DNA of 64,000 nucleotides from Lentisphaerota bacterium. Its GTDB lineage: Bacteria; Verrucomicrobiota; Kiritimatiellia; Kiritimatiellales; Pontiellaceae. The stretch spans positions 3,015 through 67,014 of the forward strand of contig JAAYDL010000060.1 in the NCBI GenBank assembly GCA_012729265.1, in the 5' to 3' direction. The notes under the pieces were generated by a model. That model saw only the letters and a program-made list of their open reading frames with translations, did not search any database and had not been told where the DNA came from. This document shows positions 1-64,000 of this stretch, piece by piece (position 1 is the stretch's first letter; each line of letters begins with the position of its first letter). The translations under genes and the position numbers were made by a program.

Positions 1-346
1 GCAACTCCGGTAAAACAGCAGAAACTTCCACCGGAAGAAGAGAAGTTGCATTATCCACATGTAACGACCCAAACGCCGGACCGGCATTCAAATCTCGAAT
101 CCCAGGAACAGCACAAAATTCCAGTAGCTCCTGCGGCACATTCAGAACATCATACCCAGCCACAGGCAGATCTAACCCTGAGGCAAGCCGGGCAGATAGA
201 AGTTCAGAACACAATTCATTCCGATTCCAGCCTGTTCCGCACCCTTTGATCCAATAGAGATGACCATCATCAGCCTTCACACGAAATGGACGACTGACAC
301 ACGTTCCCTCCGCACACCGCGCAATGATTTCGACAACCTGTTTCAT
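1..346 (-). CDS. HipA-like Ser/Thr kinase (HipA_2-type), 5' part; runs off the left edge, not in the ORF track
   Basis: Manual translation from ATG at 346 (SD GAGGGAG): MKQVVEIIARCAEGTCVSRPFRVKADDGHLYWIKG...ELCSELLSARLASGLDLPVAGYDVLNVPQELLEF...DLNAGPAFGSLHV. Open to base 1 and matches the N-lobe pattern of HipA-family kinases. Confidence 0.8.
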   Translation of the reverse strand, partial: MKQVVEIIARCAEGTCVSRPFRVKADDGHLYWIKGCGTGWNRNELCSELLSARLASGLDLPVAGYDVLNVPQELLEFCAVPGIRDLNAGPAFGSLHVDNATSLLPVEVSAVLPEL

Positions 347-390
347 TTTGCTCCCTCGGAATTTTCAGACTGCTTCATCCCCCTGATCCA

Positions 391-3357
391 TCATTCATCC
401 GCACTGCCAACGTTCAAGAATTCGAAGCGTCGTGCTTTGAGCAGGTTTTCTCTACAGCAACGCGCTTTGTCTAAAATATCCGAATCCGTACTGGCAAATC
501 CGGCTCGAAGAATTTTCATGACCTGCTCCTCTGGAGGGTGCATATATTTCCCAGCAAATATGACGCTAATCTTCTGCAGACAGTCTAACACGACATCCAG
601 ACAAACCTCGGTGTTTCTGGCCAGTGCCTCGAAGGTAAACAGCAATTCAAAATGCTCGTTTGCAATCAGATCAAGGATTTTCGAAAATACCCCAAGCAAC
701 CATCTCTGATCAAAACATGTGGCCTCAAGCCAGTGAGTGAATTCTGTGAGCTCTTTTTTGCAGCCTTCACTAATTCGCCATTCAAGAAAAGAATGAACCC
801 TTTGCTCCATCGCAGCCGAAAGAGGCTTGCTTGTTCGTCCAAACATGAACCCGGTAGAGCTGAGAAGCTTGTCCCAATGAGCAGTATCAAATTTTGTACT
901 TTCATAGTATTTTTTCAACAGAGCGTCTGGACCATCTTCCGGAATGAGATCCCAGAGATAATAGAGGAACAGTCCGTCGCCAACCGATTTGATCAGATTT
1001 TGATGATCCCATTCAGCTTGGAAAGCGTTGTTAAACGAATCCAGTGCGCGGATGTAATCGTCCTTAAACCAGTCGAAAAATTCGGGATGCGCCCGGCTAC
1101 CTGCCAAAAAGTTGGTGAATGCAACGGACCATGCATCTTGATTATATTCAGGAAACAACGCGGGTTTCAGCTCTTTCGCAACAGGTTTTTCCTTCAAGAT
1201 GAAGAAGTGGACATAGCATCGGCCCAGCATGGCGTATTCCGGCAATGTGAGCGGCAGATCGCAGTCAGAATCAATGCGTTGCCTGATTACTGCCCAAGCG
1301 TCTGATAGATTGACGGTTTTGTCGTGCCGCCGTTTCCATTCCGCATACGCAAACAACTCTTCCCAAGCCCGACTGCGCGCATTATTTATTGCATCAGTGA
1401 ACGGGTGCATTTCTCCATCATTAACCATAATTCTGCGCCCTTGGTCCAAATCCGGATCAGGCTGCAAACACAACCTTCCCAACAGAGCAAGAATTTTCGC
1501 CGCGTAATCAATAGAAATCTCTGTCTCTTTCGACAGGCACGTTGAAATTAGATCGCACACGGCCCGGCGAGATGATGTCCAGTCCCGGGGTTCGGCATCC
1601 GACTCATCACCTCGAAACGAGGTTTCAGTTTTTAGTTGCGGCAAATCCAAAACCTTCGCGCAAAACACCAAATAGTCAGCAATGTGCTCTTGGACTCCCT
1701 CCTTGATAATCTGCTCCATGGAGGCAACCAGAACTTTTACATACACTGGTCGAGTGATTTGACTGAGGGAATTCACCCAGAACCCCAAACGCCTAGAATC
1801 CCTTAAAATAACCTCTGCACATGCCGCCTGAAAGGCATGAGACAGTCCATGTACATTAATCTCCTTCAGTCCGTCTCCATAATCGCGACGACCATTGTTC
1901 CAGCTGTTTATGAACTTCAGCAATTCGGGGTCGCTCAACTTCAGCAATTCGTCCTTTGGCTTGGGACTGACCTCCGAGACAATCCCGCCTTCGGATTTTC
2001 CGACCGGCGAATAATCTTCATCCGAAATATATTCGCTGGCGAGGGCTTCCAGCTCCTGTAGTCGTTTTTCATATTGGCCGAATAAAATTGGACGAAACGG
2101 AAGCAATTGTTTGCGCTGGAAATAATCTTTCCGCTGTTCATACTTTTCTTCCGTATAGCGGTCTCCCATCCATTCCTTAAAGCGTTCTTTAGATGGACTG
2201 CTGAGAATCGTATCAAAGATTTGGTTGCGCTCCGGCTCGGTCAGCAATTCATCCCCAAACTGTATACATGCAGCCCGCAACATTTTCTGGAATTCAAAGG
2301 GATATTCGTACTCATCATAATGAGGGTATCCCAAAATATATGCTCGAACGGCCTCTTTATCGGCCTGGTCGGGATACTTTCCGAAAAGATATTGGCGAAT
2401 TCGCTCGAACACTTTCCAGCGTTGTTTAGCTAGCTGTTGATCGAGTTTCTGAATATTGTCGGGGTCATTCTCATAGACCGCTGCACAGGAATGAGTCAAT
2501 GCCTTCACCAGCAGTTCGGGAGAATTGTCCAGAGAATCTTCATCTTCGACTAAGCGTCGGCACCAGATTTCGGACCAGTCATCGGTATATGTTTTATCCT
2601 TTCGCTGGTCCGGATGCATTTTATGATCAATCATCCGGGCAGTGATCTTAATCAACAGCTCTACCAGCTGGGTCGGCATGGTACGAAGCAGGACCGGAAG
2701 AATTATATCAATAAACTCCTTATATTCATGCGAGTGCATGCCCGGCTGCGGTTCCAGTGAAGTAAAATAATCATTCGGATTTTCTTTGCGCCGCTGGATT
2801 TTTTCTTCTGCCGCAGGATCGGGCTTGAATTCAAGCAGTCGTGACAAAAGACCTGCCAACTGATCAAATGTTCCTACCTTTGCCCATTTGGCTAAAACCC
2901 TGAGAAATCTGTAATGATCAATGCCGTATTTTGATTCAATAAATTCACACACCTTGGGTGCCAAGTTGATTGATTTTTCAGGGGGAATCTTCTCGGCAAT
3001 ATCGATAATAATGTAAAACACATACCGGTTGTCTGTCGGCGGAAATCCAATAATCACATTAACCACCTGATCCGGCACCACCATGCAGATATTTTCCAGA
3101 TATTGAAGCTCCGGCCAGTTCGGAAAGCGGATACTCCCATCTTCCAGCTTCTCAGGTGGTGGGACGGTATTGAATCGCCCACACTCAATCAGCCAATTCA
3201 GCCAGACTGGAGTCTTTAATCGATAAAAGAAAAACTCCGCACAGACCGCATCACTAATGTTCTGCTTTACAAAAGCGAGGTCACCATCCGACGGAACGGA
3301 AGAACTGGCAATTTGTTTTAACTTCAGCAGTGTTTCAGAATAATAAAAATCAGACAT
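391..3357 (-). CDS. Large (988 aa) predicted alpha-helical hypothetical protein, partner of the SIR2-like protein
   Basis: Long ORF with SD (GGAGAGG) and an 8-nt overlap with the SIR2 gene stop. No Walker A or signal peptide seen. The N-terminal FF..L..P.W..WL...G.F motif resembles helical C-terminal regions of large defence proteins. Confidence 0.85.
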   Translation of the reverse strand: MSDFYYSETLLKLKQIASSSVPSDGDLAFVKQNISDAVCAEFFFYRLKTPVWLNWLIECGRFNTVPPPEKLEDGSIRFPNWPELQYLENICMVVPDQVVNVIIGFPPTDNRYVFYIIIDIAEKIPPEKSINLAPKVCEFIESKYGIDHYRFLRVLAKWAKVGTFDQLAGLLSRLLEFKPDPAAEEKIQRRKENPNDYFTSLEPQPGMHSHEYKEFIDIILPVLLRTMPTQLVELLIKITARMIDHKMHPDQRKDKTYTDDWSEIWCRRLVEDEDSLDNSPELLVKALTHSCAAVYENDPDNIQKLDQQLAKQRWKVFERIRQYLFGKYPDQADKEAVRAYILGYPHYDEYEYPFEFQKMLRAACIQFGDELLTEPERNQIFDTILSSPSKERFKEWMGDRYTEEKYEQRKDYFQRKQLLPFRPILFGQYEKRLQELEALASEYISDEDYSPVGKSEGGIVSEVSPKPKDELLKLSDPELLKFINSWNNGRRDYGDGLKEINVHGLSHAFQAACAEVILRDSRRLGFWVNSLSQITRPVYVKVLVASMEQIIKEGVQEHIADYLVFCAKVLDLPQLKTETSFRGDESDAEPRDWTSSRRAVCDLISTCLSKETEISIDYAAKILALLGRLCLQPDPDLDQGRRIMVNDGEMHPFTDAINNARSRAWEELFAYAEWKRRHDKTVNLSDAWAVIRQRIDSDCDLPLTLPEYAMLGRCYVHFFILKEKPVAKELKPALFPEYNQDAWSVAFTNFLAGSRAHPEFFDWFKDDYIRALDSFNNAFQAEWDHQNLIKSVGDGLFLYYLWDLIPEDGPDALLKKYYESTKFDTAHWDKLLSSTGFMFGRTSKPLSAAMEQRVHSFLEWRISEGCKKELTEFTHWLEATCFDQRWLLGVFSKILDLIANEHFELLFTFEALARNTEVCLDVVLDCLQKISVIFAGKYMHPPEEQVMKILRAGFASTDSDILDKARCCRENLLKARRFEFLNVGSADE

Positions 3358-4276
3358 AACCCTCTCCGCTGTTGGGTTTGGTGATAGGATTTAAGCTGCA
3401 TGGAATTTCGCGTCGCCTCTCCCACCGTAAAGTATCCGCAACCTTTTTCCATACTAATCTAAGCCCAGAGAATGAGGCATCGACTTTATCAAAAAGAATG
3501 GTTCCAACTTTAGCTTGTTCGAGCTGATCCGAGAACTCGGGATCGCGCTTTTCACCGTTAGGCAGCAAAATCTTCCAATCCTGTGAAATGTTTGTAATAT
3601 TAAACTTTTCTTTAATTCTCAAAATTGCTTGTAAGACGTAATTAACAGGCTCGTGTTTATTTAAACTAAAGCCCGTAAAAATCACGCTGTTTTGAGAAAA
3701 CACATCAAAGAGGAAAGTTCCGACATGACCGTTGTGTCGAAAATAGGCCTGATCGTATTCATCTTCCGTAAACACAATTTCTAATCTTTGGCTCGGATTC
3801 CTATCAACACGTCCATGTAAGTAGAAAAGATTTTGGGAGCGACAAAGAGAACTCAATAAACGCGAGTTAGAATCGGATGAATAATAGCCCGGACAAGCAC
3901 GATCCTCGAAGGCAAATGCCGTTTCGATAGATCGATCAAAATTGGTCGTCAAAAATGCTTTAAAATTTATGCGAACCACTTCTCTCAATGCAGGAGAACA
4001 ATCGTCTGGGTCTTTAGAAAACATTTCGACAAGAGCCTCCCTAAAACCCTCTGGATTATATTTCTGTAATGCTTGAGTTGCTTTTAGAGGATTGCCTTTC
4101 AGCTTTTCCTTCTCTTTGTAGTTCGTTATTTCTGCCAAGTGTTCGATTAGTTCATTCCATAGTAAATAAGGAGGACATGACAATCCCGCGCCGATAAACA
4201 CAACAGGCCTAGCGTCCTCACTGCCATTAAACATTTCGAGGATTACTTGTGATGCTTTTTCGTTAGTTTTTAACAC
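3350..4276 (-). CDS. SIR2-like (SIR2_2) domain protein, putative NADase
   Basis: Motifs VFIGAGLS, FLTTNFD, FYLHG, VFTEDEY and VIFTGFS; catalytic Asn and His present; GTG start overlaps the upstream stub stop. Confidence 0.88.
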   Translation of the reverse strand: MLKTNEKASQVILEMFNGSEDARPVVFIGAGLSCPPYLLWNELIEHLAEITNYKEKEKLKGNPLKATQALQKYNPEGFREALVEMFSKDPDDCSPALREVVRINFKAFLTTNFDRSIETAFAFEDRACPGYYSSDSNSRLLSSLCRSQNLFYLHGRVDRNPSQRLEIVFTEDEYDQAYFRHNGHVGTFLFDVFSQNSVIFTGFSLNKHEPVNYVLQAILRIKEKFNITNISQDWKILLPNGEKRDPEFSDQLEQAKVGTILFDKVDASFSGLRLVWKKVADTLRWERRREIPCSLNPITKPNSGEGYV

Positions 4277-4527
4277 ACGATTTCCTGCAATCGGGTTATA
4301 CGTTTTCCATAGAAGGTTAAGTTGAGGAGGGTTGCTTTGAGCGCATCGAGATGTCGGTTTTCAGTTTGTAGGAAATAATCGACATAACACCGCGAACCGC
4401 GCTGGTTCCCAGCCATTTTCCGTCCATCCGTAAAATAATATTCACGAATAACGTTCTCCGGCCCCCAACCGGCCGCCGCCAATGCCGGATCGATCAAGTT
4501 TGCTCTGGTATCTGCCTCGCTCAACAT
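4270..4527 (-). pseudogene. Chimeric remnant: type I HsdR N-terminus fused to an HsdS-like C-terminal tail
   Basis: From ATG 4527 (SD GGGGAGG): MLSEADTRANLIDPALAAAGWG..IREYYFTDGR...DYFL (HsdR_N pattern), then LQTENRHLDALKATLLNLTFYGK (HsdS terminal-helix pattern); only 85 aa. Confidence 0.65.
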
Positions 4528-4755
4528 CGTTTCCTCCCCCGTATGCTCCATTTCCCGCGCACGCTGCCTGTAAATGGAAGCAGAGTAACGCGCCTTGCGA
4601 AAGCGCACAAGCTCAACCAAAAAAAGACTGTACTCACAATTCATCAGTAAAACAAAAGGTAAAGGTCCCAATCCCGTAATCGAGTAATTTCACGCCAATG
4701 CTCTAATTTTTCTTTCGGGGTTGCGCTGAATCATGAACTCGGTAAAAGTCTCGGG

Positions 4756-5916
4756 ATGCGTGAAGACTGGATTCAATCAATACTCGACGAGGCCAAAAGC
4801 CGTGGACTGGAACGAACGGCGCGCGCCTATCCCGATGCCGGCGGAAAGCTGATCATCGACGGGCGCGAGGTACTCAATTTTTCGAGCAACGACTATCTCG
4901 ACCTTGCACATCACCCCCACGTGATCGAACGTGCCCGCGAAGCGCTGGAGCAGTACGGCGTCGGCGCAGGTTCATCGAGGCTGGTAACCGGAACGCTGCC
5001 GATCCATGAGGAGCTGGAGGCGCGGCTGGCGCGGGAGAAGGGATTTCCTTCGGCGCTCGTTTTTGGAACGGGCTATATGACCAACGCCGGAGTTATTCCG
5101 GTGCTCGCCGGGCGGGGCGACCTTATTTTTGCCGACAAGCTGGTGCACGCCAGTATGATTGATGCGTGTCGGCTGAGCGAGGCCAAGCTCGTTCGCTTTG
5201 CGCATAATGACGCTGCGGCACTGGAAGCGCGGCTGGAGCAGTATGCCGGCGCCGAAGGTCGCAAGCTGATCATTACCGAATCGGTTTTCAGCATGGACGG
5301 CGATCTTGCTCCGCTGAAGGAAATTGCCGCGCTGGCCGATCGCTACGACGCCATGCTGATGATCGATGAGGCGCACAGCACCGGCACCTTCGGCCCGAAC
5401 GGTGCGGGCCTGATCCGCGAATATGGATTGGAGACGTCGGTGACCGTTTCAATGGGTACGCTGAGCAAGGCGCTGGCGGGTTTTGGCGGATTTGCCGCCT
5501 GTTCCGAAAACCTGCGCAGCCTGCTTGTACATTCTGCCCGGGCGTTCATTTACACCACGGCTCCGCCGCCCGCCGTTGTCGGGGCCGCGCTGGGCGCACT
5601 GGATGTTTTGGACGCTTCGCCCAACCTCGGTAATATTCTCCAAGCCAACGCCGACTATTTCCGTTCATTGCTCCACGACGCCGAACTCGATACGCTCCAG
5701 AGCCGAAGCCAGATCATCCCGATCGTGATCGGCGACAATGAAAAGGCCGTCGCCATTTCGCAGAAGCTGCGCGAGCGGGGCATCATTGCCGCCGCCATTC
5801 GCCCTCCGACGGTCCCTGCGGGTTCTGCGCGCCTGCGCATTTCCATCACGCTGGCGCATCATGTCGACGATCTTGAACGCGCCGCAAAATCGATTATCTC
5901 GGCAGTCAGAAATTAA
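4756..5916 (+). CDS. bioF: 8-amino-7-oxononanoate synthase
   Basis: NFSSNDYL, GAGSSRLVTG, ESVFSMDGD, IDEAHS, GTLSKAL (PLP lysine), AIRPPTVP. Confidence 0.95.
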   Translation: MREDWIQSILDEAKSRGLERTARAYPDAGGKLIIDGREVLNFSSNDYLDLAHHPHVIERAREALEQYGVGAGSSRLVTGTLPIHEELEARLAREKGFPSALVFGTGYMTNAGVIPVLAGRGDLIFADKLVHASMIDACRLSEAKLVRFAHNDAAALEARLEQYAGAEGRKLIITESVFSMDGDLAPLKEIAALADRYDAMLMIDEAHSTGTFGPNGAGLIREYGLETSVTVSMGTLSKALAGFGGFAACSENLRSLLVHSARAFIYTTAPPPAVVGAALGALDVLDASPNLGNILQANADYFRSLLHDAELDTLQSRSQIIPIVIGDNEKAVAISQKLRERGIIAAAIRPPTVPAGSARLRISITLAHHVDDLERAAKSIISAVRN

Positions 5917-5918
5917 CC

Positions 5919-6599
5919 ATGAATTCGGCACTGATCATATCCGGCTGGGCGCATGGAATTGAAGCGATCAAGCCGCTGGGCGATGCCCTTGCCGAGTGCT
6001 TCGAAGTTAAACTATTGACCGGCGCGCAGGTGCTGCGTGAGCGTGCAATTCCCTATGCTGATTTTATCGTTACTGGTTCCATGGGCGGCATTCTGGCGAT
6101 GGAACTGCTGCCGACCGCCTGCAAGAAACTCGTTCTGCTCTCCTCGACCGCCCGCTTCTGCGCAGCGGAGGATTATCCGCACGGAACGCCGGATCGGATT
6201 CTGCGACGCATGATCGCTCAGCTCAAGCGCGACCCCGCCGCCGTACTCAACGAGTTTTTTAAGAACGTCCATTATCCGCAGCGAGAGAGCAGGAAAAGCA
6301 TTCAATTGCGGAATGCAGAAACGATAACGGAACAATCATTCCAGGATTTGGTAGACGGGCTGGAATATCTATTAACTTCCGACGTTCGCGAAAAGGTTGC
6401 AGCGATCACGATTCCCATCCTGCTGATACACGGGCGCGAAGATCGGATTATTCCCTGCGGAGCTGCGGAGTGGCTGCATGAACATCTGCCGGACAGTCGG
6501 CTCCAACTCATCGACGGCGGCGGCCACGCACTGGCGGCACATCATTTTTCAACCGTCGTCGCTCAAATCCGTGCGTTTCTACATCAGCACGATGCATGA
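5919..6599 (+). CDS. bioH: Alpha/beta hydrolase, BioH-like pimeloyl-ACP methyl ester esterase
   Basis: GSMGG nucleophile elbow, HGREDRI, GGGH; directly follows bioF. Confidence 0.7.
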   Translation: MNSALIISGWAHGIEAIKPLGDALAECFEVKLLTGAQVLRERAIPYADFIVTGSMGGILAMELLPTACKKLVLLSSTARFCAAEDYPHGTPDRILRRMIAQLKRDPAAVLNEFFKNVHYPQRESRKSIQLRNAETITEQSFQDLVDGLEYLLTSDVREKVAAITIPILLIHGREDRIIPCGAAEWLHEHLPDSRLQLIDGGGHALAAHHFSTVVAQIRAFLHQHDA

Positions 6600-6611
6600 G
6601 CAGATGCTCGC

Positions 6612-7151
6612 TCAATCCTCATTTTCTGAGACCGCGCTGTCGTCACCCCATCCTTTTGAGCTGCGGGCTTTGACGCGGATATATTTCTGGAAAAACATGG
6701 AGTTGGGGATGTTCACATGGTTTTTATCGGCATCGAGCAGAACCGTGTAGAACGTATTGATTGCCATAACCTGCCCGCGAACTGGATCCGGAGAAACTTC
6801 AATTTCATCATCGATTTTGAACGGCGACGTAAAATAGAGAATGATGCCGGCCAGAATATTACCGACTAAGCTCCAAACCGCAAAAAAGGCAATCGCAACC
6901 ACCGCCAGTACGCTGGAAACCGCTACCCAGACATTTTTCAGAGTCAGGCCCCAAATGAAAATCAGACCGCCAACCGCCGTCAGAATCGCAGCCAGTAACA
7001 GCAGCCGACGCATGGCAAAATAGCGCGACCGGCGGATGCCGAGTTTTTCCTGCGTTTTCCGGGCGGAGCGCGCCAGCAGATGAAAGAGGAGATAAACCAC
7101 GACAAGGAAGATTCCGGAATAAACCAACTGCATGACAACGTCGCTAGTCAT
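6612..7151 (-). CDS. Small-conductance mechanosensitive channel family protein
   Basis: Three TM segments, then NILAGIILYFTSPFKIDDEIEV...GQVMAINTFYTVL...IPNS (MscS family). Confidence 0.85.
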   Translation of the reverse strand: MTSDVVMQLVYSGIFLVVVYLLFHLLARSARKTQEKLGIRRSRYFAMRRLLLLAAILTAVGGLIFIWGLTLKNVWVAVSSVLAVVAIAFFAVWSLVGNILAGIILYFTSPFKIDDEIEVSPDPVRGQVMAINTFYTVLLDADKNHVNIPNSMFFQKYIRVKARSSKGWGDDSAVSENED

Positions 7152-7229
7152 CGTTCACCTCGGTTAATTGCCGATCGCGCTCCTTAAGGCTGTAAAACCG
7201 CGTGATCAATGTTTTTCCTGCGCAATGAC

Positions 7230-8027
7230 CTAAATATCCAAAAGAGAAGCGCCGTCTGTTCCGCGGAATCCGCTTCCTGTAGAAGGAGTTAACGATGGCG
7301 TTGTGGTGGTGCGGGGCGTCGTACTCCGGATTGGCGAAACGCTCGACGGAGCAGAAGAACTTCCCGACGAGGTCGACCAAGCAGATGATGATGACGGCGA
7401 AAGCCCCGGCGTTGTAGTGCGGGTTGCACCCGGAGCGCCCGCCGTGGTTCCGGACATCGGGCTTCCCAGTGAATTCAGGGAACCTAATGCAGACGGGGAC
7501 GCTGGTTGCGGTTGCGAAAACGAAGAATATCCGGACGAATAGGCAGAACCACTAGAAGCACCAGAAGAGTAAGGGGATAAACCGTAGGCAGAGGAAGGAC
7601 TGCGCTCTGTGCTGCGGGTGCGCTGAGCATCCATCAGTCGCTGCCAGTTATCATCCAGCTTTTGCCGCCGCAGGTCCGCCGCGGTCATATCAGAATCCGA
7701 CGTTTCGCCGAACAGGCCGTATTCTTCTTCGGTCTCTTCAAAGCCTGTTGCCCGACGAACGGGTGCACCCGATGGCCGACGAACCATTCCGGAGCCCGCA
7801 GCCAGACTTTCGTTGGAACTCGCTTTAAACCCCGGGTCTCGTCCCAAAGGGTCTTCGTCCGGATCATCCGGCAGCTCCAGATTTAACTGAACGACCTCCT
7901 GCTGCTCAAAAAGATATTTACGCTCAATCCGCAGTTTTCGCTCTTCGCGTGTTTCCGCCGACACCGTGGTGCACATCAAAGGAGCAACGAGGCCAACAAC
8001 CCATAAAATCCGTATAATTCCGTTCAT
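7230..8027 (-). CDS. Exported hypothetical protein with Ser/Thr/Pro-rich low-complexity C-terminus
   Basis: Signal-peptide-like start MNGIIRILWVVGLVAPLMCTTVSA; long S/T/P/G-rich tail. Confidence 0.7.
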   Translation of the reverse strand: MNGIIRILWVVGLVAPLMCTTVSAETREERKLRIERKYLFEQQEVVQLNLELPDDPDEDPLGRDPGFKASSNESLAAGSGMVRRPSGAPVRRATGFEETEEEYGLFGETSDSDMTAADLRRQKLDDNWQRLMDAQRTRSTERSPSSAYGLSPYSSGASSGSAYSSGYSSFSQPQPASPSALGSLNSLGSPMSGTTAGAPGATRTTTPGLSPSSSSAWSTSSGSSSAPSSVSPIRSTTPRTTTTPSLTPSTGSGFRGTDGASLLDI

Positions 8028-8161
8028 GCGTGACAGACTACGACTGCACTCCACTTTCCGTCAACGATCAAATGAACAGAATATGCCCAAACGCTTTTCG
8101 GCTACACAGAATAAATAACAGAAACAAAGATTAGGAAAATACAGATCAGCTGATGCTGTAA

Positions 8162-9844
8162 TCAGGGTTCGGAGGCGGTGTTCACCGCGTAAAGATAACG
8201 CTTAATTTTCTGCGTGGCGGTTTTTTCAAACTCCTCAAAGCGGACCTCAATGCGGCGCGGGCGTTTATAATCAGAAAGATGTGCCATCTGCGCACGCACA
8301 TCGTCGCGCACGATCTTCTCAATCTCCGCCTCGGAGAAGCAGCGACCCTCGGCATTTTCCAGCTCGTCGAAAACCTGCTGGTCCGGAACGACAATCATCC
8401 CCACCCGCTCGCCGGGATCGTCTCCGGAATCGCAGTAGCCCAGCACCAGACATTCAAGCACATAGCGGCTCTGCATCGCCTGCTGCTCCACCTCTTCCGG
8501 ATAAATATTTTTCCCCTCGCGGTTCACGATCAGACTTTTTTTGCGGCCTTTAATCACCAGATAACCCGCATCGTCGAAGCGGCCGAGGTCGCCGGTATAA
8601 TACCAGCCGTCGATCAGCACTTGGGCGGTTTCTTCGGCGTGATTATAGTAGCCCTGCATCACATTATCGCCGCGCACCACAATCTCGCCCACGCCGTCGG
8701 CATTGGGTTCGTGTATCCTGATTTCGATTCCGCTCAGCGGCGGGCCGACGGCCCCGATACGCGGGGCCTCCGGCGGATTAACGCAGAGCACTGGAGCGGT
8801 TTCTGTTATCCCGTAGCCCTCCAGCACCGGAATACCCAACTTGGTCCAGGTTTGAAGCGTTACGGGGCGAATCGGTGCTCCGCCGGACACCACCAGCCGA
8901 AGCGCCCCGCCCATTCCGGCGGACACTTTGTATCCGATCACTTTAGCCAGCCCCAATCGAAACATCCAGCGTCCCGCAAAATTCTCCTGCACGCCGTCCA
9001 TCACGCGCGCCAGCATTTTTTCGAGCAGTAGAGGCACCGTCAGCAAAACCGTCGGCGAACAATCCGCCATGTTCGCTTTAATGGAGCGAAGGTTTTCAAC
9101 AATACTCACTTCACAGCAGACATACAGCGGAACCAGCAGATTGCAGGTGAAAGCAAACGCGTGATGCAGCGGGAGAGCCAGCATAAAATTATCGGTCGAG
9201 CGCACGTGAATGGCCTGAACAATACTGGACACATTGGCCAAAAAATTTCCATGTGTGAGCACCGCCCCCTTTTGCCGACCGGTTGTGCCGGAGGTATAAA
9301 TCAGCGAGGCCGGAGACGAGGCGCTCGGGCCGTCGCAGTCAAACGCCCGACCGGGCTGCATTGCGGCCGACGAGACTGTTTCCCAGAGCGTTTTGTAAGC
9401 AAAACACGAAATTCGCTCGATCTCCGGCGAAGCACCGCCCCTCAACACTACGGCTGATTTTAAGGAAGAGGTTCGCGTAGAAATATCGTCGATCACCGGG
9501 AGCTTGTTGACGGCACAAAAAACGATCGAGACTCCGGCATCGTGAAAGATATGCGCCAGCTCCTGTTCCCGAAGCTTCGCATCGACCGGAACGGCAATAG
9601 CACCGAGCGCAACGATCCCATAGTAGATTTCGAACCACTCGGGAGCATTCTCCAGACAAAGCGCCACGCGGTCGCCCGCACCGACGCCCAGTTGAGCCAG
9701 CATTTGAGAAACGTGCCATGCGCGCTCCCGCAGCGTTTTATAGGTCGTGGTTTTCCAGTGTCCGAGCTGTTTAAAGCGCAACGCAATCCGCTCCGGATGT
9801 TCTTCGGCGGCCCGGTTTAAACAATCTCGAATGGTCATCCTCAT
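8162..9844 (-). CDS. Long-chain fatty acid-CoA ligase (AMP-binding family)
   Basis: YTSGTTGRQKG, EGYGITE and YTGDLG adenylation motifs; start placed at MRMTIRD. Confidence 0.92.
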   Translation of the reverse strand: MRMTIRDCLNRAAEEHPERIALRFKQLGHWKTTTYKTLRERAWHVSQMLAQLGVGAGDRVALCLENAPEWFEIYYGIVALGAIAVPVDAKLREQELAHIFHDAGVSIVFCAVNKLPVIDDISTRTSSLKSAVVLRGGASPEIERISCFAYKTLWETVSSAAMQPGRAFDCDGPSASSPASLIYTSGTTGRQKGAVLTHGNFLANVSSIVQAIHVRSTDNFMLALPLHHAFAFTCNLLVPLYVCCEVSIVENLRSIKANMADCSPTVLLTVPLLLEKMLARVMDGVQENFAGRWMFRLGLAKVIGYKVSAGMGGALRLVVSGGAPIRPVTLQTWTKLGIPVLEGYGITETAPVLCVNPPEAPRIGAVGPPLSGIEIRIHEPNADGVGEIVVRGDNVMQGYYNHAEETAQVLIDGWYYTGDLGRFDDAGYLVIKGRKKSLIVNREGKNIYPEEVEQQAMQSRYVLECLVLGYCDSGDDPGERVGMIVVPDQQVFDELENAEGRCFSEAEIEKIVRDDVRAQMAHLSDYKRPRRIEVRFEEFEKTATQKIKRYLYAVNTASEP

Positions 9845-9875
9845 TTTTCCGATGTGATGGCGTTCACTGCCGTCC

Positions 9876-10310
9876 TCATGCAAGCTTCACGTTCACCGGC
9901 GTGGCATTCATGAGATTTTCGGAAACCGGGCAGCGGCGGTCCACCTCGTGAATAAAGGCTTCCTTTTCTTCCGCGCTCAGGTTCGCATCCACATCGACAC
10001 TGACCGTGATGCCTTCAAACCCGACGCGACCGTCGATCGGCTTGCCCAGCAGTCCATCGGTATCGAGCGGGCCCTCGACCTTAATTCGCATGCCGCGCAG
10101 TTCAATTCGTTTCTGCATAGCAACAATCCGGCCGATCGAACCGATACAGCCCGCCAGCGAAGCAAAGAGCAGTTCCAACGGAGTCGGCCCGGTATCGTTA
10201 CCGCCCGCATTGGTCGGCTGGTCAATTATTATTCGATGTCCGCGAATGTCGGATTCGATCACAAATTTTTCGTTCAGCGTCGATTCAACAACCACCGTTT
10301 TTTTTGCCAT
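9876..10310 (-). CDS. OsmC/Ohr family protein
   Basis: GPTPLELLFASLAGC and RRCPVSENL conserved cysteines. Confidence 0.9.
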   Translation of the reverse strand: MAKKTVVVESTLNEKFVIESDIRGHRIIIDQPTNAGGNDTGPTPLELLFASLAGCIGSIGRIVAMQKRIELRGMRIKVEGPLDTDGLLGKPIDGRVGFEGITVSVDVDANLSAEEKEAFIHEVDRRCPVSENLMNATPVNVKLA

Positions 10311-10424
10311 GACACCTCCCTTTCAAGGAAATTGCATATTTTGCGGTTCTGCAACTTCCAGTTATCCGTTAAAAATTAATCGTTATCCGTGGAATTCACT
10401 ACATTTCGAGCGCTTAGCTCTGAA

Positions 10425-11141
10425 CTACCGACTCGCATCTTTATCTTCCGACAACGCCGACCGTTCTTCCAGCACATAACCCACTCCACGTTCGGTATGA
10501 ATCAGCGGAATTCCAAACGGTTTATCCACCTTAGTGCGCAGGTGGTGCATACGAACCTCAACTATATTGGTGTCCGGTTCAAAATTCAGATCCCAGATCT
10601 TTTTCATAATTTCCGTTTTGGAGAGCACCTGACCTTTGTTGTGCGCCATATAATGGAGCAGCTTAAACTCCAGCGGCTGGAGGAAAATCTCGACCGAACC
10701 GCGATACGCCTTTTGCCGCACCAGATCGAGCCGCAAATCCGCAACGCGCAGTTCGGTTCCTGAAGTTTCTTCTAGGCGATTGCGCCGCATGAGTGCCTCG
10801 CAACGAGCCAACAGCTCCGCGAAGGAAAACGGTTTGGTTAAATAGTCATCCGCCCCTACCTGCAGCCCCTTAACGCGGTCATCGACCAGTGATTTTGCGC
10901 TCAGAAAAAGAATCGGCGTACGCTCATCCGTTTTCCGCAGTTGCTCAACCAGATCAAATCCGCTCATACCGGGGAGCCCGACATCGCAGATAACCAACCC
11001 ATATTCAGAATCGTTGATGCAGCAGATGGCCTCTTCCGCCGACGTGGCGAGATCCACCGCATAGCCTTCAGCACGCAACCCGCCGGTAACATAAGTCGCC
11101 ATGGCTGAATTATCTTCTATGAGCAATACGTGCGCACCCAT
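10425..11141 (-). CDS. OmpR/CusR-family response regulator; no cognate kinase nearby
   Basis: LLIED, ICDVGLPGMSG, GADDYLTKPF and a winged helix ending IHTERGVGY. Confidence 0.92.
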   Translation of the reverse strand: MGAHVLLIEDNSAMATYVTGGLRAEGYAVDLATSAEEAICCINDSEYGLVICDVGLPGMSGFDLVEQLRKTDERTPILFLSAKSLVDDRVKGLQVGADDYLTKPFSFAELLARCEALMRRNRLEETSGTELRVADLRLDLVRQKAYRGSVEIFLQPLEFKLLHYMAHNKGQVLSKTEIMKKIWDLNFEPDTNIVEVRMHHLRTKVDKPFGIPLIHTERGVGYVLEERSALSEDKDASR

Positions 11142-11244
11142 TGTTGTATCGACCTTTCTTCTCAGAATCTCGACTTTTGTAAGCTACTACGATCGAGCGC
11201 GGAATCCAGCAGAAATAGGATTTAAAACAACCGATACTTCCGAG

Positions 11245-12612
11245 CTATTCCCCGACCAGATCATAGCCTTCCACATCAACGACTTCGATAGCAACAAATG
11301 TGCCAACCAACAGTTCATCGTCCACAAAAACATTGCAGTCAATCTCCGGCGCATCCCAGACTGAGCGGGCTACACCGGGCGCATCTACCAACACACGAAG
11401 CTTTTCGCCAATGCGCATTTCATTGTTTTCCTCGGCCAGCTCGGAGAGTCGGCGCATCAGCGTATCCCAGCGGGCATGACGGGTATCGTCGTCGACCATG
11501 CCCACTTCGATGTCGTACGCGCGGGTATCCTCTTCTCGGGAATATTCAAACACACCGACACGCTCAAAACGGAACTCTTCGCAAAATTCGATCAACTCCT
11601 TAAAATCCGCATCGGTTTCGCCGGGGAAGCCGACGATAAAGGCAGTACGAATGCCGAGGCCGGGAATCTTTTCGCGCATTTGGCGGATAAGGTTACGAAT
11701 GTAAGCGCCGTCGGTTTCGCGTTGCATTGCTGAGAGCATGTTGTCGGAAATATGTTGCAGCGGAATATCGACATAAGGCACAACCTTTTTGCTCGCAGCA
11801 ATCGTTTCCATCAGCTCGATGCTCCAGTGCGCCGGGTGGGTGTAGAGCAGGCGGATCCAGAAGTCGCCTTCGATGGCTTCCAGTTCGCGCAGCAGCGTGG
11901 TTAGACTTTCGCCGCGTGAAGAATCGACTCCGCTGCGCGGCGTGGCGCTTTTCCCTTCCCATTTGTCCATACCGTAATAGGTCGTGTCCTGCGAAATCAG
12001 GTTGATCTCCTTACAGCCCTGCTCCACGAGGCTCGTTACTTCACAGACAATATCAGCCTGAGCGCGGCTGCGGTGACGTCCGCGAATCTTTGGAATCACA
12101 CAAAAGGAACAGGGATGATTGCAACCCTCCGCGATTTTTACGTATGCGCTGTGCGCATCGGTCAGGCGCAGCCGGGGCGTTTCATGGCTCGGAATATATG
12201 TTGACGCAGAGGAAACGTAGGAGACGCCCTTTGCACAATCCTTTGTCATCAGCTCCTGAATAATGCAGGCCACGCTCTCGACCTGATCGAGGCCAATATA
12301 CGCGTCCACCTCCGGCAGCTGCTCCGGAAGGCGCTCGGCATAGCGCTGGGCCAAACAGCCCGCCACGATAATTTTTTGGCGGCGGCGCCCATGCTTGCGG
12401 CGCTCCTTAATCAACTCCTCAATCGTGCCGATGCTCTCCGCCTTGGCATCGTCGACGAAGCAGCAGGTATTCACAATCAACACATCGGCATCCGCCGCAT
12501 CGGCGGTAATCGCCATACCCGCTTCACCCAGACTGCCCATCATCACTTCAGCATCCACCAGATTTTTTGCGCAGCCCAGCGACACCATCCCGACTTTAAG
12601 TTCTCTGCTCAT
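11245..12612 (-). CDS. rimO: Ribosomal protein S12 methylthiotransferase
   Basis: SLGCAKNLVD, NTCCF, KIAEGCNHPCSFC radical-SAM motif, DIPLQH, TRAM domain. Confidence 0.95.
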   Translation of the reverse strand: MSRELKVGMVSLGCAKNLVDAEVMMGSLGEAGMAITADAADADVLIVNTCCFVDDAKAESIGTIEELIKERRKHGRRRQKIIVAGCLAQRYAERLPEQLPEVDAYIGLDQVESVACIIQELMTKDCAKGVSYVSSASTYIPSHETPRLRLTDAHSAYVKIAEGCNHPCSFCVIPKIRGRHRSRAQADIVCEVTSLVEQGCKEINLISQDTTYYGMDKWEGKSATPRSGVDSSRGESLTTLLRELEAIEGDFWIRLLYTHPAHWSIELMETIAASKKVVPYVDIPLQHISDNMLSAMQRETDGAYIRNLIRQMREKIPGLGIRTAFIVGFPGETDADFKELIEFCEEFRFERVGVFEYSREEDTRAYDIEVGMVDDDTRHARWDTLMRRLSELAEENNEMRIGEKLRVLVDAPGVARSVWDAPEIDCNVFVDDELLVGTFVAIEVVDVEGYDLVGE

Positions 12613-12709
12613 ACCTCTCCTCTGAAAATCAGCGCACACCTTAGCCATCCCGCGCTTCCGATGCACGGGGAAAGCACTCTTATCGTTTACGCGAGAACGC
12701 GGTCTGTGT

Positions 12710-14539
12710 TTACGCTTCTGGATTCATTACGCGACCGATGAAGAGGATTGTGCCGGTCGTATTTTCCCGGATGCAGAAGAGAAACGGTCGGTCGGCGGTA
12801 AACTGCCTGGGCGGTGCAGGCACAGAACGAAGCTTCATGACAACGGCGGTTGCGGCCGCGGCTTCGGTCCCCTCTTCGTTGACCTCAACGAAAGCCTTGT
12901 GGAGCACTGCGCTGATGAAGAGCTCGCGCGTGCCGTCCATGCCGGAAAAGTCCGCTGCACCTGAAAAGGCATCCTTCATACCCATCTGCTGCAAGGTGCC
13001 GCCAAGGTCAAACGACGATTCGAGCTTAAACTTCGGCAGGTTGACGACCAGTTCCTGCTTGCGGAACGGCAACCCGGAAAGGGTGTCCGGGGAAAGCTTT
13101 TGTTCGAGTGAACCCAGCGTGTTGCCGTTCGAAGGCAGGAGAATCAGCATGGAAAGATCACCGCCGTCGTAGGCAAGTTCCAGCGCCTCGAAATCATCCG
13201 TTTCGGCAAAACCAAAATCGGCCTTTTGCGACATCATCGGCACTTGGACGCTTTTCTCTTCGGTCAGATGAAACGGGGCGTCATGCGTGGCTTCAGCATC
13301 AAACGGGCTGGCCCAGTCGCCCTTGAAATAGATGGCGTTGACGAGGACGAGACGGGTGAGCGAATCAAGCACGCCTTCTCCGATCAGATTCTTGATCTTG
13401 TCCTTGGTTTGATCTTCAACCCAAGTGTTGATCTGCTGACGGGTAGCTTCCGTGTTCGCGAAATCAACAGGCCGTACTTCGCTGCCATACTGCTTTTTTG
13501 TGAGTTCAAGAAATTCATCGCGGAAGGAATAATCCTTCTGTGGCCAGAGGGCGTTGGCGACGGACAGCTGGACGCCGCCCTTTTTCTCGATGTCGGCCAG
13601 CGTATTGCGCAGGTGGGGAAAAGCGGGATGGGTGGCGTCGGGGCCGCCGAAATGAAGGACGTTGTTCATTTGCGTGGCGGTTTCGCCGCGCGCCCCGCCG
13701 TAGGTCATGGCGAGCGCGGACGAGATGGAATAGGGCGAAAAGAAAAGGTTGCCGGCATTTTGCGCCGCAAGCTTTTGGTAGAGATCGAAGGCCAGCCTAT
13801 TCACGGATTCGGAAGGAGCGAAGGCTTCGGCGGTGGGTTCTTCTTCAGCGATCGGCGGGCCGTTGATCCACTCGAGATCGTTGATGACTAAGGTCGTTTT
13901 TGAGCCCGTTTTTTGATCGGTCAGCTCCAGATCCTTTGCGATCCACATCTCTTCCATTTTTTTGATGCTGACAATTTTGAGTCGGCTGAGCTCTTTCCCT
14001 TTGGAATCGAGGGTGCGGGCTTCCAGGAGCATGCCCATCTCCTTTTCAATCCATAGCCGCATGGTGTTTTTAGAGTCGGGTACGGGCACTTCAACCACGT
14101 AGCAGTCGCGCTGAATCTTTGTTTCTTCGCCGGTCAGTTTGGCGTTGGGCCACCAGAGAACGGAAAAGCTGAGATCGGCCCAACTGATCCCGGTATTCAA
14201 AACGGTGTCGGTCGGCTTGTTTTTTGAATTGGAGAAGGCGTAGCTGGGCTTTTCATTATTCCAAGTGATGGTGAGCTGCTCATAGTCTTTGCTGCCGGGC
14301 TCTCCGAGGCGGTATACGGCGGTCGGTGCAGCGGCGCCCCAGTCGAGTTCCATCACCGTTGGAATGTTGGCGCTGGTAAATCCGTTTTTGGCTTTCACCT
14401 TCAGCGAGCCGGTCAGTTTGAGCGGTTCGTTGGGGAGATTTTCGCGGACAAAGCGGAGGATCTCATCGCCGGTCGGGGTTTGGGCATGAGCGCTGATAAC
14501 AGCGGCAAAAATTACAATGAGCGACAGCCATTTTTTCAT
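12710..14539 (-). CDS. Secreted fusion protein: LolA-like (outer-membrane lipoprotein-sorting-type) domain + serpin
   Basis: Signal peptide MKKWLSLIVIFAAVISAHA; LolA-like region (RDCYVVE...MRLWIEKE..LLEARTLD...WIAKDLEL); serpin motifs NLFFSPYSISSALAM, LVNAIYFKGDW, EEGTEAAAAT, FTADRPFLF. Confidence 0.85.
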   Translation of the reverse strand: MKKWLSLIVIFAAVISAHAQTPTGDEILRFVRENLPNEPLKLTGSLKVKAKNGFTSANIPTVMELDWGAAAPTAVYRLGEPGSKDYEQLTITWNNEKPSYAFSNSKNKPTDTVLNTGISWADLSFSVLWWPNAKLTGEETKIQRDCYVVEVPVPDSKNTMRLWIEKEMGMLLEARTLDSKGKELSRLKIVSIKKMEEMWIAKDLELTDQKTGSKTTLVINDLEWINGPPIAEEEPTAEAFAPSESVNRLAFDLYQKLAAQNAGNLFFSPYSISSALAMTYGGARGETATQMNNVLHFGGPDATHPAFPHLRNTLADIEKKGGVQLSVANALWPQKDYSFRDEFLELTKKQYGSEVRPVDFANTEATRQQINTWVEDQTKDKIKNLIGEGVLDSLTRLVLVNAIYFKGDWASPFDAEATHDAPFHLTEEKSVQVPMMSQKADFGFAETDDFEALELAYDGGDLSMLILLPSNGNTLGSLEQKLSPDTLSGLPFRKQELVVNLPKFKLESSFDLGGTLQQMGMKDAFSGAADFSGMDGTRELFISAVLHKAFVEVNEEGTEAAAATAVVMKLRSVPAPPRQFTADRPFLFCIRENTTGTILFIGRVMNPEA

Positions 14540-14630
14540 TTCTAGCAACTCCTTCTCTGTCGGGATTCGACAAAATGATTTTGGACAAAATAATTCAAAA
14601 AGCACCTGCGGGAAATCATTCTGTCCCAAA

Positions 14631-17021
14631 TTATTTTGTCGAAGTTTCGGACAGCTTCAGCGCATAGCGCAACGCCTGATCCACATTCTTAACGGTTTTA
14701 AATGACAACGTCGCCTTTATTTCGTTCGGAATTTCCTCCAGATCGACCTTGTTTTTTTCAGGCAGCAGAATGTGTTTGATTCCGGCACGTGCGGCGGCGA
14801 GCACTTTTTCTTTGACGCCGCCCACGGGCATCACGCGGCCGCGCAGGGAAATTTCGCCGGTCATGGCCAGATCGGGGCGAATGGGTTTGTTGATCAGCAT
14901 CGAGAGCATCGCCAGCGAAATCGCGACACCAGCGGACGGACCGTCTTTGGGCGTAGCGCCGGCGGGCACGTGGAGATGAATATCGCTCTTAGCGATCAGC
15001 TCTTCGTCGAGCTTAAAGGTCGCGGCGTTGGCGCGCAGGTAGCTGAGCGCGGCGCGGGCCGATTCCTTCATGACAGTACCGAGCGAGCCGGTAAGAATGA
15101 GTTCACCTTTGCCGGACATGCGAGTGGCCTCGATGAAGAGAATGTCGCCGCCGACGGGCGTCCACGCGAGGCCGGACACGACACCGGGCAACGCTTTGTT
15201 TTCGGCAACGTCTCGATCCACTTTGACCGGACCGAGAAAGCTCTTGAGCTTACGCGCTGTAATTTCTGTCGGGCGGGTTTTCCCTTCGGCCACGCCGCGC
15301 GCGACCTTGCGACATACGGCAGCGATTCGACGTTCGAGGTTACGAACCCCGGCCTCGGCGGTATATCCGGAAATGATGCCTTCAAGTGCTTCCGGCTCAA
15401 ATTTAATCTGTGTCCGCTTTAGACCGTGCTCCTTGATCGCCTTGGGAACGAGGTGGCGCTGAGCGATCTTCTTTTTCTCTTCCAGTGTATAGCCGGGAAT
15501 ACGGATGACTTCCATACGATCGCGCAGCGGACCCGGAATGGTGTCGAGCTGGTTGGCGGTAGTGATGAAAAGTACCTTCGAGAGGTCAAACGAGACGTCA
15601 AGATAGCGGTCGCTAAATGCGCAGTTTTGTTCGGGATCGAGCACTTCCAGCAGCGCAGAGGCAGGATCACCCCGAAAATCGGTGCCGACCTTATCGATCT
15701 CATCGAGCATGAATACGGGGTTGTTGGTTCCGCACCGTCGCAGATTTTCAATGATGCGGCCGGGCATGGAGCCGATGTAGGTGCGGCGATGTCCGCGGAT
15801 TTCGGATTCGTCGTGCATGCCGCCGAGCGATATCCGGACGAATTCGCGTCCTAATGCGTGCGCAACGGATCGTCCGAGCGAGGTTTTACCGACGCCAGGC
15901 GGTCCTGCAAGACAGAGGATCGGGCCCTTCATATCCTTCTTGAGTTTAAGGACGGAGAGATATTCAAGGATGCGTTCCTTCACCTTTTCGAGCCCTTGGT
16001 GATCCTTATCGAGGATCTTTTGTGCGGCGATGATGTCGATATCGTCTTCGGTGCTCTTACTCCACGGCAGCTCCGCGATGGTGTCGAGATAGGTGCGGAT
16101 AACGCCGTGCTCGGGCGACGCAGAGGGAATCGCTTTTAGGCGCTGGAGTTCGCGGTCGGCTGCGGCGGCCGCTTCTTTCGGCAGTTTGGCCTCGCTGAGT
16201 TTTTGCTCCAACTCCTGAATCTCAGCGGTCTGCTGATCGTTTTCGCCGAGTTCTTTCTGAATGGTTTTGAGCTGCTCGCGCAGAAAGATTTCGCGCTGAG
16301 TTTTGGAGAAGGTTTCGTGCACCTTGCTCTGGATTTTGTTACCGAGTTTCAGCACCTCCTGCTCGCGGTTCAGGTGTTCCATCAGGCGCTCAAGACGCAC
16401 CGCAACCGAGTTTTCGGACAGCAGACGCTGGCGCTCCTCGATCGAAATGGGGAGATTGGCGGTAATCAGGTCGGCGAGCTGTGCAGATGATTCCATATTA
16501 AAAACGGCAATAGCCAGTTCGTCAGGCAGATTGGGCGACATCGTCACAATCTGCTGAAACCTTTCCGAAGCGTTGCGTTCCAGTGCTTCGAGCTCAATCG
16601 ATTCTTCGGCAATCTCTTCGACCATGCGGTAATGCGCGGTCGGATATTCTTCGCCGTCGAGCAGCTCTTCCAGCTCGCAGCGAGAGAGTCCTTCGACCAA
16701 AATGTGGGTTGAACCATCAGGAAAAACGAGGGTTTTGATCAGCCGGGCCACGCAGCCGACTTTATAGACGTCGTCCGCAGTGAGGTGCGCTTCGTCGAGC
16801 TCGTCTCGGCGCTGGAGCGCGGTGATGAAATGTGGTGTACGTTTAGAGAGTTCCCTGACCAGTTTTTTGGATTCGTCGGACGTAATCACCAGCGGGGCGA
16901 CCATGTGAGGAAAAAGGACAAAGTTATTGAGCGGCATAACCGGAAGAATATCCGGCACGCTCTTCGTCTCAGGTACGACTTCCATTTCATCGACGTTGTT
17001 GTTTTCTTCTTGTGCACTCAT
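14631..17021 (-). CDS. lon: ATP-dependent Lon protease
   Basis: LON N-domain, GPPGVGKTS Walker A, HRRTYIGSMPG, PKDGPSAG catalytic Ser. Confidence 0.97.
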   Translation of the reverse strand: MSAQEENNNVDEMEVVPETKSVPDILPVMPLNNFVLFPHMVAPLVITSDESKKLVRELSKRTPHFITALQRRDELDEAHLTADDVYKVGCVARLIKTLVFPDGSTHILVEGLSRCELEELLDGEEYPTAHYRMVEEIAEESIELEALERNASERFQQIVTMSPNLPDELAIAVFNMESSAQLADLITANLPISIEERQRLLSENSVAVRLERLMEHLNREQEVLKLGNKIQSKVHETFSKTQREIFLREQLKTIQKELGENDQQTAEIQELEQKLSEAKLPKEAAAAADRELQRLKAIPSASPEHGVIRTYLDTIAELPWSKSTEDDIDIIAAQKILDKDHQGLEKVKERILEYLSVLKLKKDMKGPILCLAGPPGVGKTSLGRSVAHALGREFVRISLGGMHDESEIRGHRRTYIGSMPGRIIENLRRCGTNNPVFMLDEIDKVGTDFRGDPASALLEVLDPEQNCAFSDRYLDVSFDLSKVLFITTANQLDTIPGPLRDRMEVIRIPGYTLEEKKKIAQRHLVPKAIKEHGLKRTQIKFEPEALEGIISGYTAEAGVRNLERRIAAVCRKVARGVAEGKTRPTEITARKLKSFLGPVKVDRDVAENKALPGVVSGLAWTPVGGDILFIEATRMSGKGELILTGSLGTVMKESARAALSYLRANAATFKLDEELIAKSDIHLHVPAGATPKDGPSAGVAISLAMLSMLINKPIRPDLAMTGEISLRGRVMPVGGVKEKVLAAARAGIKHILLPEKNKVDLEEIPNEIKATLSFKTVKNVDQALRYALKLSETSTK

Positions 17022-17168
17022 TTGAAAAGAGGGGCTTCTCCGTGTTGTTAAATAAATTGGTTTTTATCGTCCCCTATCCAAACGATAAACCGTGCCGTCG
17101 GCAATCGAATAATCGTGATTAAATCGCCGCAATGTTCACCAGCCGCGCTACTCTTGTGAACGGCTTCC

Positions 17169-18326
17169 CTACCATGGCGTTAAATCCCGCAGAAGGCCAG
17201 CCATGGAAACAGCGCGGATTCCCTCGGCAAGAGGGAACGTATGATCCCCCGCATGGATGACATCCAATTGGGTTAGTTTCAGATCGTTCAAGGCATGTCG
17301 CATGGATGGTGTGACTCGGGGCGCAGACGTGCGCTTGATCTCAAAGCCATGCCGTTTGCGCCCGCGGACGATCAGAAGGTCGAGTTCCGCACCGGCATGG
17401 GTTGCCCAGAAATAGCATTCCTCGGGGCGCGCACCCATGTGCCGGATCACCTGATCCATGATGAACCCCTCCCACGAGGCTCCGCATTTGGGATGCGCCT
17501 CCAGATCGGCAGGTTCCGGCAGATTGAGAAGCGCATGGAAGATTCCACTGTCCGAAATATAGACCTTGGGGGACTTGACCTGTCGCTTGGATATATTCTC
17601 ATGCCACGGCAGCAATTGCCGCACAACCAATGCGGAGGTAAGCTGGTCCAGATAGTTCCTGACGGTTGTATCCGCCACTCCGAACGACCGCGCCAGATCG
17701 GAGGAGTTCCACGTCTGGCCGTGGTAATGGGCCAGCATGGTCCAAAACCGGCGCATTGTTGCTGCGCCCACACCGATCCCCAATTGCGGAAGATCCTTTT
17801 CCAGGAATGTGCGAATATATCCTGTTCTGTTTTCAAAGCTTTCCTTTTGCGACCGGGCCAAAAACGAACGCGGAAGGCCGCCGCGAAACCAAAGTCTGTC
17901 CGCGTTTTCGATGCCAACCTCCTCCAGGGAAAAACCGCCAAGCTCGTGGTAATAGATCCGACCGGCCAAGGTTTCCGAACTCTGTCGCAGCAGCTCCGGC
18001 GAAGCGCTTCCAATAATCACGAACCGGGCCGGGCTGGGCGTTCGGTCCGCCAGCACCCGCAAAACAGGAAAGAGGTCCGGATGGCGCTGAACCTCATCAA
18101 TGACCACGATGCCGGACAGGTTTTTAAGCGCCAGCATTGGTTCCGCCAACCGGGCCAGATCATCCGGATTCTCCAGATCAAAAACGTGGAACGGCTGCCC
18201 GGCGGTTTTCAGGTATTCATTTACCAGAGTGGATTTCCCAACCTGCCGGGCACCGATGATACCGACCACCCGGTGCCGTTCCAACAGTCCGGCCAGCATC
18301 TCCAGCTCTTTTTTTCGTTCAATCAT
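17169..18326 (-). CDS. AAA_14 ATPase with DUF4143 C-terminal domain
   Basis: GARQVGKST, IDEVQR, GSAS, RGGLP, KSPKVYISDSG, ELDLL, FEIK. Confidence 0.9.
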   Translation of the reverse strand: MIERKKELEMLAGLLERHRVVGIIGARQVGKSTLVNEYLKTAGQPFHVFDLENPDDLARLAEPMLALKNLSGIVVIDEVQRHPDLFPVLRVLADRTPSPARFVIIGSASPELLRQSSETLAGRIYYHELGGFSLEEVGIENADRLWFRGGLPRSFLARSQKESFENRTGYIRTFLEKDLPQLGIGVGAATMRRFWTMLAHYHGQTWNSSDLARSFGVADTTVRNYLDQLTSALVVRQLLPWHENISKRQVKSPKVYISDSGIFHALLNLPEPADLEAHPKCGASWEGFIMDQVIRHMGARPEECYFWATHAGAELDLLIVRGRKRHGFEIKRTSAPRVTPSMRHALNDLKLTQLDVIHAGDHTFPLAEGIRAVSMAGLLRDLTPW

Positions 18327-18334
18327 GCACCTCT

Positions 18335-18379
18335 ATTACCTTGAAAATCCGGTCTTGTAAACCGGATTTTCAAGGTAAT
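18335..18379. promoter_or_regulatory. Perfect 19-bp inverted repeat (operator-like) upstream of the AAA_14/DUF4143 gene
   Basis: ATTACCTTGAAAATCCGGT-cttgtaa-ACCGGATTTTCAAGGTAAT, ending 9 bp before the ATG at 18326. Confidence 0.65.
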
Positions 18380-18632
18380 TAACAAAACAGCGCAATGAGA
18401 TGTTCAAATAATGCATATATAAATGGATTCTATGCCTCTTTTGCACTGTAAAAACAGGCAGTGTATTTGCTGAAAAAGTTCTATCGATCCATGCACATAG
18501 CGCTCTTGAGCCCTGCTCGCAAAAGGAATCAGAGATTTCAGCACCCAAACCTAAATACATTTAGATAATATAGAATAAAACTGTTAAATTAAGGTTTATA
18601 TAAGGCAATTTCCGGTAATACGAAAAGAAGAG

Positions 18633-21600
18633 TTGAAACCCTCACGGATAAATGCCATCCCTACCTGCTTGTGTAACAGAGGATTGAGTTTAATGTGCAG
18701 ACAATTTTTGACGGTTTTAACGATTTTGGCGGCAGGAGCTTTTGCGGCTTCGGCGGCGACGTTGGAGCATCGGTATAGCTTTACCACAGATGCTTCAGAT
18801 ACCATCAGCGATGCGGACGGGGTGCTTTTAGGCGGTGCAACGGTGGCCGAGGGAGCTGTTGAGTTCGATGGGAGCGGAGCTTATGTTGAGCTGCCGACCG
18901 GATTGATGACGAATTACCACTCCATGACGATCGAGTGCTGGGAAACGGATTACGGCAGCTCCACCTGGGCGCGTCTTTTTGATTTCGGCTCCAGTCAGAA
19001 TGTTTACCTTTTCATGACGCCGAACTCAGGGTCGAGCGATCTTCGCGCGGCCATCAAAAACGGCGGAGGTGAGCAGGTTGTGTCAACAACTCGACTGGCG
19101 ACGGGTGAGCAAAAACACATTGTCTGGAGTTATGACCATGACAGCACTACGGCCCGATTGTATGTGGACGGCGTGCTGGCGGCCAGCAATACGGGCATAA
19201 CGATTTCTCCGGCGGATTTGGGAAATACGACACAGAACTACATAGGCAAATCACAGTGGCCCGATCCGCTTTTTTATGGAAATATCAACGAGTTTCGTAT
19301 TTATGACGGTGCGTTGAGTGCGGAGGAGGTGTCGAATAGTTATGGCGCAGGCCCGGACGTGGTGCCGTTTTTCGAGGTTGCCATTACGCGACAGCCGGAA
19401 GATCTCTCCGTGGTTGAGGGTGCGTCGGCCCGATTTAAAATCGGGTATGACGGGGCCGAACCGGTGCGTGTTCAGTGGTACCGTGACAACGTTCCTTTGG
19501 ACGGCGAAACCAATGCAGTCTATGAACTTGAATCGGTGAGTTTGAGCGACAACGGCGCACTCTTTTATGCCGAGGTGATGAATGAATATGAAGGAAGTCC
19601 TTATATAGATACGAGCAGTAGTGCAACGCTGACGGTGTGTGTCGACACGGTTGCACCGACATTGGAACGCGTCGCCAGTCTTTATCCCACAGGAGTATGG
19701 GTTCGTTTCAGCGAGGCGGTTAACGAAGAAAGTGCCGAAACGGCGTCGAATTACACGATTACCTATGCCGGCGGATCGTTGGCTGTACAGAGCGCAAGAT
19801 TGTTGAGCGATGGAATGAGTGTGGAGCTTCAAACGGCAGAGCAGACACTGTATGCATCCTACACGCTGCATGTTTCCAATGTGCAGGATTTGGCCAATAC
19901 ACCGAATGTGATTGCGACCGATTCCCAGCTCACGTTTGTTGCCTCGGAATATATCGCAGAAGATATCGGCGGGGCTTCCGGCGCAGCAGTCTGGCAGTCG
20001 GGTGGCGGCGATCTGTCGGTATCCGGCAGCGGATTGGGCGACACGGCGGATCAGATAGGATTCGGCTATAAAACCTACACCGGCGACTTTGATGTGCAGG
20101 TGCGGATCGAGAGCATGGAATTTTCCGATGTCTGGGCACAGTGCGGTCTGATGGCGCGGAATGGGTTGGAGGCCGATGCGGCGTTTGCAGCGGTTTTTGC
20201 CACGTCCGGTCCGGCGGGATGTCAGGTTGCGGCGCGTACGACTGCAGGAGACAGTACGCTTAAGGATGGATTTTTCCCGACGATTTTCCCGAATATGTGG
20301 TTACGGCTGCGCCGAACGGGAGACCTTTTTGAAGGGTTTGCAGGCACTGATGGAGAGACTTGGGAGCGGTTGGGTGCGGTAACAGTTACGATGCCGCCGA
20401 GCGTTGACGTCGGCTTTTTTGCCGGGGCCGGTGAGACTTCGGCCACCTGTACGGCGGCGCTGCGCGATGCTGCTGCGGGCGGCGGAACGATTGTTTCTCA
20501 GATTGACCTTCCCTTCGAACCGTTGGGTCCGAGTTCGCGCCGCGGTGCTATGGTGATCAGCGAAATTATGCTGGATACGCCTTCGGAATGGGGCGGCATC
20601 AACAGCCTTGAATTTATTGAACTCTACAACTCCGGACTGATTACAGAAGATCTGACCGGACATCGCTTCTCCGAGGAGATCGACTACACCTTCCCGTCCG
20701 GCACCACGCTGGCACCGGGCGAGTTTCTGGTGATTGCGAAAGATCCGGCGGCGGTGCGGGAATTTTACGGCGTTGATTGCCTGGGCCCCTACGACGGCAA
20801 GCTGGCTAACTCGGGAGGAACATTGCGGTTCTGCAATGAAGTGAACGGGATTCTGCAGGAGGTGGAATACGAAAACCGCGCTCCATGGCCCGTCGCGGCC
20901 TTCGGCACCGGCCATTCGCTCGTGTTGAGCCACCCGAGTTACGGCGAAAACGATGCACGCGCCTGGTCAGCCAGCGATCGCGTCGGCGGCTCTCCCGGCA
21001 CAACCGAGAGCGTTGGAGCGGAGCCGTTGCGCGGCGTGGTAATTAATGAATACCTCGCCCACACCGACCTGCCGCAGGTGGACTATATTGAACTGTTCAA
21101 TACGACGGGGCAGTCAATCGACCTTTCAGGGGCGTGGCTGAGCGACGAGGCGGGAACCAATAAATATCAGATTCCCGAGAGCACGACCATTCATGCACGC
21201 AGTTTTGCAGCCTTTGACCAGAATGAACTCGGGTTTGCACTCTCGGCCGACGGCGAGCAGATTTATTTAATGAACGCCGATCAGACACGGGTGATTGACG
21301 CCGTTTCGTTCAGCGGGCAGGCGAACGGGATTTCGGAAGGTCGTTATCCCGATGGAGCCCCGGATTTCCAACCCCTTTCGACTACAACGAAGGGAACGGC
21401 CAACACAACGCCTCGACCGTCGACCGTGGTGATCAACGAAATTATGTATCATCCGATTTCAGAGTCGGACGACGATGAATATATTGAACTGTATAACCGC
21501 AGCGCGGTGCCTATTGATGTCTCGGACTGGAGGCTGCAGGGCGGCATTTCATATCAGTTCCCGGACGGAACACAAATTCCCGCCAACGGGTATATTGTCG

Positions 21601-24600
21601 TAGCAAAGAATGTAACGAACCTGGTGGCGAACTATCCGCAGCTGAACGCAGCGAACACCTACGGCAACTATGACGGAACGCTGGGCAACGGCGGCGACAC
21701 GGTTCAGCTGTCGATGCCGGAGGATCTGGTGGCCACCAATCTGGTCGGCTTGGTCACCACCAATTATTTCTACATTACCGTGGACGAGGTGACCTATCTT
21801 GACGGCGGGCGCTGGGGCGAATGGAGCGACGGCGGAGGCAGCTCGCTGGAACTGGTGGATGCGGATGCCGACAATCGGCTTTCTGCAAACTGGGCGGACA
21901 GTGACGAATCCGAGAAGGCTCCGTGGACAACGATTGATGTGACAGCCCCTTTGGTTAACGGAGGGATGGTCGCTGCAGACTATATTGAACTTTATCTGCA
22001 AGGACCCGGTGAGGTGCTGCTGGATGAGGTCGGTTTTCTGCATTCAGTGCAGAATGAATTATTTTCCTATGGCGATTTTTCGACGGGCTCTGAGGGGTGG
22101 ACGTTTGAGGGCGTCGTGCGTCATTCGTTTGTAGAAACCGGTGTCGGCGTGGATAATTCTCCCGCGCTGCATTTGGTTTCCGTCGACCGGGGTGACATCG
22201 GCTGTAATAATGCCTCCGCCGTGTTGGACGATGCGGCAGAGACCGGGAGCTCGAAGACCGGCCGTTTGATGGCGAAGGTCCGCTGGCTGAAAGGGTCGCG
22301 CTATTTTCTAATGCGTCTGCGAGGAAACTGGATAGAGGCCTCGGTCCCGCTGGAAGTACCAACCGATTGCGGAACTCCCGGACAGGCCAATTCACGGCGG
22401 GTTTACAATGCGGGTCCGGCGATCTATGATGTGAGTCATGCACCGATCCTTCCTGCGGCGGGTGAAACGGTGGTGGTGACCGCGCGCGTAAACGATCCGG
22501 ACGGCGTTTCATCGGCAACCCTGAACTATCGGCTCGACCCGAATACCACCTACTCCTCCCGCGCAATGAACGATCATGGAACCGGCGGCGATGCCGTAGC
22601 CGGCGATGGAATCTATTCTGCGACGATTCCTGCGCAGGCGGACGAAACCTTGGTTGCTTTCTATGTGTCGGCCGCAGACAGGTTGTCGGCCACAGGCCAA
22701 TTCCCTGCGAATGTTCCGACGCAGGAATGTCTGGTTCGTTGGGGCGAAGAAGAGATCAGCGGCGGCCTGGGCACGTATCGACTTTGGGTAACGCAGGCGA
22801 ATCTTGATTTCTGGGGCAGCCGGGAAGAGAACGCGAATGACACCATGGATGCCACCTTTGTTTATGGAAACGACCGTGTGATTTACAACGTGGGCACCAT
22901 GTACAGCGGCAGCCCGTGGCACACCGTTCAATACAATGGACCGATCGGGTCGTTAGCCTGCGACTACGAGATCAATTTCCATCCGGGTGAAAAGTTCATG
23001 GGTTCCGAACCCTTCGTGATTGCCGCAGAAGGTTCAGAGGACGTCGAGAACTTGTACGATTTCACGACGCAGGTGGATATGACCTGTACTTGGATCGGTC
23101 GGAAACTGGGCCTGCAGTACAACTATCGCCGGCATGTCAACATGTTCGTCAATGGGACGAGACGCGGAGTGGTTTATCTGGACACGCAGCAGCCCAACAG
23201 CGAGATGCTGGACCAATATTTCCCGGACGATGAAGCGGGCGAAATTCGCAAGGTCGAAGACTGGTTCGAATTCGAGATCAACAACACCTCCCAAAGATAC
23301 ATCATGGCTACGCTCGAACGCTTCAACGATCCCGCCGGCGGCATCGATGTCAAGCGCTACCGTTGGAACTGGCGTCCGCGGACAACCGAGAACCACGACA
23401 ACTGGTATGCGTTTACCAATCTGGTGGAAACAATCAACGACACTGCCGCGGGCTATGAAAAGCGGGCGGCCAGATGGATCGATATCCGGAACTTCCTGTG
23501 GCCGGTGGCGCTGAATCACGTTGTCGGAAACTGGGACAGCTACGGCTACGAGCGCGGCAAGAATATGTACATCTACAAGCCGGACAACCAGGGTTGGCGC
23601 ATGCTTCCATGGGATATCGAGTTGGCGCTCGACAACGACAGCCGGAGCCCGACCGACAGTATCTACAGTATCCACGATCCCGCGCTTAGAGCATTCATCC
23701 GCTCCTCTCCGGCCATCGAGCGGGAATACCTAATGGCGTTCCAAGAGGCGGTAGATTCGGTATTGCTTCCGGAGGTCGTCAATCCGATTCTGGATGAGCG
23801 TTATGAAAACCTGCTCGCAAACGGAATTCCGGTGGCTTCTCCTAACTCGATTGAGGTGTGGATTGCGTCGCGACGCAGTTATCTGCAAAGTGTTCTGCCG
23901 ACGGCAGAATTCGCGGTCGATGCAACAGATACCCCCGTCTCCTCTAATCGTGCGGTGTTGACCGGATCGGCCCCGCTTCAAGTGGCGGAAATCTGTGTGA
24001 ACGGCAGGCCGTATCCCGTTGAGTGGACAAGCACGACCTCTTGGCAGCTGACGCTTCCGCTGAATGCTGGAGCCAACACGCTGTTGATTTCAGGGCGCGA
24101 CCGGTTCGGCAACGAGGTGGACGGAGCTAATTCTGTTGAGAATATCACCTTTGACGGAAGCAATCCGGATCCCGAGGGCGTGGTGGTAATCAATGAAATT
24201 CATCCTTCTCCGGAGGACCGAGCAGCGCAATTCCTGGAACTGCACAACGCGTCAACGAATCACATGTTTGATCTTTCCGGTTGGCGCATTAACGGCGTCG
24301 TTTACACCTTCCCCGAAGGTTCGCTGATCGCTCCGGGTGAATATCTCTTGCTCGTGGAAGATGAGTATCAGTTTGCAGCTCGTCGGCCGGATCTAACGAT
24401 CTTTGATGCGTATGACGGATCGTTGGATCCGATCGGTGAAACACTGACGCTCTTCCGGCCCGGAGAAGCACTTGGCGAGGAAATCGTCGTGGACCGTGTC
24501 CGCTATGAAAATACTGCACCGTGGAGCAGTTTTTCCGGCGGCTACTCGCTTCAGCTGATCGATCCCTCGCTCGATAATGCGCGAGTGACTAACTGGGTGC

Positions 24601-26630
24601 AGGGCATCGAAGGATTCTCGACGATCCTGCAATCGGAAACGCTGGTGGACAAAGATCACATCTGGAAATTCTTCGATGGGGACGACCCCGGCGCCGATTG
24701 GAAGAACGTTGGATTCAACGACGCCGACTGGTCCAGCGGGCCTTCGCTGATTTATCAGGAGGGGTCACCGATGCCTTGGACCAAAAACACGCCCGCGCCC
24801 TACGTGAATGGCCGAATGACTTATTATTTCCGCACAACGATTAATTATGCGCCCGGCGGAGAGCTTATGGAGCTGGATCTCTCGCATGTGATTGACGACG
24901 GCATGATTCTCTACCTTAACGGAAACGAGATTTATCGGTGGGGCATGCCTGACGGTGCGGTGAATTCTTCGACAGCTGCGAATCTGACCGTCGATAATGC
25001 CGTTGAAAACGGCCCGTACGTGATCCCGTTTGATGCACTTGTCGTCGGAGAAAATGTGCTGGCGGTAGAGGTGCATCAGGTCAATTCCACCAGTTCTGAT
25101 GTCGTGATGGGAATCAAGATAGATGCAGAGCTCGCATATCCTGATCCGAACGCAATCCAACGGACCACGCCCGGTGAGGCCAATGCTGTTCCCGAAAGTC
25201 TGGAGGCTATTCCTCCGATCTGGCTGAATGAACTTCAGGCCGTAAATGTTTCCGGAGCGCAGGATAATGTCGGCGATCGCGATCCGTGGGTTGAACTCTA
25301 CAACGCCGGCGATTCGACGATCTCTCTCGATGGGTATTATCTGACGGATGACTACAGCAATCTGACTAACGGATGGGCATTCCCCGCCGGTTCCTCGATA
25401 CCTGCCGGCGGCATGCTGGTGGTCTGGTGCGACGGGGAAACGGAGGAGTCGATTGAAAATGTTCCGCACGCGGACTTTACACTGACCGCTGCTTCTGGAC
25501 AGGTCGGTCTGTATCGTTTGGTGAGTGATGAATATCAAATGGTGGATTACCTCACCTACGCCAACCTCCCCGCAAATTGGGGCTACGGCGATGTACCCGA
25601 CGGTCAGCCCTTTTACCGTTTCGATCTGTTCTATCCCACGCCCGGTCTCGCCAACAACGGAGCCTCCGCGCCGATCACGGTTTCTATTAACGAGTGGATG
25701 GCCGATAACAACGGAACGCTCATGGACCCGGTGGATAGTGATTATGACGACTGGTTCGAACTCTATAATCCCGGAACGAATACGATCGATCTGGGCGGCT
25801 ATTTCCTGACCGACGACCTGACCGATCCCTTCCAGTTCCAAGTACCGAACAACGGGCATTACACCATTGAACCCGGAGGCTTCCTGCTCGTCTGGGCCGA
25901 TGGGGAGGACGGACAGAACTCGACCAATATCCTTGATCTGCACGCTGACTTTTCGCTCAGCCGCGACGGAGAAGCGATCGGCGTGTTTGCTGCCGATGGA
26001 ACAATGATCGATTCCGTAACCTTCGGGGCGCAGGATATGGATGCAGGCGAAGGCCGCTTCTCTGACGGGGCCCCCTCCATCTTTGCCATGACACCGCCCA
26101 CGCCTAGAACGGCGAACCGGATTGAACAGCAGAATTTTGCACCGATCCTCAGTCCGATTGCCGACGTCGTGCTGGTGCCGGGCCTGGCGCTGGAGTTCAT
26201 TGCGAGCGCAACGGATGCCGATCTCCCCTGGCAGACGCTGAGTTACAGCCTGATCGATGCTCCGTCCGGTGCTTCCATTGAATCGTCAACCGGACAGTTC
26301 AGCTGGACGCCTTCGGCACCGACCACCAACCTGCTGGGCATTATGGTAACCGATAACGGCGTTCCGGCGCTCTCTGACACGGAATGGTTCGAGGTCAAGG
26401 TTGTACCGCTGCCGAGCGTTGGAGTCAGTTCCGTCTCCGGAACCGATTTTTCACTGAACTGGCTGTCGCAAAGCGGGCTGACCTATCGTATCTACTATAA
26501 AGAAGCGCTGACTGATCCCGAGTGGCAGGCCCTTACGCCGCCGATTGAGGGTGATGGCGAGCTGCAGATCTTTAACGGCAGCACGACCAATGCGCCCTCC
26601 GGGTTTATCGTGATCGGCGTGGAACCCTGA
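18633..26630 (+). CDS. Giant secreted protein (2665 aa): LamG, Ig-like, multiple lamin-tail domains, CotH kinase domain
   Basis: LamG (WARLFDFG...INEFRIY); repeated V(V/I)INEI...DYIEL(Y/F)N lamin-tail units; CotH-type NWDSY...KNMYIY...W..LPWD; C-terminal Ig-like region. Confidence 0.88.
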   Translation: MKPSRINAIPTCLCNRGLSLMCRQFLTVLTILAAGAFAASAATLEHRYSFTTDASDTISDADGVLLGGATVAEGAVEFDGSGAYVELPTGLMTNYHSMTIECWETDYGSSTWARLFDFGSSQNVYLFMTPNSGSSDLRAAIKNGGGEQVVSTTRLATGEQKHIVWSYDHDSTTARLYVDGVLAASNTGITISPADLGNTTQNYIGKSQWPDPLFYGNINEFRIYDGALSAEEVSNSYGAGPDVVPFFEVAITRQPEDLSVVEGASARFKIGYDGAEPVRVQWYRDNVPLDGETNAVYELESVSLSDNGALFYAEVMNEYEGSPYIDTSSSATLTVCVDTVAPTLERVASLYPTGVWVRFSEAVNEESAETASNYTITYAGGSLAVQSARLLSDGMSVELQTAEQTLYASYTLHVSNVQDLANTPNVIATDSQLTFVASEYIAEDIGGASGAAVWQSGGGDLSVSGSGLGDTADQIGFGYKTYTGDFDVQVRIESMEFSDVWAQCGLMARNGLEADAAFAAVFATSGPAGCQVAARTTAGDSTLKDGFFPTIFPNMWLRLRRTGDLFEGFAGTDGETWERLGAVTVTMPPSVDVGFFAGAGETSATCTAALRDAAAGGGTIVSQIDLPFEPLGPSSRRGAMVISEIMLDTPSEWGGINSLEFIELYNSGLITEDLTGHRFSEEIDYTFPSGTTLAPGEFLVIAKDPAAVREFYGVDCLGPYDGKLANSGGTLRFCNEVNGILQEVEYENRAPWPVAAFGTGHSLVLSHPSYGENDARAWSASDRVGGSPGTTESVGAEPLRGVVINEYLAHTDLPQVDYIELFNTTGQSIDLSGAWLSDEAGTNKYQIPESTTIHARSFAAFDQNELGFALSADGEQIYLMNADQTRVIDAVSFSGQANGISEGRYPDGAPDFQPLSTTTKGTANTTPRPSTVVINEIMYHPISESDDDEYIELYNRSAVPIDVSDWRLQGGISYQFPDGTQIPANGYIVVAKNVTNLVANYPQLNAANTYGNYDGTLGNGGDTVQLSMPEDLVATNLVGLVTTNYFYITVDEVTYLDGGRWGEWSDGGGSSLELVDADADNRLSANWADSDESEKAPWTTIDVTAPLVNGGMVAADYIELYLQGPGEVLLDEVGFLHSVQNELFSYGDFSTGSEGWTFEGVVRHSFVETGVGVDNSPALHLVSVDRGDIGCNNASAVLDDAAETGSSKTGRLMAKVRWLKGSRYFLMRLRGNWIEASVPLEVPTDCGTPGQANSRRVYNAGPAIYDVSHAPILPAAGETVVVTARVNDPDGVSSATLNYRLDPNTTYSSRAMNDHGTGGDAVAGDGIYSATIPAQADETLVAFYVSAADRLSATGQFPANVPTQECLVRWGEEEISGGLGTYRLWVTQANLDFWGSREENANDTMDATFVYGNDRVIYNVGTMYSGSPWHTVQYNGPIGSLACDYEINFHPGEKFMGSEPFVIAAEGSEDVENLYDFTTQVDMTCTWIGRKLGLQYNYRRHVNMFVNGTRRGVVYLDTQQPNSEMLDQYFPDDEAGEIRKVEDWFEFEINNTSQRYIMATLERFNDPAGGIDVKRYRWNWRPRTTENHDNWYAFTNLVETINDTAAGYEKRAARWIDIRNFLWPVALNHVVGNWDSYGYERGKNMYIYKPDNQGWRMLPWDIELALDNDSRSPTDSIYSIHDPALRAFIRSSPAIEREYLMAFQEAVDSVLLPEVVNPILDERYENLLANGIPVASPNSIEVWIASRRSYLQSVLPTAEFAVDATDTPVSSNRAVLTGSAPLQVAEICVNGRPYPVEWTSTTSWQLTLPLNAGANTLLISGRDRFGNEVDGANSVENITFDGSNPDPEGVVVINEIHPSPEDRAAQFLELHNASTNHMFDLSGWRINGVVYTFPEGSLIAPGEYLLLVEDEYQFAARRPDLTIFDAYDGSLDPIGETLTLFRPGEALGEEIVVDRVRYENTAPWSSFSGGYSLQLIDPSLDNARVTNWVQGIEGFSTILQSETLVDKDHIWKFFDGDDPGADWKNVGFNDADWSSGPSLIYQEGSPMPWTKNTPAPYVNGRMTYYFRTTINYAPGGELMELDLSHVIDDGMILYLNGNEIYRWGMPDGAVNSSTAANLTVDNAVENGPYVIPFDALVVGENVLAVEVHQVNSTSSDVVMGIKIDAELAYPDPNAIQRTTPGEANAVPESLEAIPPIWLNELQAVNVSGAQDNVGDRDPWVELYNAGDSTISLDGYYLTDDYSNLTNGWAFPAGSSIPAGGMLVVWCDGETEESIENVPHADFTLTAASGQVGLYRLVSDEYQMVDYLTYANLPANWGYGDVPDGQPFYRFDLFYPTPGLANNGASAPITVSINEWMADNNGTLMDPVDSDYDDWFELYNPGTNTIDLGGYFLTDDLTDPFQFQVPNNGHYTIEPGGFLLVWADGEDGQNSTNILDLHADFSLSRDGEAIGVFAADGTMIDSVTFGAQDMDAGEGRFSDGAPSIFAMTPPTPRTANRIEQQNFAPILSPIADVVLVPGLALEFIASATDADLPWQTLSYSLIDAPSGASIESSTGQFSWTPSAPTTNLLGIMVTDNGVPALSDTEWFEVKVVPLPSVGVSSVSGTDFSLNWLSQSGLTYRIYYKEALTDPEWQALTPPIEGDGELQIFNGSTTNAPSGFIVIGVEP

Positions 26631-26649
26631 TTCGCCGTGTTGTGTGGTT

Positions 26650-26692
26650 GCAGAGAAACAATATCACCCCGTTCCGGGTGATATTGCTCTGC
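26650..26692. terminator. Hairpin between convergent genes; possible bidirectional terminator
   Basis: GCAGAG..CAATATCACCC-cgttcc-GGGTGATATTG-CTCTGC. Confidence 0.5.
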
Positions 26693-26730
26693 CGTTTGAG
26701 CTGAGCGACCGGAGGGGAGGTGCCCTCAGG

Positions 26731-26792
26731 AATACACGAACGTGGGTAAGGCAGTAATTCTCTTTTCGTGTGGTTCGTGTATTTCGTGGTCC
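26731..26792. repeat. Degenerate 9-mer-periodic hairpin element (CACGAA family)
   Basis: AATACACGAA...TTTCGTGTGGTTCGTGTATTTCGTGGT; right arm nearly identical to the right arm of the 44737-44804 element. Confidence 0.75.
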
Positions 26793-26832
26793 AAACAATA
26801 TGAATTAAGTTAATTCCGTATGATCAGACCGA

Positions 26833-29355
26833 TCAACTCACCGCAATATTCACCAACCGACCGGGGACGACGATGACCTTGCGGACGGTTTTGCCTTCTA
26901 GCCAGGACTGGATCTTTTCGGCGGCTTTGGCGGCGGCTTCGATCTCGGCGTTGGTGGCGGTGGCGGAGACGGTGATTTTGTCGCGGACCTTGCCGTTGAC
27001 TTGAACCACCATTTCAATCTCGTCGCGCTTGAGGGCTTCTTCGTTCACGACGGGCCAGTCGGCTTTCATGATGCCCGCTTCGTGGCCGAGTTCGACCCAC
27101 AGCTCTTCGGCGATGTGCGGCGCGAAGGGCGAAATGAGCAGGACGACGTTTTCAATGGCGTCGCGGAAAACAATCTTGGCGGATTCGGAGGAGTCGTCCG
27201 AAACCTTCAACGCATCGATGGCATTCATCAGTTCCATGATCGCGGCGATGGCGGTGTTGAAGGTGAATGCACCGTCGAGCCCGCGAGTAATCTGCTGAAT
27301 GGTTTCGTTGGTCTTGCGGTAGAGGTCGCGCTCGGCAACGGCCATTCCGGCGATTACCGGCTTTTTACCTTCGACCGATTTGAGCAGGTCGAGATTGTCG
27401 GCGACGCGGCGCCAGATGCGCTTGAGGAAGCGATAAGCGCCCTCAACCCCGGCATCCTGCCACTCGGCCTCCTTTTCCGGCGGACCGATGAAGAGCGTGT
27501 AGAGGCGGACGGTGTCGGCGCCATATTTTTCGATCAGCTCGTTGGGACTGACCACGTTGCCCTTGGATTTGGACATCTTGTAGAGGTTGCCGTCGGGGCC
27601 CTTCTTGCAGATCATGCCCTGCGTAAAGAGCTGGCCGAAAGGTTCGTCAAAACCGATCAGGCCGAGATCCTTGATCACCTTGGTGAAGAAGCGGGCGTAG
27701 AGCAGATGAAGGATCGCGTGCTCGATGCCGCCGATATACTGGTTGACCGGCATCCACTTGTTGGCGATGGCGGTATTGATCGCCTGCGAGGAGTCGCGCG
27801 CACTGAGGTAGCGCAGGAAATACCAGGACGAATCGACGAAGGTGTCCATCGTATCCGACTCGCGCGTGGCCGCGCCGCCGCACCTCGGGCAGGTGCAGTT
27901 CATGAAGGTGGCAGAACCCTTGAGCGGCGATTCGCCCTCGGCCTTGAACTCGACGCCGGTCGGAAGCATGACGGGGAGGTTTTCCTCGGCTTCGGGAACC
28001 GTGCCGCACGTGGGGCAGTAAACGATTGGAATCGGCGCGCCCCAGTAGCGCTGACGCGAAATGAGCCAGTCGCGCAGGCGAAAGTTGATCTTCCCTTTTC
28101 CAAAACCCTGCTCCTCGGCATAGGCGGTCATCCGCTTGATCGCTTCGCGGTTGTCCATGCCCGTGAACGGCCCCGAATCGACGCAGGTGCCGTCCTCCGT
28201 GTAGGCGTCCTTCATTTGTTCGAGGACGAGCGAGCCTTCCGGATTCTGGATCGAAAGCTTGATCGGCAGGCTATATTTCTTGGCGAAGGCAAAGTCGCGC
28301 GTATCGTGCGCCGGGACGGCCATCACCGCGCCGGTGCCATACATCAGCACATAGTTGCCGACCCACAGCTCGATCCGTTCGCCGTTGTAGGGATTGATCA
28401 AATAACGCCCGGTAAACTTCCCGGCCTTTTCAACCTCATCGGCCTCGCGGTCGAGGTTGGTCAGCTTGGAGCTCTCCTTGACGAATTCGAGCACTTCGGC
28501 CTCTTGCGGCAGGCCTTTCACGAGATTTTTCAGCTCCGGATACTCCGGCGCAACGGCCATGTAGGTGCATCCATAAATCGTGTCGACGCGCGTGGTGTAA
28601 CAGGTCACCTTGTCAATAGTGTCCGCCGCGCCATCTTCACGCGGCACAATCTTGAAATCGACCTCCGTTCCCTCGGAGCGGCCGATCCAGTTGCGCTGCA
28701 TCGTCTTCACGCGCTCCGGCCAGCCGCCGAGCGTGTCGAGATCGTCGAGCAGCCGCTGGGCATAGTCGGTAATCTTGAAGAACCACTGCTCCATCGCCTT
28801 CTGATCCACCTCGGAATCGCAGCGCTCGCAGCAGCCGTCGACCACCTGCTCGTTGGCGAGCACGGTGGCGCAGGAAGGACACCAGTTCACGTTGGAGTTT
28901 TTCTTGTAGGCCAGCCCCTTCTTGTAGAACTGGAGGAAGAGCCACTGCGTCCACTTGTAGTATTCCGGCAGGCAGGAGGTGACTTCCTTCTCCCAGTCGT
29001 ACATGCAGCCCCAGGCGCGCAGCTGCTCCTTCATGGTGGCAATGTTCGACAGCGTGTATTCCGCCGGCGGCGTTCCGGTCTTGATGGCGGCGTTTTCGGC
29101 AGGCAGGCCGAAGGCGTCCCAGCCCATCGGCGTCAGCACATCGAAGCCCTGCATCTTCTTGTAGCGCGCAACGGCGTCGCCGATGATATAGTTGCGGCCG
29201 TGGCCGACATGCAGCTTGCCCGACGGATACGGAAACATCATCAGGCAATAGTATGGATTTTTCGCCGCCGCCAGATCGGTCTTAAAATCGCCGTTGTCGT
29301 CCCAGAAGTTCTGCCACTTCGCTTCAATTTCGCCATAAGGATAATCGCTGTTCAT
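26833..29355 (-). CDS. leuS: Leucine--tRNA ligase
   Basis: MFPYPSGKLHVGH, GWDAFGLPAENAA, DWLISRQRYWG, GGIEHA, KMSKSKGN. Confidence 0.98.
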   Translation of the reverse strand: MNSDYPYGEIEAKWQNFWDDNGDFKTDLAAAKNPYYCLMMFPYPSGKLHVGHGRNYIIGDAVARYKKMQGFDVLTPMGWDAFGLPAENAAIKTGTPPAEYTLSNIATMKEQLRAWGCMYDWEKEVTSCLPEYYKWTQWLFLQFYKKGLAYKKNSNVNWCPSCATVLANEQVVDGCCERCDSEVDQKAMEQWFFKITDYAQRLLDDLDTLGGWPERVKTMQRNWIGRSEGTEVDFKIVPREDGAADTIDKVTCYTTRVDTIYGCTYMAVAPEYPELKNLVKGLPQEAEVLEFVKESSKLTNLDREADEVEKAGKFTGRYLINPYNGERIELWVGNYVLMYGTGAVMAVPAHDTRDFAFAKKYSLPIKLSIQNPEGSLVLEQMKDAYTEDGTCVDSGPFTGMDNREAIKRMTAYAEEQGFGKGKINFRLRDWLISRQRYWGAPIPIVYCPTCGTVPEAEENLPVMLPTGVEFKAEGESPLKGSATFMNCTCPRCGGAATRESDTMDTFVDSSWYFLRYLSARDSSQAINTAIANKWMPVNQYIGGIEHAILHLLYARFFTKVIKDLGLIGFDEPFGQLFTQGMICKKGPDGNLYKMSKSKGNVVSPNELIEKYGADTVRLYTLFIGPPEKEAEWQDAGVEGAYRFLKRIWRRVADNLDLLKSVEGKKPVIAGMAVAERDLYRKTNETIQQITRGLDGAFTFNTAIAAIMELMNAIDALKVSDDSSESAKIVFRDAIENVVLLISPFAPHIAEELWVELGHEAGIMKADWPVVNEEALKRDEIEMVVQVNGKVRDKITVSATATNAEIEAAAKAAEKIQSWLEGKTVRKVIVVPGRLVNIAVS

Positions 29356-29380
29356 TGCATTCACCGTTAATTGTTTATAG

Positions 29381-29725
29381 TTATTTGGACGCACCGGATT
29401 CGTTGGCTTTCTTGAGATAATTCATATAGCCGTTGGTGAGTTTCACCCCTTCCCAAACCAGTGCTTCTCCCTGTTTAAATTGTTCCTCTGTAATCAATCC
29501 TTCAGCTCCCGAAAATCCTTCATATTCGAACCCGATTAACCCATTAACGATTAACTTAAAATCCGACTGCGGTACGCAAAGGCGAGAAATATAGGGATTT
29601 GCCCCCGCTTTTCCACCTTCAAACCACAAAAAATGGCGGAGCCCACTCCGACAGCCGGGCGCGCAGTTTCCGTTTTCGTCCGTGGTAAAGAAAATAAAAT
29701 CGGCCCGAAGCAATGCGCAGATCAT
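29381..29725 (-). CDS. Hypothetical protein (114 aa)
   Basis: Protein-like ORF filling the gap upstream of leuS; no recognisable family. Confidence 0.5.
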   Translation of the reverse strand: MICALLRADFIFFTTDENGNCAPGCRSGLRHFLWFEGGKAGANPYISRLCVPQSDFKLIVNGLIGFEYEGFSGAEGLITEEQFKQGEALVWEGVKLTNGYMNYLKKANESGASK

Positions 29726-29813
29726 TTCAAATGGCTGATAACGTAGTGGTAGATAATTTGCGAATGCAAATAGAGCTGAAGGCTCGGTTCAATAGCGACT
29801 GAGGGGTGGTTCA

Positions 29814-30320
29814 TCACAACTCGGAACGATGTTCCTCCCTTTCCGCGGCCTCCCCTCGCCCAACGATTGGTTGGCCGTTGTCCTTCTCTTCAATGATATA
29901 GGATATGGTCAGGACATAATCCCCGTCTGGTGCAGGAGAGAGCACAAAAAACCAGGTTGCTGATTTGTTTGCACCCATAAGGATTTGTGTGGGATTTGCT
30001 TTCGTCAAACCTGAACTCCAGATACGACCAATATTCTCGCCCGTTTTTTCGGAAACCTGATTCATGATTTCCTGAATCGCCAAGTCTGAGTTTGATGTTT
30101 TAACCATAATGCCCGAAACGTGATTTGCTGCCTTGATCTTTTTCTGAAGGTTGGATTCGAGTATGAGCTTCGCCTGTTCACTTGCGGGATAGATCACAAC
30201 CATCTTGTCTCCCGAAATCGTAAAATTTTCTGTGTCATCAAACGAGAACCGATAAACCGGCTCCTGAGCAAATGTCGAGACCGCAAGTGCAACAACAAAC
30301 AGTGTAACTACTTTCTTCAT
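29814..30320 (-). CDS. Exported hypothetical protein (168 aa)
   Basis: Signal peptide MKKVVTLFVVALAVSTFA; SD AGGGAAAG. Confidence 0.7.
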   Translation of the reverse strand: MKKVVTLFVVALAVSTFAQEPVYRFSFDDTENFTISGDKMVVIYPASEQAKLILESNLQKKIKAANHVSGIMVKTSNSDLAIQEIMNQVSEKTGENIGRIWSSGLTKANPTQILMGANKSATWFFVLSPAPDGDYVLTISYIIEEKDNGQPIVGRGEAAEREEHRSEL

Positions 30321-30344
30321 TATCTTTCCCTGGCTAACTGTTAT

Positions 30345-30575
30345 TCAAATTCCATTGACCTTCAATTCCTTTACAAAATCCTCGTAATCCAAGGAGGCCT
30401 CGTTCTTTCGCTCAGCAAACGCGGAGAGATCATTGGCATCCTCCGCCAGTTCGTCACGGATCGCATCATTGATTAATTCCGATATTGAGCGGGATGTCTC
30501 GATCGATTGAAGTCGCAGGGCTTTGTGCAAAGATGGTTCAAGGTAGACGGTTGCCCGTTTGGTTAACATGCTCAT
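30345..30575 (-). CDS. CopG/RHH-type antitoxin, orphan
   Basis: KRATVYLEPSLHKALRLQSIETSRSISELINDAIR...DLSAFAERKNEA.LDYEDFVKELK; SD GGAGG. Confidence 0.8.
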   Translation of the reverse strand: MSMLTKRATVYLEPSLHKALRLQSIETSRSISELINDAIRDELAEDANDLSAFAERKNEASLDYEDFVKELKVNGI

Positions 30576-30845
30576 TTTTACCTCCAATTATGCGGCATAA
30601 TGACGCAACAACGTCATGGAGTCAACTCGGGTTTCTACCCCGTCTTTCGCTGTTCGCGGGCTAGTATATATCCTAGAATGCAAGCTGCAAATAAACGCCT
30701 CGTTTTAGGGGCGTTTGAAAGGGAGGAAGCCGGAGAAACTAGTGAATGACCAAACTCCAGATTCACGCTTTCAGCGTGTCCCATGGTCTTTTTTTCGAAC
30801 AGGCCGAAGGCTGAAGAACTACATGCCTGCCCCTTTTGCACAATT

Positions 30846-31574
30846 TCATTCGCTGGCCTTCATCGCATTCCAGCGCACGAGGGTGACGGGTTTATTGAAC
30901 CAGATGTTGTCGGAGGGGGTGTGAACAATGAGTGCCTGCTTGTCAGAGGGATCGGCTTCAATCCATTGTTGGTCGCCGAGGTAGGCAAGTACGTGAACGC
31001 AGTCGGTGGTGACGGCGAGGTCGCCGCGCTGGAGAGGGGCTTCAATTTCGTTGATCGAGGTTGCGTCGGCCAGCGGAGCGGTCAGGTCGAGATAGCCGTT
31101 CAGCAGCGCCTGAGCAGAGGCGTCGTTCCACCAAAGGTCGATGGCGGAGCGCAATGCGCGCGGGTTGGCTTGTGTGATGCCGAGGTGAAAGTAGCTGTCG
31201 ATGAGTGCACGGCGGACCAGCCCTGAGCAGTCGATACCCCGGCGATTTTCTCCGCCCCAGACATATTGGGTGCCTTCATAATCTCGCAGTTGTTTGATGT
31301 ATTCGGCGCGCAGTTGAGCGGGGTTAGGCGCTTCCCCCGGAAGGAGCAGGATGATTCCAGCAAGCAGGGCCGTTGCCCAAGTGGTGTAGGCAAGCCAACG
31401 AATCCGCCACATCAAAACACCCGCGCCCAGCCAGAGTGCGGGTATTGCAGCAGCGATGTAGAGGCGGAATATTCCGAGGTTGATCGGCTGGTAGAGCACG
31501 AGCGCCAAGACGAGTGCTCCGACGAGCCAGATGATGCTGATGCGTCGGAGCGTCCAGTAATTTAGCGGCTTCAT
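30846..31574 (-). CDS. Membrane-anchored NlpC/P60 (C40) cell-wall peptidase
   Basis: Three N-terminal TM segments; YVWGGENRRGIDCSGLV, GDL, HVLAYLG..WIEA (Cys-His-Glu). Confidence 0.8.
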   Translation of the reverse strand: MKPLNYWTLRRISIIWLVGALVLALVLYQPINLGIFRLYIAAAIPALWLGAGVLMWRIRWLAYTTWATALLAGIILLLPGEAPNPAQLRAEYIKQLRDYEGTQYVWGGENRRGIDCSGLVRRALIDSYFHLGITQANPRALRSAIDLWWNDASAQALLNGYLDLTAPLADATSINEIEAPLQRGDLAVTTDCVHVLAYLGDQQWIEADPSDKQALIVHTPSDNIWFNKPVTLVRWNAMKASE

Positions 31575-33685
31575 TCGATGCGCTGAATCGATTTTTCGGT
31601 TGCGGTAAGAATCTCAGTCGGCTTTACGCTTCTCAGGTCAATCAGGTCGGAAAGGATGTGCATGGCTTCCTGAAGCACGAGGTCATTGCCTTCTTCAGAA
31701 TCTTCGCCGGAGGCTTTAAGCATGGCTTCCTCCTGAATCTCATCCAGCTCCTTGCTCTTTTGGGCTTCTGCCAACCGAGTTTCCAGTGAGAGGGAGACCG
31801 TTTTGGTGTCGTACCGCTCTTTTAGAAGTGCGCGGCTCTCCATCATGGCTATGAATTCCTCGTTTTGATCGAGGCGTTCGCGCGACCGCTCGACCAGTGT
31901 GGGGAGAAACTCGGCGAGGCCCTTTTGTGTGCGGTACATCGCCGGGCGAATGGTATCCCACGGCAGCGCGTGTTCAAGCGTTTCTTCGCCCAGTCCCATG
32001 ACATCGAGGTAGTCGGGAATGATAATGTCCGGCGTTACCCCTTTAAGCTGTGTGGATCCGCCGTTGATGCGGTAAAAGCCGGCGGTCGTCAGTTTGATGG
32101 AGCCGCGGCGGTCGCCGAGCGACAGCAACGTCTGTACGGTGCCTTTGCCGTGCGTTTTTTCGTTGCCCACAATAATCGCGCGTTTGTAGTCCTGCAGAGC
32201 AGCCGCCAGAATTTCCGAGGCCGAGGCGCTGAGGCGGTTGACGAGGACAATCATCGGGCCGTCGTATTCGACCGTGGGGTCGGCGTCGGGGAGCACCTGA
32301 ATGCCGCTGTTTTCTTTGATCTGCACGATCGGGCCGGACGGGATAAATAATCCAGCGCAGTCGATGGCTTCGACCAGTGATCCGCCGCCGTTATTGCGCA
32401 GGTCGAGGATGAGTCCGTCAATGTTTTCTTCCAGCTGTTCGTTGATAATGCGCCGCAGATCGGTCGAGGCTCTGCGCGCATCGGCGTCGTGGTTGCTGGC
32501 CGCTTCAAAGTCGGCATAGAAATCGGGCAGGTTGATAATGCCGAATTTGCGAACGGTGTTTTCGTCCTTTTTGAATTCTTTGACCTCGCCCTTGGCCGCC
32601 TGCTCTTCCAGTTTGACCTCGTCGCGCATAATATCAATCGTCTTCGTGCGCGTGCCCGAACGGTCGGAAGCGGGAATCACCACGAGGATCACCTTGGTGT
32701 TGATCTCGCCACGGATAAGGCGTACGGCTTTATAGAGCGGCCAGTGGAGAATGCTTACCGGCTCTTGGTTTTCTTCTCCGACCGCAATAATCTTGTCGCC
32801 CTCCTGAAGGCGTCCGTCGCGTTCGGCCGGGCCGCCGGGAACGAGCTGGGTGACTTCGGCCATGCCGTCTTCTGCGCGCAGCATGGCACCGATGCCGACG
32901 AGCGAGAGCGACATATTGATATCAAAATCTTCAACGCTGCTGGGCGACATATAGTCGCTGTGCGGGTCATAAACCTGGGTGAAGGAGGTGAGGTAGCTCT
33001 GAAGCAGCATCTCATCATCAAACGTGTCCATGGTCATTTTAAACTGCTTGTACCGTTCGCGGATGAACTCTTCCGGAGAGAGATTCTCTTCATCGTCCAG
33101 ATCTGCCGTATCGATTTCGGCGGACTCAACGGTATTGGTGGAGGATTCTGCAACTTCCTCTTCGTCGTAGACCTGTTGTGAAACCAGCCGCGAGACATAC
33201 TCATTTTTCAAGCGCTTGCGCCATAAGTCATTCCACTCGGCTTCGTCCTTGGGCCACGGTGCCTCTTCTCGGTCCCAGAGAAAAGTTTCTTCAATGCTTG
33301 TATCAAAGCCCTTTTCAAGCTGGGTTTCGATGAATGCCATTCGGTTTTCAATTCGCTTCATCAGGACATCAAATACCTTCTTAGCAAATGCTATGTCGCC
33401 TCGGCGGAGCTGGGCAGCGAGGCCGGGCGCTTTCTTCTTAAACTCGTCAATGTCGGACTGGAGAAAGTAACAGTGCGACGAATCAAGCGAATTGATAAAG
33501 AGCGAGAAGGCATCGGTTGAGATGTTCTGATCGAGCGGGAGCTGTTTCAAGTGAAGCAGCGGGAGGGAATACGCCACCGAGCGGGTAATTCTTTGGGTGT
33601 CGAGTCCGGCGTCGGTAGCATCACAGCTTCCCAGCATCGGGAGGGTAAGCAGCGACAGGGTCAGAAGAAGTGGTTTAATCCTCAT
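31571..33685 (-). CDS. prc: Tail-specific (carboxy-terminal processing) protease, S41 family, lipoprotein
   Basis: Lipobox LGSC; DPHSDY, PDZ (GIGA...GGPA), DLRNNGGGSL, SASASEI, GKGTVQ, GVTPDI. Confidence 0.9.
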   Translation of the reverse strand: MRIKPLLLTLSLLTLPMLGSCDATDAGLDTQRITRSVAYSLPLLHLKQLPLDQNISTDAFSLFINSLDSSHCYFLQSDIDEFKKKAPGLAAQLRRGDIAFAKKVFDVLMKRIENRMAFIETQLEKGFDTSIEETFLWDREEAPWPKDEAEWNDLWRKRLKNEYVSRLVSQQVYDEEEVAESSTNTVESAEIDTADLDDEENLSPEEFIRERYKQFKMTMDTFDDEMLLQSYLTSFTQVYDPHSDYMSPSSVEDFDINMSLSLVGIGAMLRAEDGMAEVTQLVPGGPAERDGRLQEGDKIIAVGEENQEPVSILHWPLYKAVRLIRGEINTKVILVVIPASDRSGTRTKTIDIMRDEVKLEEQAAKGEVKEFKKDENTVRKFGIINLPDFYADFEAASNHDADARRASTDLRRIINEQLEENIDGLILDLRNNGGGSLVEAIDCAGLFIPSGPIVQIKENSGIQVLPDADPTVEYDGPMIVLVNRLSASASEILAAALQDYKRAIIVGNEKTHGKGTVQTLLSLGDRRGSIKLTTAGFYRINGGSTQLKGVTPDIIIPDYLDVMGLGEETLEHALPWDTIRPAMYRTQKGLAEFLPTLVERSRERLDQNEEFIAMMESRALLKERYDTKTVSLSLETRLAEAQKSKELDEIQEEAMLKASGEDSEEGNDLVLQEAMHILSDLIDLRSVKPTEILTATEKSIQRIE

Positions 33686-33824
33686 AAAAAAGTTCCATTT
33701 ATAATTTGGTGCATGAACATATCGTTCCTCTGCGCTCAAAACAAGCCGCTTCATTAGTAGATTCCGCGCATTATTGTATTTAACCCCGTTTTCGATCCCT
33801 GTATTTTCAGGCAATCAATTTTGA

Positions 33825-35456
<1,632 letters not shown>

Positions 35457-35523
35457 ATCCGATCAACGGTTTGTTCTGAGGTCTCGGATGAACAATAATG
35501 CTTGCTTTGAACAGGAGGAATTC

Positions 35524-36018
35524 ATGACCTTTACCGCCATTGATTTTGAAACCGCCACCGGATCCCGAAACAGCGCCTGCGCCGTGGGGATTGTGACGGT
35601 CGAAAACGGCGTGATCGTCGACCAGTATTCCACGCTCATCCAACCGCCCGGCAACACGTACTGGCGACGGTTTACCGAGGAGATCCACGGCATTGGCTGG
35701 CGCGACACGCTGAACGCCCCGACCTTCGCCGACCTCTATCCCGAAATCAGGAAACGGTTGCAGAACCGACTGCTCGTCGCCCACAACGCGCAGTTCGATC
35801 GCGGCGTATTGCAGGCAACGATGGCCTACCACAACCTGGATTACGAAACACTGACGCTGTCCGGCTGGGCGTGCACCTGTGAAATCTACCGCGCCAAGGG
35901 CTACAAGCCCGCCAACCTCGCCGCCTGCTGCGCCCGGAACGACATCGATCTCAACCACCACGACGCCCTCTCCGACGCACTCGCCTGCGCAAAACTCTAC
36001 CTGCTGCGTTCCGTCTGA
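35524..36018 (+). CDS. DEDDh 3'-5' exonuclease (DNA polymerase III epsilon-like)
   Basis: IDFETA, VAHNAQFD, HHDALSDA. Confidence 0.9.
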   Translation: MTFTAIDFETATGSRNSACAVGIVTVENGVIVDQYSTLIQPPGNTYWRRFTEEIHGIGWRDTLNAPTFADLYPEIRKRLQNRLLVAHNAQFDRGVLQATMAYHNLDYETLTLSGWACTCEIYRAKGYKPANLAACCARNDIDLNHHDALSDALACAKLYLLRSV

Positions 36019-36029
36019 ACCCCATTACT

Positions 36030-36145
36030 CGTTCGGAATACTCATCCTTGCCCGTATAAAACAGCTTCGTCAGGCACTCCGCTCCCAGCAGGAAACGGGA
36101 TTTGATGAGGTAGCGCTGATTATTTATTTCCACAAGATTCGGCAT
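36030..36145 (-). pseudogene. 5' stump of a DUF2779-type protein
   Basis: MPNLVEINNQRYLIKSRFLLGAECLTKLFYTGKDEY matches the recalled RYLTKSRF..A.ECPTKL.Y N-terminus; similarity stops after about 37 codons. Confidence 0.6.
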
Positions 36146-36149
36146 GGTT

Positions 36150-36269
36150 TCATTTCCCGTTTAACGAATGGATGCTCTTTTTCAGCAGGCCGGGATCGAC
36201 CCGCTGCATCATCGCCTTTTGTTCGGCCAGCCATTCTTTCGTGAAGCACTTTTTCTGCAATATGTTCAT
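36150..36269 (-). pseudogene. 5' stump of an AbiEii-type nucleotidyltransferase toxin
   Basis: MNILQKKCFTKEWLAEQKAMMQRVDPGLLKKSIHSL then stop (39 aa); recalled AbiEii N-terminal pattern CFT.EW....DP.L..K.I.AL. Confidence 0.55.
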
Positions 36270-36281
36270 TTTTTGCTCTGA

Positions 36282-36326
36282 AATCCACTAACTCCACTTT
36301 TTTCAAAAAACTGGAGTTAGTGGATT
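36282..36326. promoter_or_regulatory. 45-bp near-perfect palindrome
   Basis: AATCCACTAACTCCA-c-TTTTTT-c-AAAAAA-c-TGGAGTTAGTGGATT. Confidence 0.6.
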
Positions 36327-36445
36327 GTAGTTCCTTTTTCCAGTTCTAGAATATTTGCTTCGCGCCGCAGGGCGTTGATCGAAAAATAAGGAGCCCGCTC
36401 AAACAGTCCGGAAATGGCATCGGTTATGTTTTGCTTATTCTTCAT
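36317..36445 (-). pseudogene. 5' stump of a probable AbiEi-type antitoxin
   Basis: MKNKQNITDAISGLFERAPYFSINALRRE...; 42 aa, terminated inside the palindrome, immediately upstream of the AbiEii-like stump. Confidence 0.35.
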
Positions 36446-36474
36446 CCGGCTCCTTCCATGCAGGGTACTTTTTT

Positions 36475-36524
36475 GGAGGGACGACCTCCGTGTCGTCCTA
36501 GGATGGGACAGAGCCCGTCCCTCC
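36475..36524. repeat. REP-like element
   Basis: GGAGGGACG-ACCTCCGTGTCGTCCTAGGATGGGACAGAGCC-CGTCCCTCC with 9-bp terminal arms. Confidence 0.65.
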
Positions 36525-37040
36525 AGCTCGTTCTTTTGTGTTTTTGAACTCGAATTTGTCACCATAAATGGATTCGTAGTCGCTCACAATTTCGTAGCTG
36601 TCGAAAATTTCTCGGATGCCGTCCAGCAAAGCACTCGCGGGTATAGTGGGAACAGATGGTTCAAACTCGATCCGCACTAAGGAAAACTTTTCTTTTTCCC
36701 CCATCATATAGCCGGGTTGTATCCAGCTGGTACGGACGTTTTTGGTTTTTAAGGGCAAGCCTTTCAATTCCGTATAAACGAGCTCTTTTGACAGCTCGCC
36801 GACCAGTTCGCCGTTTTTCTTGAGCTCGAAGGTTTTAATAATACCGGGACCGACGCCTGCATTGGAAAGGATGAGTTCAATGTGACCGCTATTACCGGAA
36901 TCATCTTGATCAGTGTGGGTTTGCAACCTCGGAGTTACGGACAGTCGATTATGCTGACGTGTAAAATGACCCTGCCAGTAGGCGATGAACAATGCCGCAA
37001 GGGCAATTACGACAGATGAGATTGAGACAATGAGTTCCAT
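36498..37040 (-). CDS. Hypothetical protein with a single N-terminal membrane anchor
   Basis: MELIVSISSVVIALAALFIAYWQ...HNRLSVTP; ATG 6 bp after the upstream stop; its own stop lies inside the REP-like element. Confidence 0.75.
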   Translation of the reverse strand: MELIVSISSVVIALAALFIAYWQGHFTRQHNRLSVTPRLQTHTDQDDSGNSGHIELILSNAGVGPGIIKTFELKKNGELVGELSKELVYTELKGLPLKTKNVRTSWIQPGYMMGEKEKFSLVRIEFEPSVPTIPASALLDGIREIFDSYEIVSDYESIYGDKFEFKNTKERAGGTGSVPS

Positions 37041-37045
37041 GGCTG

Positions 37046-38191
37046 TCAGAATCCTTTCATGTGTGCGTAGACCGTCTGAATGGAGTTTATACCGAACTGT
37101 CGGAAAAATGCTTCCACAATAAGCCGGGAAAACGTGATATACACCCTCCAAGGGAGGGCCTCGGTCTTGGGGATGGATTTGAATCGTTTCAACTTCACTC
37201 CTTTTCTCGTGAGATCGGCGTGAATATTGACTGATGCTTCCTTTAGCGGGATGCCTTTGTGAATCAATTCATTCCGTATTCCACAAATAAACTTAGCATC
37301 GCCAAGATCGATCTGAAGCAATGTTGATAGCTGGTTGGCGGCCATAGTGCGAGTTCCATCAAACGATTCCAGGGCCTTCAGGAGATTTGTCAGACGGTGT
37401 TCTACGTATACTGCTTGCTGGAAACCCGTGACCATATGAAGGATCTCGTTGAAGCGTCGTTCTCTTTGAATCGAAGTACAACTGGATAGATGGGTGACGA
37501 TACTCTGGAATGCAGTCGGCAAGTCGTTTCGGTCAACGACTGATTCCCCGTATGATTTGGTAGTAGACCATGCGTAGTTCAGGGTGAGTCGTGGCGGCGA
37601 CAACTGTGTAACTTGCTGTTCAGGTCCAAGAGAAAGAAGGGACAAAGCGTGTTTTAGAATTTCTCGGTCGGTCGCCGTGGTTCGCCCGCGGATAAAAACA
37701 TGTTTTGGCGAGTAACGAACGTTGAGAGTCTTCTTACCTAGTCGGATATCAAACCGTTCATGCAAATGGATGCCGTGGTTTGTATACATGGTCTCTGGGT
37801 TTAGTTGTACCGCTGGAGAAAAAGGAGCAATCCCGAAAACGATTTTGCTTTGGTATAAAGTGAGTTGGAGGCTGATCGCTTGGATACGGTTGTCTCCAAC
37901 CGCAATTATCTTATTGATCTCGCCATCATCTAGAGAAAAGCCTGCACCACTGGTAGAGGATACAAAAGCGGGAGGCAAACGGGAGCAGGAAAGTTGTGCG
38001 GTAGGTGTGACCACTTGTATGTCGGTAATTGGAAGCCGTTTTCCTTTGAAGCACTGACCAACCATGACGAACTCCTGCATTTGAGACAGGGGTAGCCAGA
38101 TCTTGATGGTTTGCTCGATAACATCGAATTCAATTGGAACCCGCTTCGGCAAGCCTGATCGGCAAAGAGCGCATGTTCCTGTAAGCTTCAT
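37046..38191 (-). CDS. Hypothetical protein with a C-terminal HEPN-like domain (ApeA-like)
   Basis: LLKALES...GIRNELIHKG (RxxxxH) in a helical C-terminal region. Confidence 0.6.
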   Translation of the reverse strand: MKLTGTCALCRSGLPKRVPIEFDVIEQTIKIWLPLSQMQEFVMVGQCFKGKRLPITDIQVVTPTAQLSCSRLPPAFVSSTSGAGFSLDDGEINKIIAVGDNRIQAISLQLTLYQSKIVFGIAPFSPAVQLNPETMYTNHGIHLHERFDIRLGKKTLNVRYSPKHVFIRGRTTATDREILKHALSLLSLGPEQQVTQLSPPRLTLNYAWSTTKSYGESVVDRNDLPTAFQSIVTHLSSCTSIQRERRFNEILHMVTGFQQAVYVEHRLTNLLKALESFDGTRTMAANQLSTLLQIDLGDAKFICGIRNELIHKGIPLKEASVNIHADLTRKGVKLKRFKSIPKTEALPWRVYITFSRLIVEAFFRQFGINSIQTVYAHMKGF

Positions 38192-38224
38192 GTTTTGTCC
38201 TTTCTGGTTAAAAAAACTGATGCA

Positions 38225-41200
38225 CTATTTTCCTTCCACAAGAGCGATTTCGTCGTCGGTGAGAGCGTAGAGGTCGTAGACGAGGCGATCGATTTGCCGG
38301 TCGGTGGCAGCGATCTGGGTTTCGAGCAGACGCAGGGTTTCGGGATTGTTTTCGGCGGCTTTTTTCTTGTTCAGCTCCAGCATCCGTTCCACCAGCCCGA
38401 CCATCTTATCGTGCTTCGCCACGTCTGCGGGATGGTCGAAGTCGATCGGGGGAATCGGTGCCGATTCGATGTATTGCTTCGAAAACTTGATGTAGCCGCC
38501 GCGCAGGTTTGTGCTTTGTGCCTTGACAATCATCCCGAACAGCGCCGAGTTCAGTAGGCCTAGCAGGTAGTGCAGGGAAAGGTTGGGATTCTTGGGGCGG
38601 ATTCCGTAAAAGGGGCCGCTTCCACCGCCGGTCATGCAGAGTCCTTCCGTATCGAGAAGCACGGTGGGTCTGCGCGCGGTGACCTGTATGATGAGTTTCG
38701 GATCGTCCATCATGGTCAGGTTTTGCGAGCGCCCGAAGGCATACCAGTTCGCGTGCCGCCATTTGCCCCGTTCCCGATTCATCAGGGTTTCGCGATGCCT
38801 GCACAGGTGGGCCCAGCCTTTCGGGTAGTGCTTTTCCATGATGGTGTCGGGGATAAGCTCGGCTTTTCCGGTCGACAGGTCATAAGGAAAAATCATGAGT
38901 GCCGAAGGTTGTGGAGGCATGTAGGCCGCCAATTCGCCGGTTTGCAGGAATGGGCGCACAAGGCCGCGTTCAATGTCCGTACTGGTCGGCAAAACGAAGA
39001 TTTTGTCGGCGCTGGTCTGGAGGCCGACAAAAATAGTGGCAACATCGCCGAGTTCCGTCTTGATCCTGTGCAGCCCCTCCTGGAGTTGCGCATCCCTGCC
39101 CACCACGAAGTTCCATTCGCCGCTACCGATGAGCTTGGCGGGAATAATTCCAAAACTGGCAATTCCGTCGGTCTGTTCGTTGCGAACGCGGTAAACAGGC
39201 ATCGCCTCGTTGAGGGTCAAATCGTTTCGCAATGTGCGGCGACCGTCCTCGTCTCTCTCCTGTTGCTTTCTCCAGCCATCAAGATCATGCACCTGAACGT
39301 AGGAACACTCTTCGGCTCCGTCTTTTTCGAGGAACATCAGGCAGGTGTATGTGGTGGCGCCGGAAAAGACCTGCTGGTCGCCAAAATGGACCACACGCGA
39401 AAGATGCCGCCCTTGAGCGATCAGTCCGCGCAATCCGGCTCCGTACTGCGCATTGAAAAACTTATGGGGCAGGATCAATCCCGTTTTGCCGGCGGGTCCC
39501 ATCAGTTTCAAGGATTGTTCCACAAAGCAAACATAGAGGTCGAAATTGCCCTGTGCAGCGCTGGAGAACTTCGCCTTGTACAAATGGGCCTCTTGCGGTG
39601 CCCACTCCATCAGCCCTTGTATCCGCACATACGGCGGATTACCGATGACGCAGTCGAAGCCGCCGCACTGCATGATTTCCGAAAAGGCGGCTTTCCAGTC
39701 GAAGACGTTGATGCGGTATTGGGTTTCCTCGTTGAGGAGGAGCATCTGTTCGTTATCGTAAAAGTCGGGGCCGATAAGGGAGTTACCGCATTTAATATTG
39801 CTTTCAAGGTCGGGCAGGATGCGTTGGCGCTCAAGAATCCAGTCGCGCTGCAAGACCTGTTGGGTTTCGCCTTCGATCACCTTCAGCAGGAGGGAAAGCT
39901 TGGTGACTTCAACGGCCTGAGAGTCGATGTCGACGCCATGAATATTGTTGAGCAGGATGCGTTTGCGTTCGTCGGTAGTGAGTTTCCATTCTCCGCCGGG
40001 GGCTTGGTAGATTTTGGGGTTTTTGCCGCCGGAGTGGCGCTTGATCTTTCCTTCGTCGGGTTCGTTGGTTTCGGCATCGGCGGTGTATTGGCGCAGGTGC
40101 CAATCGAGCAAATATTGGTAGGCGACGATGAGGAACGAGCCGGAGCCGCAGGCGGGGTCGAGCACTTTGATTTCGGCGGCCTTGGATACGGCGATCGGTT
40201 TGGGCTTTGCGGGATCGTCGCCGTCAAGCAGGCGGCCAAGAGTGTTTTTCACAATATAATCGACGATATAGCTGGGGGTGTAGTAGACGCCGCCGGCCTT
40301 GCGGACTTCGGGTTTTTCTTCGATTTTCGCCTGATGTGCAGGGGTGAGGTGGATGGTTTTCCCCAGGAACTGCTCGTAGACCTGGCCGAGAATATCGGCG
40401 GGCAGCACGGAAAACTCGTAGGGCGATTCGGGATAGTAGAGCTTGGAGATGATCTCCTTGAGCACCGTGTCGTCGAGTTTGAGATGGGGCGTAACCTCAT
40501 CGGGAGCGCCGCGGCCTTTTTCGGCGGAAAAGTGAAAGAGTCCGGAGTTGTAGCGGGCATCGGCCTGCATGAACAGGTCGAGCAGGCGGGGATAGACGCG
40601 CCCGCCGTTGAGCAGGGTGGCGAGCCGTTTGTAGTCTTCGGTGCCACGGTCTTCGCAGATACGCAGGAAGATCAGGCGGTCGATGGTTTTCTGAACAGCA
40701 AAGTTGAGATCGCGGACAGAGAGTTGTGGGTTACGTAGAGCAAAGTTGCGTGCGAGCAGGTTGCGCCAGTTTTCAATCTCTTCGAGGAAGGCGTCATCGA
40801 CGGTGTCGGTGCCGCGATGCCGTTTGGCATCGACGGTGTATTTGTCGAACGATCCCTTGAGAATGGCCTCTTTGGAGAAGGTGGCGACAAGTTCGTCCCA
40901 TTTTTCAATGTAGTCGGTGTATTTGAAATAATTGATGCGGGAGGTGGAGGCGCGTTCACCGCGCTTGGGACGCTTGCGGCAGTCGTAGACCGCAAATTCC
41001 TCGAAGTCGGTCAGTATGGAAATAGGGAGCTTGGCGGACCAGCCGTAGCGACGAAGCTGGTAAGCGGGGTCGGTGTCATCATGCACGTTCACCGCCGGTT
41101 TTTTGGCTTCGAGGAAAAACTTATATTGGCCGTGAATGGAGAAGGCGTAGTCGGGGGCTTTGGTTGCGCCGCCGATTTTGATCGAAGCTTCGTGAATGAC

Positions 41201-41377
41201 ATCGCGGTATTGCGGTGCGAGTCCGGCGGCGTTGTCCATGTCCCATCCCAGTTCTTTGAAAAAAGGGTCAAGGAACTCCTTCCGCAGCTGAGCCTCGTTA
41301 TATTGGGCAGATTTGTAGAAATCGATGTTGTTTCCGAAGGTTTCAATCAGTTGTTTGACGGAGTCGGGTGCAGGCAT
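38225..41377 (-). CDS. Type IIG restriction-modification fusion (REase + N6-adenine MTase + TaqI_C-like TRD)
   Basis: PDY...FLEAKKP nuclease, GVYYTP, VLDPACGSGSFL, VIGNPPYV, C-terminal WY.FGRSQNL...KLII; start at MPAPDS with SD GAGG. Confidence 0.92.
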   Translation of the reverse strand: MPAPDSVKQLIETFGNNIDFYKSAQYNEAQLRKEFLDPFFKELGWDMDNAAGLAPQYRDVIHEASIKIGGATKAPDYAFSIHGQYKFFLEAKKPAVNVHDDTDPAYQLRRYGWSAKLPISILTDFEEFAVYDCRKRPKRGERASTSRINYFKYTDYIEKWDELVATFSKEAILKGSFDKYTVDAKRHRGTDTVDDAFLEEIENWRNLLARNFALRNPQLSVRDLNFAVQKTIDRLIFLRICEDRGTEDYKRLATLLNGGRVYPRLLDLFMQADARYNSGLFHFSAEKGRGAPDEVTPHLKLDDTVLKEIISKLYYPESPYEFSVLPADILGQVYEQFLGKTIHLTPAHQAKIEEKPEVRKAGGVYYTPSYIVDYIVKNTLGRLLDGDDPAKPKPIAVSKAAEIKVLDPACGSGSFLIVAYQYLLDWHLRQYTADAETNEPDEGKIKRHSGGKNPKIYQAPGGEWKLTTDERKRILLNNIHGVDIDSQAVEVTKLSLLLKVIEGETQQVLQRDWILERQRILPDLESNIKCGNSLIGPDFYDNEQMLLLNEETQYRINVFDWKAAFSEIMQCGGFDCVIGNPPYVRIQGLMEWAPQEAHLYKAKFSSAAQGNFDLYVCFVEQSLKLMGPAGKTGLILPHKFFNAQYGAGLRGLIAQGRHLSRVVHFGDQQVFSGATTYTCLMFLEKDGAEECSYVQVHDLDGWRKQQERDEDGRRTLRNDLTLNEAMPVYRVRNEQTDGIASFGIIPAKLIGSGEWNFVVGRDAQLQEGLHRIKTELGDVATIFVGLQTSADKIFVLPTSTDIERGLVRPFLQTGELAAYMPPQPSALMIFPYDLSTGKAELIPDTIMEKHYPKGWAHLCRHRETLMNRERGKWRHANWYAFGRSQNLTMMDDPKLIIQVTARRPTVLLDTEGLCMTGGGSGPFYGIRPKNPNLSLHYLLGLLNSALFGMIVKAQSTNLRGGYIKFSKQYIESAPIPPIDFDHPADVAKHDKMVGLVERMLELNKKKAAENNPETLRLLETQIAATDRQIDRLVYDLYALTDDEIALVEGK

Positions 41378-42074
41378 ACATTGTTCCTCATTCAAAAAGT
41401 GCCCGGCGATCTTATAGATTGTCGAGGTGTTGGGCAAGAGGAGGAAACGTTGTTTTTCGGCTACGGCAAAATCTAAGAAAGTCGTGTTGCCGAAGTCACC
41501 AGCGGATTGTTGGTCGCCCGAAACGAATTCTATACGGATTTGACATTGAATTCCGAGAATGTATACACGCGGCAATTGATGCCGGTGGAAATCAAGGCCG
41601 CGACCGTATTGAACTTCAAGCGAACCGGAAAACTCTTCCAATGAACCGATCGAAGGCCCGGATGAACCCTCATTGGCGCAAATTGACACCTTTACCTTGC
41701 AATTTGCACCTCCAAAGCGGGCACATAGCGTCGTTTTGTGAAATTAATTTTACAGAATGGTGCTTTTTTGGAGAATACATTTGCCATAACTGCATTTTGT
41801 GGCAGGTTTCGCCCAAGACGATCCCGCGACATTGAGTTTATGAAATACCGGTTGGGATCGCCGCTTGAATACGATGCGTTTAGGACAAAATAATTATTAT
41901 TGGCTCTTCTTATATTTTTATCGTGAACAGTATTTTTCGACCGGATAATAGGATCATCTGGATATTTTTTCTTAGAAGGCCACTCCATCCTGGCGATCTT
42001 CTTAATTTCCTTCAGCCCCTCTGCCGGAATGGGCAACCCGTTGCGTGTCTACGCCATAAAATACTTTCCCTGCT

Positions 42075-42282
42075 GATTTACAGGATTTGATCCGGTCTAT
42101 CCTGTTATCCCGTCAAAATATTTCTCCGCATTCACTACCATAAATTAATACGTATAACTTTATTAATCCTTGTTAATCATCAGCACGGCTTCAGAAAATT
42201 ATCTCCTCATATTCGTTTCCATTCGCGTTAATCCGCGGTTCCATCCCCTTCCCTTCGTGCCCTTCCTGCCTTCGTGGTGAAT
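42075..42282. repeat. Cluster of degenerate 9-mer-periodic repeat arms
   Basis: GATTTACAGGAT...ATCCTGTTATCCCGTCA (42075-42117); ATTCGTTTCCATTCGCGTTAATCCGCGGTT (42211-42240); CCTTCGTGCCCTTCCTGCCTTCGTGGTGAA (42252-42281). Confidence 0.65.
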
Positions 42283-42452
42283 TCCCTTTGCACCCTCGGG
42301 CCATGATCCTGTCAAAACAAACAAGCTCTGCGCTTCATTTTTATTCCAGGAATACTCACGAAACATTGCCAAACAGTTATATGGCGACATAAGATCATAA
42401 AAATAAAATTTGATTGACTTGCCCCCCTGTAAGCCCCTACACACTCCGAGCT

Positions 42453-43538
42453 ATGTTATACGACGTACCCGTACATTTAGGTGAGCGCTCCTATCGCATT
42501 ACGATTGGAGCGGGAATTATGGACACCCTCGGCCCGCGCTGTTCCGAGGTTGGACTGAAGGGCAAGTGTCTGATTATTACCGACGAAAACGTCGGCGGAT
42601 TATATGCCAAAACGGCCAAGCGATCGCTGGAGGCCGCCGGTTTTTCGGCGGCGCTGGAGACGCTTCCGGCGGGCGAGCAGACGAAATGCGGCGAGCAGGT
42701 GTTTAAGCTCTACAGCCGCTGCGTGGAGGCGGGGCTGGACCGCAAATCGTTCATTGTCGCACTCGGCGGCGGCGTGATGGGCGATCTGGCGGGCTATGTG
42801 GCGGCCACCTATTTGAGAGGCATTCCGTTTGTTCAGGTGCCGACCTCGCTGCTGGCGATGGTCGACAGCTCGGTGGGCGGAAAGACCGGGGTGAATCTGC
42901 CGGAGGGAAAAAATCTGGTCGGCGCATTTTATCAGCCCGAGCTGGTGCTGGCTGATCTGGAGACGCTCCGCACGCTTCCGCAGCGCGAATACCGCGCCGG
43001 GCTGGCCGAGGTAGTGAAATACGGCATTATTTATGACGCACCGTTTTTTGCGCTGCTGGAGGAAAACATTGCTCCGCTCGCGGATGTAGAAAATACAGAG
43101 CTGCTGGCCAAGGTGGTCGGACGCTGCTGCGAAATTAAGGCCGAGGTGGTGGCGCAGGATGAACGCGAAGGCGGACTGCGCGCGATTCTGAACTTCGGCC
43201 ATACGGCGGGTCACGCGCTGGAAAAGGTGGCGGGCTACGGCGAATATGTACACGGTGAAGGCGTCGCAATCGGCTCCGTTTTTGCCGCGCGCGCCTCGGT
43301 GGCGCTGACGGGACTTGCTCAGGCGGAGTGCGATCGGATTGAGCAACTGTTTGCGAATCTCGGTTTGCCGGTCCGCGCACCGGAATACGGCTGGGCCGAT
43401 TTGCGGGCGGCGTTGTCGGTCGATAAAAAAACCGTCGGCGGCATGCCCAAGTTTGTACTCGCCTCGGCCATCGGAACGGTTTCGTTCGGGGAAGAGGTTC
43501 CCGAGGAGCTAATGGAAACAATCTGGAAAAAATTATAA
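42453..43538 (+). CDS. aroB: 3-dehydroquinate synthase
   Basis: ALGGGVMGDLAG, PTSLLAMVDSSVGGKTG, LNFGHTAGHALE, HGEGVAIG. Confidence 0.97.
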   Translation: MLYDVPVHLGERSYRITIGAGIMDTLGPRCSEVGLKGKCLIITDENVGGLYAKTAKRSLEAAGFSAALETLPAGEQTKCGEQVFKLYSRCVEAGLDRKSFIVALGGGVMGDLAGYVAATYLRGIPFVQVPTSLLAMVDSSVGGKTGVNLPEGKNLVGAFYQPELVLADLETLRTLPQREYRAGLAEVVKYGIIYDAPFFALLEENIAPLADVENTELLAKVVGRCCEIKAEVVAQDEREGGLRAILNFGHTAGHALEKVAGYGEYVHGEGVAIGSVFAARASVALTGLAQAECDRIEQLFANLGLPVRAPEYGWADLRAALSVDKKTVGGMPKFVLASAIGTVSFGEEVPEELMETIWKKL

Positions 43539-43599
43539 CCACGGAAGACACCGAATACACAGAAAGTTGAGTTCCGTGTGTTCGGTGTATTCTGTGGTT
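43537..43599. repeat. 9-mer-periodic hairpin starting in the aroB stop codon
   Basis: AACCACGGAAGACACCGAATACACAGAA ... TTCCGTGTGTTCGGTGTATTCTGTGGTT (28-nt arms). Confidence 0.85.
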
Positions 43600-43607
43600 C
43601 AATCACA

Positions 43608-44738
43608 ATGCAGGATCGTGAAGCATATATTGTTCTGAATATGATCGACGGGCTGGGGCCGGTGAGCGTCCGGCGGCTGGTCGAGCGCCTCGGAACACCC
43701 AAAGCGATTCTGGAAGCCGACCGCGATACGCTGATGGAAGCGCATGGCGTCGGCGAAAAAATGGCGCTCAAGATTATCGTTCAGCGCGATCAACTCGACC
43801 CCGAGACCGAGATTAATAAGGCGGCCGACGAGGGGGCGCGGATTATCACGCAGCTGGACGATGAATATCCCGAGGCGCTGAAGAGCATTCATGATCCGCC
43901 GCTGGCACTCTATGTGCGCGGATCGCTGCTGCCGAGCGATGCCAAGGCGCTGGGCATTGTCGGCTCGCGTTCAACCAGCCATTACGGCTTGTCCGCTGCA
44001 GATCGGCTGGCCTATCAGCTGGCGCAGACGGGCTTTACGGTGGTGAGCGGACTGGCGCGCGGAACGGATACAGCGGCGCACAGCGGAGCACTTAAAGGCA
44101 AGGGCCGAACGATTGCGGTGCTCGGCGGTGCGATCGACTGCCTCTACCCGCCGGAGAATGACGGGCTGGCGGCCAAGATTGCCAACCACGGCGCAGTGAT
44201 CAGCGAATACCCGATGGGGCGGCAGGTGGATCGAATGACGTTTCCGTACCGAAACCGTATTATCAGCGGGCTGAGCATGGGCGTGCTGCTGATTGAATCG
44301 ACCGTGAAAGGCGGCTCAATGCATACGATCGATGCCGCGATGGAACAGGGCCGAACCGTCTTTGCACTGCCGGGGCGAATTGATATGCCCGGCGCACGCG
44401 GCCCGCATCGTTTGATTAAAAACGGCGCAAAATTAGTTGAATCGCTGGACGATATTTTGGAGGAGTTTGAGTTTTTGATTCCTGAAGCGGAGCGTCAGGC
44501 GCCGGCGGCGGAGACCGCAGCGCGGCCCGACGTGCCGTTGACGGAGGCGGAAACTAAAATTGTAGAAGCGCTCTGGGGCGAGGCACTCGACGTCGACTCG
44601 CTGGCGCGCGCGGTTGGGATGAAAAGCTACGAACTCAGCGGACTGCTGCTGGGCCTCGAAATGAAACGCGTAGTCTGTATGCGCCCCGGCCGGATGGTTG
44701 AACTGGCGGATGATTTAAGAACAGGATTTAGGAGCTAA
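43608..44738 (+). CDS. dprA: DNA-processing protein DprA
   Basis: IHDPPLALYVRG, IVGSR, VSGLARGTD, FPYRNRIISG, C-terminal winged helix. Confidence 0.95.
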   Translation: MQDREAYIVLNMIDGLGPVSVRRLVERLGTPKAILEADRDTLMEAHGVGEKMALKIIVQRDQLDPETEINKAADEGARIITQLDDEYPEALKSIHDPPLALYVRGSLLPSDAKALGIVGSRSTSHYGLSAADRLAYQLAQTGFTVVSGLARGTDTAAHSGALKGKGRTIAVLGGAIDCLYPPENDGLAAKIANHGAVISEYPMGRQVDRMTFPYRNRIISGLSMGVLLIESTVKGGSMHTIDAAMEQGRTVFALPGRIDMPGARGPHRLIKNGAKLVESLDDILEEFEFLIPEAERQAPAAETAARPDVPLTEAETKIVEALWGEALDVDSLARAVGMKSYELSGLLLGLEMKRVVCMRPGRMVELADDLRTGFRS

Positions 44739-44804
44739 CCACGAAATACACAAAATACACGAAACAGGTGGATGGTTTTCGTGTGGTTCGTGTCTTTCGT
44801 GGTT
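44737..44804. repeat. 9-mer-periodic hairpin starting in the dprA stop codon
   Basis: AACCACGAAATACACAAAATACACGAAA ... TTTCGTGTGGTTCGTGTCTTTCGTGGTT. Confidence 0.85.
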
Positions 44805-44824
44805 CATAACAGTAGGGAATTGAG

Positions 44825-47377
44825 ATGAGCAAAAATTTGGTAATTGTGGAATCGCCGGCAAAGGCGAAGACGATCGGTAAATATTTAGGCAAGGACTATA
44901 CGGTGATGGCCTCGGTGGGCCACGTACGCGACCTGCCGCAAAAAACGCTGGGCGTGGATGTGGAGAAAAATTTTGAGCCGGAATATGTCAGCACGACGCG
45001 CGGAAAAACGGTGCTGAAGGAGCTCAAGGCAGAAGCCAAAAAATGCGAAAAGGTATTCCTCGCGCCTGACCCGGACCGCGAAGGAGAAGCGATTGCCTGG
45101 CACCTTTTTGAAGCGCTGAAAAAGACGGTTCCGGAAGAAAACTTTTACCGCGTGACCTATAATGAAATTACGAAATCAGCGATTCTGTCGGCGTTTGAGC
45201 AGCCGCGTAAGATTGATATGAACCGCGTAAACGCGCAGCAGGCGCGGCGCGTGCTCGACCGCTTGGTCGGCTTCCAAGGCAGCCCGGTGGTGCGCAAGCA
45301 GATCCGCGGCGCACAGAGCGTTGGACGCGTGCAGACGGTGGCGCTGCGGTTGGTCGTTGAGCGCGAGAAGGAGATTGAAGGGTTTACGCCGGAAACCTAT
45401 TTTTCCGTCGGCGCCGAGGTCCGCAAACAGGAAGCGCCGCTCGATCCCTTCATCGTAAAGCTGGCGCGCATCAACGAAGAGCCGGTCGGCATCAAGGACC
45501 GCAAGCTCCTTCCGGGCGCGGTTAAAACAAAGGAGCAGCTCGAAGCGATGCAGCGCGAGCTGAAAACCAGCACGCTCAAGGTGAGCGATGTCTATACCAA
45601 ACAGGTCACCCGCCGGGCGCGCGCGCCGTTCATTACCAGCACACTGCAGCAGTCGGCCTCGGGATCGCTCAGCCTCGCGCCGGCGCGTACGATGAGCATT
45701 GCGCAGAAGCTTTATGAAGCAGGATTGATCACCTACATGCGTACCGATTCGTTCAACATTGCGCAGTCGGCGCTCGCCGAAGTACGCGATTTTATCCGCG
45801 AAAATTATGGCGCGGAATATCTGCCGGAAAAGCCCAATTACTATAAGAGCAAGGGCGCCGCACAGGAAGCCCACGAGGCGATCCGCCCAACCGATGTTTC
45901 CGTGGTGCCCGGAAACGAAGGCGTTAAACTCGATGCGGCGGAGCAGAAACTCTACCGCCTGATCTGGGAACGCTTCACCGCCTGCCAGATGGTACCCGCC
46001 AAGATTGATCGGCGCACGGTAGAAGTCGAAGCCGGCACAGAAAACAGCTATCTATTCCGCGCAACCGCCTCCGAAATTACCTTCCCCGGATATATGCGCG
46101 CCAGCGGCATCGAGGCCGCCGCCGATGCCCCCAAAAACGGCGAGAGCGACGAAGCAGAAACCGATGCCCTGCCGCCGCTGACGAAAGGGGAACCGCTCGA
46201 CGTGCTGAACTGGCTGGCGGAGCAGAAAGAAACCAATCCGCTGCCGCGCTATTCTGAGGCTTCGCTCATCCGCGCCCTGGAAGAAAACGGCGTCGGACGC
46301 CCGAGTACATACGCCGCCATTATGTCCAAGCTCGACGAGCGCGAATATGTTCTGAAGGAAAAGCGGTCGCTCATTCCGACCGAGCGCGGCAAAGAGCTGA
46401 TCGATCTGGTGCTCAAAACCGAGGCCAAGTTAAAATCGTCGAACAAGGTAGATCTGTTTGAAACGCATTTCACCGCCGATATGGAAACCCGGCTCGACCA
46501 TATTGAAGAGGGGAAGATCGAGTGGACGGAAATGATGCAGGGCTTTTACCCCTCCCTGCTCGAATGGATCGAACACGCCAAAGAGACCGCCGACCCCGGA
46601 ATGGTGGGAAAATGCTTCCAGGCGCTGGATCATGTGAGCGAATGGATGCCCCCCGTTAAATCCGGACGCCGTACGTACGACGACCAAAAAACCTTTGAAG
46701 ACCTCAGAGGAAAGGTCAACGGCGGCGAGCTGCTTTCCAAACGCCAAGGCGAAATGCTCCACAAAATGTGCTGCCGCTATATTCAGCAGATTCCCGATGC
46801 CCTCTCGAAAGAGCTGGAGCTGGTCGAACCCGAGGCCGTGCGCTCGGACACGCCCGAAAAGCTGGAGCTGCTTGCACGGGTTAAGTTTGATGAGCCGCGC
46901 AAGGTCGGGAAACGCACCTACGACGATAAAAAGTTCTGCACTTCGCTCAGCGATCAGATTGCTTTGGGCAAACGCCTGAGCGAGCGTCAGCTCGATTATC
47001 TCGACACAATGCTGACCAAATATTCCGAGCAGATCCCCGACTTCGATGCCGTAAAGGCCAAGTTTAAGCTCGGCGAAAAGAAAGAGGTCGTGGCCGATCC
47101 CTCTACCGCACCGCTACTGGCCTTGATGCAGCACGTCCGTGTATGGGCCGAACCGACCAAACGCGGCAACCGCGAGTTTAACGATAAAAGCTTCTTTGAA
47201 TCGCTCGCCGCGCAGTTTAAGTCCAAGGGTGCCCTTTCGGACCGTCAGATCGCCGCGCTCAAAAAGATGGCCGCGCGTTACGCCGACCAGATCCCGAACT
47301 ATGCACAGATGCAGGATCAGCTCGGCCTCCTCGCGCCCCGAAAACCAAAAGCCAAAAAGGAAGCTTCAGCCGAATAA
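44825..47377 (+). CDS. topA: DNA topoisomerase I with an atypical C-terminal repeat region
   Basis: IVESPAKAKTI, DPDREGEAIA, GRVQTVAL, ITYMRTDS, AHEAIRPT, GVGRPSTYA. Confidence 0.97.
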   Translation: MSKNLVIVESPAKAKTIGKYLGKDYTVMASVGHVRDLPQKTLGVDVEKNFEPEYVSTTRGKTVLKELKAEAKKCEKVFLAPDPDREGEAIAWHLFEALKKTVPEENFYRVTYNEITKSAILSAFEQPRKIDMNRVNAQQARRVLDRLVGFQGSPVVRKQIRGAQSVGRVQTVALRLVVEREKEIEGFTPETYFSVGAEVRKQEAPLDPFIVKLARINEEPVGIKDRKLLPGAVKTKEQLEAMQRELKTSTLKVSDVYTKQVTRRARAPFITSTLQQSASGSLSLAPARTMSIAQKLYEAGLITYMRTDSFNIAQSALAEVRDFIRENYGAEYLPEKPNYYKSKGAAQEAHEAIRPTDVSVVPGNEGVKLDAAEQKLYRLIWERFTACQMVPAKIDRRTVEVEAGTENSYLFRATASEITFPGYMRASGIEAAADAPKNGESDEAETDALPPLTKGEPLDVLNWLAEQKETNPLPRYSEASLIRALEENGVGRPSTYAAIMSKLDEREYVLKEKRSLIPTERGKELIDLVLKTEAKLKSSNKVDLFETHFTADMETRLDHIEEGKIEWTEMMQGFYPSLLEWIEHAKETADPGMVGKCFQALDHVSEWMPPVKSGRRTYDDQKTFEDLRGKVNGGELLSKRQGEMLHKMCCRYIQQIPDALSKELELVEPEAVRSDTPEKLELLARVKFDEPRKVGKRTYDDKKFCTSLSDQIALGKRLSERQLDYLDTMLTKYSEQIPDFDAVKAKFKLGEKKEVVADPSTAPLLALMQHVRVWAEPTKRGNREFNDKSFFESLAAQFKSKGALSDRQIAALKKMAARYADQIPNYAQMQDQLGLLAPRKPKAKKEASAE

Positions 47378-47416
47378 CTATTCAACAGAAGACCGCAAAG
47401 ATCGCGAAGAGTAAAA

Positions 47417-48040
47417 ATGAGCGCAGAAAACAGATTCGACCAGGCCGCAGAAGAGTGGGATTCGTTAGAGCCGCGCAAAAAGATGATCCGCGCGATCAGC
47501 GAGCGCATGTTTGAGCGCCTCCCGCTCAACGCCGAAATGGACGTACTCGACTTTGGCTGCGGAACCGGGCTGCTCTCGTTGCGGGTTGCCGATCAGGTAA
47601 AATCGCTGACGGGCATCGACACCTCATCCGGTATGCTCAACACGTTTGAGCAAAAAGCAACGCAGATGGGCCTGAAAAATACGCAGACACAGTGGCTGGA
47701 TCTGACACAGAAGATGGAGATTCCGGGGCAATATGACCTGATCGTCAGCAGCATGGTTTTCCATCACGTCAAGGAGTTGAACCCCGTGCTCGTTCTCCTC
47801 CACCGCGCACTGAAACCCGAAGGTCAACTCTGCATTGCCGATCTGGATCTCGATGGAGGCCTCTTCCACGAAAATGCGGTCGATGTCTTTCACAACGGAT
47901 TCGACCGCAAGGCCTTCGCCGAAGCACTGAAAACCGCCGGCTTCTCAGCGGTTGAAGTGACCGACGCCACCTCCATCACCAAACCCGTCGGCGATGAACT
48001 TCGGTCATTCTCCATCTTCCTCGCAACAGGAGAAAAATAA
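47417..48040 (+). CDS. Class I SAM-dependent methyltransferase
   Basis: VLDFGCGTG, GIDTS, YDLIVSSMVFHH, LKPEG. Confidence 0.9.
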   Translation: MSAENRFDQAAEEWDSLEPRKKMIRAISERMFERLPLNAEMDVLDFGCGTGLLSLRVADQVKSLTGIDTSSGMLNTFEQKATQMGLKNTQTQWLDLTQKMEIPGQYDLIVSSMVFHHVKELNPVLVLLHRALKPEGQLCIADLDLDGGLFHENAVDVFHNGFDRKAFAEALKTAGFSAVEVTDATSITKPVGDELRSFSIFLATGEK

Positions 48041-48146
48041 ACACCAAGCCACAAAGATCCTAAAGCATACCCTTCGCGACCTTTGCGTCCTTCTGTAAAA
48101 AAAATCAGTGTCCATTAGTGTTAATCAGTGGTTCAAAAATTCCGAC

Positions 48147-49100
48147 ATGAACGATCCGTGCATAGAACATTTTGTGAACTATCTCGAAGGCGAAAAAAAC
48201 GCCTCCGACCATACGATACAAAACTATCTCCTCGACATCCGGCAGTTCTGCGAAATCACCTGGGGAGAAAACGCACAGCCGCCCTACCCATGGAGCCGCA
48301 CCGACCGCTTTTCCGCCCGTAAATTTCTCGTCTTCTTCCAGAAACTCGAAATGGCCCCCACCACCACCGCACGCAAGCTCTCCGCCCTGCGCTCCTTTTA
48401 TAAATTTCTCCTGCGCGAAGAATATGTGGAGCAAAACCCCTTCAGCGGACTCAGCCTGCCGAAAAAGGGCGACTATCTCCCCCAGATTCTCTCTGTAGCG
48501 GAAGTCGGCAAACTGCTCGACGCCCCCGCCGAGTATGAGCAACAGCAGAACACCGTCGATCCGCTGCTGAAAATGTGGCGCGAATATAGGGTCGCCCGCG
48601 ACTCCGCCATCCTCGAAATGCTCTACTCCACCGGCATGCGCATCAACGAACTCGCCAAACTGCCCGAAACCCAGATCGACCTCCTCGCCGGCGTGGCACG
48701 CGTCCGCGGAAAAGGCAAAAAAGAGCGACTCTGCCCCCTCGGCGCCCCCGCCATACGCGCCCTCCAGAAAAACCTCGAACTGCGCGAAAACGTCTGGCTG
48801 ATCTCCGGTAAACGCGAAGCACGCAGCCCCGTCTTTCTCAACAAAAATGGAGGCGCCATCACCGCCCGTTCCATTGAGCGCATGATGAAAAAATATGTCC
48901 TCTTCTGCGGACTCAACGCCGAGCTCACACCGCACAGCCTACGCCACAGCTTTGCCACCCATCTCCTCGACGCCGGGGCCGACCTGCGCAGCGTACAGGA
49001 ACTCCTCGGCCACGCCTCCCTCTCCACCACACAAATCTACACCCACGTCTCCATCGAACGCATAAAAGAAGTCTACCAGCTCGCCCACCCAAGAGCCTGA
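48147..49100 (+). CDS. xerC: Tyrosine recombinase XerC
   Basis: ARKLSALRSF, LYSTGMRINE, GKGKKER, TPHSLRHSFATHLL, LGHASLSTTQIY; dprA-topA-xerC synteny. Confidence 0.9.
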   Translation: MNDPCIEHFVNYLEGEKNASDHTIQNYLLDIRQFCEITWGENAQPPYPWSRTDRFSARKFLVFFQKLEMAPTTTARKLSALRSFYKFLLREEYVEQNPFSGLSLPKKGDYLPQILSVAEVGKLLDAPAEYEQQQNTVDPLLKMWREYRVARDSAILEMLYSTGMRINELAKLPETQIDLLAGVARVRGKGKKERLCPLGAPAIRALQKNLELRENVWLISGKREARSPVFLNKNGGAITARSIERMMKKYVLFCGLNAELTPHSLRHSFATHLLDAGADLRSVQELLGHASLSTTQIYTHVSIERIKEVYQLAHPRA

Positions 49101-49221
49101 CGACTGGTGCCCAAAACCTGTTCAATTTCCATTTTTTTCCCATTGACCACACCCAGCGTTCTCTATACATTCCTCCCCTCTCACGCACCGCAGGGTACGG
49201 AGAATATCTTAATTTTTAAGC

Positions 49222-49298
49222 GCAGCCATAGCTCAATTGGATAGAGCACCTGACTACGAATCAGGAGGTTGCAGGTTCGATTCCTGCTGGCTGCGCCA
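49222..49298 (+). tRNA. tRNA-Arg (ACG)
   Basis: Acceptor GCAGCCA/TGGCTGC + G-CCA; D-arm AGCTCAATTGGATAGAGC; anticodon stem CCTGA-CTACGAA-TCAGG; T-loop GGTTCGATTCC. Confidence 0.97.
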
Positions 49299-49308
49299 CT
49301 TTTTTCAC

Positions 49309-49346
49309 AACCCTTGTATGTCCGGTAACTACAGGGGTTTTTGTTT
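49309..49346 (+). terminator. Hairpin plus T-tract after tRNA-Arg
   Basis: AACCCTTGTA...TACAGGGGTT followed by T-rich sequence. Confidence 0.6.
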
Positions 49347-49400
49347 GTCCTAACGTCGCTTTTTATGGCCCACCACTCCGCCTCGTTCTCGAAATTCTAT

Positions 49401-49425
49401 CGCAGGCATCCTTGCCTACCTCGCT
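49401..49425 (+). repeat. REP-like hairpin, left copy of a direct repeat bracketing the type I RM operon
   Basis: CGCAGGCATCCTTGCCTACCTCGCT versus CGCAGGCATCCT-GCCTGCCTCGCT at 58639-58662. Confidence 0.7.
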
Positions 49426-49488
49426 GTCTTCCGTCCTCCGTCTTCCGTCTTCCGTCTTCCGTCTTCCGTCCTCTGTCCTCAGTCTTCC
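49426..49488. repeat. Heptamer tandem repeat, (GTCTTCC)-like x9
   Basis: gtcttcc gtcctcc gtcttcc gtcttcc gtcttcc gtcttcc gtcctct gtcctca gtcttcc. Confidence 0.9.
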
Positions 49489-49730
49489 GCCCATCGCCCA
49501 CCCCATTTTTGTAACAAAATTTGCATCGAGCGCTTTCAGCATCTAAAGCGCTTCTTCTCCCTGTACCACTCACCACGCGTTAATTTTGTAAACCTTTCAA
49601 ACATCAGTAAACCGTGGCGGCTAATAGTTCAGATTGTTTCACCGCGGGCTTTAACTCATTGATAAAATGGCGTAAAAAGTCCCCTTCATTGCAAAACAGC
49701 ATCAAAAACGGTTTCAAAATAAGGGTGAGT

Positions 49731-52034
49731 ATGGATCAGGCAACGCATAACAAGATTGTTTCTTTCATCTGGGGAATTGCGGACGATGTGTTGCGCGACC
49801 TTTTCAAGCGGGGTAAATACCCGGATGTGATTCTGCCGATGTGCGTGATCCGTCGCATGGACGCTGTGCTGGAGCCGACCAAGCAGGCGGTGCTGGATGC
49901 CAAGAAGATGCTGGACTCGGCGCAGATCACGGAACAGCGGGCCGCGTTGTGCAGTGCGGCCGGTCAGGCGTTTTACAACACATCCAAGTTTACCCTGCGC
50001 GATCTGAAGTCGCGCGGCAGCCAACAGCAACTGCTGGCCGATTTTGAGGATTACCTGAACGGATTCTCCCAGAACGTTCAGGACATTATTGAAAACTTTA
50101 AGTTTCGGAATCAGATTCCGACGCTGTCCAAGGCCGATGCGCTGGGCACCTTGATCAACAAATTTCTCGACCCGGAAATCGATCTTACGCCAGCAGGCAT
50201 CGACAATCATGCCATGGGCACGGTCTTTGAAGAGCTGGTGCGCAAGTTTAACGAGGAAAACAACGAAGAGGCCGGTGAGCACTGGACGCCGCGCGATGCC
50301 GTGCGGCTGATGGCCAACCTGATTTTCCTGCCGATACAGGATCAGCTCAGGTCCGGTTCCTATCTGCTGTATGACTGTGCTTGCGGAACCGGCGGTATGC
50401 TGACCGTGGCCGAAGAAACGCTGGCGGAGATCGGGAAAAAGCATGGGCTGGAGATTCGCAGCCATTTGTACGGGCAGGAGATCAACCCGGAAACCTATGC
50501 GATCTGCAAAGCCGACATGCTGCTGAAAGGCGAGGGCGAAAATGCCGACCATATTGTCGGCGGCGCGGAGTGGTCGACGCTCGCGCACGATGCCTTCCCG
50601 GCGCAGGAATTCGACTTCATGCTTGCCAATCCTCCCTATGGGAAGAGCTGGAAAAAAGATCTGGAGACGATGGGCGGAAAAGACGGCATGAACGATCCGC
50701 GCTTCAAGGTGATGCATCAGGGAGAAGAACTCTCTTTGATCACTCGCTCCAGCGATGGGCAAATGCTGTTCCTGGCCAACATGGCGTCCAAGATGAACGA
50801 TCAGTCGGCGCTGGGCAGTCGCATTGCCGAGGTGCATAACGGCAGCTCGCTCTTTACCGGCGATGCCGGGCAGGGCGAAAGCAACATCCGCCGCTGGCTG
50901 ATCGAAAACGACCAGGTTGAGGCCATTGTGGCCTTGCCGCTCAACCTCTTCTACAACACCGGCATTGCCACCTATGTCTGGGTGCTGACTAACCGCAAGC
51001 CGGAGCATCGCAAGGGCAAGGTGCAGCTCATCGACGCCTCGCAATGGTTCAAGCCACTGCGCAAAAACCTCGGCAAAAAGAACTGCGAACTGTCACCGGA
51101 TGACATCGACCGTATCTGCAAAACATTTTTGGATTTCGAAGAAACCGAGCAGTCAAAAATCTTCCCCAACGAACATTTCGGTTACTGGAAGGTGCGCGTT
51201 GAGCGCCCCGTCCGCCTGCACAGCCAGTTGACGCGCAAGGCGATTGAAACCCTGCGCTTTGCATCCGGCGACGAAGAGTTGCGCACCGAACTCCACGCCC
51301 GATTTGGTGAAAAACTGTTCAGCGGGTTTGCTGAGGTGGAGGCCGAAGTGGCGCGGTTTTTGTCCGACATGTCCGACGGGGATGACGATTCAGAGGAAGA
51401 AGAAACCCAAAAAGGCCTGCCCGAGAAGCGGAAGAAAAAGCTGCTCGACGCCAAAACCTGGGAGCGCGACGGTCGGCTGGCTGAGACCGCCGAGCTGCTG
51501 CGCGACCGGTTGGGCGACGCTCTCTTCGAGGATTTCAACCTTTTCCGCGAGGCGGTAGCAAAGGTACTCAAGGCCGAAGGCGTCAAGCTGCCCGCCGCCG
51601 ATCTCAAGCTGATACTACGCACCGTGAGCTGGCGGGTGGAGAATGCTCCGCCGGTCATTGATAAATTTCTAAAGGAAGAACCGGATGTTCTGTACGGTCG
51701 CTATCCGCTTTCGGTTTTGAGTCAATCGGAAATCAGCAATCGGAAATCGGCAATCCGAAGCGTCAGCTTTGAGCCTGAAACCGACCTGCGCGACCACGAG
51801 CAGGTGCCGCTGCTCGAAGAGGGCGGCATCGAAGCCTTTATCCGCCGCGAGGTGCTGCCCTACACGCCGGATGCCTGGGTTGATCCCTCCGCCACCAAGA
51901 TCGGCTACGAAGTCAGCTTTACCCGCCACTTCTACAAGCCGCCGGAACTGCGGTCGCTCGAAGCCATCGCCGCCGACATCAAGGCGCTTGAAAACGAGAC
52001 CGAGGGACTGCTCGAAGAGATTGTGGGAGGTTGA
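49731..52034 (+). CDS. hsdM: Type I RM methyltransferase subunit
   Basis: FIWGIADDVLR, GEHWTPR, YDCACGTGGML, GQEIN, LANPPYG, FYNTGIATY. Confidence 0.95.
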   Translation: MDQATHNKIVSFIWGIADDVLRDLFKRGKYPDVILPMCVIRRMDAVLEPTKQAVLDAKKMLDSAQITEQRAALCSAAGQAFYNTSKFTLRDLKSRGSQQQLLADFEDYLNGFSQNVQDIIENFKFRNQIPTLSKADALGTLINKFLDPEIDLTPAGIDNHAMGTVFEELVRKFNEENNEEAGEHWTPRDAVRLMANLIFLPIQDQLRSGSYLLYDCACGTGGMLTVAEETLAEIGKKHGLEIRSHLYGQEINPETYAICKADMLLKGEGENADHIVGGAEWSTLAHDAFPAQEFDFMLANPPYGKSWKKDLETMGGKDGMNDPRFKVMHQGEELSLITRSSDGQMLFLANMASKMNDQSALGSRIAEVHNGSSLFTGDAGQGESNIRRWLIENDQVEAIVALPLNLFYNTGIATYVWVLTNRKPEHRKGKVQLIDASQWFKPLRKNLGKKNCELSPDDIDRICKTFLDFEETEQSKIFPNEHFGYWKVRVERPVRLHSQLTRKAIETLRFASGDEELRTELHARFGEKLFSGFAEVEAEVARFLSDMSDGDDDSEEEETQKGLPEKRKKKLLDAKTWERDGRLAETAELLRDRLGDALFEDFNLFREAVAKVLKAEGVKLPAADLKLILRTVSWRVENAPPVIDKFLKEEPDVLYGRYPLSVLSQSEISNRKSAIRSVSFEPETDLRDHEQVPLLEEGGIEAFIRREVLPYTPDAWVDPSATKIGYEVSFTRHFYKPPELRSLEAIAADIKALENETEGLLEEIVGG
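51724..51758 (+). repeat. Heptamer tandem repeat (AATCGGA-like x5) inside the hsdM coding sequence
   Basis: AATCGGA AATCAGC AATCGGA AATCGGC AATCCGA, read through as QSEISNRKSAIRS. Confidence 0.8.
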
Positions 52035-52036
52035 TC

Positions 52037-53068
52037 ATGAGAGATGCGAACAATCCCATGAAGTCGGACGAATCATTTGCCGAAATAGTCGGTCTGATTC
52101 AATCTGCCAAGGAACGAGCCTTTCGGGCGGTCAACACGGAGTTGGTTAATCTCTATTGGCAGGTGGGGGAAGTCATCTCCCGTAGAATTGAGTCGGATGG
52201 ATGGGGCAAAAGCACGATTCAATCGTTGAGTCATTTTATAAAGCACACACAACCGGATTTGCGTGGCTTCTCTGCTCAAAACCTATGGAGAATGCGCCAG
52301 TTTTATGAGGTTTACAGCCAAAATGAAAAACTCTCACCACTGGTGAGAGAATTGCCTTGGACGCATCACATGCTTATTTTGGGGCAGACCAAACTGGAGG
52401 AAGAGCGGGAATTCTACATTCGTATGGCGATTCGCGAAAAATGGTCAAAACGGGAGCTGGATCGGCAGCTGCAAACAGGGCTGTTTCTGCGGGCGGTGGC
52501 CAATCCGCCAAAAGTCGCACCACTGGTGCGACAATTGTATCCATCTGCGGGTGAGTTGTTTAAGGATGTTTATGCGCTGGAATTCCTTGGTTTGTCTGCC
52601 GCCCATGATGAATCCGACCTGCACAGCGGACTTTTGCGGAATCTGGGGCGGTTTCTCTCTGAATTGGGGCGCGACTTTTGTTTTGTCGGCTCCGAGTATC
52701 CGCTGCAGGTGGGCACTCAGGACTTTTCGCTTGATCTGCTCTTTTTCCACCGCGGGCTCAACTGCCTGGTCGCCATCGAGCTCAAAGCGCGGCGTTTTGA
52801 GCCTGACGATCTTGGCAAGCTCAACTTTTATCTCGAAGCACTCGAGCGCGATCACCGCAAGGAGCACGAAAACCCGCCCGTCGGGCTGCTGCTCTGCGCC
52901 ACCAAAGACAACGAGGTTGTCGAATATGCCCTCAGCCGCTCGCTCTCTCCGGCCATGGTCGCTGAATACCAAACCCAGCTCCCCGCCAAAGAACTGCTCG
53001 CCGCCAAGCTCCACGAGTTGTATCAGCTCCTCGCGCCGGAAAATGAAGGAATAGATCATGGACAGTAA
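52037..53068 (+). CDS. YhcG/DUF1016 PD-(D/E)xK nuclease-domain protein
   Basis: RAVNTELVNLYWQVG, GFSAQNLWRMRQF, LPWTHH, DLLFFHRGLNCLVAIELK, GKLNFY. Confidence 0.92.
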   Translation: MRDANNPMKSDESFAEIVGLIQSAKERAFRAVNTELVNLYWQVGEVISRRIESDGWGKSTIQSLSHFIKHTQPDLRGFSAQNLWRMRQFYEVYSQNEKLSPLVRELPWTHHMLILGQTKLEEEREFYIRMAIREKWSKRELDRQLQTGLFLRAVANPPKVAPLVRQLYPSAGELFKDVYALEFLGLSAAHDESDLHSGLLRNLGRFLSELGRDFCFVGSEYPLQVGTQDFSLDLLFFHRGLNCLVAIELKARRFEPDDLGKLNFYLEALERDHRKEHENPPVGLLLCATKDNEVVEYALSRSLSPAMVAEYQTQLPAKELLAAKLHELYQLLAPENEGIDHGQ

Positions 53069-53261
53069 AATCGCTACACAAACGCAACGCCGCTTTGATG
53101 ATTTTTTAACCGCGCTTCGTCGTACGATCGAGTCCAATGAGACAATGACTTATTCGTCTTCTGATCATTTTCGTGGCGTCACGAAAATGGTCGACCTCTA
53201 CCGCGCACTCGCCCGGCAAATCTGGAATCCCGAAACCCTCCTGCGCGAGGTGCCGTCATGA
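53058..53261 (+). pseudogene. Short ORF, possible DinD-like N-terminal fragment
   Basis: DHFRGVTKMV motif within a 67-aa ORF overlapping both neighbours. Confidence 0.35.
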
Positions 53262-54679
53262 TCGCCGACCTTAAACCCTATCCTGAATACAAAGACTCCG
53301 GCCTGCCGTGGGTGGAAGAACTCCCACAAGGTTGGATTGTTCGGCGCGGACGTGGGGTTTTTGAATCGATCGATGTTCGGTCGAAGACGGGAAAAGAAGA
53401 ACTGCTCACTGTGTCATCACAGGACGGCGTTCGGCTGCGCAGTTCAAAAGCTGTTACAATGTTTCAGGCCAAGTCCTATGTGGGGCATAAGCTTTGTTGG
53501 CCGGGTGACCTTGTGGTCAACAGCTTGTGGGCATGGGCAACCGGGCTTGGATTTTCGCGGCACTATGGAATTGTGAGTACGGCCTATGGGGTTTATCGAC
53601 CGCGAGATGAGCATAAAGCAAAGTGGCGTTTCCTCGATTATTTATTGCGAAGCTATGCATACAAGTGGGAGTTCCAAACACGGTCGCGCGGGATTTGGAT
53701 ATCCCGACTCCAGCTAACGGATTGGTATTTTTTTGATATGCCGATCCTTTTGCCGCCTGAAGAAGATGCGGAAGCGATTGTGCGTTTTTTGGATCATGCG
53801 AATGCGAAGATTGACCGCTATGTGCGGGCGAAGAAAAAGCTGATCAAACTGCTCAACGAGCAGAAGCAGGCCATCATCCACCGTGCCGTCACCCGCGGCC
53901 TCGATCCGAATGCCCCCCTCAAAGACTCCGGCATCCCAATGCTCGGCCAGATTCCGGACGACTGGAAAACGATCCCAATTAAGCGCGTTGCAACTGTATT
54001 GAATGGGTTTGCTTTTTCGAGCGAGATCTACACCGATTCTGGGGTACCGCTCATTCGTATTGGAGATGTGAAGAGCAGCGGTACTGTTGATATTGAACAC
54101 GCTGTGAAGTTGCCGGGAGGTTTCTTGGCTTCTCATTCGTTCGTCGAAATCAAGAATGGCGACCTTGTGATGGCAATGACAGGAGCGACAATCGGAAAGG
54201 TGGCCAAATACAGCCATGACTGCCCTTCACTTCTAAACCAGCGTGTTTGTGCATTTCGTTGCCTATCTGGACGAGTGGTGCAGGAATACCTTTTTCTTCT
54301 GCTCTCATCCCAGTTGTATCTTCAGCAGGTGCTGATGGCATGCTACGGCGGTGCTCAACCTAACATTTCGGACACAACTTTAGCAGGTTTTAAGATGCCA
54401 ATAGCTCCATTCGATCTTCAAAAAGAAATCGTTTCCTCTGTGGTTCGCGAGACTCGCAGTTTAACCGCCGCCATCACCCACGCTGAGCGCGAGATCGAGC
54501 TATTGAACGAATACCGGACGCGGCTGGTGGCGGATGTGGTGACGGGCAAGCTGGATGTGCGCGAGGCGGCGGAGGTGTTGCCGGAGGAGCTGGTTGTGGA
54601 GTCGGACGGGGCGGACTCGACGGACGAAACCGACTTGTCCGATGATGCCGACGAAGTTTTACAGGAGGAGGAGTCATGA
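53258..54679 (+). CDS. hsdS: Type I RM specificity subunit
   Basis: LKPYPEYKDSGLPW; two TRDs joined by IVRFLD..AKID...LLNEQKQAIIHRAVTRGL; LLNEYRTRLVADVVTGKLDVR. Confidence 0.93.
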   Translation: MIADLKPYPEYKDSGLPWVEELPQGWIVRRGRGVFESIDVRSKTGKEELLTVSSQDGVRLRSSKAVTMFQAKSYVGHKLCWPGDLVVNSLWAWATGLGFSRHYGIVSTAYGVYRPRDEHKAKWRFLDYLLRSYAYKWEFQTRSRGIWISRLQLTDWYFFDMPILLPPEEDAEAIVRFLDHANAKIDRYVRAKKKLIKLLNEQKQAIIHRAVTRGLDPNAPLKDSGIPMLGQIPDDWKTIPIKRVATVLNGFAFSSEIYTDSGVPLIRIGDVKSSGTVDIEHAVKLPGGFLASHSFVEIKNGDLVMAMTGATIGKVAKYSHDCPSLLNQRVCAFRCLSGRVVQEYLFLLLSSQLYLQQVLMACYGGAQPNISDTTLAGFKMPIAPFDLQKEIVSSVVRETRSLTAAITHAEREIELLNEYRTRLVADVVTGKLDVREAAEVLPEELVVESDGADSTDETDLSDDADEVLQEEES

Positions 54680-55470
54680 GCGCTCCGGGAAGTCCGCTGA
54701 TGCCGCATGGCGGGTATGAAAAGCTGCGGGCGTACCGGGTGGCGGAAGTGGTGTATGACGCAACGGTGGTGTTCTGCGACCGGTTCATTGATAAGCGGTC
54801 GCGCACGCACGACCAGATGGTGCAGGCGGCGCGCAGCGGCGTACGCAATATCAGCGAGGGCAGCGGCGCGGGGGCGACGTCGAAGAAGACGGAGATCCAT
54901 CTGACGAATGTGGCGCGGGCGAGCCTGTCGGATGAGCTGCTGAAGGATTATCGAAGTTTTCTGGTGCAGCGCGGTCTGCCGGTTTGGGATAAGGATTCAC
55001 CGAGGGCGCTGGCGATGCGGGAGCGGCTGCAACACGAGGAGGTGGACCGCCTTCCGCCGGAGAGAGAGGGCGTTGTGCGTCTGACGGGGCTGAATGGTCT
55101 GACCGATTTTGTGGCCAAGGCGTCGCCGGAGCTGGCGGCGAATGCGATGCTGTGCGCGGTAAATCAGGCGGCCTATCTGCTGCGTCGGCTGATGGAGCAG
55201 CAGACGCAGGAGTTTGTGGAGGGCGGCGGTTTTACGGAGCGGCTTTATACAGCGCGGACGCAGGCGCGTGCCGCCGGGGCGGCCGATGCGCCGACCTGCC
55301 CGCTGTGCGGCGAGGCGATGCGAAAACGGACGGCGGGCAAGGGCGCAAATGCGGGAAAAGCGTTCTGGGGCTGCACCGGCTATCCGGCGTGCAGGGGAGT
55401 AGTAAATATTTCTGAAAAGACTGACGTGTCCGACCCGCCCGACCGATCTAACGATGGAGAGAAAGCATGA
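54676..55470 (+). CDS. Four-helix-bundle protein with suffix domain and C4 zinc finger
   Basis: HGGYEKL, DQMVQAARSGVRNISEG, LTNVARASL.ELL.DY, EGGGFTERLY..R, CPLCG...FWGCTGYPACRG. Confidence 0.9.
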   Translation: MSAPGSPLMPHGGYEKLRAYRVAEVVYDATVVFCDRFIDKRSRTHDQMVQAARSGVRNISEGSGAGATSKKTEIHLTNVARASLSDELLKDYRSFLVQRGLPVWDKDSPRALAMRERLQHEEVDRLPPEREGVVRLTGLNGLTDFVAKASPELAANAMLCAVNQAAYLLRRLMEQQTQEFVEGGGFTERLYTARTQARAAGAADAPTCPLCGEAMRKRTAGKGANAGKAFWGCTGYPACRGVVNISEKTDVSDPPDRSNDGEKA

Positions 55471-58400
55471 GTACCGATATCAGTGAAAAAGGCCTGGAAA
55501 CCCTTATCGTGAATCACATGACGGGGGTCACCGGACTTGAACTTCCGGATCGCATCAACGATACGCCGGACTCCATTGTCCAGCAAAAGGCGGGCGGCAG
55601 CGGCTGGTTTGCCGGCAGCCCGAAAGAATACGACCGCAGCTATGCGATCGATGCGGTTCAGCTCTTTACCTTTTTGCAGGCCACTCAGCCGGAGACCGTC
55701 AAAAAACTGGGTGTAGCGAGCTATTGGAAATCGAAGGACATGAACCGCCAAAGGTTTCTGGCCCGTGTTTCAACGGAGATCGGCAAGCGCGGTATCATCG
55801 ATGTGCTGCGCAAGGGCGTTGACCACGGCCCGCTGCATTTTGACCTGTTTTACGGCACACCGTCGGAGGGCAATGCCAAGGCGGTGGAACTGCATGCCCA
55901 AAACCGGTCCTCGATTACGCGCCAGTTGGCCTACAGCACCGATGAGACGCGCCGTGCGCTTGACCTGTGCATCTTTATTAACGGTCTGCCGATTGCCACC
56001 TTCGAGCTGAAAAACAGCCTGACCAAGCAGACGGTGGATGATGCAATCGAGCAGTACAAGCGCGACCGAGATCCGCGCGAAAAGCTCTTTGGATTCGGGC
56101 GCTGTGTGGTTCATTTCGCGGTGGACGATGCCGAGGTGCATATGTGCACCGAGCTGAAAGGCAAAGCTTCCTGGTTCCTGCCCTTCAACAAGGGGTGGAA
56201 CGACGGCGCGGGCAATCCGCCCAACCCGGACGGCCTCAAAACCGATTATCTTTGGAAGGAAGTGCTCACGCCGTCCAGCCTCACCAATATCCTGGAAAAC
56301 TATGCCCAGATTGTGGAGGAGGAGAAAAAGACCAAGAATCCGAAGTCCGGCAAGGTGACCCAGCGAAAGGTGCGGAAGCAGATCTTTCCGCGCTATCACC
56401 AGCTCGATGTGGTCCGGAAAACATTGGCGGACACGCGGCAGACCGGTGTCGGAAAACGCTATCTGATTCAGCATTCCGCCGGCAGCGGCAAGTCCAACTC
56501 CATCGCCTGGCTCGCCCATCAGCTCATTGCTGTTAAGAAAAGCGGCAAGGAGGTGTTTGATACGGTGATCGTGATTACTGACCGCGTGTTGCTCGATAAG
56601 CAGCTGCAGGCGACCATCAAGCAGTTTATGCAAGTTAAGTCTACCGTAGGCCATGCCAAAAGCTCCGGCGACCTGCGCAAATTTATTGAGGAGGGTAAAA
56701 AGATCGTGGTCTCCACGGTGCAGAAGTTCCCGTTCATCCACAAAGAAATATCCATGGAGAGCGGGCGCACGTTCGCGATTGTCATCGATGAAGCCCATTC
56801 GAGCCAAGGCGGTAAAACCACCGGGGCCATGCATGAGGCGCTGGGCGACCCGGAAGACACGGTGAACGATGTGCTGGAAAAGCAGATGGCGGCGAAAAAG
56901 ATGCTCAAGAACGCCAGCTATTTTGCCTTCACGGCCACGCCGAAGAACAAGACGTTGGAACTGTTTGGCGAGGCGTTGCCTGCTGATGCGGAAGGAAAGG
57001 TTTCGCATAAGCCTTTCCATTGCTACACCATGAAGCAGGCGGTAGAAGAGGGCTTTATCTTAGATGTGCTCGCCAACTACTCGCCGGTACACAGCTACTA
57101 CAAGCTGGTCAAAAAGATTGAGGATGATCCCGAGTTCGATACCAAAAAGGCGCAGAAAAAGCTGCGCAAGTATGTGGAGAGCCATGACCACGCCATTCGG
57201 CTGAAGGCCGAGATCATGATTGACCACTTTCATTCCCAGGTGATGGCAAAGGGTAAGATCGGCGGGCAGGCGCGGGCCATGGTGGTCTGCAACGGGATTG
57301 AGCGGGCGCTCCAGTATTTCGAGGCGTTCAATGCCTATCTCACGGAACGCAAAAGTCCCTACAAAGCGATTGTCGCCTTTTCCGGAGAAAAGGAGTTTCG
57401 CGGTAAAATAGCGACCGAGGCATCGCAGAATGGCTTTCCGGGCAATGATATTGCGGAAACCTTCCAGGAGGATCCGTACCGCTTCCTGATCTGCGCCGAC
57501 AAGTTCCAGACCGGCTATGACGAACCGTTGCTGCATACGATGTATGTGGATAAGCCGCTTGCCGGGATCAAGGCCGTGCAGACGCTGTCCCGCCTCAACC
57601 GTGCCCATCCCCAGAAGCACGACTGCTTCGTACTGGATTTCCAGAATAACAGCGAGACGGTTACCGAGGCATTCCAGGCCTATTACCGGACCACGCTGCT
57701 GGCCGATGAAACCGATCCCGATAAACTGCATGACCTTCAAACATCTCTGGACAACGCGCAGGTCTATTCGCCGGAGCAGATCGAGCAGATCGTGAACCTG
57801 TTCCTCGGCGGTGCCGACCGCAATCAGCTCGATCCGATTCTCGACCAGTGCGTAGCGGTTTATATGGAACAGCTCGATGAAGATGGTCAGGTCGATTTCA
57901 AAGGCAAAGCAAAAGCATTTTGCCGGACCTACGATTTCCTTGCGTCAATCCTGCCGTATTCGAGCCCGAAGTGGGAAAAGCTCTCCATCTTTCTCAACCT
58001 GCTGGTGCCGAAGCTGCCGGCCCCGAAAGAAGAGGACCTGTCGAAGGGGATTTTGAAGACCATCGATATGGACAGTTACCGCGTGGAAAAACAGGCGGAG
58101 ATGAAAATTGCGCTGGAGGACTCGGACGCAGAGATCAATCCAGTGCCGGTTGAGGGGGGCGGTTTTAAGCGTGAGCCGGAACTGGATCGCCTCAGCAATA
58201 TTCTCAAAACCTTCAACGAACAGTTCGGAACGCTCTTTACGGATGCCGACCGGGTGGTAAAACGTATCCGCGAGGACATCGCCCCGCAGGTCGCCGCTGA
58301 TGCGGCCTTCAAAAACGCCAAGGCAAACACGCCTCATACCGCTCGGATGGCTCACGATCAGGCTCTCAGCAAAGTTATGCAGGTATTGCTGACCGAAGAC

Positions 58401-58493
58401 ACGCAGGTCTATAAGCAGTTTGTGGAAAATGAATCCTTCCGCCGTTTTGTCAGCGATATGGTCTTTGAGCTGACGAGCGGGGACGCGGCCTAG
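55467..58493 (+). CDS. hsdR: Type I RM restriction subunit
   Basis: FELKNSLT, FAVD, FLPFNKG, QHSAGSGKS, IDEAH, FTATPK, KFQTGYDEP, VQTLSRLNR. Confidence 0.95.
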   Translation: MSTDISEKGLETLIVNHMTGVTGLELPDRINDTPDSIVQQKAGGSGWFAGSPKEYDRSYAIDAVQLFTFLQATQPETVKKLGVASYWKSKDMNRQRFLARVSTEIGKRGIIDVLRKGVDHGPLHFDLFYGTPSEGNAKAVELHAQNRSSITRQLAYSTDETRRALDLCIFINGLPIATFELKNSLTKQTVDDAIEQYKRDRDPREKLFGFGRCVVHFAVDDAEVHMCTELKGKASWFLPFNKGWNDGAGNPPNPDGLKTDYLWKEVLTPSSLTNILENYAQIVEEEKKTKNPKSGKVTQRKVRKQIFPRYHQLDVVRKTLADTRQTGVGKRYLIQHSAGSGKSNSIAWLAHQLIAVKKSGKEVFDTVIVITDRVLLDKQLQATIKQFMQVKSTVGHAKSSGDLRKFIEEGKKIVVSTVQKFPFIHKEISMESGRTFAIVIDEAHSSQGGKTTGAMHEALGDPEDTVNDVLEKQMAAKKMLKNASYFAFTATPKNKTLELFGEALPADAEGKVSHKPFHCYTMKQAVEEGFILDVLANYSPVHSYYKLVKKIEDDPEFDTKKAQKKLRKYVESHDHAIRLKAEIMIDHFHSQVMAKGKIGGQARAMVVCNGIERALQYFEAFNAYLTERKSPYKAIVAFSGEKEFRGKIATEASQNGFPGNDIAETFQEDPYRFLICADKFQTGYDEPLLHTMYVDKPLAGIKAVQTLSRLNRAHPQKHDCFVLDFQNNSETVTEAFQAYYRTTLLADETDPDKLHDLQTSLDNAQVYSPEQIEQIVNLFLGGADRNQLDPILDQCVAVYMEQLDEDGQVDFKGKAKAFCRTYDFLASILPYSSPKWEKLSIFLNLLVPKLPAPKEEDLSKGILKTIDMDSYRVEKQAEMKIALEDSDAEINPVPVEGGGFKREPELDRLSNILKTFNEQFGTLFTDADRVVKRIREDIAPQVAADAAFKNAKANTPHTARMAHDQALSKVMQVLLTEDTQVYKQFVENESFRRFVSDMVFELTSGDAA

Positions 58494-58634
58494 AAGAGAG
58501 CCTCTCCTGCCTCCTTCGGGCTCCCATCTTCTTCTCGATACAAGACCTAAAGCTCTCACAATTGCCCTGTTTGTTCAGTTTCCACCGGCTTTATTCCTCC
58601 TTGTTGCTTTTGCTTTGTCACGCCCGCCGCCCCC

Positions 58635-58699
58635 GTACCGCAGGCATCCTGCCTGCCTCGCTCTGCTCCCCCGTACAGCCTGCGCTACGCGCCGGCTCA
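58635..58699 (+). repeat. Pair of GTAC-led REP-like hairpins
   Basis: GTAC-C-GCAGGCA-TCC-TGCCTGC and GTAC-AGCCTGCGC-TAC-GCGCCGGCT, each preceded by CCCC. Confidence 0.65.
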
Positions 58700-61600
58700 C
58701 TCGTTGCGCAGGCTGGACAGCGGATGGATGCGTAGGGCGATCTGGATGGCGATGCCCATGCAGGCCACGGCGCTGACGACGACAAGCAGCAACATCTGGA
58801 TCATAAGCGATGGCGAGACGGCGGTGTGCGACAGGAAAAGCGCCGGAACCATGGCGAACAGCGCAGCGATCCCGCCAATCCCCAGTCCGGCGGCGAGCAG
58901 GGTTCCATGCTCAATCCACAACAGGCGGCGGAGCGGCGGAGCGCGGTAGCCGACCGCCATCAGGAGCGCCAGCTCCGCGCGGCGGTCCTGGACGTTTCGC
59001 ATGACGACCACGCCGAGCCCGAGGCTGCCGACGGCGAGACCCAGTGCGCCGAGCACCAGAAACATGCCGAGGTAGGTGGATTCGACCGCGTAGAATTCGC
59101 GCAGCCGCTCCACGGAGGAAACCACGTCGAGACCGAGGCGCTCGTAGCTTGTCGTATCCGGGCGTTGGTCGAGCAGAAACATGCGGTAGCCGGATTCGGA
59201 GGGATAGCGTTCGGTAAAACCATGTTCGGCAATCAGCACCGTCCCCTGAAAGACCGAAAGCCGCATCGGGAGCGTGCCGACCAGCTTGACCTTGAACGGC
59301 TTCCCGTGGTCGTCGACATATTCGAGCACATCGCCCTTTTCCACCCCGGTCGTCGCCTCCAGACCCCACATCGCGGTATCGGAGTCGCCGACCAGTCCCG
59401 GCACCAGGCCGTCGGGCAGCGTCAGGTTGAGCCTTTGCCAGACGTCGTCGCCATCTACGAACGCCTTGCGGGCGGACATGGCGGACGGATCGACGCCCAG
59501 CAGCCGCGGCGACCGCGCCCGGTTGAGGTTGAGGCAGCTGGCGTCGTCGCCGTCGCGCACCCGCAGGTTGATTCCGTCGAGACCGTCCTTGATGGCTAGC
59601 GTCGACCGGCCGAACCAGGCAAAGCCGCCGGTGCCCGACCAAGGTTGATCGGCGTGGGCGGCGACGTCCTCCTGCATGGAGGAGACGGCCAACACCAGGA
59701 AGCAGCCCGACGCCATCAGCCCGATCACGGCGAGGCTTCTACCGCGCCGTCGCCCTGCATTGCGCCGGGCGAGGATGCCCATCGACCAGCGGGCGTCTTC
59801 GCGGCTGAACCTGCGCAACGGGATCGAGCAAGCGCCGATCCCCGCCGCCAGCAGCAAGGCCCCGGCGCCAAAGAACCACATGGCCAGATTACGTCCTTCG
59901 GCGACGAGGGAATAGGCCACCACTGCAATGGAGGAGAGAAAAAGGGCGCCCGAAACGAAACCGGTCATGCGCGTTTTCCGCCGGTCCGGGCCAAGGGTTG
60001 AATGGAACTCTTCTACAAAGTCCGCTTGCAGCAGTTCCCGGGCGGAGCGCCGGGTCTGCCGCCGCGCCATGCCGACCATGGCGAGCACCGCGCAGACGAA
60101 CGCGGAGACCGCGCCGATGAAAAGCGTTGGCGGCTGCGCGAAATAGTGGATCGAGGTATTGGCCACGGCGCCGCCCCACCCATGCGCCAAGCCAAGGATC
60201 AGGAGCTTGGTGTAGCCCACGCCGAGAAACGCCCCGGCCACGGAGCCGATCAGCGCAACGGTTCCGCCCTCCATGAGCAGCAGTCTTTGTATCGTCCGCG
60301 GCCGCCAGCCGACCGCCAGCAGGATGCCCATCTCTTCCGCGCGGCGCTGGATGCCGAAGACGAAGACCAGAGCCGTCAGCAGCAGTGCCGATAGAATCAG
60401 GAAAAAGCTCATGCCGAGAAACAGCTCGCCAAAATCCATGGCCTGATGGACCGCTTCGAGCGCCTGCTCGCGCACCGGCTGGAATTGAAACCCGGCGGCG
60501 TCCGGCCGGTAGGCGGCGCGGAACGCGTCCCCCACCCCTTCGCCGTTTGTCCAGCGCACCGAGGTCAGCGCGCCAAAGCGGTTGGACCACATCGATTGCC
60601 CGGCGGCCAGCGATATGATCGCCTTCGGGGTTTGGCGGTAATCGTTCCAGTACGCTTCGTTGGCTTCGTCCTCCAGCGCGGTATCGTCCATCGGAATGCC
60701 GACATCCCAGTCGGCGCAGCGATCGACATCCGTCAGGCCGGGAAATGGCGGGGCAAGGAACCGCTCCCGCTCGAGATCTTCCATTTCCACAATTTGCCGT
60801 ACGCGGAAAACGCGTTCCCGCTCCTCGAACTGCCCGGAGGGGAGCAGTTCGTAATAGCGCATCCGGATGGCGTCGCCCGCTACGGCATCCAGCTCGTCGG
60901 CCAGCCAGCGGTTGATCATGATCTCGTCGTCGGCCAGATTGTCGCGGTCCATCGCCAGCACGAAGGAGTAGGGCGTCGAACGGTCGTCCTTCGAAAGCGA
61001 GTTGACGAGATAGGTCAGCGTTCCGGCGGCGACGGGGATCGACAGCGCCGCGCGCTCCGCTTCGGGATCGAGATAGATGCCGTCCGTTTCGAGCTGGGTG
61101 GTTGCGCCGTCCTGCACGAACCGGAATCCAAAATCTTCCGGCGTCCACGCCTGTGCGAAAGCCGTTGACGGATCGTCCGTGCCCGTCACGAGCAGGTTAC
61201 CGAGTCCGACGCGTCCGGTACGCTCCTGCAGCCACGCGAGGTTCACGAACGCATTGAACGGCGCTGTCTGGCTGGGCGACAGGCCGAACCGTCCCAGCTC
61301 GTCGTCGCCGAGGATGCGCTTGACCGTAAACCGCCCGCGCACCGATCGCTCGGCGTCCTGCGCGGAAAGCGGTGCGTCGAGCGGTAGCAGCCCCGGATTC
61401 TCGATGCGCAGCGATACCTCTTCGCCGACTTCGACCCGCAATGCATCCGCCAGTCGTTGATTGATCGCGATGTCGCCCGCATTCAGATTGAGCGTGAGAC
61501 CGGCAAAGTTCCAGAAGGCCGAGTCGCAGCCATAGACCTGCACCTGGTTGATCTGTCCTTCGTCCGTCAGCGCCATGCCGCGCAACTGCAGCAAGGTGAT

Positions 61601-61834
61601 TGCCTCCGGCGAGATCCGTCCGGCCAGCGAATCCGAAAAGGTGCGATGCGGCAGCTGCATCGCGTAATGGATGCCGCCGAGCCGCTGGAGCGCAAAGCGC
61701 CGCAGCGTGCCGTCCACGGAATCGCCCACCAGCAGGGATCCGGTCAGCACCGCCGAGGCCAGCGCCGTCGCCAGCAGCACGCCGAGATGGATCCGCCAAT
61801 AATGGCGAAGGCTGGAGAGTAGCATCCGAATCAT
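58697..61834 (-). CDS. ABC transporter permease (FtsX/MacB-like, duplicated halves)
   Basis: ALASAVLTGSLLVGDS, RRAEEMGILLAVGW, RRAELALLMAVGY, multiple TM segments. Confidence 0.88.
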   Translation of the reverse strand: MIRMLLSSLRHYWRIHLGVLLATALASAVLTGSLLVGDSVDGTLRRFALQRLGGIHYAMQLPHRTFSDSLAGRISPEAITLLQLRGMALTDEGQINQVQVYGCDSAFWNFAGLTLNLNAGDIAINQRLADALRVEVGEEVSLRIENPGLLPLDAPLSAQDAERSVRGRFTVKRILGDDELGRFGLSPSQTAPFNAFVNLAWLQERTGRVGLGNLLVTGTDDPSTAFAQAWTPEDFGFRFVQDGATTQLETDGIYLDPEAERAALSIPVAAGTLTYLVNSLSKDDRSTPYSFVLAMDRDNLADDEIMINRWLADELDAVAGDAIRMRYYELLPSGQFEERERVFRVRQIVEMEDLERERFLAPPFPGLTDVDRCADWDVGIPMDDTALEDEANEAYWNDYRQTPKAIISLAAGQSMWSNRFGALTSVRWTNGEGVGDAFRAAYRPDAAGFQFQPVREQALEAVHQAMDFGELFLGMSFFLILSALLLTALVFVFGIQRRAEEMGILLAVGWRPRTIQRLLLMEGGTVALIGSVAGAFLGVGYTKLLILGLAHGWGGAVANTSIHYFAQPPTLFIGAVSAFVCAVLAMVGMARRQTRRSARELLQADFVEEFHSTLGPDRRKTRMTGFVSGALFLSSIAVVAYSLVAEGRNLAMWFFGAGALLLAAGIGACSIPLRRFSREDARWSMGILARRNAGRRRGRSLAVIGLMASGCFLVLAVSSMQEDVAAHADQPWSGTGGFAWFGRSTLAIKDGLDGINLRVRDGDDASCLNLNRARSPRLLGVDPSAMSARKAFVDGDDVWQRLNLTLPDGLVPGLVGDSDTAMWGLEATTGVEKGDVLEYVDDHGKPFKVKLVGTLPMRLSVFQGTVLIAEHGFTERYPSESGYRMFLLDQRPDTTSYERLGLDVVSSVERLREFYAVESTYLGMFLVLGALGLAVGSLGLGVVVMRNVQDRRAELALLMAVGYRAPPLRRLLWIEHGTLLAAGLGIGGIAALFAMVPALFLSHTAVSPSLMIQMLLLVVVSAVACMGIAIQIALRIHPLSSLRNE

Positions 61835-62493
61835 TTCAGCAGTCCGTTTTCCAGGGTCGCGACTCGGTCCAGTTGTTCCGCCAGCCGCACGGAGTGCGTT
61901 ACCATCACGAGCGAAAGGTTTTCCTCGCGGTTCAGTTCAAGCAACAGCGCCATGAGGCCGTCGGCGGCTTCGCGGTTTAGGGCGCCGGTCGGCTCGTCGG
62001 CCAGCAGCAGGCGGGGCTGGTTGATCAGGGCGCGGACCACCGCCACCCGCTGGCGCTCGCCGCCGGAGAGCTGGCCGGGCCGATAGGCCAAACGATGCGA
62101 CAGCCCCACGCGCTCCAACAGACGCAGCGCCCGTTCGCGGAGATCTTTCTTTCCGGGATTCGCCAGCGCGGGCACCATCGCATTTTCCAGCACGGAGCAT
62201 TGCGGCAGCAGATGGTGGAGCTGGAAGACAAAGCCCACCCGCTCGTTGCGGAACGCGGCGGCGTCCTTTTCGGAAAGCGTCACGATATCCGTTCCCTCGA
62301 ACAGGATTCGGCCCGCGTCGGGCTTGTCCATCGCGCCGATCAGGTTGAGCAGGGTGCTCTTGCCGCAGCCGGACGCGCCGACGATCGCGATGCGCTCGCC
62401 CGCCGCCACGTCCAGATTGACTCCCCGCAGCACCTCCGTCTCCGCGCCATAGCGCTTGGTCACGTTTTCGAGTTTCAGCAATTGCTCGCTCAT
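61831..62493 (-). CDS. ABC transporter ATP-binding protein (LolD/MacB-like)
   Basis: GASGCGKST, LSGGERQR, LLLADEPTG, VMVTH. Confidence 0.95.
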   Translation of the reverse strand: MSEQLLKLENVTKRYGAETEVLRGVNLDVAAGERIAIVGASGCGKSTLLNLIGAMDKPDAGRILFEGTDIVTLSEKDAAAFRNERVGFVFQLHHLLPQCSVLENAMVPALANPGKKDLRERALRLLERVGLSHRLAYRPGQLSGGERQRVAVVRALINQPRLLLADEPTGALNREAADGLMALLLELNREENLSLVMVTHSVRLAEQLDRVATLENGLLK

Positions 62494-62742
62494 GTTTCGA
62501 TCCTTCAGGTTTGTTTGGGGACGGCTCTGCAACTATTCCGGCCCGTTGGCTGTTTCATGGTTCGCTAGTCTCCAAAAGGGGTTGATTTAAAACGCGGGAG
62601 CGATTCTACGTTCTCGCGATGCGTTGTGCGAGGAAAAGAACTCATCAGGATTACTCCTTGTCGCGAAAAGCCAGGTACGTTCCTGTTTGATCCGTGCTCT
62701 TGGGTATGGAACTATCGTCCAGCGGTTTGGAGTGTAGCCACC

Positions 62743-64000
62743 ATGATAATATTGAAACACATTGTACGATCGGCATTTATGTGCACGCTGGCGCTGAGTC
62801 CATTTTCAGCTTTGGCGCAGGTGCGGATCAGCGAATTCATGGCGTCGAATTCGAAGACTCTGGCCGATGAAGACGGCGCGTATGTCGACTGGATCGAATT
62901 GCAGAATACCTCTCCCGTGACAGTTGATCTATGCGATTGGGCACTCACCGACAATCAATACGATCTCTCGAAATGGAAATTTCCATCGACCAATATGCCG
63001 CCGGGAGGATTCCTTGTTGTATTCGCGTCGGACAAGGATCGCCGAATACCCGGAGAACCGCTGCACACCAGTTTCAAGCTGGATGCCGATGGCGAATATC
63101 TCGCGCTGGTCGATCCCTCCGGAAATACTATCTGCACGGAATTTGCACCGGCCTATCCATCCCAGGTTCCCGATGTGTCTTTTGGTTTTGCTTCATCGGC
63201 AACCAATGGAACGCCGGGTTTCACCGATACGGCCCTCTATTTCACACACCCAACGCCCGGTGAAGAAAATATGGAAGGGGCCTTGCTGCCCGGCCCCGGC
63301 ATCGCCGATGTGGTCCATATGCCGAATGTACCGCTCGACAACGACGATATCCTTGTAACGGCGAAGGTATTTCCCACCGCCCATCCCGTTTCGCAGGTCG
63401 TGCTCCATTACAGGGTCATGTTTGAAGGGGAAGTTGCCGTGAGCATGGTTGACGATGGAGCGCATGGCGACGGGGCTCCGGACGACGGGATTTATGGCGC
63501 CACCATCCCCGCGAGTACGGCAACGATCGGCCAGATGGTGCGCTATTACATCACGGCAGAGGATACGAATGATACGACAGCGCGTTTGCCGGTGTTTACC
63601 GACCCCGCCTCCACTGCCGAATACTATGGCACGGTTATCGATCCCGGTTATGTTGACAGCGGTCTTCCGGTGGTCCATCTGTTTGCACCGCCTTCGGTGC
63701 TTCAGCCCGGACCGACCACGACGCAGACCGGGGCCGATTCCGATGCCGGCGGTCGAATCTCGCTCTATTTCGATGGCGAGTTCTATGACAACGTGCTCAT
63801 GTTCCTGCGGGGCAACACGACGGCCGTCTATAATAAAAAATCGCACCGCATCCGCTTCAATACGGAACATACCTTCCGCCACAACGAAGGGGGCGGGCGA
63901 CTCAAGAACACCTCGTTCGTGGCGGACTATTCCGACCCAACCTACATGCGACAGGGCTTGAGCTATTGGTTGTGCAATGAGATTGGTGCGCCAGGACCAT
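62743..64000 (+). CDS. Secreted lamin-tail domain/CotH kinase protein, 5' part; runs off the right edge, not in the ORF track
   Basis: Manual translation: MIILKHIVRSAFMCTLALSPFSALAQVRISEFMASN...DWIELQN...KWKFP...FLVVFAS...FKLDADGEYLAL; near the window end RQGLSYWLCNEIGAPGP (CotH N-terminal pattern). Confidence 0.85.
   Translation, partial: MIILKHIVRSAFMCTLALSPFSALAQVRISEFMASNSKTLADEDGAYVDWIELQNTSPVTVDLCDWALTDNQYDLSKWKFPSTNMPPGGFLVVFASDKDRRIPGEPLHTSFKLDADGEYLALVDPSGNTICTEFAPAYPSQVPDVSFGFASSATNGTPGFTDTALYFTHPTPGEENMEGALLPGPGIADVVHMPNVPLDNDDILVTAKVFPTAHPVSQVVLHYRVMFEGEVAVSMVDDGAHGDGAPDDGIYGATIPASTATIGQMVRYYITAEDTNDTTARLPVFTDPASTAEYYGTVIDPGYVDSGLPVVHLFAPPSVLQPGPTTTQTGADSDAGGRISLYFDGEFYDNVLMFLRGNTTAVYNKKSHRIRFNTEHTFRHNEGGGRLKNTSFVADYSDPTYMRQGLSYWLCNEIGAPGP

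Follow-up and report, generated by a model that had tools for sequence, protein, structure and literature searches.

Introduction

Dsr1, reportedly the defence-associated sirtuin 1 described by Gao in 2020 and by Garb in 2022, carries a SIR2 NADase-type effector and a large helical sensor, in that order, on a single polypeptide. In DSR2, also a single chain, the SIR2 NADase is controlled by a large helical C-terminal domain, which acts as a sensor by binding a structural protein of the phage; Avs7 combines exchangeable N-terminal effectors with an NTPase/NOD module and a sensor. In Kongming (KomBC) and Thoeris (ThsA), small-molecule signals (dITP, gcADPR) and the formation of filaments switch on a small defence SIR2 NADase; KomC, ~270 aa long, is a stand-alone SIR2 protein whose partner is encoded by another gene. 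Effectors may also be coupled to restriction-modification (R-M) enzymes, for which PrrC/EcoprrI is an established precedent. The Dsr1/Avs7 sensor envelops the phage major capsid protein, which triggers EcDsr1 and SeAvs7 (PMC13581612, Nature 2026). NAD+ depletion and protection against phage upon such triggering are known for EcDsr1 only, and a sensor superfamily with diverse effectors, even 'split proteins', has already been described (PMC13581612).

Here we analyse a gene pair from a Lentisphaerota bacterium (GCA_012729265.1), in a window that comprises the whole stretch of DNA studied (64,000 nucleotides). The original prediction presented this pair as a candidate new anti-phage system, possibly a DSR-like effector and sensor split between two genes. 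The split pair held up, with a SIR2 protein, homology of its partner to the Dsr1/Avs7 sensor and a split that is conserved at 9/9 loci; the novelty was overstated, because the sensor is homologous to the sensor domains of the named Dsr1 and Avs7 and its superfamily is described in PMC13581612. The pair is a two-gene variant of known Dsr1/Avs7-type systems and involves no new principle of immunity.

Results

The first gene of the pair (positions 3350 to 4276, minus strand, GTG start) encodes a stand-alone SIR2 NADase-type effector of 308 aa, identified by Pfam (SIR2_2, E=1.1e-17), PADLOC and Foldseek. Its GAGLS (residues 29-33), TTNFD (110-114) and LHG (153-155) motifs are intact. Residues G29, G31, N112, H154 and G155 are invariant across 24 homologues, N112 and H154 being the predicted catalytic residues and G29 and G31 the predicted Rossmann glycines, and homologues share the N-terminus of the protein right from its start. 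The SIR2 regions of the PADLOC ThsA, LmuA and Dsr1 models match the protein, which covers positions 25-219 of the Dsr1 model; the ThsA models match by their SIR2 part only, the SLOG/Macro part of ThsA being unmatched in the 308-aa protein. The AF2 model (pLDDT 84.8) gave ThsA, KomC and the SIR2 domains of DSR2 as its top Foldseek matches (TM 0.6-0.78). In an exhaustive phmmer search of 1.84 billion proteins, the nearest relatives were stand-alone SIR2 proteins of ~300 aa. The nearest long match, P0121 (1054 aa), was rejected as a fused relative, its C-terminus being unrelated to the sensor (hhalign 0.1%).

The second gene (391 to 3357, minus strand) encodes a protein of 988 aa that PADLOC, hhalign and AF2 identify as a free-standing alpha-solenoid sensor of the Dsr1/Avs7 type without an NTPase motif; the AF2 model (pLDDT 89.6) is entirely helical. 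Residues 40-774 align with positions 323-1021 of the 1227 in the PADLOC Dsr1 model PDLC04166 (E=6.2e-12), a model also matched by 43 of the 46 members of the sensor family. Using hhalign, the family profile was aligned with a same-order Dsr1-like protein of 1100 aa (99.7% probability, E=1e-25, 868 columns), which itself scores 1e-40 on the PADLOC Dsr1 model, and with an Avs7-like STAND ATPase of 1493 aa (99.5% probability, E=2e-22). On the latter protein the alignment corresponds to residues 566-1460, i.e. the C-terminal 900 residues, and begins only past the NTPase. These alignments indicate that the 988-aa protein is a homologue, over its whole length, of the sensor domain of Dsr1 and of that of Avs7, at the distance expressed by 18-22% identity to Dsr1/Avs7 sensors.

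A motif search for Walker A ([AG]xxxxGK[ST]) found none in the 988-aa protein, as originally noted, and Pfam returned no NTPase match. With no P-loop and no HerA or Piwi match in Pfam or PADLOC, the earlier view that this partner is not TIR, HerA, pAgo or STAND stands, and the locus differs from SIR2-HerA and SPARSA, where the partner is a HerA ATPase or a short pAgo/APAZ protein. PADLOC gave no DSR2 match at the locus. Against the NCBIfam Dsr1 equivalog NF041818 (cut-off 1400 bits), the SIR2 gene reached 25 bits and the sensor gene had no match. Assignment to an already named system is partial: the sensor is homologous to that of Dsr1, but the pair is not a single chain and lies below the equivalog cut-off. 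Foldseek of the sensor model returned only generic HEAT/ARM solenoids (importins, FANCD2/I and SF3B1, TM <0.27), which are uninformative for family assignment. The PDB yielded no match to a sensor structure of Dsr1 or Avs7, whether by fold (Foldseek) or by sequence (sensor family profile), and no DSR2 chain occurred among the 50 sensor Foldseek matches listed, although the SIR2 model does find DSR2 chains in the PDB library. The sensor is patchily distributed over >10 phyla, with any match in only 5 of 61 related genomes; at least 146 homologues are present in GTDB representatives. By tblastn, phage records held no match to it, and distant sensor proteins, STAND or HEPN-like, were all that plasmid records gave.

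The stop codon of the SIR2 gene overlaps the start codon of the sensor gene by 8 nt (ATGTCTGA, 3350 to 3357, minus strand), the SIR2 frame ending in GGT TAT GTC TGA and the sensor frame opening with ATG TCT GAT. This overlap, together with the GGAGAGGG that stands just upstream of the sensor start, points to translational coupling of the two genes. The overlap is likewise 8 nt at L092 and L094, 4 nt at L095 and 1 nt at L093. At each of the nine SIR2+sensor loci found (the window, L092, L093, L094, L034, L095/96, L097, the P0035 locus and L098) a SIR2 gene of ~300 aa is followed by a separate sensor gene of 955-988 aa; the two always occur together, and the single SIR2-sensor polypeptide typical of Dsr1 was not encountered. 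In the window the two ORFs lie in different frames.

The split of SIR2 and sensor is genuine and not unique to this assembly. Neither ORF is truncated, every family-invariant residue is retained, and a stretch of 4,800 bp recurs without a single difference in contigs of independent metagenomes (three studies, 2017-2025), so the locus is not an assembly artefact. One low-depth contig from a manure metagenome has a 1-nt deletion at position 2981, inside the sensor gene. Fragments of the stretch were also found in metatranscriptome libraries, as assembled contigs from a type of library that can contain DNA. In these respects the main elements of the original prediction were confirmed: the two ORFs with their coordinates, intact SIR2 motifs and helical partner, the stop-start overlap with its upstream GGAGAGGG, and the co-occurrence of the two genes elsewhere.

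The effectors that accompany sensor homologues are exchangeable: SIR2, pP_pnuc_1 or PIN_12, as split or fused modules. Among 82 sensor loci, ~65 have pP_pnuc_1-like modules (split or fused), eight have PIN_12 and two have SIR2, and in the sensor tree the sensors of L034 (SIR2), L066 (PIN) and L020 (pP_pnuc) are nearest neighbours. The pP_pnuc_1 pairs have a 29-nt overlap that holds an internal AAGGAG Shine-Dalgarno sequence; a programmed frameshift within it was considered and rejected, no slippery motif being found.

R-M genes of type I, IIG or III are adjacent at ~36 of 80 sensor loci (~45%), mostly on the same strand and with a spacing of -4 to +9 nt, and the cassettes sit within or at the end of those R-M operons. 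An intact hsdR-hsdM-hsdS-SIR2-sensor operon is present in L095, and hsdS-SIR2-sensor in L092 and L093. Elsewhere, Eco57I/MmeI-type enzymes lie 2-9 nt upstream of the sensor locus, or a methyltransferase gene precedes the cassette and a ResIII gene follows it with a start that overlaps the sensor stop. A tally of genes upstream of 73 loci gave eight N6_N4_Mtase, seven Eco57I, five Methylase_S and three N6_Mtase matches. Other neighbours of sensor loci include HNH, NERD, ApeA-HEPN and Abi_C genes, and downstream of the sensor the relatives have unrelated genes (HNH_2/DUF4357/NERD, rubrerythrin, Abi_C or a transposase-like gene). The Poribacteria flanking genes, for which PDB sequence searches gave no match, were classed by Pfam tallies and motifs.

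Effector genes thus lie inside or at the end of same-strand R-M operons in relatives, and the window keeps an hsdR::hsdS scar only. The ORF in front of the SIR2 gene, as called, runs from a TTG at 4671 to 4270 (4270..4671), with a likelier true start at ATG 4527, behind GGGGAGGA; from that ATG it encodes an in-frame hsdR::hsdS chimera of 85 aa (4270 to 4527, minus strand). Residues 50-101 of the called ORF correspond to residues 6-61 of HsdR (EcoAI R subunit of NCBIfam, E=6.6e-10; BLASTP, 1e-8), and at its other end the last residues of the chimera match those that close the HsdS of a relative (HLDALKATLLNLTFYGK vs HLAALKASLLAAAFRGE), with a score reached by 2 of 5000 shuffles. The HsdS tail match stands out only when the closer HsdS proteins of L092 and L093 are used; the HsdS of L002 gave no BLASTP match to the remnant. 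These matches mark the chimera as what a deletion left of a type I R-M operon, in line with the collapsed locus that had been predicted in front of the pair. The chimera ends in a 7-nt overlap of its stop with the GTG start of the SIR2 gene, and is probably the source of the promoter and leader from which the pair is expressed; a scan of the minus strand upstream of the operon found no sigma-70-like promoter, the sigma-70 model being uninformative for this phylum. Such in-frame deletion scars have three independent origins (the window, L097 and L031). The block is AT-richer than its surroundings, as had been noticed, with a GC of 0.40-0.49 against 0.60-0.61 in the adjoining bioF.

Discussion

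The closest counterpart of the pair is Dsr1, with which it shares a SIR2 NADase-type effector, a large helical sensor of common descent and the N-to-C order of the two; one PADLOC Dsr1 model spans both genes (SIR2 at 25-219, sensor at 323-1021). It differs in being two polypeptides, with the break in the linker, in its strong divergence, far under the NCBIfam equivalog cut-off, and in that the nearest relatives of its SIR2 are all stand-alone; its sensor clade, moreover, also takes pP_pnuc_1 and PIN_12 effectors and is often operonic with R-M genes. With Avs7 the pair has in common a sensor homologous over ~900 residues and the exchange of effectors, but it lacks the NTPase/NOD module and therefore an ATP-driven oligomerisation switch. 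The SIR2 fold is similar to that of DSR2 (TM about 0.6-0.7), whereas the sensor appears unrelated, no DSR2 chain being among the 50 matches listed. KomBC and ThsA provide the best structural matches to the effector, and KomC, like it, is a stand-alone SIR2 protein; in contrast to these signal-activated systems, the window locus has no SLOG domain or KomA/B-like gene, and no TIR gene among its neighbours. As in PrrC/EcoprrI, suicide-type effector genes are embedded in or appended to co-transcribed R-M operons, although the proteins are unrelated and the window pair persists after R-M loss.

Judged from sequence, the pair is a probable abortive-infection NADase system. The reading that we favour, and consider likely, is a two-gene Dsr1-type system, left as a cassette after an R-M deletion, whose effector and sensor form a complex triggered by capsid protein. 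The 988-aa alpha-solenoid would be a pattern-recognition sensor of the Dsr1/Avs7 superfamily, and the 308-aa SIR2 its effector, made as a separate polypeptide through translational coupling. The SIR2 protein would presumably be inhibited by complex formation with the sensor's N-terminal end, where relatives bear a fused effector, until binding of a phage protein releases or activates it; EcDsr1 and SeAvs7 suggest, by analogy, an HK97-fold major capsid protein as the likeliest trigger. Active SIR2 would then hydrolyse NAD+ and halt phage growth. The cassette probably stood at first at the far end of a type I R-M operon, in the order hsdR-hsdM-hsdS-SIR2-sensor, from which an in-frame deletion took the R-M genes while keeping the 5' end of the operon and the coupling into SIR2.

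Sensors as diverged as these may recognise something other than capsid protein, and a pure capsid-sensor model leaves the strong R-M linkage unexplained. The direct adjacency of R-M genes at ~45% of loci, mostly same-strand and tightly spaced, and the precedent of PrrC/EcoprrI would fit a sensor that instead keeps watch on the R-M complex, or on anti-restriction proteins of phages, and sets off the effector once restriction is blocked, with no capsid sensing. We think this unlikely: the pair survived deletion of the R-M operon in three independent lineages (the window, L097 and L031), which argues against dependence on the R-M enzyme, over half of the loci have no adjoining R-M gene, and the linked R-M systems belong to three unrelated types, which argues against a single specific protein-protein interface. 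The homologous EcDsr1 and SeAvs7 sensors, furthermore, are triggered by capsid protein (PMC13581612). The SIR2 and sensor genes of the window could also be decaying remnants that, poorly expressed or non-functional since the R-M collapse, are heading for loss, a view to which the reduction of the R-M operon to an 85-aa chimera, the 1-nt deletion at 2981 in one low-depth manure contig and the promoter scan (uninformative for the phylum) lend some support. Full-length ORFs with all invariant residues, base-for-base identity in metagenomes of several studies (2017-2025), fragments in metatranscriptome libraries and an in-frame deletion that, like the two other independent cases, spares the start region and the stop/start overlap make such decay distinctly improbable.

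A larger operon has little to recommend it either. Genes for a HipA_2-like kinase and a DUF3037 protein follow on the same strand; 44 bp separate them from the sensor stop, and no terminator-like hairpin was detected in between. Neither protein, however, had a tblastn match among 88 other sensor loci, relatives have unrelated genes behind the sensor, and HipA_2 with DUF3037 is a recurrent pair in its own right (Pfam). It is thus very unlikely that these genes are integral to the SIR2 system, and the HipA-like gene lies outside it. Hardest of all to credit is a housekeeping role, with SIR2 as a protein deacylase or ADP-ribosyltransferase on a helical scaffold. Deacylation is among the activities of SIR2 domains, but the atypical GC of the block, the patchy spread over >10 phyla (any match in 5/61 related genomes), the swapping of the effector with nucleases, the defence-island context and the closest SIR2 structures, all defence NADases, speak against regulation of that kind.

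A bolder idea, which we regard as improbable, is that one clade of Dsr1/Avs7-type sensors forms a plug-and-play second layer of R-M, in which a free-standing sensor fills a conserved slot in type I, IIG and III operons and takes exchangeable effectors docked in trans (always for SIR2), and expression, perhaps also firing, is wired to R-M. Firing could then occur, for example, when restriction fails or is inhibited, and the recurrent in-frame hsdR::hsdS scars would reflect selection to keep this wiring after R-M loss.

If the two-gene Dsr1-type reading is confirmed, a capsid-type Dsr1/Avs7 sensor could act as a separate subunit that controls its effector in trans, with neither a STAND NTPase nor a covalent link, and close relatives of one sensor clade would swap SIR2, PIN and pP_pnuc_1 effectors. 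The NCBIfam Dsr1 model, and probably also the PADLOC system rule, would miss such a pair or mislabel its sensor gene. The frequent location of cassettes within R-M operons, and the recurrence of in-frame deletions that remove R-M genes but leave the cassette whole, provide leads on the co-regulation and inheritance of defence layers, and the pair would offer a simple two-protein system in which to follow how ligand binding by a solenoid reaches an NADase.

A split SIR2-sensor gene pair

The two genes lie on the minus strand, the ORF of the 308-aa SIR2_2 protein (Pfam E=1.1e-17) at 3350..4276 and that of the 988-aa sensor at 391..3357. The GAGLS (residues 29-33), TTNFD (110-114) and LHG (153-155) motifs on which the original prediction was based are all present in the SIR2 protein, and an alignment with 23 homologues, at identities down to 21%, shows G29, G31, N112, H154 and G155 to be invariant. 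The noted overlap between the SIR2 stop and the ATG of its partner spans 8 nt (3350-3357) and is preceded by GGAGAGGG; the SIR2 frame ends ...GGT TAT GTC TGA and the sensor frame starts ATG TCT GAT. The block is also AT-rich relative to the bio genes, as had been noted, with a GC content of 0.40-0.49 versus 0.60-0.61 in the neighbouring bioF (4756..5916, plus strand). The pair is not an assembly artefact, since an entire 4,800-bp stretch occurs with zero differences in independent metagenome contigs from three studies (terrestrial 2017, bioreactor 2019, wastewater 2025); most of it was found in about 20 metagenome runs. In one low-depth contig from manure (metagenome run X12), a base is missing at window position 2981, within the sensor gene, and SNPs are present at 948 and 951; the deletion is either a frameshifted allele of that population or a misassembly. 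Between the scar ORF described below and bioF (window 4671-4711), a segment of some 36-40 nt has near-copies, differing by 1-3 mismatches, on other short contigs of high depth in three metagenomes; it may be a small dispersed repeat.

Located 44 bp downstream of the sensor gene, on the same strand, are genes for a HipA_2-like kinase (245 aa, Pfam E=8e-60; minus strand, window 2..346 plus 2623-3360 of L091, the continuation beyond the window edge) and a DUF3037 protein (283 aa, L091:1772-2623), which overlap by 1 nt. Both are absent from 88 other sensor loci and thus make up a two-gene module of their own within the island; this module may be another conflict system. Four RNA-labelled libraries yielded contigs with identical fragments of the locus, covering the sensor and SIR2 genes in several runs and the scar ORF and HipA_2 region in single runs. 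They hint at transcription, but faintly, because such libraries can contain DNA and the contigs have no strand.

The split arrangement is not peculiar to this assembly. A word-indexed search recovered SIR2 homologues at 50-61% identity, and contig ORFs revealed the orders hsdS-SIR2-987 aa in L092 (with the same 8-nt overlap as in the window), hsdS tail-SIR2-sensor in L093 and SIR2-sensor in L094; a genome scan added L034 from Latescibacterota (SIR2 39%, sensor 36% identity). An exhaustive phmmer search with the SIR2 protein gave 1068 matches among 1.84 billion representatives, the nearest relatives being nearly all 295-330 aa long. Five nearest-type proteins, down to about 27% identity, were sampled for their loci; one (P0026) was that of L094. 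The other four loci were hsdR-hsdM-hsdS-SIR2(302)-965 aa-HNH_2-DUF4357-NERD (L095/96), scar-SIR2(300)-962 aa (L097), ApeA-HEPN, SIR2(302), 955 aa and Abi_C (P0035), and SIR2(300) with the first part of a sensor gene after it (L098). The genes are split in 9/9 SIR2+sensor loci and fused in none, in agreement with the predicted DSR-like pair. The nearest long SIR2 protein, P0121, was considered as a fused relative and rejected, its C-terminus being unrelated to the sensor.

Relationship to Dsr1 and Avs7

The 988-aa protein has no significant Pfam domain and, as anticipated, a motif search found no Walker A. Its identity emerged from the PADLOC model of Dsr1 (PDLC04166; 1227 positions), of which the SIR2 gene matches positions 25-219 and the sensor gene 323-1021 (E=6.2e-12); a single Dsr1 profile thus accommodates both genes in their proper order, the break falling in the linker. 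The model is matched by 43/46 homologous sensor proteins and, at 1.2e-40, by a 1100-aa protein from a genome of the same order, which in turn aligns with the sensor-family profile over 868 columns (hhalign probability 99.7%). At least two further SIR2-type ORFs of the window's own genome (G000) match the SIR2 part of the model: a 559-aa ORF (G000:C178:22486-23133) and a 159-aa fragment on a tiny contig (G000:C346:33-419). By tblastn, the family also matched haloarchaeal "ATP-binding proteins" on plasmids, including WP_247996002.1 (1493 aa), which has an nSTAND/AAA NTPase at 180-340 and aligns with the profile over residues 566-1460 (hhalign probability 99.5%, E=2e-22), a layout like that of SeAvs7, whose sensor occupies residues 561-1523 (PMC13581612). 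Avs7 and Dsr1 have this sensor in common, non-STAND proteins with NADase, nuclease or kinase effectors carry it too, and both SeAvs7 and EcDsr1 respond to the capsid protein as their trigger (PMC13581612; preprint PMC12803255). The AF2 model of the 988-aa protein is all alpha-helical (pLDDT 89.6); Foldseek against the PDB returned generic solenoids only, and a sequence search of a PDB copy with the sensor family found no relative with a deposited structure.

Sequence comparison places the pair in the Dsr1/Avs7-sensor family, as a highly divergent variant that is encoded by two genes and associated with R-M. To call it a candidate new anti-phage system goes too far, as its family is a known one; no description of the pair as a system was found in PADLOC 2.0.0 or in the literature examined.

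Exchangeable effectors

Among GTDB representative genomes, sensors 31-37% identical to the window's occur in 80 loci, and one from Pontiellaceae (L003) reaches 62%; the family spans Poribacteria, Latescibacterota, Chloroflexota, Nitrospirota, Pseudomonadota, Bacillota and others. Elsewhere, the slot of SIR2 is taken by one of two modules. One, about 210-230 aa long and related to PF18165 pP_pnuc_1, is encoded separately in about 45 loci and fused N-terminally in about 20; the other, PIN_12, is fused in 7 loci and separate in L066. Neither has a PADLOC model. In the sensor tree, the window clusters with L092 and L095, and L034 (SIR2) adjoins L066 (PIN) and L020 (fused pP_pnuc). Split pP_pnuc_1 pairs overlap by exactly 29 nt in 34 loci (e.g. 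L002:6001-6029, L010:6953-6981); this sequence, ATGAAATCTTGGAAGAAACCAACGAATGA, is highly conserved across phyla, with an AAGGAG Shine-Dalgarno within the upstream gene and no evident slippery site. At L039, a 961-aa sensor homologue (6983-9868) comes immediately after a 1192-aa protein with a pP_pnuc_1 match (3284-6862), and the tandem may represent two successive sensor genes.

Linkage to restriction-modification genes

An R-M gene adjoins about 36/80 sensor loci, and 5/9 SIR2 loci, two of these with an hsdR::hsdS scar only. In 15/85 loci, type I genes are found upstream, in the same orientation. Pfam matches of the immediate upstream neighbour (73 loci) were to N6_N4_Mtase (8), Eco57I (7), MmeI_Mtase (6), Methylase_S (5), N6_Mtase (3) and a type III methylase domain (3), families that overlap within single proteins; several Eco57I/MmeI-type genes stop 2-9 nt ahead of the module. 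In L001, a pP_pnuc_1+sensor pair is closely preceded by a 140-aa MmeI_Mtase fragment (L001:4813-5235), which may be what remains of a type IIG R-M enzyme that collapsed much as the type I operons did. The immediate downstream neighbour, taken as a control, was a ResIII helicase in 7 Poribacteria loci (L062, L070, L065, L063, L032, L037, L073), where a ResIII/DEAH gene of about 860-880 aa follows the pP_pnuc_1+sensor cassette, its start overlapping the sensor stop by 4 nt in several. N6_N4 methyltransferases are common upstream neighbours across the family, and L073 has one upstream of the cassette and ResIII downstream, suggesting, on assignments made by Pfam tallies and motifs only, that such a cassette may be inserted within a type III-like R-M operon. 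In L026 (4368-6248), L030 (4291-6180) and L074 (4458-6338), an AAA_15/AAA_21 (OLD/AbiEii-like) ATPase gene of 626-629 aa lies between hsdS and the fused effector-sensor gene, overlapping the latter by 31 nt in two of the three; it may be an extra component of this sub-clade.

The collapsed type I locus noted behind the pair proved to be an in-frame chimera upstream of SIR2 (4270-4527, minus strand), joining HsdR residues 6-61 to the last 17 residues of HsdS, a tail whose score was reached by 2/5000 shuffles. Comparable chimeras occur in L097 (371-1027; HsdR 1-173, 75% identical to intact HsdR, plus HsdS tail) and in the pP_pnuc_1-type locus L031 (5768-6358; HsdR 4-140 plus HsdS tail). Each of the three keeps the reading frame and runs to the hsdS stop, immediately ahead of the effector gene; the HsdR breakpoints are at residues ~61, 173 and 140, respectively. 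They are independent cases of a recurrent collapse of type I R-M operons that spares the downstream sensor cassette, which is thus retained without its R-M system. We tentatively infer from these three cases that, once the R-M genes are gone, selection maintains transcription and translation into the cassette.

The striking R-M adjacency could alternatively indicate that the cassette acts as a guard tied to the R-M enzyme, but we consider this improbable, as the pair outlasts R-M loss and cassettes are attached to three unrelated R-M types. We favour the proposal that the pair would be a Dsr1-like abortive-infection system made in two pieces, because the SIR2 structure model (pLDDT 84.8) is closest in Foldseek to the SIR2 domains of ThsA, KomC and DSR2, all of them defence NADases. 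At the level of the family, the combination of one conserved sensor with swappable effectors typifies immune receptors.

Follow-up and report, generated by a model that had tools for sequence, protein, structure and literature searches.

At each of two operon junctions, a stable hairpin (63 and 68 bases long, respectively) occupies the space between the stop codon of a housekeeping gene and the following start codon. On balance, both hairpins appear to be 'solo' copies, lacking a gene, of the inverted arms that belong to a GxxExxY cassette recurring across phyla. They lie in a stretch of 64,000 nucleotides from a Lentisphaerota bacterium, hereafter the window. Comparison with related genomes shows that such elements are inserted DNA and that, at fixed operon junctions, they undergo very fast gain, loss and replacement by elements of other unit types.

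Hairpins at the aroB, dprA and topA junctions

Hairpin 1 (43537-43599, forward strand, as are all features of the window given below) starts at the second base of the TAA stop (43536-43538) of aroB, which encodes 3-dehydroquinate synthase (ORF 42414-43538), and the last two bases of that stop are therefore its bases 1-2. Its left arm (43537-43564; AACCACGGAAGACACCGAATACACAGAA) consists of three 9-mer units of the CACGGAA subtype (AACCACGGAAGA, CACCGAATA and CACAGAA) and is followed by the loop agttgag (43565-43571) and a right arm (43572-43599) with the 3' end GTGGTT, 8 nt after which dprA begins with its ATG at 43608. The dprA gene (43608-44738) is flanked by both hairpins. Hairpin 2 (44737-44804) likewise starts at the second base of a TAA stop, that of dprA (44736-44738), and has a left arm (44737-44764; AACCACGAAATACACAAAATACACGAAA) of the canonical CACGAAANA type with units AACCACGAAATA, CACAAAATA and CACGAAA, a loop (44765-44776; caggtggatggt) and a right arm (44777-44804), again ending in GTGGTT and followed by the ribosome-binding site CATAACAGTAGGGAATTGAG and the topA ATG at 44825. 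In both hairpins the arms are 28 nt long and the period is 9, as an earlier note on this DNA had described for the two stops, and 24 of 28 arm positions are Watson-Crick paired. Their RNA fold energies are -37.1 kcal/mol (hairpin 1, z -6.65) and -31.7 kcal/mol (hairpin 2, z -3.66); 0 of 200 shuffled sequences folded as well, and fold stability was equal on both strands. A covariance-model search of Rfam over 41900-48300 (E<=1) gave no relevant match, and no rRNA match was found at the hairpin loci, which are positioned between aroB, dprA and topA.

The end of the element is conserved across phyla as T(T/G)A-ACCAC...GTGGT-T(A/C)A, and each element end therefore carries a built-in stop codon, which in compact Pontiella operons also ends the reading frame of the gene upstream. 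The far end lies only a few bases 5' of the next start codon, so that the whole spacer is filled by the element. Stops located 2 bases ahead of ACCAC (i.e., TAACCAC) are about 12-fold enriched, and TAA or TAG occurs at or just before CCACG at all 6 evaluable left ends of the 9-mer family. Of 35 periodic hairpins, 12 start at -6 to +3 relative to a stop, vs. 21 of 175 non-periodic ones (Fisher p=0.0036), the distances being approximate because genes were called with a greedy longest-ORF model. The enrichment at stops for which the earlier note had proposed a test was thus found, whereas its reading of the hairpins as targeting stop codons is not borne out: the stop is part of the conserved end, occupied aroB alleles end in L before the stop and unoccupied ones in LG, and in the cross-phylum set no more than 9 of 62 hairpins directly adjoin the stop of an ORF. 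The terminal codons of dprA (TGFRS and the stop) also vary among alleles with the identity of the element that follows. The TA at both element ends is palindromic and is the same as an extension of the inverted repeat would give, so no target-site duplication is established.

The GxxExxY cassette and its arms

The exact arm ACCACGAAATACACNAAATACACGAA (25-26 bases) occurs in more than 119 stretches from more than 12 phyla, where about 0.001 would be expected by chance; this search demanded an exact left arm, and its sample is biased thereby. Loops between exact arms fall into two length classes, short (9-280 nt) and long (about 390-490 nt), and 9 of 10 long loops between exact CACGAAATA arms contain a gene of one GxxExxY subfamily. 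The proteins of the long loops share 56-81% identity with one another and at most 41% with those of GxxExxY genes that have other arms. The short loops of 40-280 nt yielded no gene remnant by tblastn, which gives no support to simple recent deletion as the origin of solo hairpins. The full cassette opens with three CACGAAANA 9-mers as its first arm, followed at a distance of about 10 nt by a gene for a 125-aa GxxExxY protein (PF13366) and, after another 10 nt or so, by the inverted arm; examples of the cognate protein are that of L230/L147 and a Kiritimatiellales copy, L148. The distance from arm to gene is narrowly fixed, and the cassette gene has the same orientation as its neighbours in a ratio of 41:4.

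Searching from the protein side recovered the same arms: 80 loci at 57-69% protein identity gave the unit logo CACGAAANA (C-A-C-G-A-A-A-N-A), and the median number of mismatches to the canonical arm, over 27 positions, was 7 on the left and 6.5 on the right. In 60 of these 80 loci neither arm departs from the canonical sequence at more than 10 of 27 positions, most of the remainder carry variants of the CACGAAANA unit, and CACGGAA unit variants resembling hairpin 1 are among the set. A second pair of arm and protein is given by this genome's own C314 protein and that of the relative L049, which share 73% identity and whose genes are each flanked by CGCGAAAGAACGCA arms. Arm sequence thus tracks the GxxExxY subfamily, the cognate subfamily bearing ACCACGAAATACACGAAATACACGAAA and a different one CGCGAAAGAAC. 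Units are more alike within a locus than between loci (identity 0.81 vs. 0.74; 0 of 1000 permutations reached 0.81), i.e., they show modest concerted evolution, and slippage or template switching may contribute to this homogenisation. None of the papers searched contains the arm sequence or gives an account of the GxxExxY cassette.

Within the genome to which the window belongs, 32 arms match CCACGRAANACACNRAANACACGRAA with at most 1 mismatch, compared with 0 for a reversed control pattern, which places the family far beyond chance; they make up about 20 hairpin loci. All PF13366 and PF05635 genes of this genome (4 and 9, respectively) are bracketed by periodic inverted arms, which bears out the link to GxxExxY and four-helix-bundle genes drawn in the earlier note. 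The cognate GxxExxY gene was not found in this assembly (94% complete, 385 contigs), where the best match has 37% identity to the cognate subfamily, and the hairpin loci are for this reason probably orphans. Among 41 relatives, those with the cognate gene had more arms than those without it (median 11 vs. 3; Mann-Whitney p=0.024, rho 0.44), yet several relatives with the gene have only 0-3 arms, so the dependence of the arms on the nuclease is loose at best.

At the other sites in the window where the earlier note saw related arms, the relationship stands for one and is weaker or doubtful for the rest. The copy at 26730-26790 is a 5'-truncated member of the family of hairpins 1 and 2, with the left remnant GAATACACGAA, a loop and a complete right arm (26763-26790); it retains its fold (z -3.0) and is near-identical in loop and right flank to a complete copy elsewhere (G000:C381:71615-71690). 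The hairpin at 42080-42114 is weak (z -1.65) and belongs to the ACAGGAT unit type, which differs from that of hairpins 1 and 2 and which occupies the dprA-topA junction in five relatives (L035, L038, L044, L048, L052). The two remaining sites hold degenerate arrays of 8- to 10-mers or right arms that lack a left counterpart. At 42211-42279, two lone right-arm-like arrays (...GCGGTT and ...CGTGGTG) have no partner arm, fold no better than shuffles (z -0.7) and are likely decayed remnants. At 48038-48133, the TAA of a methyltransferase gene is immediately followed by ACACCAAGCCACAAAG..., a degenerate array of 8-mer type, and by a lone right arm of 10-mer CACTAAT type that ends in GTGGTT; here 48041-48133 has no significant fold compared with shuffles (z -0.5). 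The earlier note's statement that 9-nt periodicity and arm symmetry are kept is accordingly not valid at such sites.

Turnover at the junctions and rival explanations

In Pontiella relatives, the two junctions occur in three kinds of state: free of a hairpin, carrying hairpins that belong to at least 7 unit types, or occupied by a GxxExxY gene. Filled aroB-dprA or dprA-topA alleles, which the earlier note had predicted, are present in relatives (L039, L040, L042, L046, L049, L050, L060, L067, L072, L092), among them the filled dprA-topA cassette of the cultured P. sulfatireligans F21 (L046), and at one junction the empty hairpin of L035 and L037 agrees in arm sequence with the filled cassette of L049. 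In L036, L042, L043, L052, L053 and L077, aroB and dprA are joined through GGCTAATG with no spacer, and in L053 and L059 the dprA-topA spacer is free of a hairpin and 18-28 nt long. The existence of such hairpin-free junctions implies that what was inserted is the hairpin itself. A DprA tree of 34 taxa calls for at least 20 and at least 17 state changes at the two junctions, with hairpin types classed by regular expression and corrected manually for L035, L037, L041, L049 and L059. The conspecific strain L031 (96.6% identical) has other hairpin types at both junctions, while its flanks are 96.5-96.8% identical right up to them. In a comparison of 18 arm loci with the conspecific genome, of which 10 fell at contig ends or in rearrangements, 7 were conserved, and one 145-nt hairpin module present there is cleanly absent here. 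The absence site reads TGAAATG (G000:C51:44121-44128); the module carries 14 and 19 extra bases outside its arms and has a 2-nt AT ambiguity. Homologous recombination between Pontiella species, i.e., allelic exchange, could imitate part of this turnover.

Several other explanations were weighed against that of solo copies. In E. coli, REP sequences near stops offer a precedent for RNA hairpins selected by the host, and hairpins of this kind within operons might stabilise the upstream mRNA, be processed by RNase III or couple translation, with the GxxExxY genes as incidental passengers. The very stable sense-strand folds, the placement exactly between stop and next start in rows of co-directional genes, the co-orientation of cassette genes with their neighbours and a slight G-U excess at Pontiella junctions (49:35) are all in keeping with this, but it is nevertheless unlikely. 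Sense-strand G-U and A-C mismatches, which would distinguish selection on RNA from selection on DNA, are roughly balanced overall, without a clear bias for or against an RNA-level function (19:20, 49:35, 59:51), both strands fold equally, and the same junction works without a hairpin or with at least 7 unrelated unit types. Moreover, the arm sequence is conserved across phyla beyond what pairing needs and goes with one protein subfamily, a pattern more in keeping with sequence-specific recognition than with selection on shape only. The suggestion of the earlier note that compensated arms imply selection on the hairpin is consequently not sustained. Its proposal that the hairpins are empty sites is less probable still; here the short hairpins would be pre-existing targets and a GxxExxY or four-helix-bundle gene would later enter the loop. 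This could account for the bimodal loop lengths, for short loops without gene remnant and for empty and filled alleles with the same arm at one junction (L035/L037 vs. L049), but not for junctions at which the hairpin is itself an insertion. Arms that covary with the protein subfamily across phyla are expected if arms and gene travel together, and the constant distance of about 10 nt between arm and gene also speaks against a gene arriving later.

Growth in place, by replication slippage and template switching between the arms of a quasi-palindrome, with neither mobility nor a protein partner, is very improbable as the only cause, since identical 26-nt arms in unrelated phyla and the fixed link to one GxxExxY subfamily cannot arise independently. 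This holds even though it would explain why units resemble each other most within a locus, why the repeat unit of some alleles resembles the adjacent end of the coding sequence (ACAGGAT at the end of dprA; L036 vs. L031) and why mismatch types are symmetrical at the DNA level. Periodic low-complexity hairpins in genomes of the PVC group (Planctomycetes-Verrucomicrobia-Chlamydiae) are usually ignored or called terminators. A stable stem-loop immediately 3' of a stop codon does invite the latter label, but that hairpins 1 and 2 are ordinary rho-independent terminators or attenuators is scarcely credible: the stems lack a T-tract, the right arms being followed by CAATCACAATG and CATAACAG, a terminator scan reports neither site, the next gene starts in the same direction 8-20 nt later, and the sequence family is cross-phylum and linked to a gene. 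The simple terminators named in the earlier note as the outcome that would refute it are thus not what was found: a bias toward stops and filled alleles in relatives are both present.

A candidate nuclease-repeat pair and its relatives

The GxxExxY protein retains the PD..ExK motif, with D70 and K82 invariant and E80 in at least 90% of 32 sequences. Its structure model (pLDDT 93.6) is nearest to PD-(D/E)XK nucleases, e.g., Cas4, lambda exonuclease and Hjc resolvases, at TM scores of 0.45-0.54, a generic likeness only, and a PDB sequence search with the protein gave no relative. To our knowledge, a 125-aa nuclease corresponds to no known transposase, and we know of no role for the GxxExxY (TIGR04256/PF13366) and PF05635 four-helix-bundle genes, which are annotated by the thousands. 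Movement of the elements is suggested by their distribution and by allele differences. In the mechanism proposed here, the cognate GxxExxY nuclease would recognise the six 9-mers, and its binding or cutting at the arms, as duplex, cruciform or single-stranded hairpin DNA, would drive copying or replacement of the element. The solo hairpins would then be non-autonomous copies, in a scheme akin to the REP/RAYT or NTS/Ssn pairs, and the RNA stem in transcripts probably makes insertion tolerable by juxtaposing the upstream stop and the downstream start. In its widest form, which is offered tentatively, the proposal is that GxxExxY proteins may be sequence-specific nucleases that read three phased 9-mers per arm and that form, together with the arms, a new pan-bacterial class of selfish elements that differ from conventional transposons and whose own stops at both ends allow residence and exchange in zero-length operon spacers. 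Gene-less hairpins would in that case be able to persist as orphans after loss of the nuclease gene, as the 32 arms here might.

Among the closest parallels are the REP/REPIN sequences of Pseudomonas and E. coli, intergenic palindromic repeats that accompany a single-copy RAYT, a Y1 (HUH) transposase of the IS200/IS605 type. As with the arms described here, these are short repeats in tens of copies per genome whose inverted doublets form hairpins, the single-copy gene is flanked by inverted copies of the same repeat, repeat type tracks gene lineage, and many copies follow operon stops. The partner here is, however, a 125-aa PD-(D/E)XK GxxExxY protein and not a Y1 transposase, and the arm consists of three direct 9-mers instead of one palindrome, is common to many phyla and has a stop built into its end. 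Miniature inverted-repeat elements (MITEs), the non-autonomous derivatives of DNA transposons, share the pair of terminal inverted repeats that enclose little sequence, the multi-copy hairpins, the coexistence of a gene-bearing full form and the sub-terminal repeat units known from many transposon ends, whereas the full form here encodes only a protein of nuclease fold and no transposase, and the internal loops of different copies have nothing in common. Integron attC sites are likewise imperfect inverted repeats just 3' of a cassette ORF stop with conserved ends and a variable middle, but the ends TTATAAC/AGCTAAC and GTTCAAT/GTTCATA, as read from the sequence, do not fit RYYYAAC/GTTRRRY, the gene lies inside the repeat and not before it, and the flanks are housekeeping genes and not cassette arrays.

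Two further systems combine a small gene with repeats or stems. For NTS repeats, Ssn GIY-YIG single-strand nucleases are reported to be specific for their own repeat (PMC11893778); as here, a small nuclease gene goes with a short repeat in many copies around genes. The nuclease fold differs (GIY-YIG vs. PD-(D/E)XK), and no such periodic 9-mer arrangement is reported for NTS. The intervening sequence in helix 45 of the Coxiella burnetii 23S rRNA, which carries an S23p ORF (PMC4990558), is regarded as selfish; such sequences are also known from Leptospira. It resembles the cassette in having a small ORF inside a long inverted-repeat stem whose insertion the transcript survives. The 9 PF05635 (S23p/Avd-type) genes of this genome are all bracketed by periodic inverted arms as well, though they lie in mRNA operons. 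Hairpins 1 and 2 differ in that they belong to the GxxExxY arm family, not to that of PF05635, and lie between protein genes instead of in rRNA.

For annotation, it is of practical importance that the hairpins supply the stops and last residues of AroB and DprA and that they break short-read assemblies. An exact 26-nt arm in more than 12 phyla, its association with one nuclease subfamily and the exchange of such hairpins at fixed operon junctions within a species together provide a testable pair of protein and DNA site. If the nuclease does read CACGAAANA arrays, GxxExxY genes would be a source of small sequence-specific nucleases, and the elements would represent a third independent repeat-plus-nuclease lifestyle after REP/RAYT and NTS/Ssn.

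The two hairpins and related repeats in the genome

The window comes from a Pontiella sp. (Kiritimatiellota) MAG (3.41 Mb, 385 contigs, 53% G+C). In the order aroB (42414-43538), dprA (43608-44738), topA (44825-47377), and a methyltransferase gene (47417-48040), hairpin 1 (43537-43599; 28-nt arms, 7-nt loop) lies directly on the aroB TAA and hairpin 2 (44737-44804; 28-nt arms, 12-nt loop) directly on the dprA TAA. In both, the arm consists of AAC followed by three 9-mers CAC(G/C)(G/A)AA-N-A, the mirror side ends in GTGGTT, and the right arm is separated from the next start codon by 8 nt (hairpin 1) or 20 nt (hairpin 2). Fold energies are -37.1 kcal/mol (z -6.65) and -31.7 kcal/mol (z -3.66), respectively, and the opposite strands fold equally well. 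No T-tract follows either hairpin on the 3' side, neither was reported by a terminator scan, and Rfam gave no match for either.

A hairpin scan of the genome yielded many families of periodic, low-complexity inverted repeats, with 9-mer (CACGAAATA), 10-mer (CACTAATNNN), 8-mer (CACNAAGG), 7-mer (CGTATTG and GATTGCC), and other units. The pattern CCACGRAANACACNRAANACACGRAA (at most 1 mismatch) is present 32 times, versus 0 for the reversed control pattern, and these 32 arms represent about 20 loci. The bias toward gene stops anticipated in the earlier note was recovered: 12 of 35 periodic hairpins start within -6 to +3 of a stop, versus 21 of 175 other hairpins (Fisher p=0.0036). In the 9-mer family, TAA or TAG lies at or just before CCACG in 6/6 evaluable left ends, and 4/6 right ends carry a stop on the other strand. 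As for the secondary sites listed in that note, 26730-26790 belongs to the 9-mer family as a 5'-shortened (truncated) copy, 42080-42114 is a hairpin, albeit a weak one of a different unit type, and the arrays at 42211-42279 and 48041-48133 are degenerate and fold no better than shuffled sequence.

One 9-mer hairpin copy is embedded in a longer repeat with a shared loop and right flank CCAAACAATATGAATTAAGTTAATTCCGTAT, which occurs several times and at contig ends (in the window's own genome, G000, contig C381:71537-71713 = C41:1-127; window 26730-26820; C362:7455-7537), indicating that such elements break the assembly. A separate REP-like family, GTAGACGNAGCNTCCNGCTNCGT, forms inverted pairs lacking periodic units on many contigs (e.g., C264:19550-19618, C223:1379-1457, and C327:3173-3249).

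The association of such repeats with GxxExxY and four-helix-bundle genes was also confirmed, as periodic inverted arms surround all 9 PF05635 (23S-IVS/Avd-type four-helix-bundle) genes above the Pfam cut-off and all 4 PF13366 (GxxExxY) genes of the genome. The unit differs per locus, and the upstream arm starts at or just past the stop of the preceding gene. PF05635 genes lie between inverted 7-mer arrays (GTATTGC, GATTGCC, CTGAAAC) outside the window (C135:12325-12917, C314:8964-9405, and C121:26069-26511), and a dozen or more gene-less hairpins are built from the same 7-mers (e.g., C273:22195, C178:9925, C266:6244, C232:1211, and C369:5108). The PF05635 genes and 7-mer hairpins are a system parallel to the GxxExxY one. 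Weaker PF05635-like matches (E 1e-4 to 6e-6, under the Pfam cut-off) fall within 225-274-aa ORFs, of which this genome has about eight (window 54727-54930, i.e., C381:57741-57944, and seven other loci); these ORFs may represent a family of longer paralogues that include a four-helix-bundle domain.

Junction states and their turnover in relatives

In 80 fetched dprA loci of relatives (L numbers), aroB, dprA, and topA were located. The aroB|dprA junction takes three forms, namely, no spacer, a short hairpin, or a GxxExxY gene. Without spacer, the junction reads ...GGC TAATG and AroB ends in LG* (L036, L042, L043, L052, L053, and L077). The short hairpins, with units CACGGAAGA, CACTAATCTA, CACAAAGA/CACCAAGG, CGCGAAAGAA, CACAGATGAA, and others, begin on the stop or one base past it, and AroB ends in L*. 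In L049, a GxxExxY gene is flanked by the arms AACCGCGAAAGAACGCAGAGAACGCGAAAAGG ... TTTTCGCGTTCTCTGCGTTCTTTTGCGGTTAA, and this arm sequence is that of the empty L035/L037 hairpin at the same junction. Similarly, dprA|topA is unoccupied (18-28 nt) in L053 and L059, is occupied in other relatives by short hairpins, among which five or more unit types are represented, and contains a 130-131-aa ORF in L039, L040, L042, L046 (P. sulfatireligans F21), L049, L050, L060, L067, L072, and L092; L069 and L070 have decayed copies of this ORF. The three ORFs scanned (L046, L049, and L072) are PDDEXK_3/GxxExxY by Pfam and NCBIfam (E 1e-33 to 1e-39). Gene-filled alleles are thus present at both junctions, as the earlier note would have it; its reading of the hairpins as empty sites does not hold, since truly empty junctions also exist and the hairpin itself is therefore the insertion.

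In L049 (2994-3410), L062, L063, L064, L070, L072, and L084, but not in the window, a further gene of about 140-200 aa lies upstream of dprA; it starts on the aroB stop (ATGA overlap) and matches nothing in Pfam. The C-terminal codons of DprA change with the adjoining element (TGKF*, TGFRS*, QMK*, and others; window 44720-44738, L036:1802-1830, and L031:2297-2315), and ACAGGATTTAGATAA, which sits 3' of the dprA stop in L036, is identical to bases coding for the C-terminus TGFR* in L031. From these comparisons, a former ACAGGAT-type repeat seems to supply the coding sequence for the DprA end in the window.

Mapped on a DprA tree built from 34 Pontiella-group loci, the states require at least 20 changes at aroB|dprA (33 taxa, 9 states); for dprA|topA (31 taxa, 7 states), the minimum is 17. 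Well-supported sisters differ (L059/L060, L067/L100, L039/L042, L036/L037, and the window/L031). L031 belongs to a conspecific genome, G041, and its aroB, dprA, and topA DNA is 96.5-96.8% identical to the window up to the junction edges. Unlike the window, it carries a 10-mer CACTAATCTA hairpin at aroB|dprA and a compound 7-mer array of 209 nt at dprA|topA. Among 18 arm-bearing loci compared between G041 (29 arms) and the window's genome, 7 were kept in place; 10 lie at contig ends or rearrangements and allow no call, so the counts rest on the remaining 8. A 145-nt hairpin module of G041 (L315:766-910) is cleanly missing from C51:44121-44128, where the genes are one base apart (TGAAATG). In this module, 14 nt (TAGGTCTGATAAGA) and 19 nt (AAACCCATTCCTCATAGCG) lie outside the arms, and what moves may thus extend beyond the hairpin itself, or insertion may add filler. 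At fixed operon junctions, occupancy turns over very rapidly, even between members of one species.

Arm sequence and protein subfamily across phyla

Exact ACCACGAAATACACNAAATACACGAA was found in at least 119 stretches (about 0.001 expected by chance); the matches listed cover Verrucomicrobiota, Planctomycetota, Acidobacteriota, Gemmatimonadota, Desulfobacterota, Alpha-/Gammaproteobacteria, Chloroflexota, Bacteroidota, Nitrospirota/Nitrospinota, Firmicutes, Actinobacteria, and others. Among these matches, 62 arms have a partner arm, with loops of 9-280 nt, a cluster of about 390-490 nt (n=10), and one outlier of 566 nt. No GxxExxY similarity was detected in the listed 40-280-nt loops, and a GxxExxY gene lies in 9 of the 10 loops of about 390-490 nt. 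Six proteins from the latter share 56-81% identity pairwise, versus only 18-41% with GxxExxY proteins having other arms. When the search started from the protein (80 loci, 57-69% identity, many phyla), both arms were within 10/27 mismatches of the canonical arm in 60/80 loci, and the rest were mostly variants of the canonical unit. The arms read [A/C]CC[A/G]CGAAANN three times, mirrored, about 10 nt from gene start and stop, and hairpin-1-like CACGGAA variants are included. In those 60 loci, the unit logo is C(90%)-A(80)-C(96)-G(85)-A(86)-A(98)-A(88)-N-A(80), and units are more alike within a locus (0.81) than between loci (0.74; 0/1000 permutations). A second arm/protein pair shows the same behaviour: the proteins of C314:7684 (window's genome) and L049 share 73% identity, and both have CGCGAAAGAACGCA arms.

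The GxxExxY protein retains the PD...ExK motif (D70 and K82 invariant, E80 in at least 90% of 32 sequences). The confident structural model (pLDDT 93.6) has as nearest folds, at TM ~0.5, Cas4, lambda exonuclease, splicing endonucleases, and Hjc resolvases, a generic PD-(D/E)XK likeness only; a sequence search of the PDB gave no relative. In 41 relatives, median arm number is 11 in genomes encoding a protein of 50% or more identity to the cognate subfamily versus 3 in the others (Mann-Whitney p=0.024; Spearman rho 0.44, p=0.004), as raw values uncorrected for phylogeny or completeness and with clear exceptions in both directions. No cognate GxxExxY was found in the window's genome (highest identity 37%) despite its 32 arms.

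The Gemmatimonadota MAG CAYOLL01 contains at least five copies of a CACGAAATA hairpin (L113, L139, L165, L168, and L185) with common arms and flanks (CCTGAATTATT ... TATTTCATGAAT), the loop also being common to 3/5, which looks like MITE-like amplification of one solo hairpin.

Stop codons, strand, and proposed mode of spread

The earlier note proposed targeting of stop codons. Stops of the form TAACCAC, beginning 2 bases ahead of ACCAC and closing ORFs with 80 codons or more, are about 12-fold enriched; even so, only 9/62 cross-phylum hairpins among the matches listed adjoin an ORF of this kind. Outside ACCAC, 177 ends from all phyla have A at -1 (73%), T (44%) or G (25%) at -2, T at -3 (50%), and T at -4/-5 (about 46%), with C at 4-14% versus 29% background and the same pattern at both ends; the end therefore reads T(T/G)A|ACCAC, containing TAA or TGA. 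In occupied aroB alleles, the final Gly codon is lost and the element's stop is used. These observations are taken to mean that the element brings its own stop codon, which would let it occupy zero-length spacers; they are not taken as proof of stop targeting. Compensated arms had also been taken as a sign of selection on the hairpin. For an RNA stem under selection, G-U should exceed A-C on the sense strand; with ratios of 19:20 (this genome), 49:35 (Pontiella junctions, mutually non-independent), and 59:51 (cross-phylum cassettes), no such excess is clear. Cassette genes show a strong tendency to point the same way as the genes next to them (41 '++' vs 4 '--') and are thus probably read from host transcripts.

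Among the papers searched, none deals with GxxExxY hairpin cassettes or gives the arm sequence. The closest described systems are REP/REPIN with RAYT, NTS with Ssn (PMC11893778), and ORF-bearing 23S rRNA intervening sequences (PMC4990558), and the present elements differ from each of them in at least one defining feature. The data show the two hairpins to be insertions, copies of the arms of a GxxExxY cassette family without its gene. In this family, the arm sequence is conserved between phyla and goes together with a single protein subfamily, and the ends carry stops. In the proposed mechanism, the GxxExxY nuclease would recognise the six 9-mers, leading to the element being copied or replaced; solo hairpins would be non-autonomous or orphan copies, and the RNA stem would bring the stop next to the start, rendering the insertion harmless.

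Follow-up and report, generated by a model that had tools for sequence, protein, structure and literature searches.

How does a methyltransferase gene come to lie between two inverted arms in the interval separating topA from xerC, and have these arms anything to do with its presence there? The gene is located in a stretch of 64,000 nucleotides (hereafter 'the window') from a 3.4 Mb genome of the Pontiellaceae (Kiritimatiellota), which we denote G000. A preliminary description of the window regarded it as a 'gene in the loop', that is, as a filled version of the empty hairpins found in neighbouring spacers and thus as a product of cassette capture without a transposase or integron integrase.

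Layout of the locus and of its inverted arms

The cluster reads dprA-topA-methyltransferase-xerC, and profile matches bear out the earlier assignments of aroB, dprA, topA, the class I SAM-dependent methyltransferase (MT in the following) and the XerC-type recombinase. The gene for DNA topoisomerase I, topA (44825..47377, + strand), is followed after a left spacer of 39 nt, running from its stop at 47377 to the ATG at 47417, by the MT gene (47417..48040, + strand), whose 207-aa product matches Methyltransf_23/25/11 and no NCBIfam equivalog at cut-off. A right spacer of 106 nt then separates the MT stop at 48040 from the ATG of xerC (48147..49100, + strand), which we place at 48147, with the MNDPC start conserved in relatives, and not at 48108. 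The product of xerC is a housekeeping tyrosine recombinase (309 bits against the XerC model) whose identity within the genus is 81-85% and whose synteny with topA is retained throughout the order; with the integron-integrase model it scores 126.6 bits, below the cut-off of 265 bits. It is true, as had been stated, that MT interrupts the topA-xerC synteny, since most relatives have the two genes adjacent or separated by a hairpin only. MT is single-copy in G000, the next-best paralogue being 32% identical, and a search of the + strand of the spacers for a sigma-70 promoter or an intrinsic terminator yielded none.

The two 16-mers reported previously at 47394-47409 and 48072-48087 are present and match at 15/16 positions, and the inverted repeat is longer than first noted, comprising 29-nt arms that are complementary at 25/29 positions with 654 nt between them. 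The left arm, Xl (ACAGAAGACCGCAAAGATCGCGAAGAGTA; 47385..47413, + strand), begins 7 nt past the topA stop and ends 3 nt short of the MT start codon; the 9-mer structure ascribed to it is real, its three 9-nt units reading ACAGAAGAC, CGCAAAGAT and CGCGAAGAG. The right arm, Xr (TACCCTTCGCGACCTTTGCGTCCTTCTGT; 48068..48096, + strand), is preceded by a degenerate left arm, Yl (AACACCAAGCCACAAAGATCCTAAAG; 48040..48065, + strand), which matches the Xl region at 75% as a direct repeat, overlaps the MT stop codon by its first base, and forms a poor duplex with Xr. Downstream of Xr (48097..48133, + strand) follow a run of eight A and three 10-nt units (ATCAGTGTCC, ATTAGTGTTA and ATCAGTGGTT) that form an orphan array, no partner arm being nearby. 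An intact periodic hairpin of a family other than that of the MT arms (AACCACGAAATACAC..., period 9; 44737..44804, + strand) represents the gene-less form in the dprA-topA spacer, and a further member of this AACCACGAAATACAC family lies between aroB and dprA. Scanned against Rfam, the hairpins matched no family, and the only match was a tRNA at 49222-49295.

That the complementarity of two such short spacers arose by chance can be assigned virtually no probability. The low-complexity, purine-rich make-up of the units is all that speaks for it, and against it stand a probability of about 6e-9 of finding at least 25/29 matches over all placements in both spacers, the presence of the same arms in the relatives L045 and L047, and a census of the flanking inverted-repeat score over the 2,488 ORFs of G000 (median 7, 99th percentile 11), in which MT scores 19.0 and ranks 7/2,488. 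Chance was rejected on this probability and rank.

Age of the gene and the junction in relatives

The order topA-MT-xerC is seen directly in G002, G006, G009, L043, L045 and L073, and up to the contig ends as dprA-topA-MT in L044 and topA-MT in L047. MT orthologues located between topA and xerC occur in at least ten Pontiellaceae lineages, several of them without arms: the gene in G002 and G006 is flanked by spacers of 3-45 nt devoid of arms, and in G009 a weak hairpin follows it. The Pontiellaceae methyltransferases constitute one clade (support 100/98), apart from the homologues of Desulfobacterota, Nitrospira and Methanocella. Both the MT and the XerC tree recover (L043,(G000,L045)) as well as G002 together with P0019; the XerC tree is otherwise star-like, so that the number of gains and losses of MT cannot be counted. 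Near and far, the divergence of MT is two to three times that of XerC (identities relative to L043 are 95% for XerC, 91% for TopA and 86% for MT, and relative to G006 84% for XerC and 54% for MT), and the GC3 of MT, 0.683, lies within the 0.67-0.72 of its neighbours. A recent horizontal acquisition of MT is ruled out by GC3 and the trees. MT is, on these comparisons, an old resident of the cluster, present since early in the Pontiellaceae; they fit a single early gain, inherited vertically and followed by losses, and not a recent capture.

Eight genomes of the same genus lack MT (G011, G017, G012, G007, G010, G005, G018 and G014), and their topA-xerC spacers of 83-122 nt could be read. Each of the 8/8 spacers contains one intact long hairpin, clearly periodic in 7 and weaker in G014, which the preliminary description had named in advance as an outcome in support of its proposal; the unit types differ from genome to genome (CACGAAG, CGCAAAG, ACGGAAT). 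The same description had named an ancestral gene with non-conserved arms as the outcome that would speak against capture of MT, and this is largely what the relatives display: the gene is ancestral, and the arms are confined to the species group of G000. Gene and arms are also not gained or lost as one unit, given the armless orthologues of G002 and G006 and a hairpin that in L043 lies beside MT. In another family of the order the topA-xerC junction holds KilA-N-like, RhuM-like and small nuclease-like ORFs, among others, and no periodic arms were found around these accessory genes. Hence, the junction is variable, yet with armless methyltransferases and armless accessory inserts its variability is not tied to arms. 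A search of the genome collection via XerC at 85%-94% identity revealed no MT-less close relative of G000, and 4 DNA and 4 RNA metagenome runs (8 of the more than 20 that contain the stretch), searched for excised or empty forms, yielded no MT-less contigs or joints, these being assembled contigs, in which rare forms would be missed. Samples with this strain include bioreactor and wastewater ones.

A probable origin from two neighbouring hairpins and a deletion, and the predicted enclosing stem

Five contigs carry an MT gene 86-90% identical to that of G000. In two of these relatives, L047 and L045, the sequence upstream of MT consists of the topA stop codon TAA, ctattc, Xl (AACAGAAG to CGCGAAGAGG), ATTC and an arm Yr (TTTGCG to CCTTGGTGTT), and the sequence downstream of the MT stop codon TAA consists of Yl (AACACCAA to CTAAAG), a loop, Xr (CTTCGCGACCTTTGCGTCCTTCTGTT) and AAAAAG. 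A hairpin-like unit is thus found on either side of MT, the upstream one (Xl-ATTC-Yr) folding with -31.5 and -17 kcal/mol. G000 matches this layout minus 54 nt carrying Yr, and its topA-MT spacer measures 39 nt compared with 93 nt in L047 and 179 nt in L045. In L043 the upstream hairpin is a different one, and an intact Xl-62 nt-Xr hairpin stands entirely downstream of MT; this lineage is nested inside the clade in the MT tree, and the shared core of Xr is identical in G000, L047 and L043. In L044 yet another hairpin occupies that position, and in the sister lineage L073 MT lies between two hairpins of one family, which is a different one with period 7. Thus, the hairpins between topA, MT and xerC are replaced much faster than the genes, and the flanking pair tends to share its family.

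We favour, as the probable explanation, that the two arms are parts of two neighbouring gene-less copies of one periodic hairpin family and not the halves of a split hairpin. One copy would have followed topA at its 3' end and the second MT in the same way, such that the ancestor of G000, L045 and L047 would have read topA-(Xl-loop-Yr)-MT-(Yl-loop-Xr)-xerC. In G000 a putative 54-nt deletion would then have cost the upstream hairpin, H1, its right arm, leaving Xl as the surviving 5' half of H1 and Xr as the 3' half of the downstream element. That the short spacer of G000 is a derived deletion follows from the MT tree. With the local partner of Xl removed in this way, its best remaining partner would be the Xr of the downstream element, and G000 would have the appearance of a gene in a loop only because the upstream hairpin lost its right arm. 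No DNA mobility of MT would be involved.

This explanation agrees with the nature of Xr, which is part of a dispersed repeat. Near-copies of Xr are located in G000 at C379:922-946 (1 mismatch) and C271:6942-6966 (2 mismatches), with two looser ones on C306; they share the A-run and the downstream three-unit array, so that the whole constitutes one composite repeat elsewhere in the genome, and they exhibit what characterizes REP/BIME-type elements, namely multiple near-identical intergenic copies within one genome. In many further metagenome contigs the match is restricted to 48071-48138. When the complement of Xl is compared with its own Xr, 22/25 positions agree, and with the copies on C379 and C271 21/25; with distant copies matched nearly equally well, the pairing is family-level and not locus-specific. 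More generally, G000 contains 125 non-overlapping local hairpins (arms of at least 20 nt), many of them periodic (7-10 or 14-15 nt), which mostly lie between co-directional genes and about half of which begin within about 15 nt of a stop codon. Where two hairpins are separated by 150-3,000 nt, they share their family in 5/12 cases, compared with 3% of random pairs (p=5e-5). Eight Y1_Tnp matches were found in G000, those on C178 and C212 amid arrays of non-periodic REP-like repeats; a link to a RAYT was sought among these matches, and none was linked to the periodic family.

A true cassette capture would instead have placed MT, together with the inner Y arms, into the loop of an X hairpin in the topA-xerC spacer by a process without transposase, for example recombination between two hairpin sites that leaves the hybrid junctions Xl-Yr and Yl-Xr, and this process would be the one that handles the four-helix-bundle and GxxExxY genes described below. 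We regard this as improbable for MT. Its attraction lies in the empty hairpin at the same junction of the eight MT-less relatives (seven clearly periodic), in the layout Xl-Yr...MT...Yl-Xr with terminal 9-mers that are exactly cross-complementary (AACAGAAGG with CCTTCTGTT, and AACACCAAG with CTTGGTGTT), in the rank of MT among genuine cassettes in the genome census, in arm units (CGCRAAG, period 9) like those of GxxExxY cassettes on C314 and C354 and in G001 and G010, and in the variability of the junction across the order, where KilA-N-like, RhuM-like and other genes occupy it in another family. However, MT orthologues at the same site are armless in G002 and G006, that of L043 stands beside an intact X hairpin and not within it, the gene is monophyletic with a tree that agrees with XerC and a native composition, no MT-less variant contigs appeared in the eight metagenome runs covered, out of more than 20 with the stretch, and the inserts in the other family are without periodic arms. 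The hybrid hairpin also exists elsewhere: in the copy on C379 a AACACCAAG-type left arm is joined to an Xr-type right arm in a single unit, which indicates that the hairpin with AACACCAAG on the left and CCTTCTGT on the right is a variant of the family and not a recombination junction.

We give little credence to a wider form of this idea, according to which phased-repeat hairpins serve a system without transposase as sites of insertion or as vehicles, its usual cargo being four-helix-bundle or GxxExxY genes, with MT captured or re-captured via two-hairpin recombination. If it were true, no ordinary gene would have been seen in such a hairpin before MT, Xl-Yr and Yl-Xr would be the junctions, and the single hairpin of MT-less relatives would be the empty site. 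The cross-complementarity of the terminal 9-mers, which a nested or integration-type origin would predict, and the presence of exactly one hairpin at the site in MT-less relatives were both counted against the two-copy explanation. An inversion between two hairpin loops was considered as well and rejected, since it predicts left arms that are direct copies, and the terminal 9-mers are cross-complementary instead.

What, then, does the pairing of Xl with Xr do in the transcript? The Xl:Xr duplex is the strongest pairing in each of the three genomes G000, L047 and L045 (-36.6 kcal/mol in G000; -36.6, -40.8 and -34.8 for the three). Yl:Xr reaches -5.7 kcal/mol in G000 and -5 to -9 across the three, which is barely a hairpin, so that Xr acts as though its true partner were Xl. 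The minimum-energy and the centroid fold of 47370-48140 both include the enclosing stem (z=-3.9). One metatranscriptome contig (46014-48110) spans topA, the left arm and MT and stops 14 nt after the right arm; a second RNA run provides pieces over both arms and little on xerC (again as assembled contigs), and xerC coverage is sparse in the metatranscriptome contigs. On the strength of folding, the arms would form in the topA-MT transcript a 29-bp stem (-36.6 kcal/mol) closing the whole MT cistron and resembling an RNase III substrate like that of 23S rRNA intervening sequences. Such a stem would probably lower the translation of MT or process the mRNA, and protect a 3' end located just downstream, as a by-product of the lost local partner arm. 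We infer that the modelled stem would affect the processing or translation of MT mRNA.

The arms differ between G000 and L047 at 2/58 positions, compared with 31% divergence at four-fold sites (p about 2e-7), which implies that they are constrained or homogenised, possibly in part because of long-range pairing. One may accordingly ask if the split arrangement has been selected, with the long-range Xl:Xr stem functioning as RNA, either to cut out or insulate the MT cistron through RNase III or to gate its translation, and with arms conserved on that account. This is consistent with Xl:Xr being the strongest pairing in three genomes while local partners decay or are deleted, with arms far more conserved than four-fold sites, with the occurrence of the stem in both folds, with a left arm ending 3 nt from the MT ATG and an RNA contig ending 14 nt past the stem, and with the cutting of 28-bp intervening-sequence stems by RNase III (PMC4990558). 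We nevertheless consider it unlikely. There are no compensatory changes among the three genomes, neither of the two changes in the Xr of L045 re-establishes pairing (the first disrupts an A-T pair, and the second falls on an existing mismatch that stays unpaired), L043, nested in the clade, has a local X hairpin instead, and the distant MT-bearing lineages G002 and G006 are without any stem. Moreover, Yl, which does not pair, and the orphan array match the arms in their degree of conservation, so that the conservation of the arms is not specific to pairing. To be counted against the explanation by two hairpin copies and a deletion are, apart from the features of the site named above, that Xl pairs better with Xr than with its local Yr, that the arms are constrained or homogenised, that the XerC tree is star-like and that the RNA data are assembled contigs.

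Hairpin cassettes, related systems and the biology of the junctions

The survey of arm-flanked genes called for in the preliminary description reveals that the periodic-arm layout does recur. All 9 strong PF05635 four-helix-bundle genes of G000 lie between inverted arms of period 7, and 2-3 of its 4 PF13366 GxxExxY genes lie between arms of period 8-10; examples are a GxxExxY gene between trpE and trpG and a four-helix-bundle gene between guaA and carB. Two of the GxxExxY genes are located at C354:2168-2545 and C314:7684-8007. It is to the arm type associated with GxxExxY genes that the MT arms belong. The guaA-carB junction holds a four-helix-bundle gene in G011, a GxxExxY gene in G001 and G010, an empty hairpin in G002 and a hairpin with a 119-nt loop in G014; in G004 its arm type is that of G000, and a search there for ORFs of 90 aa or more gave none. 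The arm sequences at this junction vary from genome to genome. Hence, the proposal of cassette capture gains from the hairpin class, with its empty hairpins and enclosed small genes, and loses for MT, which is ancestral and has armless orthologues. The companion four-helix-bundle case that had been put forward in an hsd operon fares no better, scoring 25.7 bits with PF05635 against a cut-off of 33.8 and showing no significant arms.

The guaA-carB junction also bears on the idea that the arms act as double-stranded DNA, as phased sites of about 9 bp for a sequence-specific protein, possibly a GxxExxY-type or other reader, with an inverted symmetry that reflects the binding mode of the protein and not hairpin formation. 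A period of 9-10 nt is near one helical turn, non-pairing arms are conserved, and Ssn nucleases framed by NTS repeats that they recognise provide a precedent (PMC11893778). In addition, all units of the orphan array read CCGTG in L045 and CAGTG or TAGTG in G000; since all three differ alike, they changed in concert, as would be seen with a co-evolving reader. We give this idea very little weight, as no candidate binding protein was identified in this analysis and, at guaA-carB, the arms stay complementary despite a wholly different sequence, which argues for pairing rather than a fixed binding motif.

The closest known architecture is that of the intervening sequences (IVS) of 23S rRNA, which in Coxiella burnetii (helix 45) and Leptospira carry an S23p four-helix-bundle ORF and possess a 28-bp stem cut by RNase III (PMC4990558). 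A small gene in the loop of a terminal-repeat stem of about 28 bp within a longer transcript is likewise what the four-helix-bundle and GxxExxY cassettes of G000 present, and the MT locus shares it superficially (29-bp stem, 654-nt loop): the enclosing stem of at least about 20 bp that marks an IVS-type cassette is present (25/29, -36.6 kcal/mol). In contrast to an IVS, however, MT belongs to neither PF05635 nor PF13366, the locus is an mRNA operon spacer and not rRNA, the arms consist of phased 9-nt units, MT predates the arms and is also found in lineages lacking them, and cutting of its stem by RNase III is only predicted. The arms also resemble REP/BIME elements with their RAYTs (REPINs; E. 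coli, Pseudomonas), which are dispersed intergenic hairpin repeats at the 3' ends of cistrons, form mosaics with other units, are species-specific in sequence, turn over fast and have same-family copies clustered. The MT arms differ from these in being tandem arrays of 7-10-nt units, and the Y1/RAYT genes of G000 lie amid other, non-periodic families.

With integron cassettes (attC and IntI) the locus shares a promoterless gene, an imperfect hairpin repeat and an adjoining tyrosine recombinase gene; however, the neighbour of MT is the housekeeping XerC, the arms stand on both sides instead of a single 3' attC, and there is neither an array nor an attI. We rejected an integron for want of IntI and of an attC layout. 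Mobile insertion cassettes and MITEs, which are mobilised in trans, similarly have inverted repeats around a gene that is not a transposase, and were rejected since the sequences bordering the arms on the outside, ctattca and aaaaaaaa, show no target-site duplication and MT with its arms is single-copy; MT is, furthermore, stable at one locus across lineages. Finally, the Ssn nucleases of Neisseria are small nucleases whose genes are bracketed by dispersed NTS repeats which they recognise (PMC11893778). This system is of interest for the GxxExxY cassettes, with which the MT locus has its arm type in common, but the nuclease fold differs (Ssn being GIY-YIG), the NTS repeats are not phased, and nuclease action at the MT arms is unsupported here. 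Outside rRNA, the literature yielded nothing on the cassette class besides papers on IVS, DGR/Avd and Ssn, and the class is only sparsely in print, as 23S rRNA IVS, Ssn/NTS and REP/RAYT.

For the locus itself our result is mainly corrective: the apparent gene in a loop probably represents two neighbouring repeat copies plus a deletion, with the gene there first. Because hairpins of the same family cluster side by side, surveys of hairpin-bracketed genes will yield false cassettes. More widely, at operon junctions of the Pontiellaceae such as topA-xerC and guaA-carB the sequence of the hairpin turns over much faster than the genes on either side, with complementarity and phasing being kept, and a single junction may be without a gene in one genome and carry one or the other of two unrelated small genes elsewhere. 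Where a local partner arm is lost, as proposed here for MT, an ordinary cistron would come to lie in an IVS-like RNA stem, which may provide a natural test of the effects of such stems on expression.

Arm periodicity and the genes enclosed

In G000, the genome to which the window belongs, the arms of all strong matches to the four-helix-bundle family PF05635 (9 of 9) are built of 7-nt units, and those of the two clearly armed genes of the GxxExxY family PF13366 consist of 8–10-nt, CGCAAAG-like units; the armed genes of the two families lie on contigs C76, C160, C273, C146, C135, C314, C121, C60, C222 and C354. One such site, the guaA|carB junction (C121:26069–26511, outside the window), was followed across genomes by way of relatives' loci L049, L050, L053, L058, L061 and L063. 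In G000 and the relative G011 the gene at this site encodes a four-helix bundle, whereas in G001 and G010 it belongs to the GxxExxY family; the site is occupied by an empty periodic hairpin in G002, by a hairpin with a 119-nt loop in G014 and, in G004, by arms of the G000 type without a long ORF. The arms differ in sequence from genome to genome, yet their periodicity and complementarity are kept.

The preliminary description had placed a further four-helix-bundle gene in the hsd operon (54601–55443) as a companion to the methyltransferase case. This case is not supported: the PF05635 match is sub-threshold (25.7 bits), and a search at 54601–55443 for an inverted repeat above background found none. 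Elsewhere in G000, Y1-transposase (RAYT-like) matches at C178:45319–46241 and C212:1175–2224 are surrounded by arrays of non-periodic, REP-like palindromes; these loci resemble the classical REP/RAYT arrangement, separate from the periodic hairpins.

The methyltransferase gene and its surroundings

A single 2,097-nt contig of a wastewater metatranscriptome assembly (46014–48110) spans the 3' part of topA and the methyltransferase gene (47417–48040), and ends 14 nt past the right arm (48068–48096); xerC has scarcely any coverage in every RNA run examined. Upstream, the aroB|dprA (43537–43599) and dprA|topA (44737–44804) spacers share one hairpin family (AACCAC...GTGGTT, period 9), each hairpin beginning on or beside a stop codon. 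Just 3' of xerC, a tRNA gene (49222–49295) precedes the type I restriction-modification genes, hsdM among them (49614–52034).

Between the right arm and xerC, an orphan array of three 10-nt units (48104–48133) reads CAGTG or TAGTG in G000, whereas all three units of its counterpart in a relative (L045:1160–1200) read CCGTG, which indicates that the tandem units changed in concert.

The topA|xerC junction across the order

In another family of the same order, the topA|xerC junction is occupied by unrelated accessory genes (L034 2439–3482; L027 378–1502; L030 2556–3925; L032 2473–3940), the inserts comprising a KilA-N-like gene, a RhuM-like gene together with an ORF that has ankyrin repeats, a pair of unknown ORFs, and a small ORF resembling a nuclease together with a TPR-like one. 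The topA|xerC junction is thus a variable spot across the order.

Follow-up and report, generated by a model that had tools for sequence, protein, structure and literature searches.

In the 64,000-nucleotide stretch of DNA analysed here (the window), hsdM, hsdS and hsdR lie on one strand in tight linkage and form a type I restriction-modification (R-M) operon, together with a YhcG/DUF1016 gene, a small ORF and a gene of 264 codons that is placed between hsdS and hsdR (Table 1). The YhcG/DUF1016 gene also matches the PADLOC candidate defence family PDC-S02 (2.2e-130). The gene between hsdS and hsdR is a member of a catalogued but uncharacterised family, the "four helix bundle suffix" proteins. 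The ATGA overlaps that the initial annotation had placed at both of its junctions are present, at 54676 and 55467; since a further one is found where the small ORF meets hsdS (53258), the overlap is a trait of the whole operon and not of the insert. A scan of the operon for promoters and terminators gave no signal over background, and a Pfam domain scan found no recombinase in it.

Table 1. Features of the operon and of the arrays within it (positions in the window)
Feature	Position	Strand	Basis or reading
hsdM, 806 aa, first gene of the operon	49614..52034	+	Pfam N6_Mtase 1.2e-53, HsdM_N 1.7e-22
Third short array, hsdM inter-domain linker	51362..51386	.	GTCCGACAT GTCCGACGG GGATGAC, read FL-SDM-SDG-DD
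YhcG/DUF1016 PD-(D/E)xK nuclease-family accessory gene	52031..53068	+	Pfam YhcG_C 4.5e-54, DUF1016_N 8.5e-45
67-aa ORF	53058..53261	+	weak matches only: DinD-like fragment, PDC-S13
hsdS, 473 aa, acidic C-terminal tail	53258..54679	+	Pfam Methylase_S 7.9e-17
5' array, six units read as decayed GTCNGAC-NN	54601..54654	.	inside hsdS tail, SDG ADS TDE TDL SDD ADE
Spacer with Shine-Dalgarno-like GGAGGAGGAG (read QEEE), then ATGA overlap	54655..54675	+	direct sequence reading
Four-helix-bundle suffix gene, 264 aa	54676..55470	+	TIGR04258, TIGR02436, PF01396
Internal array-like stretch	55079..55103	.	GTCTGACGG GGCTGAATG GTCTGAC; other frame, near-invariant RLTGLNGLT
Topoisomerase-I-type C4 zinc ribbon, residues about 206-240	55291..55395	+	PF01396 and invariant Cys
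3' array, three units read as decayed	55419..55445	.	protein tail modelled as disordered, TDV SDP PDR
hsdR, 1008 aa, ATGA overlap with preceding stop	55467..58493	+	Pfam SWI2_SNF2, ResIII, HSDR_N, T1R_D3-like

The protein encoded between hsdS and hsdR

The family assignment comes from TIGR04258, the 49-residue suffix domain, which matches residues 151-199 over its full model length with 67.8 bits against a cut-off of 40. By sequence, membership in TIGR02436 (26.5 bits against a cut-off of 24, profile positions 4-66 only) and PF05635 (24.3 bits, under its cut-off of 33.8) is marginal because the bundle is split. Zn_ribbon_Top1 (PF01396) scores 32.1 bits against a cut-off of 32; Cys208, 211, 233 and 239 do not vary among 25 homologues, and AlphaFold2 predicts two beta-hairpin strands in the ribbon. 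The AlphaFold2 model (mean pLDDT 71.5, core helices above 85) places helices at residues 18-37, 43-63, 70-98 and 151-183 and leaves the tail, residues 240-264, disordered with a pLDDT below 50. Chains of 2GSC are the top Foldseek matches (probability 1.00, target TM 0.84-0.86), followed by 2RLD, and a phmmer search of the protein against all PDB chains gave no matches at E up to 10. Based on the model, we propose a split four-helix bundle of the Avd and 23S-IVS-protein type whose fourth helix is predicted to come from the suffix domain and which is followed by a C4 zinc ribbon and a disordered tail. Scans with Pfam, NCBIfam and PADLOC detected no nuclease, HUH/Y1, recombinase or polymerase domain in the protein, and no PADLOC defence-system model matches it. 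There are more than 8000 close relatives, many of them labelled "four helix bundle suffix protein" or "restriction system protein". To our knowledge, few uncharacterised genes are as common in bacterial defence neighbourhoods as those for S23p/Avd four-helix-bundle proteins, and we know of no nucleic-acid target for the free-standing members of the family.

The hsdS-gene-hsdR order recurs in the nearest relatives of the operon (L231 and L232), to which identity is 81% for HsdM, 78-81% for the four-helix-bundle gene and 76-78% for HsdR. The GC content of the gene is 64%, against 52-56% for the other five genes of the operon, but a recent insertion, considered on this ground, was rejected: the conserved end of HsdS is equally GC-rich and divergence from L231 and L232 is equal throughout the operon. 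A tree of HsdR requires at least five gains or losses of the gene. Hence the gene resembles a cassette in an evolutionary sense, with patchy presence and these repeated gains or losses, but not as a recent insertion, given the equal divergence in the nearest relatives. In all 20+ homologous operons HsdS ends in an acidic tail after "VVTGKLDVREAA..LPEE". The initial annotation had named in advance, as the finding that would speak against it, an acidic tail conserved without DNA periodicity in operons that lack the insert, and this was found in part: in those operons the tail is indeed conserved as acidic and has no DNA periodicity, but a periodic array in the hsdS tail is seen only where the gene follows, namely in the window, L231, L232, L009 and L025.

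Tandem GTCNGAC arrays in the operon and in its relatives

Direct reading confirms the six 9-mers in the hsdS tail as NCN-GAC-NNN units, GTCGGACGG GGCGGACTC GACGGACGA AACCGACTT GTCCGATGA TGCCGACGA from 54601, with the HsdS reading frame running from 54602, and likewise the matching units at the end of the four-helix gene, of which there are three, GACTGACGT GTCCGACCC GCCCGACCG from 55419, encoding the C-terminus of the 264-aa protein. These 9-mers represent decayed units of a tandem palindromic array, (GTCNGAC-NN)n, with a period of 9 bp. The arrays of the operon are degenerate, with just one or two perfect cores each, and the GAC (Asp) half is better kept than the GTC half. Those of L231 and L232 are better preserved than the window's: the 5' array is homologous to the arrays in their hsdS tails, the 3' array has 3-12 clean units in relatives (five perfect ones in L231), and the hsdM linker of L231 has six units (SDW SDE SDL PDP SDG SDE). 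Operons without the four-helix-bundle gene have no hsdM array, and the internal stretch of Table 1 is also present in L231 and L232. The distance from the end of the upstream array to the conserved GGY motif of the gene is fixed across the family, with a median of 56 nt, and is 57 nt here. A search with two units (GTCNGACNNGTCNGAC, up to two mismatches) returned 11 matches against 2.5 expected, 8 of them within the operon. In the 3.4-Mb genome, a scan for at least three units with at most one mismatch per core returned only two arrays, the 5' and 3' arrays of the operon. Tandem Repeats Finder misses the arrays because the variable positions differ among units, and a general repeat search ranked the pair under 25 other inverted pairs; therefore the signal is the phased core and not overall similarity.

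It had also been observed that the arrays are read as protein, and this is borne out wherever an ORF overlaps them, usually as Ser-Asp-x. The codons, however, argue against a protein motif. In 43 protein-defined (SDx)≥3 runs from 80 homologues, Ser is encoded by TCN in 181 of 181 units, against 48% AGY for Ser outside the runs, Asp is GAC in 94% (53% outside), and codons for x end in G in 83% (36% outside), so that x is drawn from the amino acids with NNG codons, Trp and Met included. Because codon choice in the runs is so skewed, we regard the array as a nucleic-acid element. Arrays are also found in non-coding flanks, in other reading frames (as GQT/GRT/GPT or VRx/VGx), between or inside unrelated genes, and in frame within unrelated proteins, such as the DUF1549-like "DLTGLPP-SDxSDxSD-YIEKLL" in L089, L090, L111, L112 and L187. 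A more distant subfamily has the unit changed from GTCnGAC to (G)ATCnGnC.

Across 80 homologue loci, the array lies upstream of the gene in 37, at its 3' end in 31, on both sides in 22 and within the gene in 45, where the inner arrays occupy two constant domain boundaries (inter-domain linkers). Elsewhere in 758 kb there are just 9 arrays, and 276 kb of homologous operons without the gene contain none. Upstream arrays end a median of 25 nt ahead of the ATG, and the view of the two arrays and the gene as one module is upheld by relatives that carry an array about 25 nt 5' of the start and again at the 3' end. The array accompanies the four-helix-bundle suffix family in many phyla: 23 of 26 array-bearing genomes encode the family, compared with 60 of 175 others (odds ratio 14.7, kinship ignored), and a reversed control pattern was found in 1 of 201 genomes. 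Array-rich genomes, with tens to about 190 pattern matches, nearly all encode it. The identity of homologues to the protein (query P0002) gives no clean threshold dividing array-bearing from array-free genomes; only in G038 is there a close homologue (75%), with the arrays of this genome standing exactly at the 3' end of that gene. The idea that the arrays are specific to these genes was rejected, as only about 7 of 120 GTCNGAC loci of the pattern scan have such a gene nearby, and the arrays are therefore a wider element. The available descriptions of TIGR04258, TIGR02436 and PF05635 make no mention of flanking nonamer arrays, and no description of the arrays was found in literature on the family accessions, S23p/Avd or the repeat sequence.

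The inverted match of 14 of 16 positions between GTCGGACGGGGCGGAC (54601-54616) and the reverse complement of GTCCGACCCGCCCGAC (55428-55443) is confirmed, and it was never reached in 700 random placements of two 100-nt segments, 790 nt apart, within the window (maximum 13). However, any two arrays look inverted because the core GTCNGAC is its own reverse complement, and at the variable positions the upstream and downstream arrays of 22 loci match at 0.326, against 0.324 when shuffled. Because these positions are not complementary beyond the core, the design of inverted arms and hairpin proposed at the outset is not supported.

Proposed function of the arrays

We now put forward a mechanism in which the gene would be a stable, translationally coupled accessory member of this type I R-M operon lineage and the "9-mer arms" would be a decayed cis element of the family and candidate protein-binding sites; we put the chances of this reading at about even. 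The cis element would consist of tandem GTCNGAC with two free bases and would be placed 5' of the start, in linkers and at the 3' end. Here, the 5' array would be embedded in an ancestral acidic HsdS tail, the 3' array would form the disordered tail of the protein, and a third copy would sit in the HsdM linker, the inverted look arising from the palindromic core with no gene-in-loop hairpin. By analogy with the RptR repressor described below, the arrays would be repeated binding sites in which each palindrome takes a symmetric pair of subunits, and binding would autoregulate the gene and possibly control read-through into hsdR. On this analogy, the arrays are most likely binding sites rather than the hairpin borders of a mobile cassette. 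A more extensive form of the proposal, which we offer tentatively, predicts a site-and-reader pair with clade-specific units, in which arrays have spread from the gene to linkers and tails of its neighbors (hsdM, hsdS) and to other places in the genome, being tolerated in frame as Ser-Asp-x, and the pair controls hsdR in R-M operons. It counts against a binding-site role that most GTCNGAC arrays in the pattern scan are not beside a family gene. In addition, the end of the array and the start codon are about 25 nt apart, less than is typical of a promoter operator, and the start-proximal, often coding position of the arrays fits an RNA-level or roadblock role equally well. It should be noted that the operon is an imported island and the arrays within it are decayed relics, that the worn-down arrays in this genome may have lost function, and that the case from the window alone is modest.

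If the proposal is true, the arrays would be the first sequence-specific nucleic-acid target for the S23p/Avd-like superfamily, and the site-and-reader pair would control hsdR expression from within type I R-M operons, with a bearing on the regulation of accessory genes within restriction operons. The fixed position of the arrays together with the codon evidence provides a concrete and cheap binding hypothesis, the protein with an array of the (GTCNGACNN)n type. For annotation, it matters that the SDxSDx tails here are not protein motifs, and that a non-coding element can be written harmlessly into the ends and linkers of proteins such as HsdS and HsdM.

Of the other explanations, we consider a selfish system of the REP/RAYT kind unlikely, although it comes next in probability; here the protein would propagate or maintain dispersed arrays and seed the linkers and tails of its neighbours. 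The prevalence of the family in array-rich genomes, the in-frame arrays inside unrelated proteins such as the DUF1549-like ones, the extra arrays in hsdM and hsdS tails solely in gene-bearing operons and the position of the gene between two arrays in many contexts are all in its favor. Nevertheless, no nuclease, HUH, recombinase or polymerase domain was detected, the gene is present in this genome without dispersed arrays, the family is also found in 60 array-free genomes, and the variable N positions disfavor a simple copying and pasting of the unit.

Two further readings seem to us improbable, and to the same degree. The first is that these are ordinary acidic low-complexity linkers, made periodic by slippage and GC-rich codon bias, with an incidental match of the ends. 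In its favor, the HsdS tail is acidic throughout this R-M family whether the gene is present or not, the modelled tail of the protein is disordered, and the GAC half outlasts the GTC half as if only acidity were still selected. This reading is largely refuted by the codon choice in the SDx runs. Arrays in non-coding DNA and in other frames also speak against it, as do units that vary at the N positions, which slippage products do not, and the gene-less operons, whose tails are acidic and whose 276 kb nevertheless contain no array. The second is an RNA-level element, in which the arrays would affect the processing, stability or translational coupling of the polycistronic mRNA. An array that ends next to the ribosome-binding site, the location of arrays within transcribed or coding sequence in operon contexts, and the occurrence of namesake S23p-type ORFs in excised rRNA intervening sequences (PMC10053308) are consistent with such a role. 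Against it, upstream and downstream arrays are not complementary beyond the palindromic core, and the element has the strand symmetry that double-stranded DNA sites typically show.

Least probable is the "second filled cassette" of the initial annotation, in which a periodic hairpin would have taken up the gene in its loop through the capture system behind the 9-mer hairpins found elsewhere in the genome. The locally significant inverted match and the repeated gain or loss of the gene within the HsdR family speak for it. Against it, those hairpins use a different, non-palindromic unit of the CACGAAATA/CGCAAAGAT type and the GTCNGAC arrays of this genome are confined to the operon, so that the supposed link to its own CACGAAATA hairpins is not supported. 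The palindromic core explains the inverted look with no covariation at the variable positions, no "empty site" HsdS (array, no gene) was found among 30 homologous operons, and the gene has co-diverged with its neighbors. Of the traits of an integron-like or hairpin-bounded cassette, foldable inverted repeats are not supported here, and a dedicated recombinase was not found in the operon.

Comparison with known systems

The protein resembles the families TIGR04258 and TIGR02436 (PF05635, S23p; Avd of diversity-generating retroelements) in passing curated cut-offs and in its 2GSC/2RLD fold. It differs from S23p and Avd in that helix 4 comes from the suffix, after an insert of roughly 50 residues, in the addition of a C4 zinc ribbon and of a tail that the repeats encode, and in the location of the gene, which is outside rRNA genes and has no adjoining reverse transcriptase. 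ORF-bearing 23S rRNA intervening sequences occur in Coxiella and Leptospira, and their S23p ORFs are flanked by RNase III stems. As in these sequences, a gene of the same superfamily lies here between elements of inverted symmetry; unlike them, it belongs to an operon, where it is placed after hsdS and before hsdR and shares ATGA overlaps with both, and a flanking stem is unsupported.

REPs flank the genes of the REP-associated tyrosine transposases (RAYT). The arrays resemble the REP/BIME-RAYT systems in being a short palindromic repeat that is scattered through some genomes and borders one particular gene family. Rickettsia palindromic elements insert in frame into genes, and copies of the array are similarly tolerated in frame within proteins. 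Unlike REP/RAYT, there is no HUH/Y1 domain, the repeat consists of 7-bp palindromes in phased tandem order, separated by free spacers, and not of an imperfect hairpin of 20-40 nt, and this genome has no dispersed copies, which are present in some other genomes of the phylum.

The closest analogue of the proposed mechanism is RptR (PDB 9R2Z; PMC12255303), a repressor found beside type I R-M islands of Gammaproteobacteria, E. coli among them. RptR is a four-helix dimer of 79 aa encoded by the first gene of the island, with 2-5 repeats only upstream, and it binds three tandem 9-bp repeats, each with the 6-bp palindrome TAGCTA, that lie 31-58 bp ahead of its own start codon, one dimer per palindrome (PMC12255303). 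The two proteins have no sequence similarity detectable by phmmer against PDB chains, among which 9R2Z is expected, and the best fold matches are 2GSC and 2RLD and not RptR. Furthermore, the arrays described here are also found within the gene, after it and in neighboring ORFs, and binding to them is predicted, unlike that of RptR. The likeness lies in the arrangement: a small helical protein in a type I R-M operon with palindrome-bearing tandem 9-bp repeats just upstream, the geometry of the RptR repeats resembling that of (GTCNGAC-NN)n, whose end lies about 25 nt ahead of the start.

Repeat unit and level of conservation

The 264-aa gene lies between hsdS and hsdR, and the initial annotation read it as a cassette bounded by the arms of a hairpin. 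The features behind this reading are present: the hsdS tail holds six 9-mers (SDG ADS TDE TDL SDD ADE), the 264-aa protein ends in TDV SDP PDR, and two 16-mers are reverse-complementary at 14/16, a match seen in 0 of 700 random placements of two 100-nt segments 790 nt apart (maximum 13). At the DNA level, the unit is GTCNGAC plus two free bases, head to tail. This heptamer equals its reverse complement, so that an inverted relation is seen whichever two arrays are compared, and this accounts for the “arms”. In 22 loci the gene has an array on each side; there, the variable positions of the upstream and downstream arrays have a complementarity of 0.326, compared with 0.324 when shuffled. No specific stem is thus supported, and neither is a hairpin between the arrays or the claim of a cassette within one.

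A two-unit pattern search of the window gave 11 matches versus 2.5 expected, eight of them within the hsd operon, and the hsdS-tail array and the 3' array of the 264-aa gene are the only ones with at least three phased cores in the 3.4-Mb assembly. The window's arrays are decayed when set beside the cleaner ones of its closest relatives; in one of these, L231, the 3' array has five perfect units, and a six-unit array that includes a Trp codon (SDW) occupies the site in HsdM that matches the short linker array of the window. No linker array was found in HsdM of operons that do not carry the four-helix-bundle gene.

Alignment of homologues shows SDxSDxSDx tails of variable length throughout the family, and in related loci the upstream neighbor often ends in the repeat, or in another frame of it (TGQTGQ, PTSPTG, GRIGRI). 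Repeats were defined from protein alone, as runs of at least three SDx; the genes of the 80 homologues contain 43 such runs, with 181 units. Serine is encoded by TCN in 181/181 units, whereas AGY makes up 48% of Ser codons outside the runs; aspartate is GAC in 94% (53% outside), and 83% of the free codons end in G (36% outside). The x residues are what NNG codons encode, Met among them and, elsewhere, Trp. Conservation of GTCNGAC would give this pattern while selection for a Ser-Asp-x peptide would not, and codon usage thus places the conservation of the arrays at the DNA/RNA level rather than the protein level.

Coordinates of features, in the window unless a contig is named
Feature	Position	Remarks
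tRNA-Arg	49222-49298	directly upstream of hsd operon
Direct repeats, CGCAGGCATCC..TGCC..CCTCGCT	within 49222-49425; 58639-58662	near-identical; bracket hsd operon
hsd operon	49614-58493	hsdM, YhcG/DUF1016 gene, 67-aa ORF, hsdS, 264-aa gene, hsdR; same strand
Short GTCNGAC array	51362-51386	hsdM inter-domain linker; FL-SDM-SDG-DD, two units retained
YhcG/DUF1016 nuclease-family gene and 67-aa ORF	52031-53261	between hsdM and hsdS
hsdS-tail (5') array	54601-54654	
264-aa gene	54676-55470	
Array-like stretch, GTCTGACGG GGCTGAATG GTCTGAC	55079-55103	within 264-aa gene
3' array	55419-55445	
Other 9-nt-periodic hairpins	43537-43610; 44735-44805; 47394-47409 / 48072-48087; 26731-26792	at gene ends
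Own-genome paralogues	C316:24-797(-); C372:3310-4065; C230:6238-7008(-)	unit ATCCGnCCA / CCGATC

Array placement and the gene family

Arrays of at least three units were mapped relative to the four-helix-bundle gene in 80 loci (758 kb). Of these loci, 37 have an array within 250 nt upstream of the gene, 31 have one at its 3' end, 22 have both, and 45 have one inside it; only nine arrays in total lie elsewhere. The inner arrays occupy two constant sites, at residues ~118 (bundle/suffix linker) and ~185-204 (suffix/zinc ribbon linker), where they are nearly always read as SDx. The median distance from the end of the upstream array to the conserved GGY motif is 56 nt (IQR 35-66, n=32), and the 57 nt of the window identifies the hsdS-tail array as the 264-aa gene's own canonical 5' array. 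The unbiased period-9 consensus is GTCnGACnn in almost every homologue with 50% identity or more, and (G)ATCnGnCn or GATCnGAC for most of the 43-49% identity subfamily. These data show a phased, palindromic nucleic-acid element that is conserved at set positions inside and beside the genes of one family, and translated by read-through as tails and linkers.

In a sample of 201 genomes of the phylum, exact three-unit arrays occur in 26 genomes and a reversed control pattern in only one; the family is encoded in 23/26 array-bearing versus 60/175 other genomes (odds ratio 14.7, kinship ignored). The only close homologue in this sample (75%; G038:C1:42530-43312) has its genome's three overlapping exact matches (42545-42587) exactly at its 3' end. 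When species genomes were scanned for the pattern, arrays turned up in many phyla, but with such a gene nearby at only ~7/120 loci. Array pairs bracket ordinary single genes (purD, ECF sigma factor, dinB, PIN toxin; L096, L123, L127, L182) in some Bacteroidales, Acidobacteriota and other genomes, where they behave like a general intergenic repeat. In DUF1549-like proteins of Verrucomicrobiota (L089, L090, L111, L112, L187), arrays are inserted in frame in the same loop (DLTGLPP-SDxSDxSDxSD-YIEKLL..SP.YGE), showing that copies are tolerated in unrelated genes. The array is therefore a wider dispersed element, which the four-helix-bundle suffix family carries at fixed positions.

A link to the other 9-mer hairpins of this genome, also claimed initially, is unsupported: these are built of non-palindromic units, such as CACGAAATA / CGCAAAGAT in mirrored arms, that differ from GTCNGAC, and they do fold into hairpins; they were rejected as kin, being a different repeat family. 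The genome has 17 TIGR02436 matches, and eight open frames (225-274 aa) are of the long suffix type. Three paralogues carry a different 9-periodic unit directly after the stop codon and in inter-domain linkers, where it reads TDPTNPSNPSD.

The restriction operon and its history

Neighboring genes of the hsd operon adjoin or overlap, with ATGA overlaps at the small-ORF/hsdS, hsdS/264-aa gene and 264-aa gene/hsdR junctions; as the first does not involve the insert, overlap is a trait of the whole operon. The YhcG/DUF1016 gene matches the PADLOC candidate defense family PDC-S02 (2.2e-130), and the 67-aa ORF has weak DinD-like and PDC-S13 matches; YhcG is at the equivalent position in L202 and is missing from L231. 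The direct repeats and tRNA-Arg suggest an integrated island, in keeping with a foreign origin of the GTCNGAC arrays in this genome.

Thirty operons with homologous HsdR (58-77% identity, many phyla; L201-L230) were compared. HsdS ends in an acidic tail of 25-35 residues after VVTGKLDVREAA..LP(D/E)E in 30/30, including those with a direct ATGA overlap of hsdS and hsdR (L202, L203, L211), and no GTCNGAC array was found in these operons (276 kb). The tail is periodic in those operons alone in which hsdS is followed by the four-helix-bundle gene (the window, L231, L232, L009, L025). The acidity of HsdS is thus ancestral and at the protein level, and the periodicity an overlay that accompanies the gene. 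The initial annotation had held acidic tails lacking DNA periodicity in insert-free operons to count against it; such tails were found, but periodicity is confined to gene-bearing operons. The last, Glu-rich codons of hsdS also serve the following gene as its ribosome-binding site.

The gap between hsdS and hsdR is a hotspot in general, occupied in about a dozen operons by 0.6-2.6 kb of varied other genes. Two metagenome contigs, the closest relatives, keep the hsdS-gene-hsdR order and the ATGA overlaps, and divergence from the window is equal for HsdM (81% identity), the 264-aa gene (78-81%) and HsdR (76-78%), which argues for co-inheritance and against a recent insertion. On an HsdR tree of 34 operons, a biased sample in that gene-bearing operons were located via the gene, five or more gains or losses are required to explain where it is present, so that the gene is exchangeable over long times. 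The HsdR family occurs in more than ten bacterial phyla and one Bathyarchaeia MAG (L217) at 58-77% identity, indicating wide horizontal spread.

The 264-aa protein and a putative role for the arrays

The 264-aa protein matches TIGR04258 (four helix bundle suffix; 67.8 bits, curated cut-off 40), TIGR02436 (26.5, cut-off 24) and PF01396 (topoisomerase zinc ribbon; 32.1, cut-off 32). It has >8000 relatives, with 60-80% identity in Verrucomicrobiota, Planctomycetota, Lentisphaerae, Desulfobacterota and others; PADLOC has no model for it and a PDB sequence search gave no match. The AlphaFold2 model (pLDDT 71.5) has three helices (18-98), a poorly ordered insert and a long suffix helix (151-183) that completes the bundle, followed by a small zinc ribbon; from residue 240 on, the tail is disordered. 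The best solved fold match is the pentameric four-helix-bundle protein Xcc0516 (2GSC, TM 0.85), with BT_0352 (2RLD) also matching. The array-like stretch within the gene is translated in a different frame as near-invariant RLTGLNGLT, is kept in L231 and L232, and may be the fossil of an array that became fixed as part of the protein.

The gene-array partnership is real and apparently undescribed; no description of GTCNGAC arrays was found in the searchable literature. The restriction operon of the window is imported, and the example of the partnership that it contains is worn. We propose that the arrays would serve as repeated binding sites for the four-helix-bundle suffix protein. A REP/RAYT-like self-propagating system of arrays and gene is possible, as is a role of the arrays at the RNA level. 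For the putative array binding by the 264-aa protein, the nearest worked example, with no detectable sequence relation to it, is RptR. This small, helical, dimeric protein of type I R-M islands represses its own operon by binding three 9-bp repeats in tandem, which are located 31-58 bp ahead of its start codon and each contain a 6-bp palindrome (PMC12255303).
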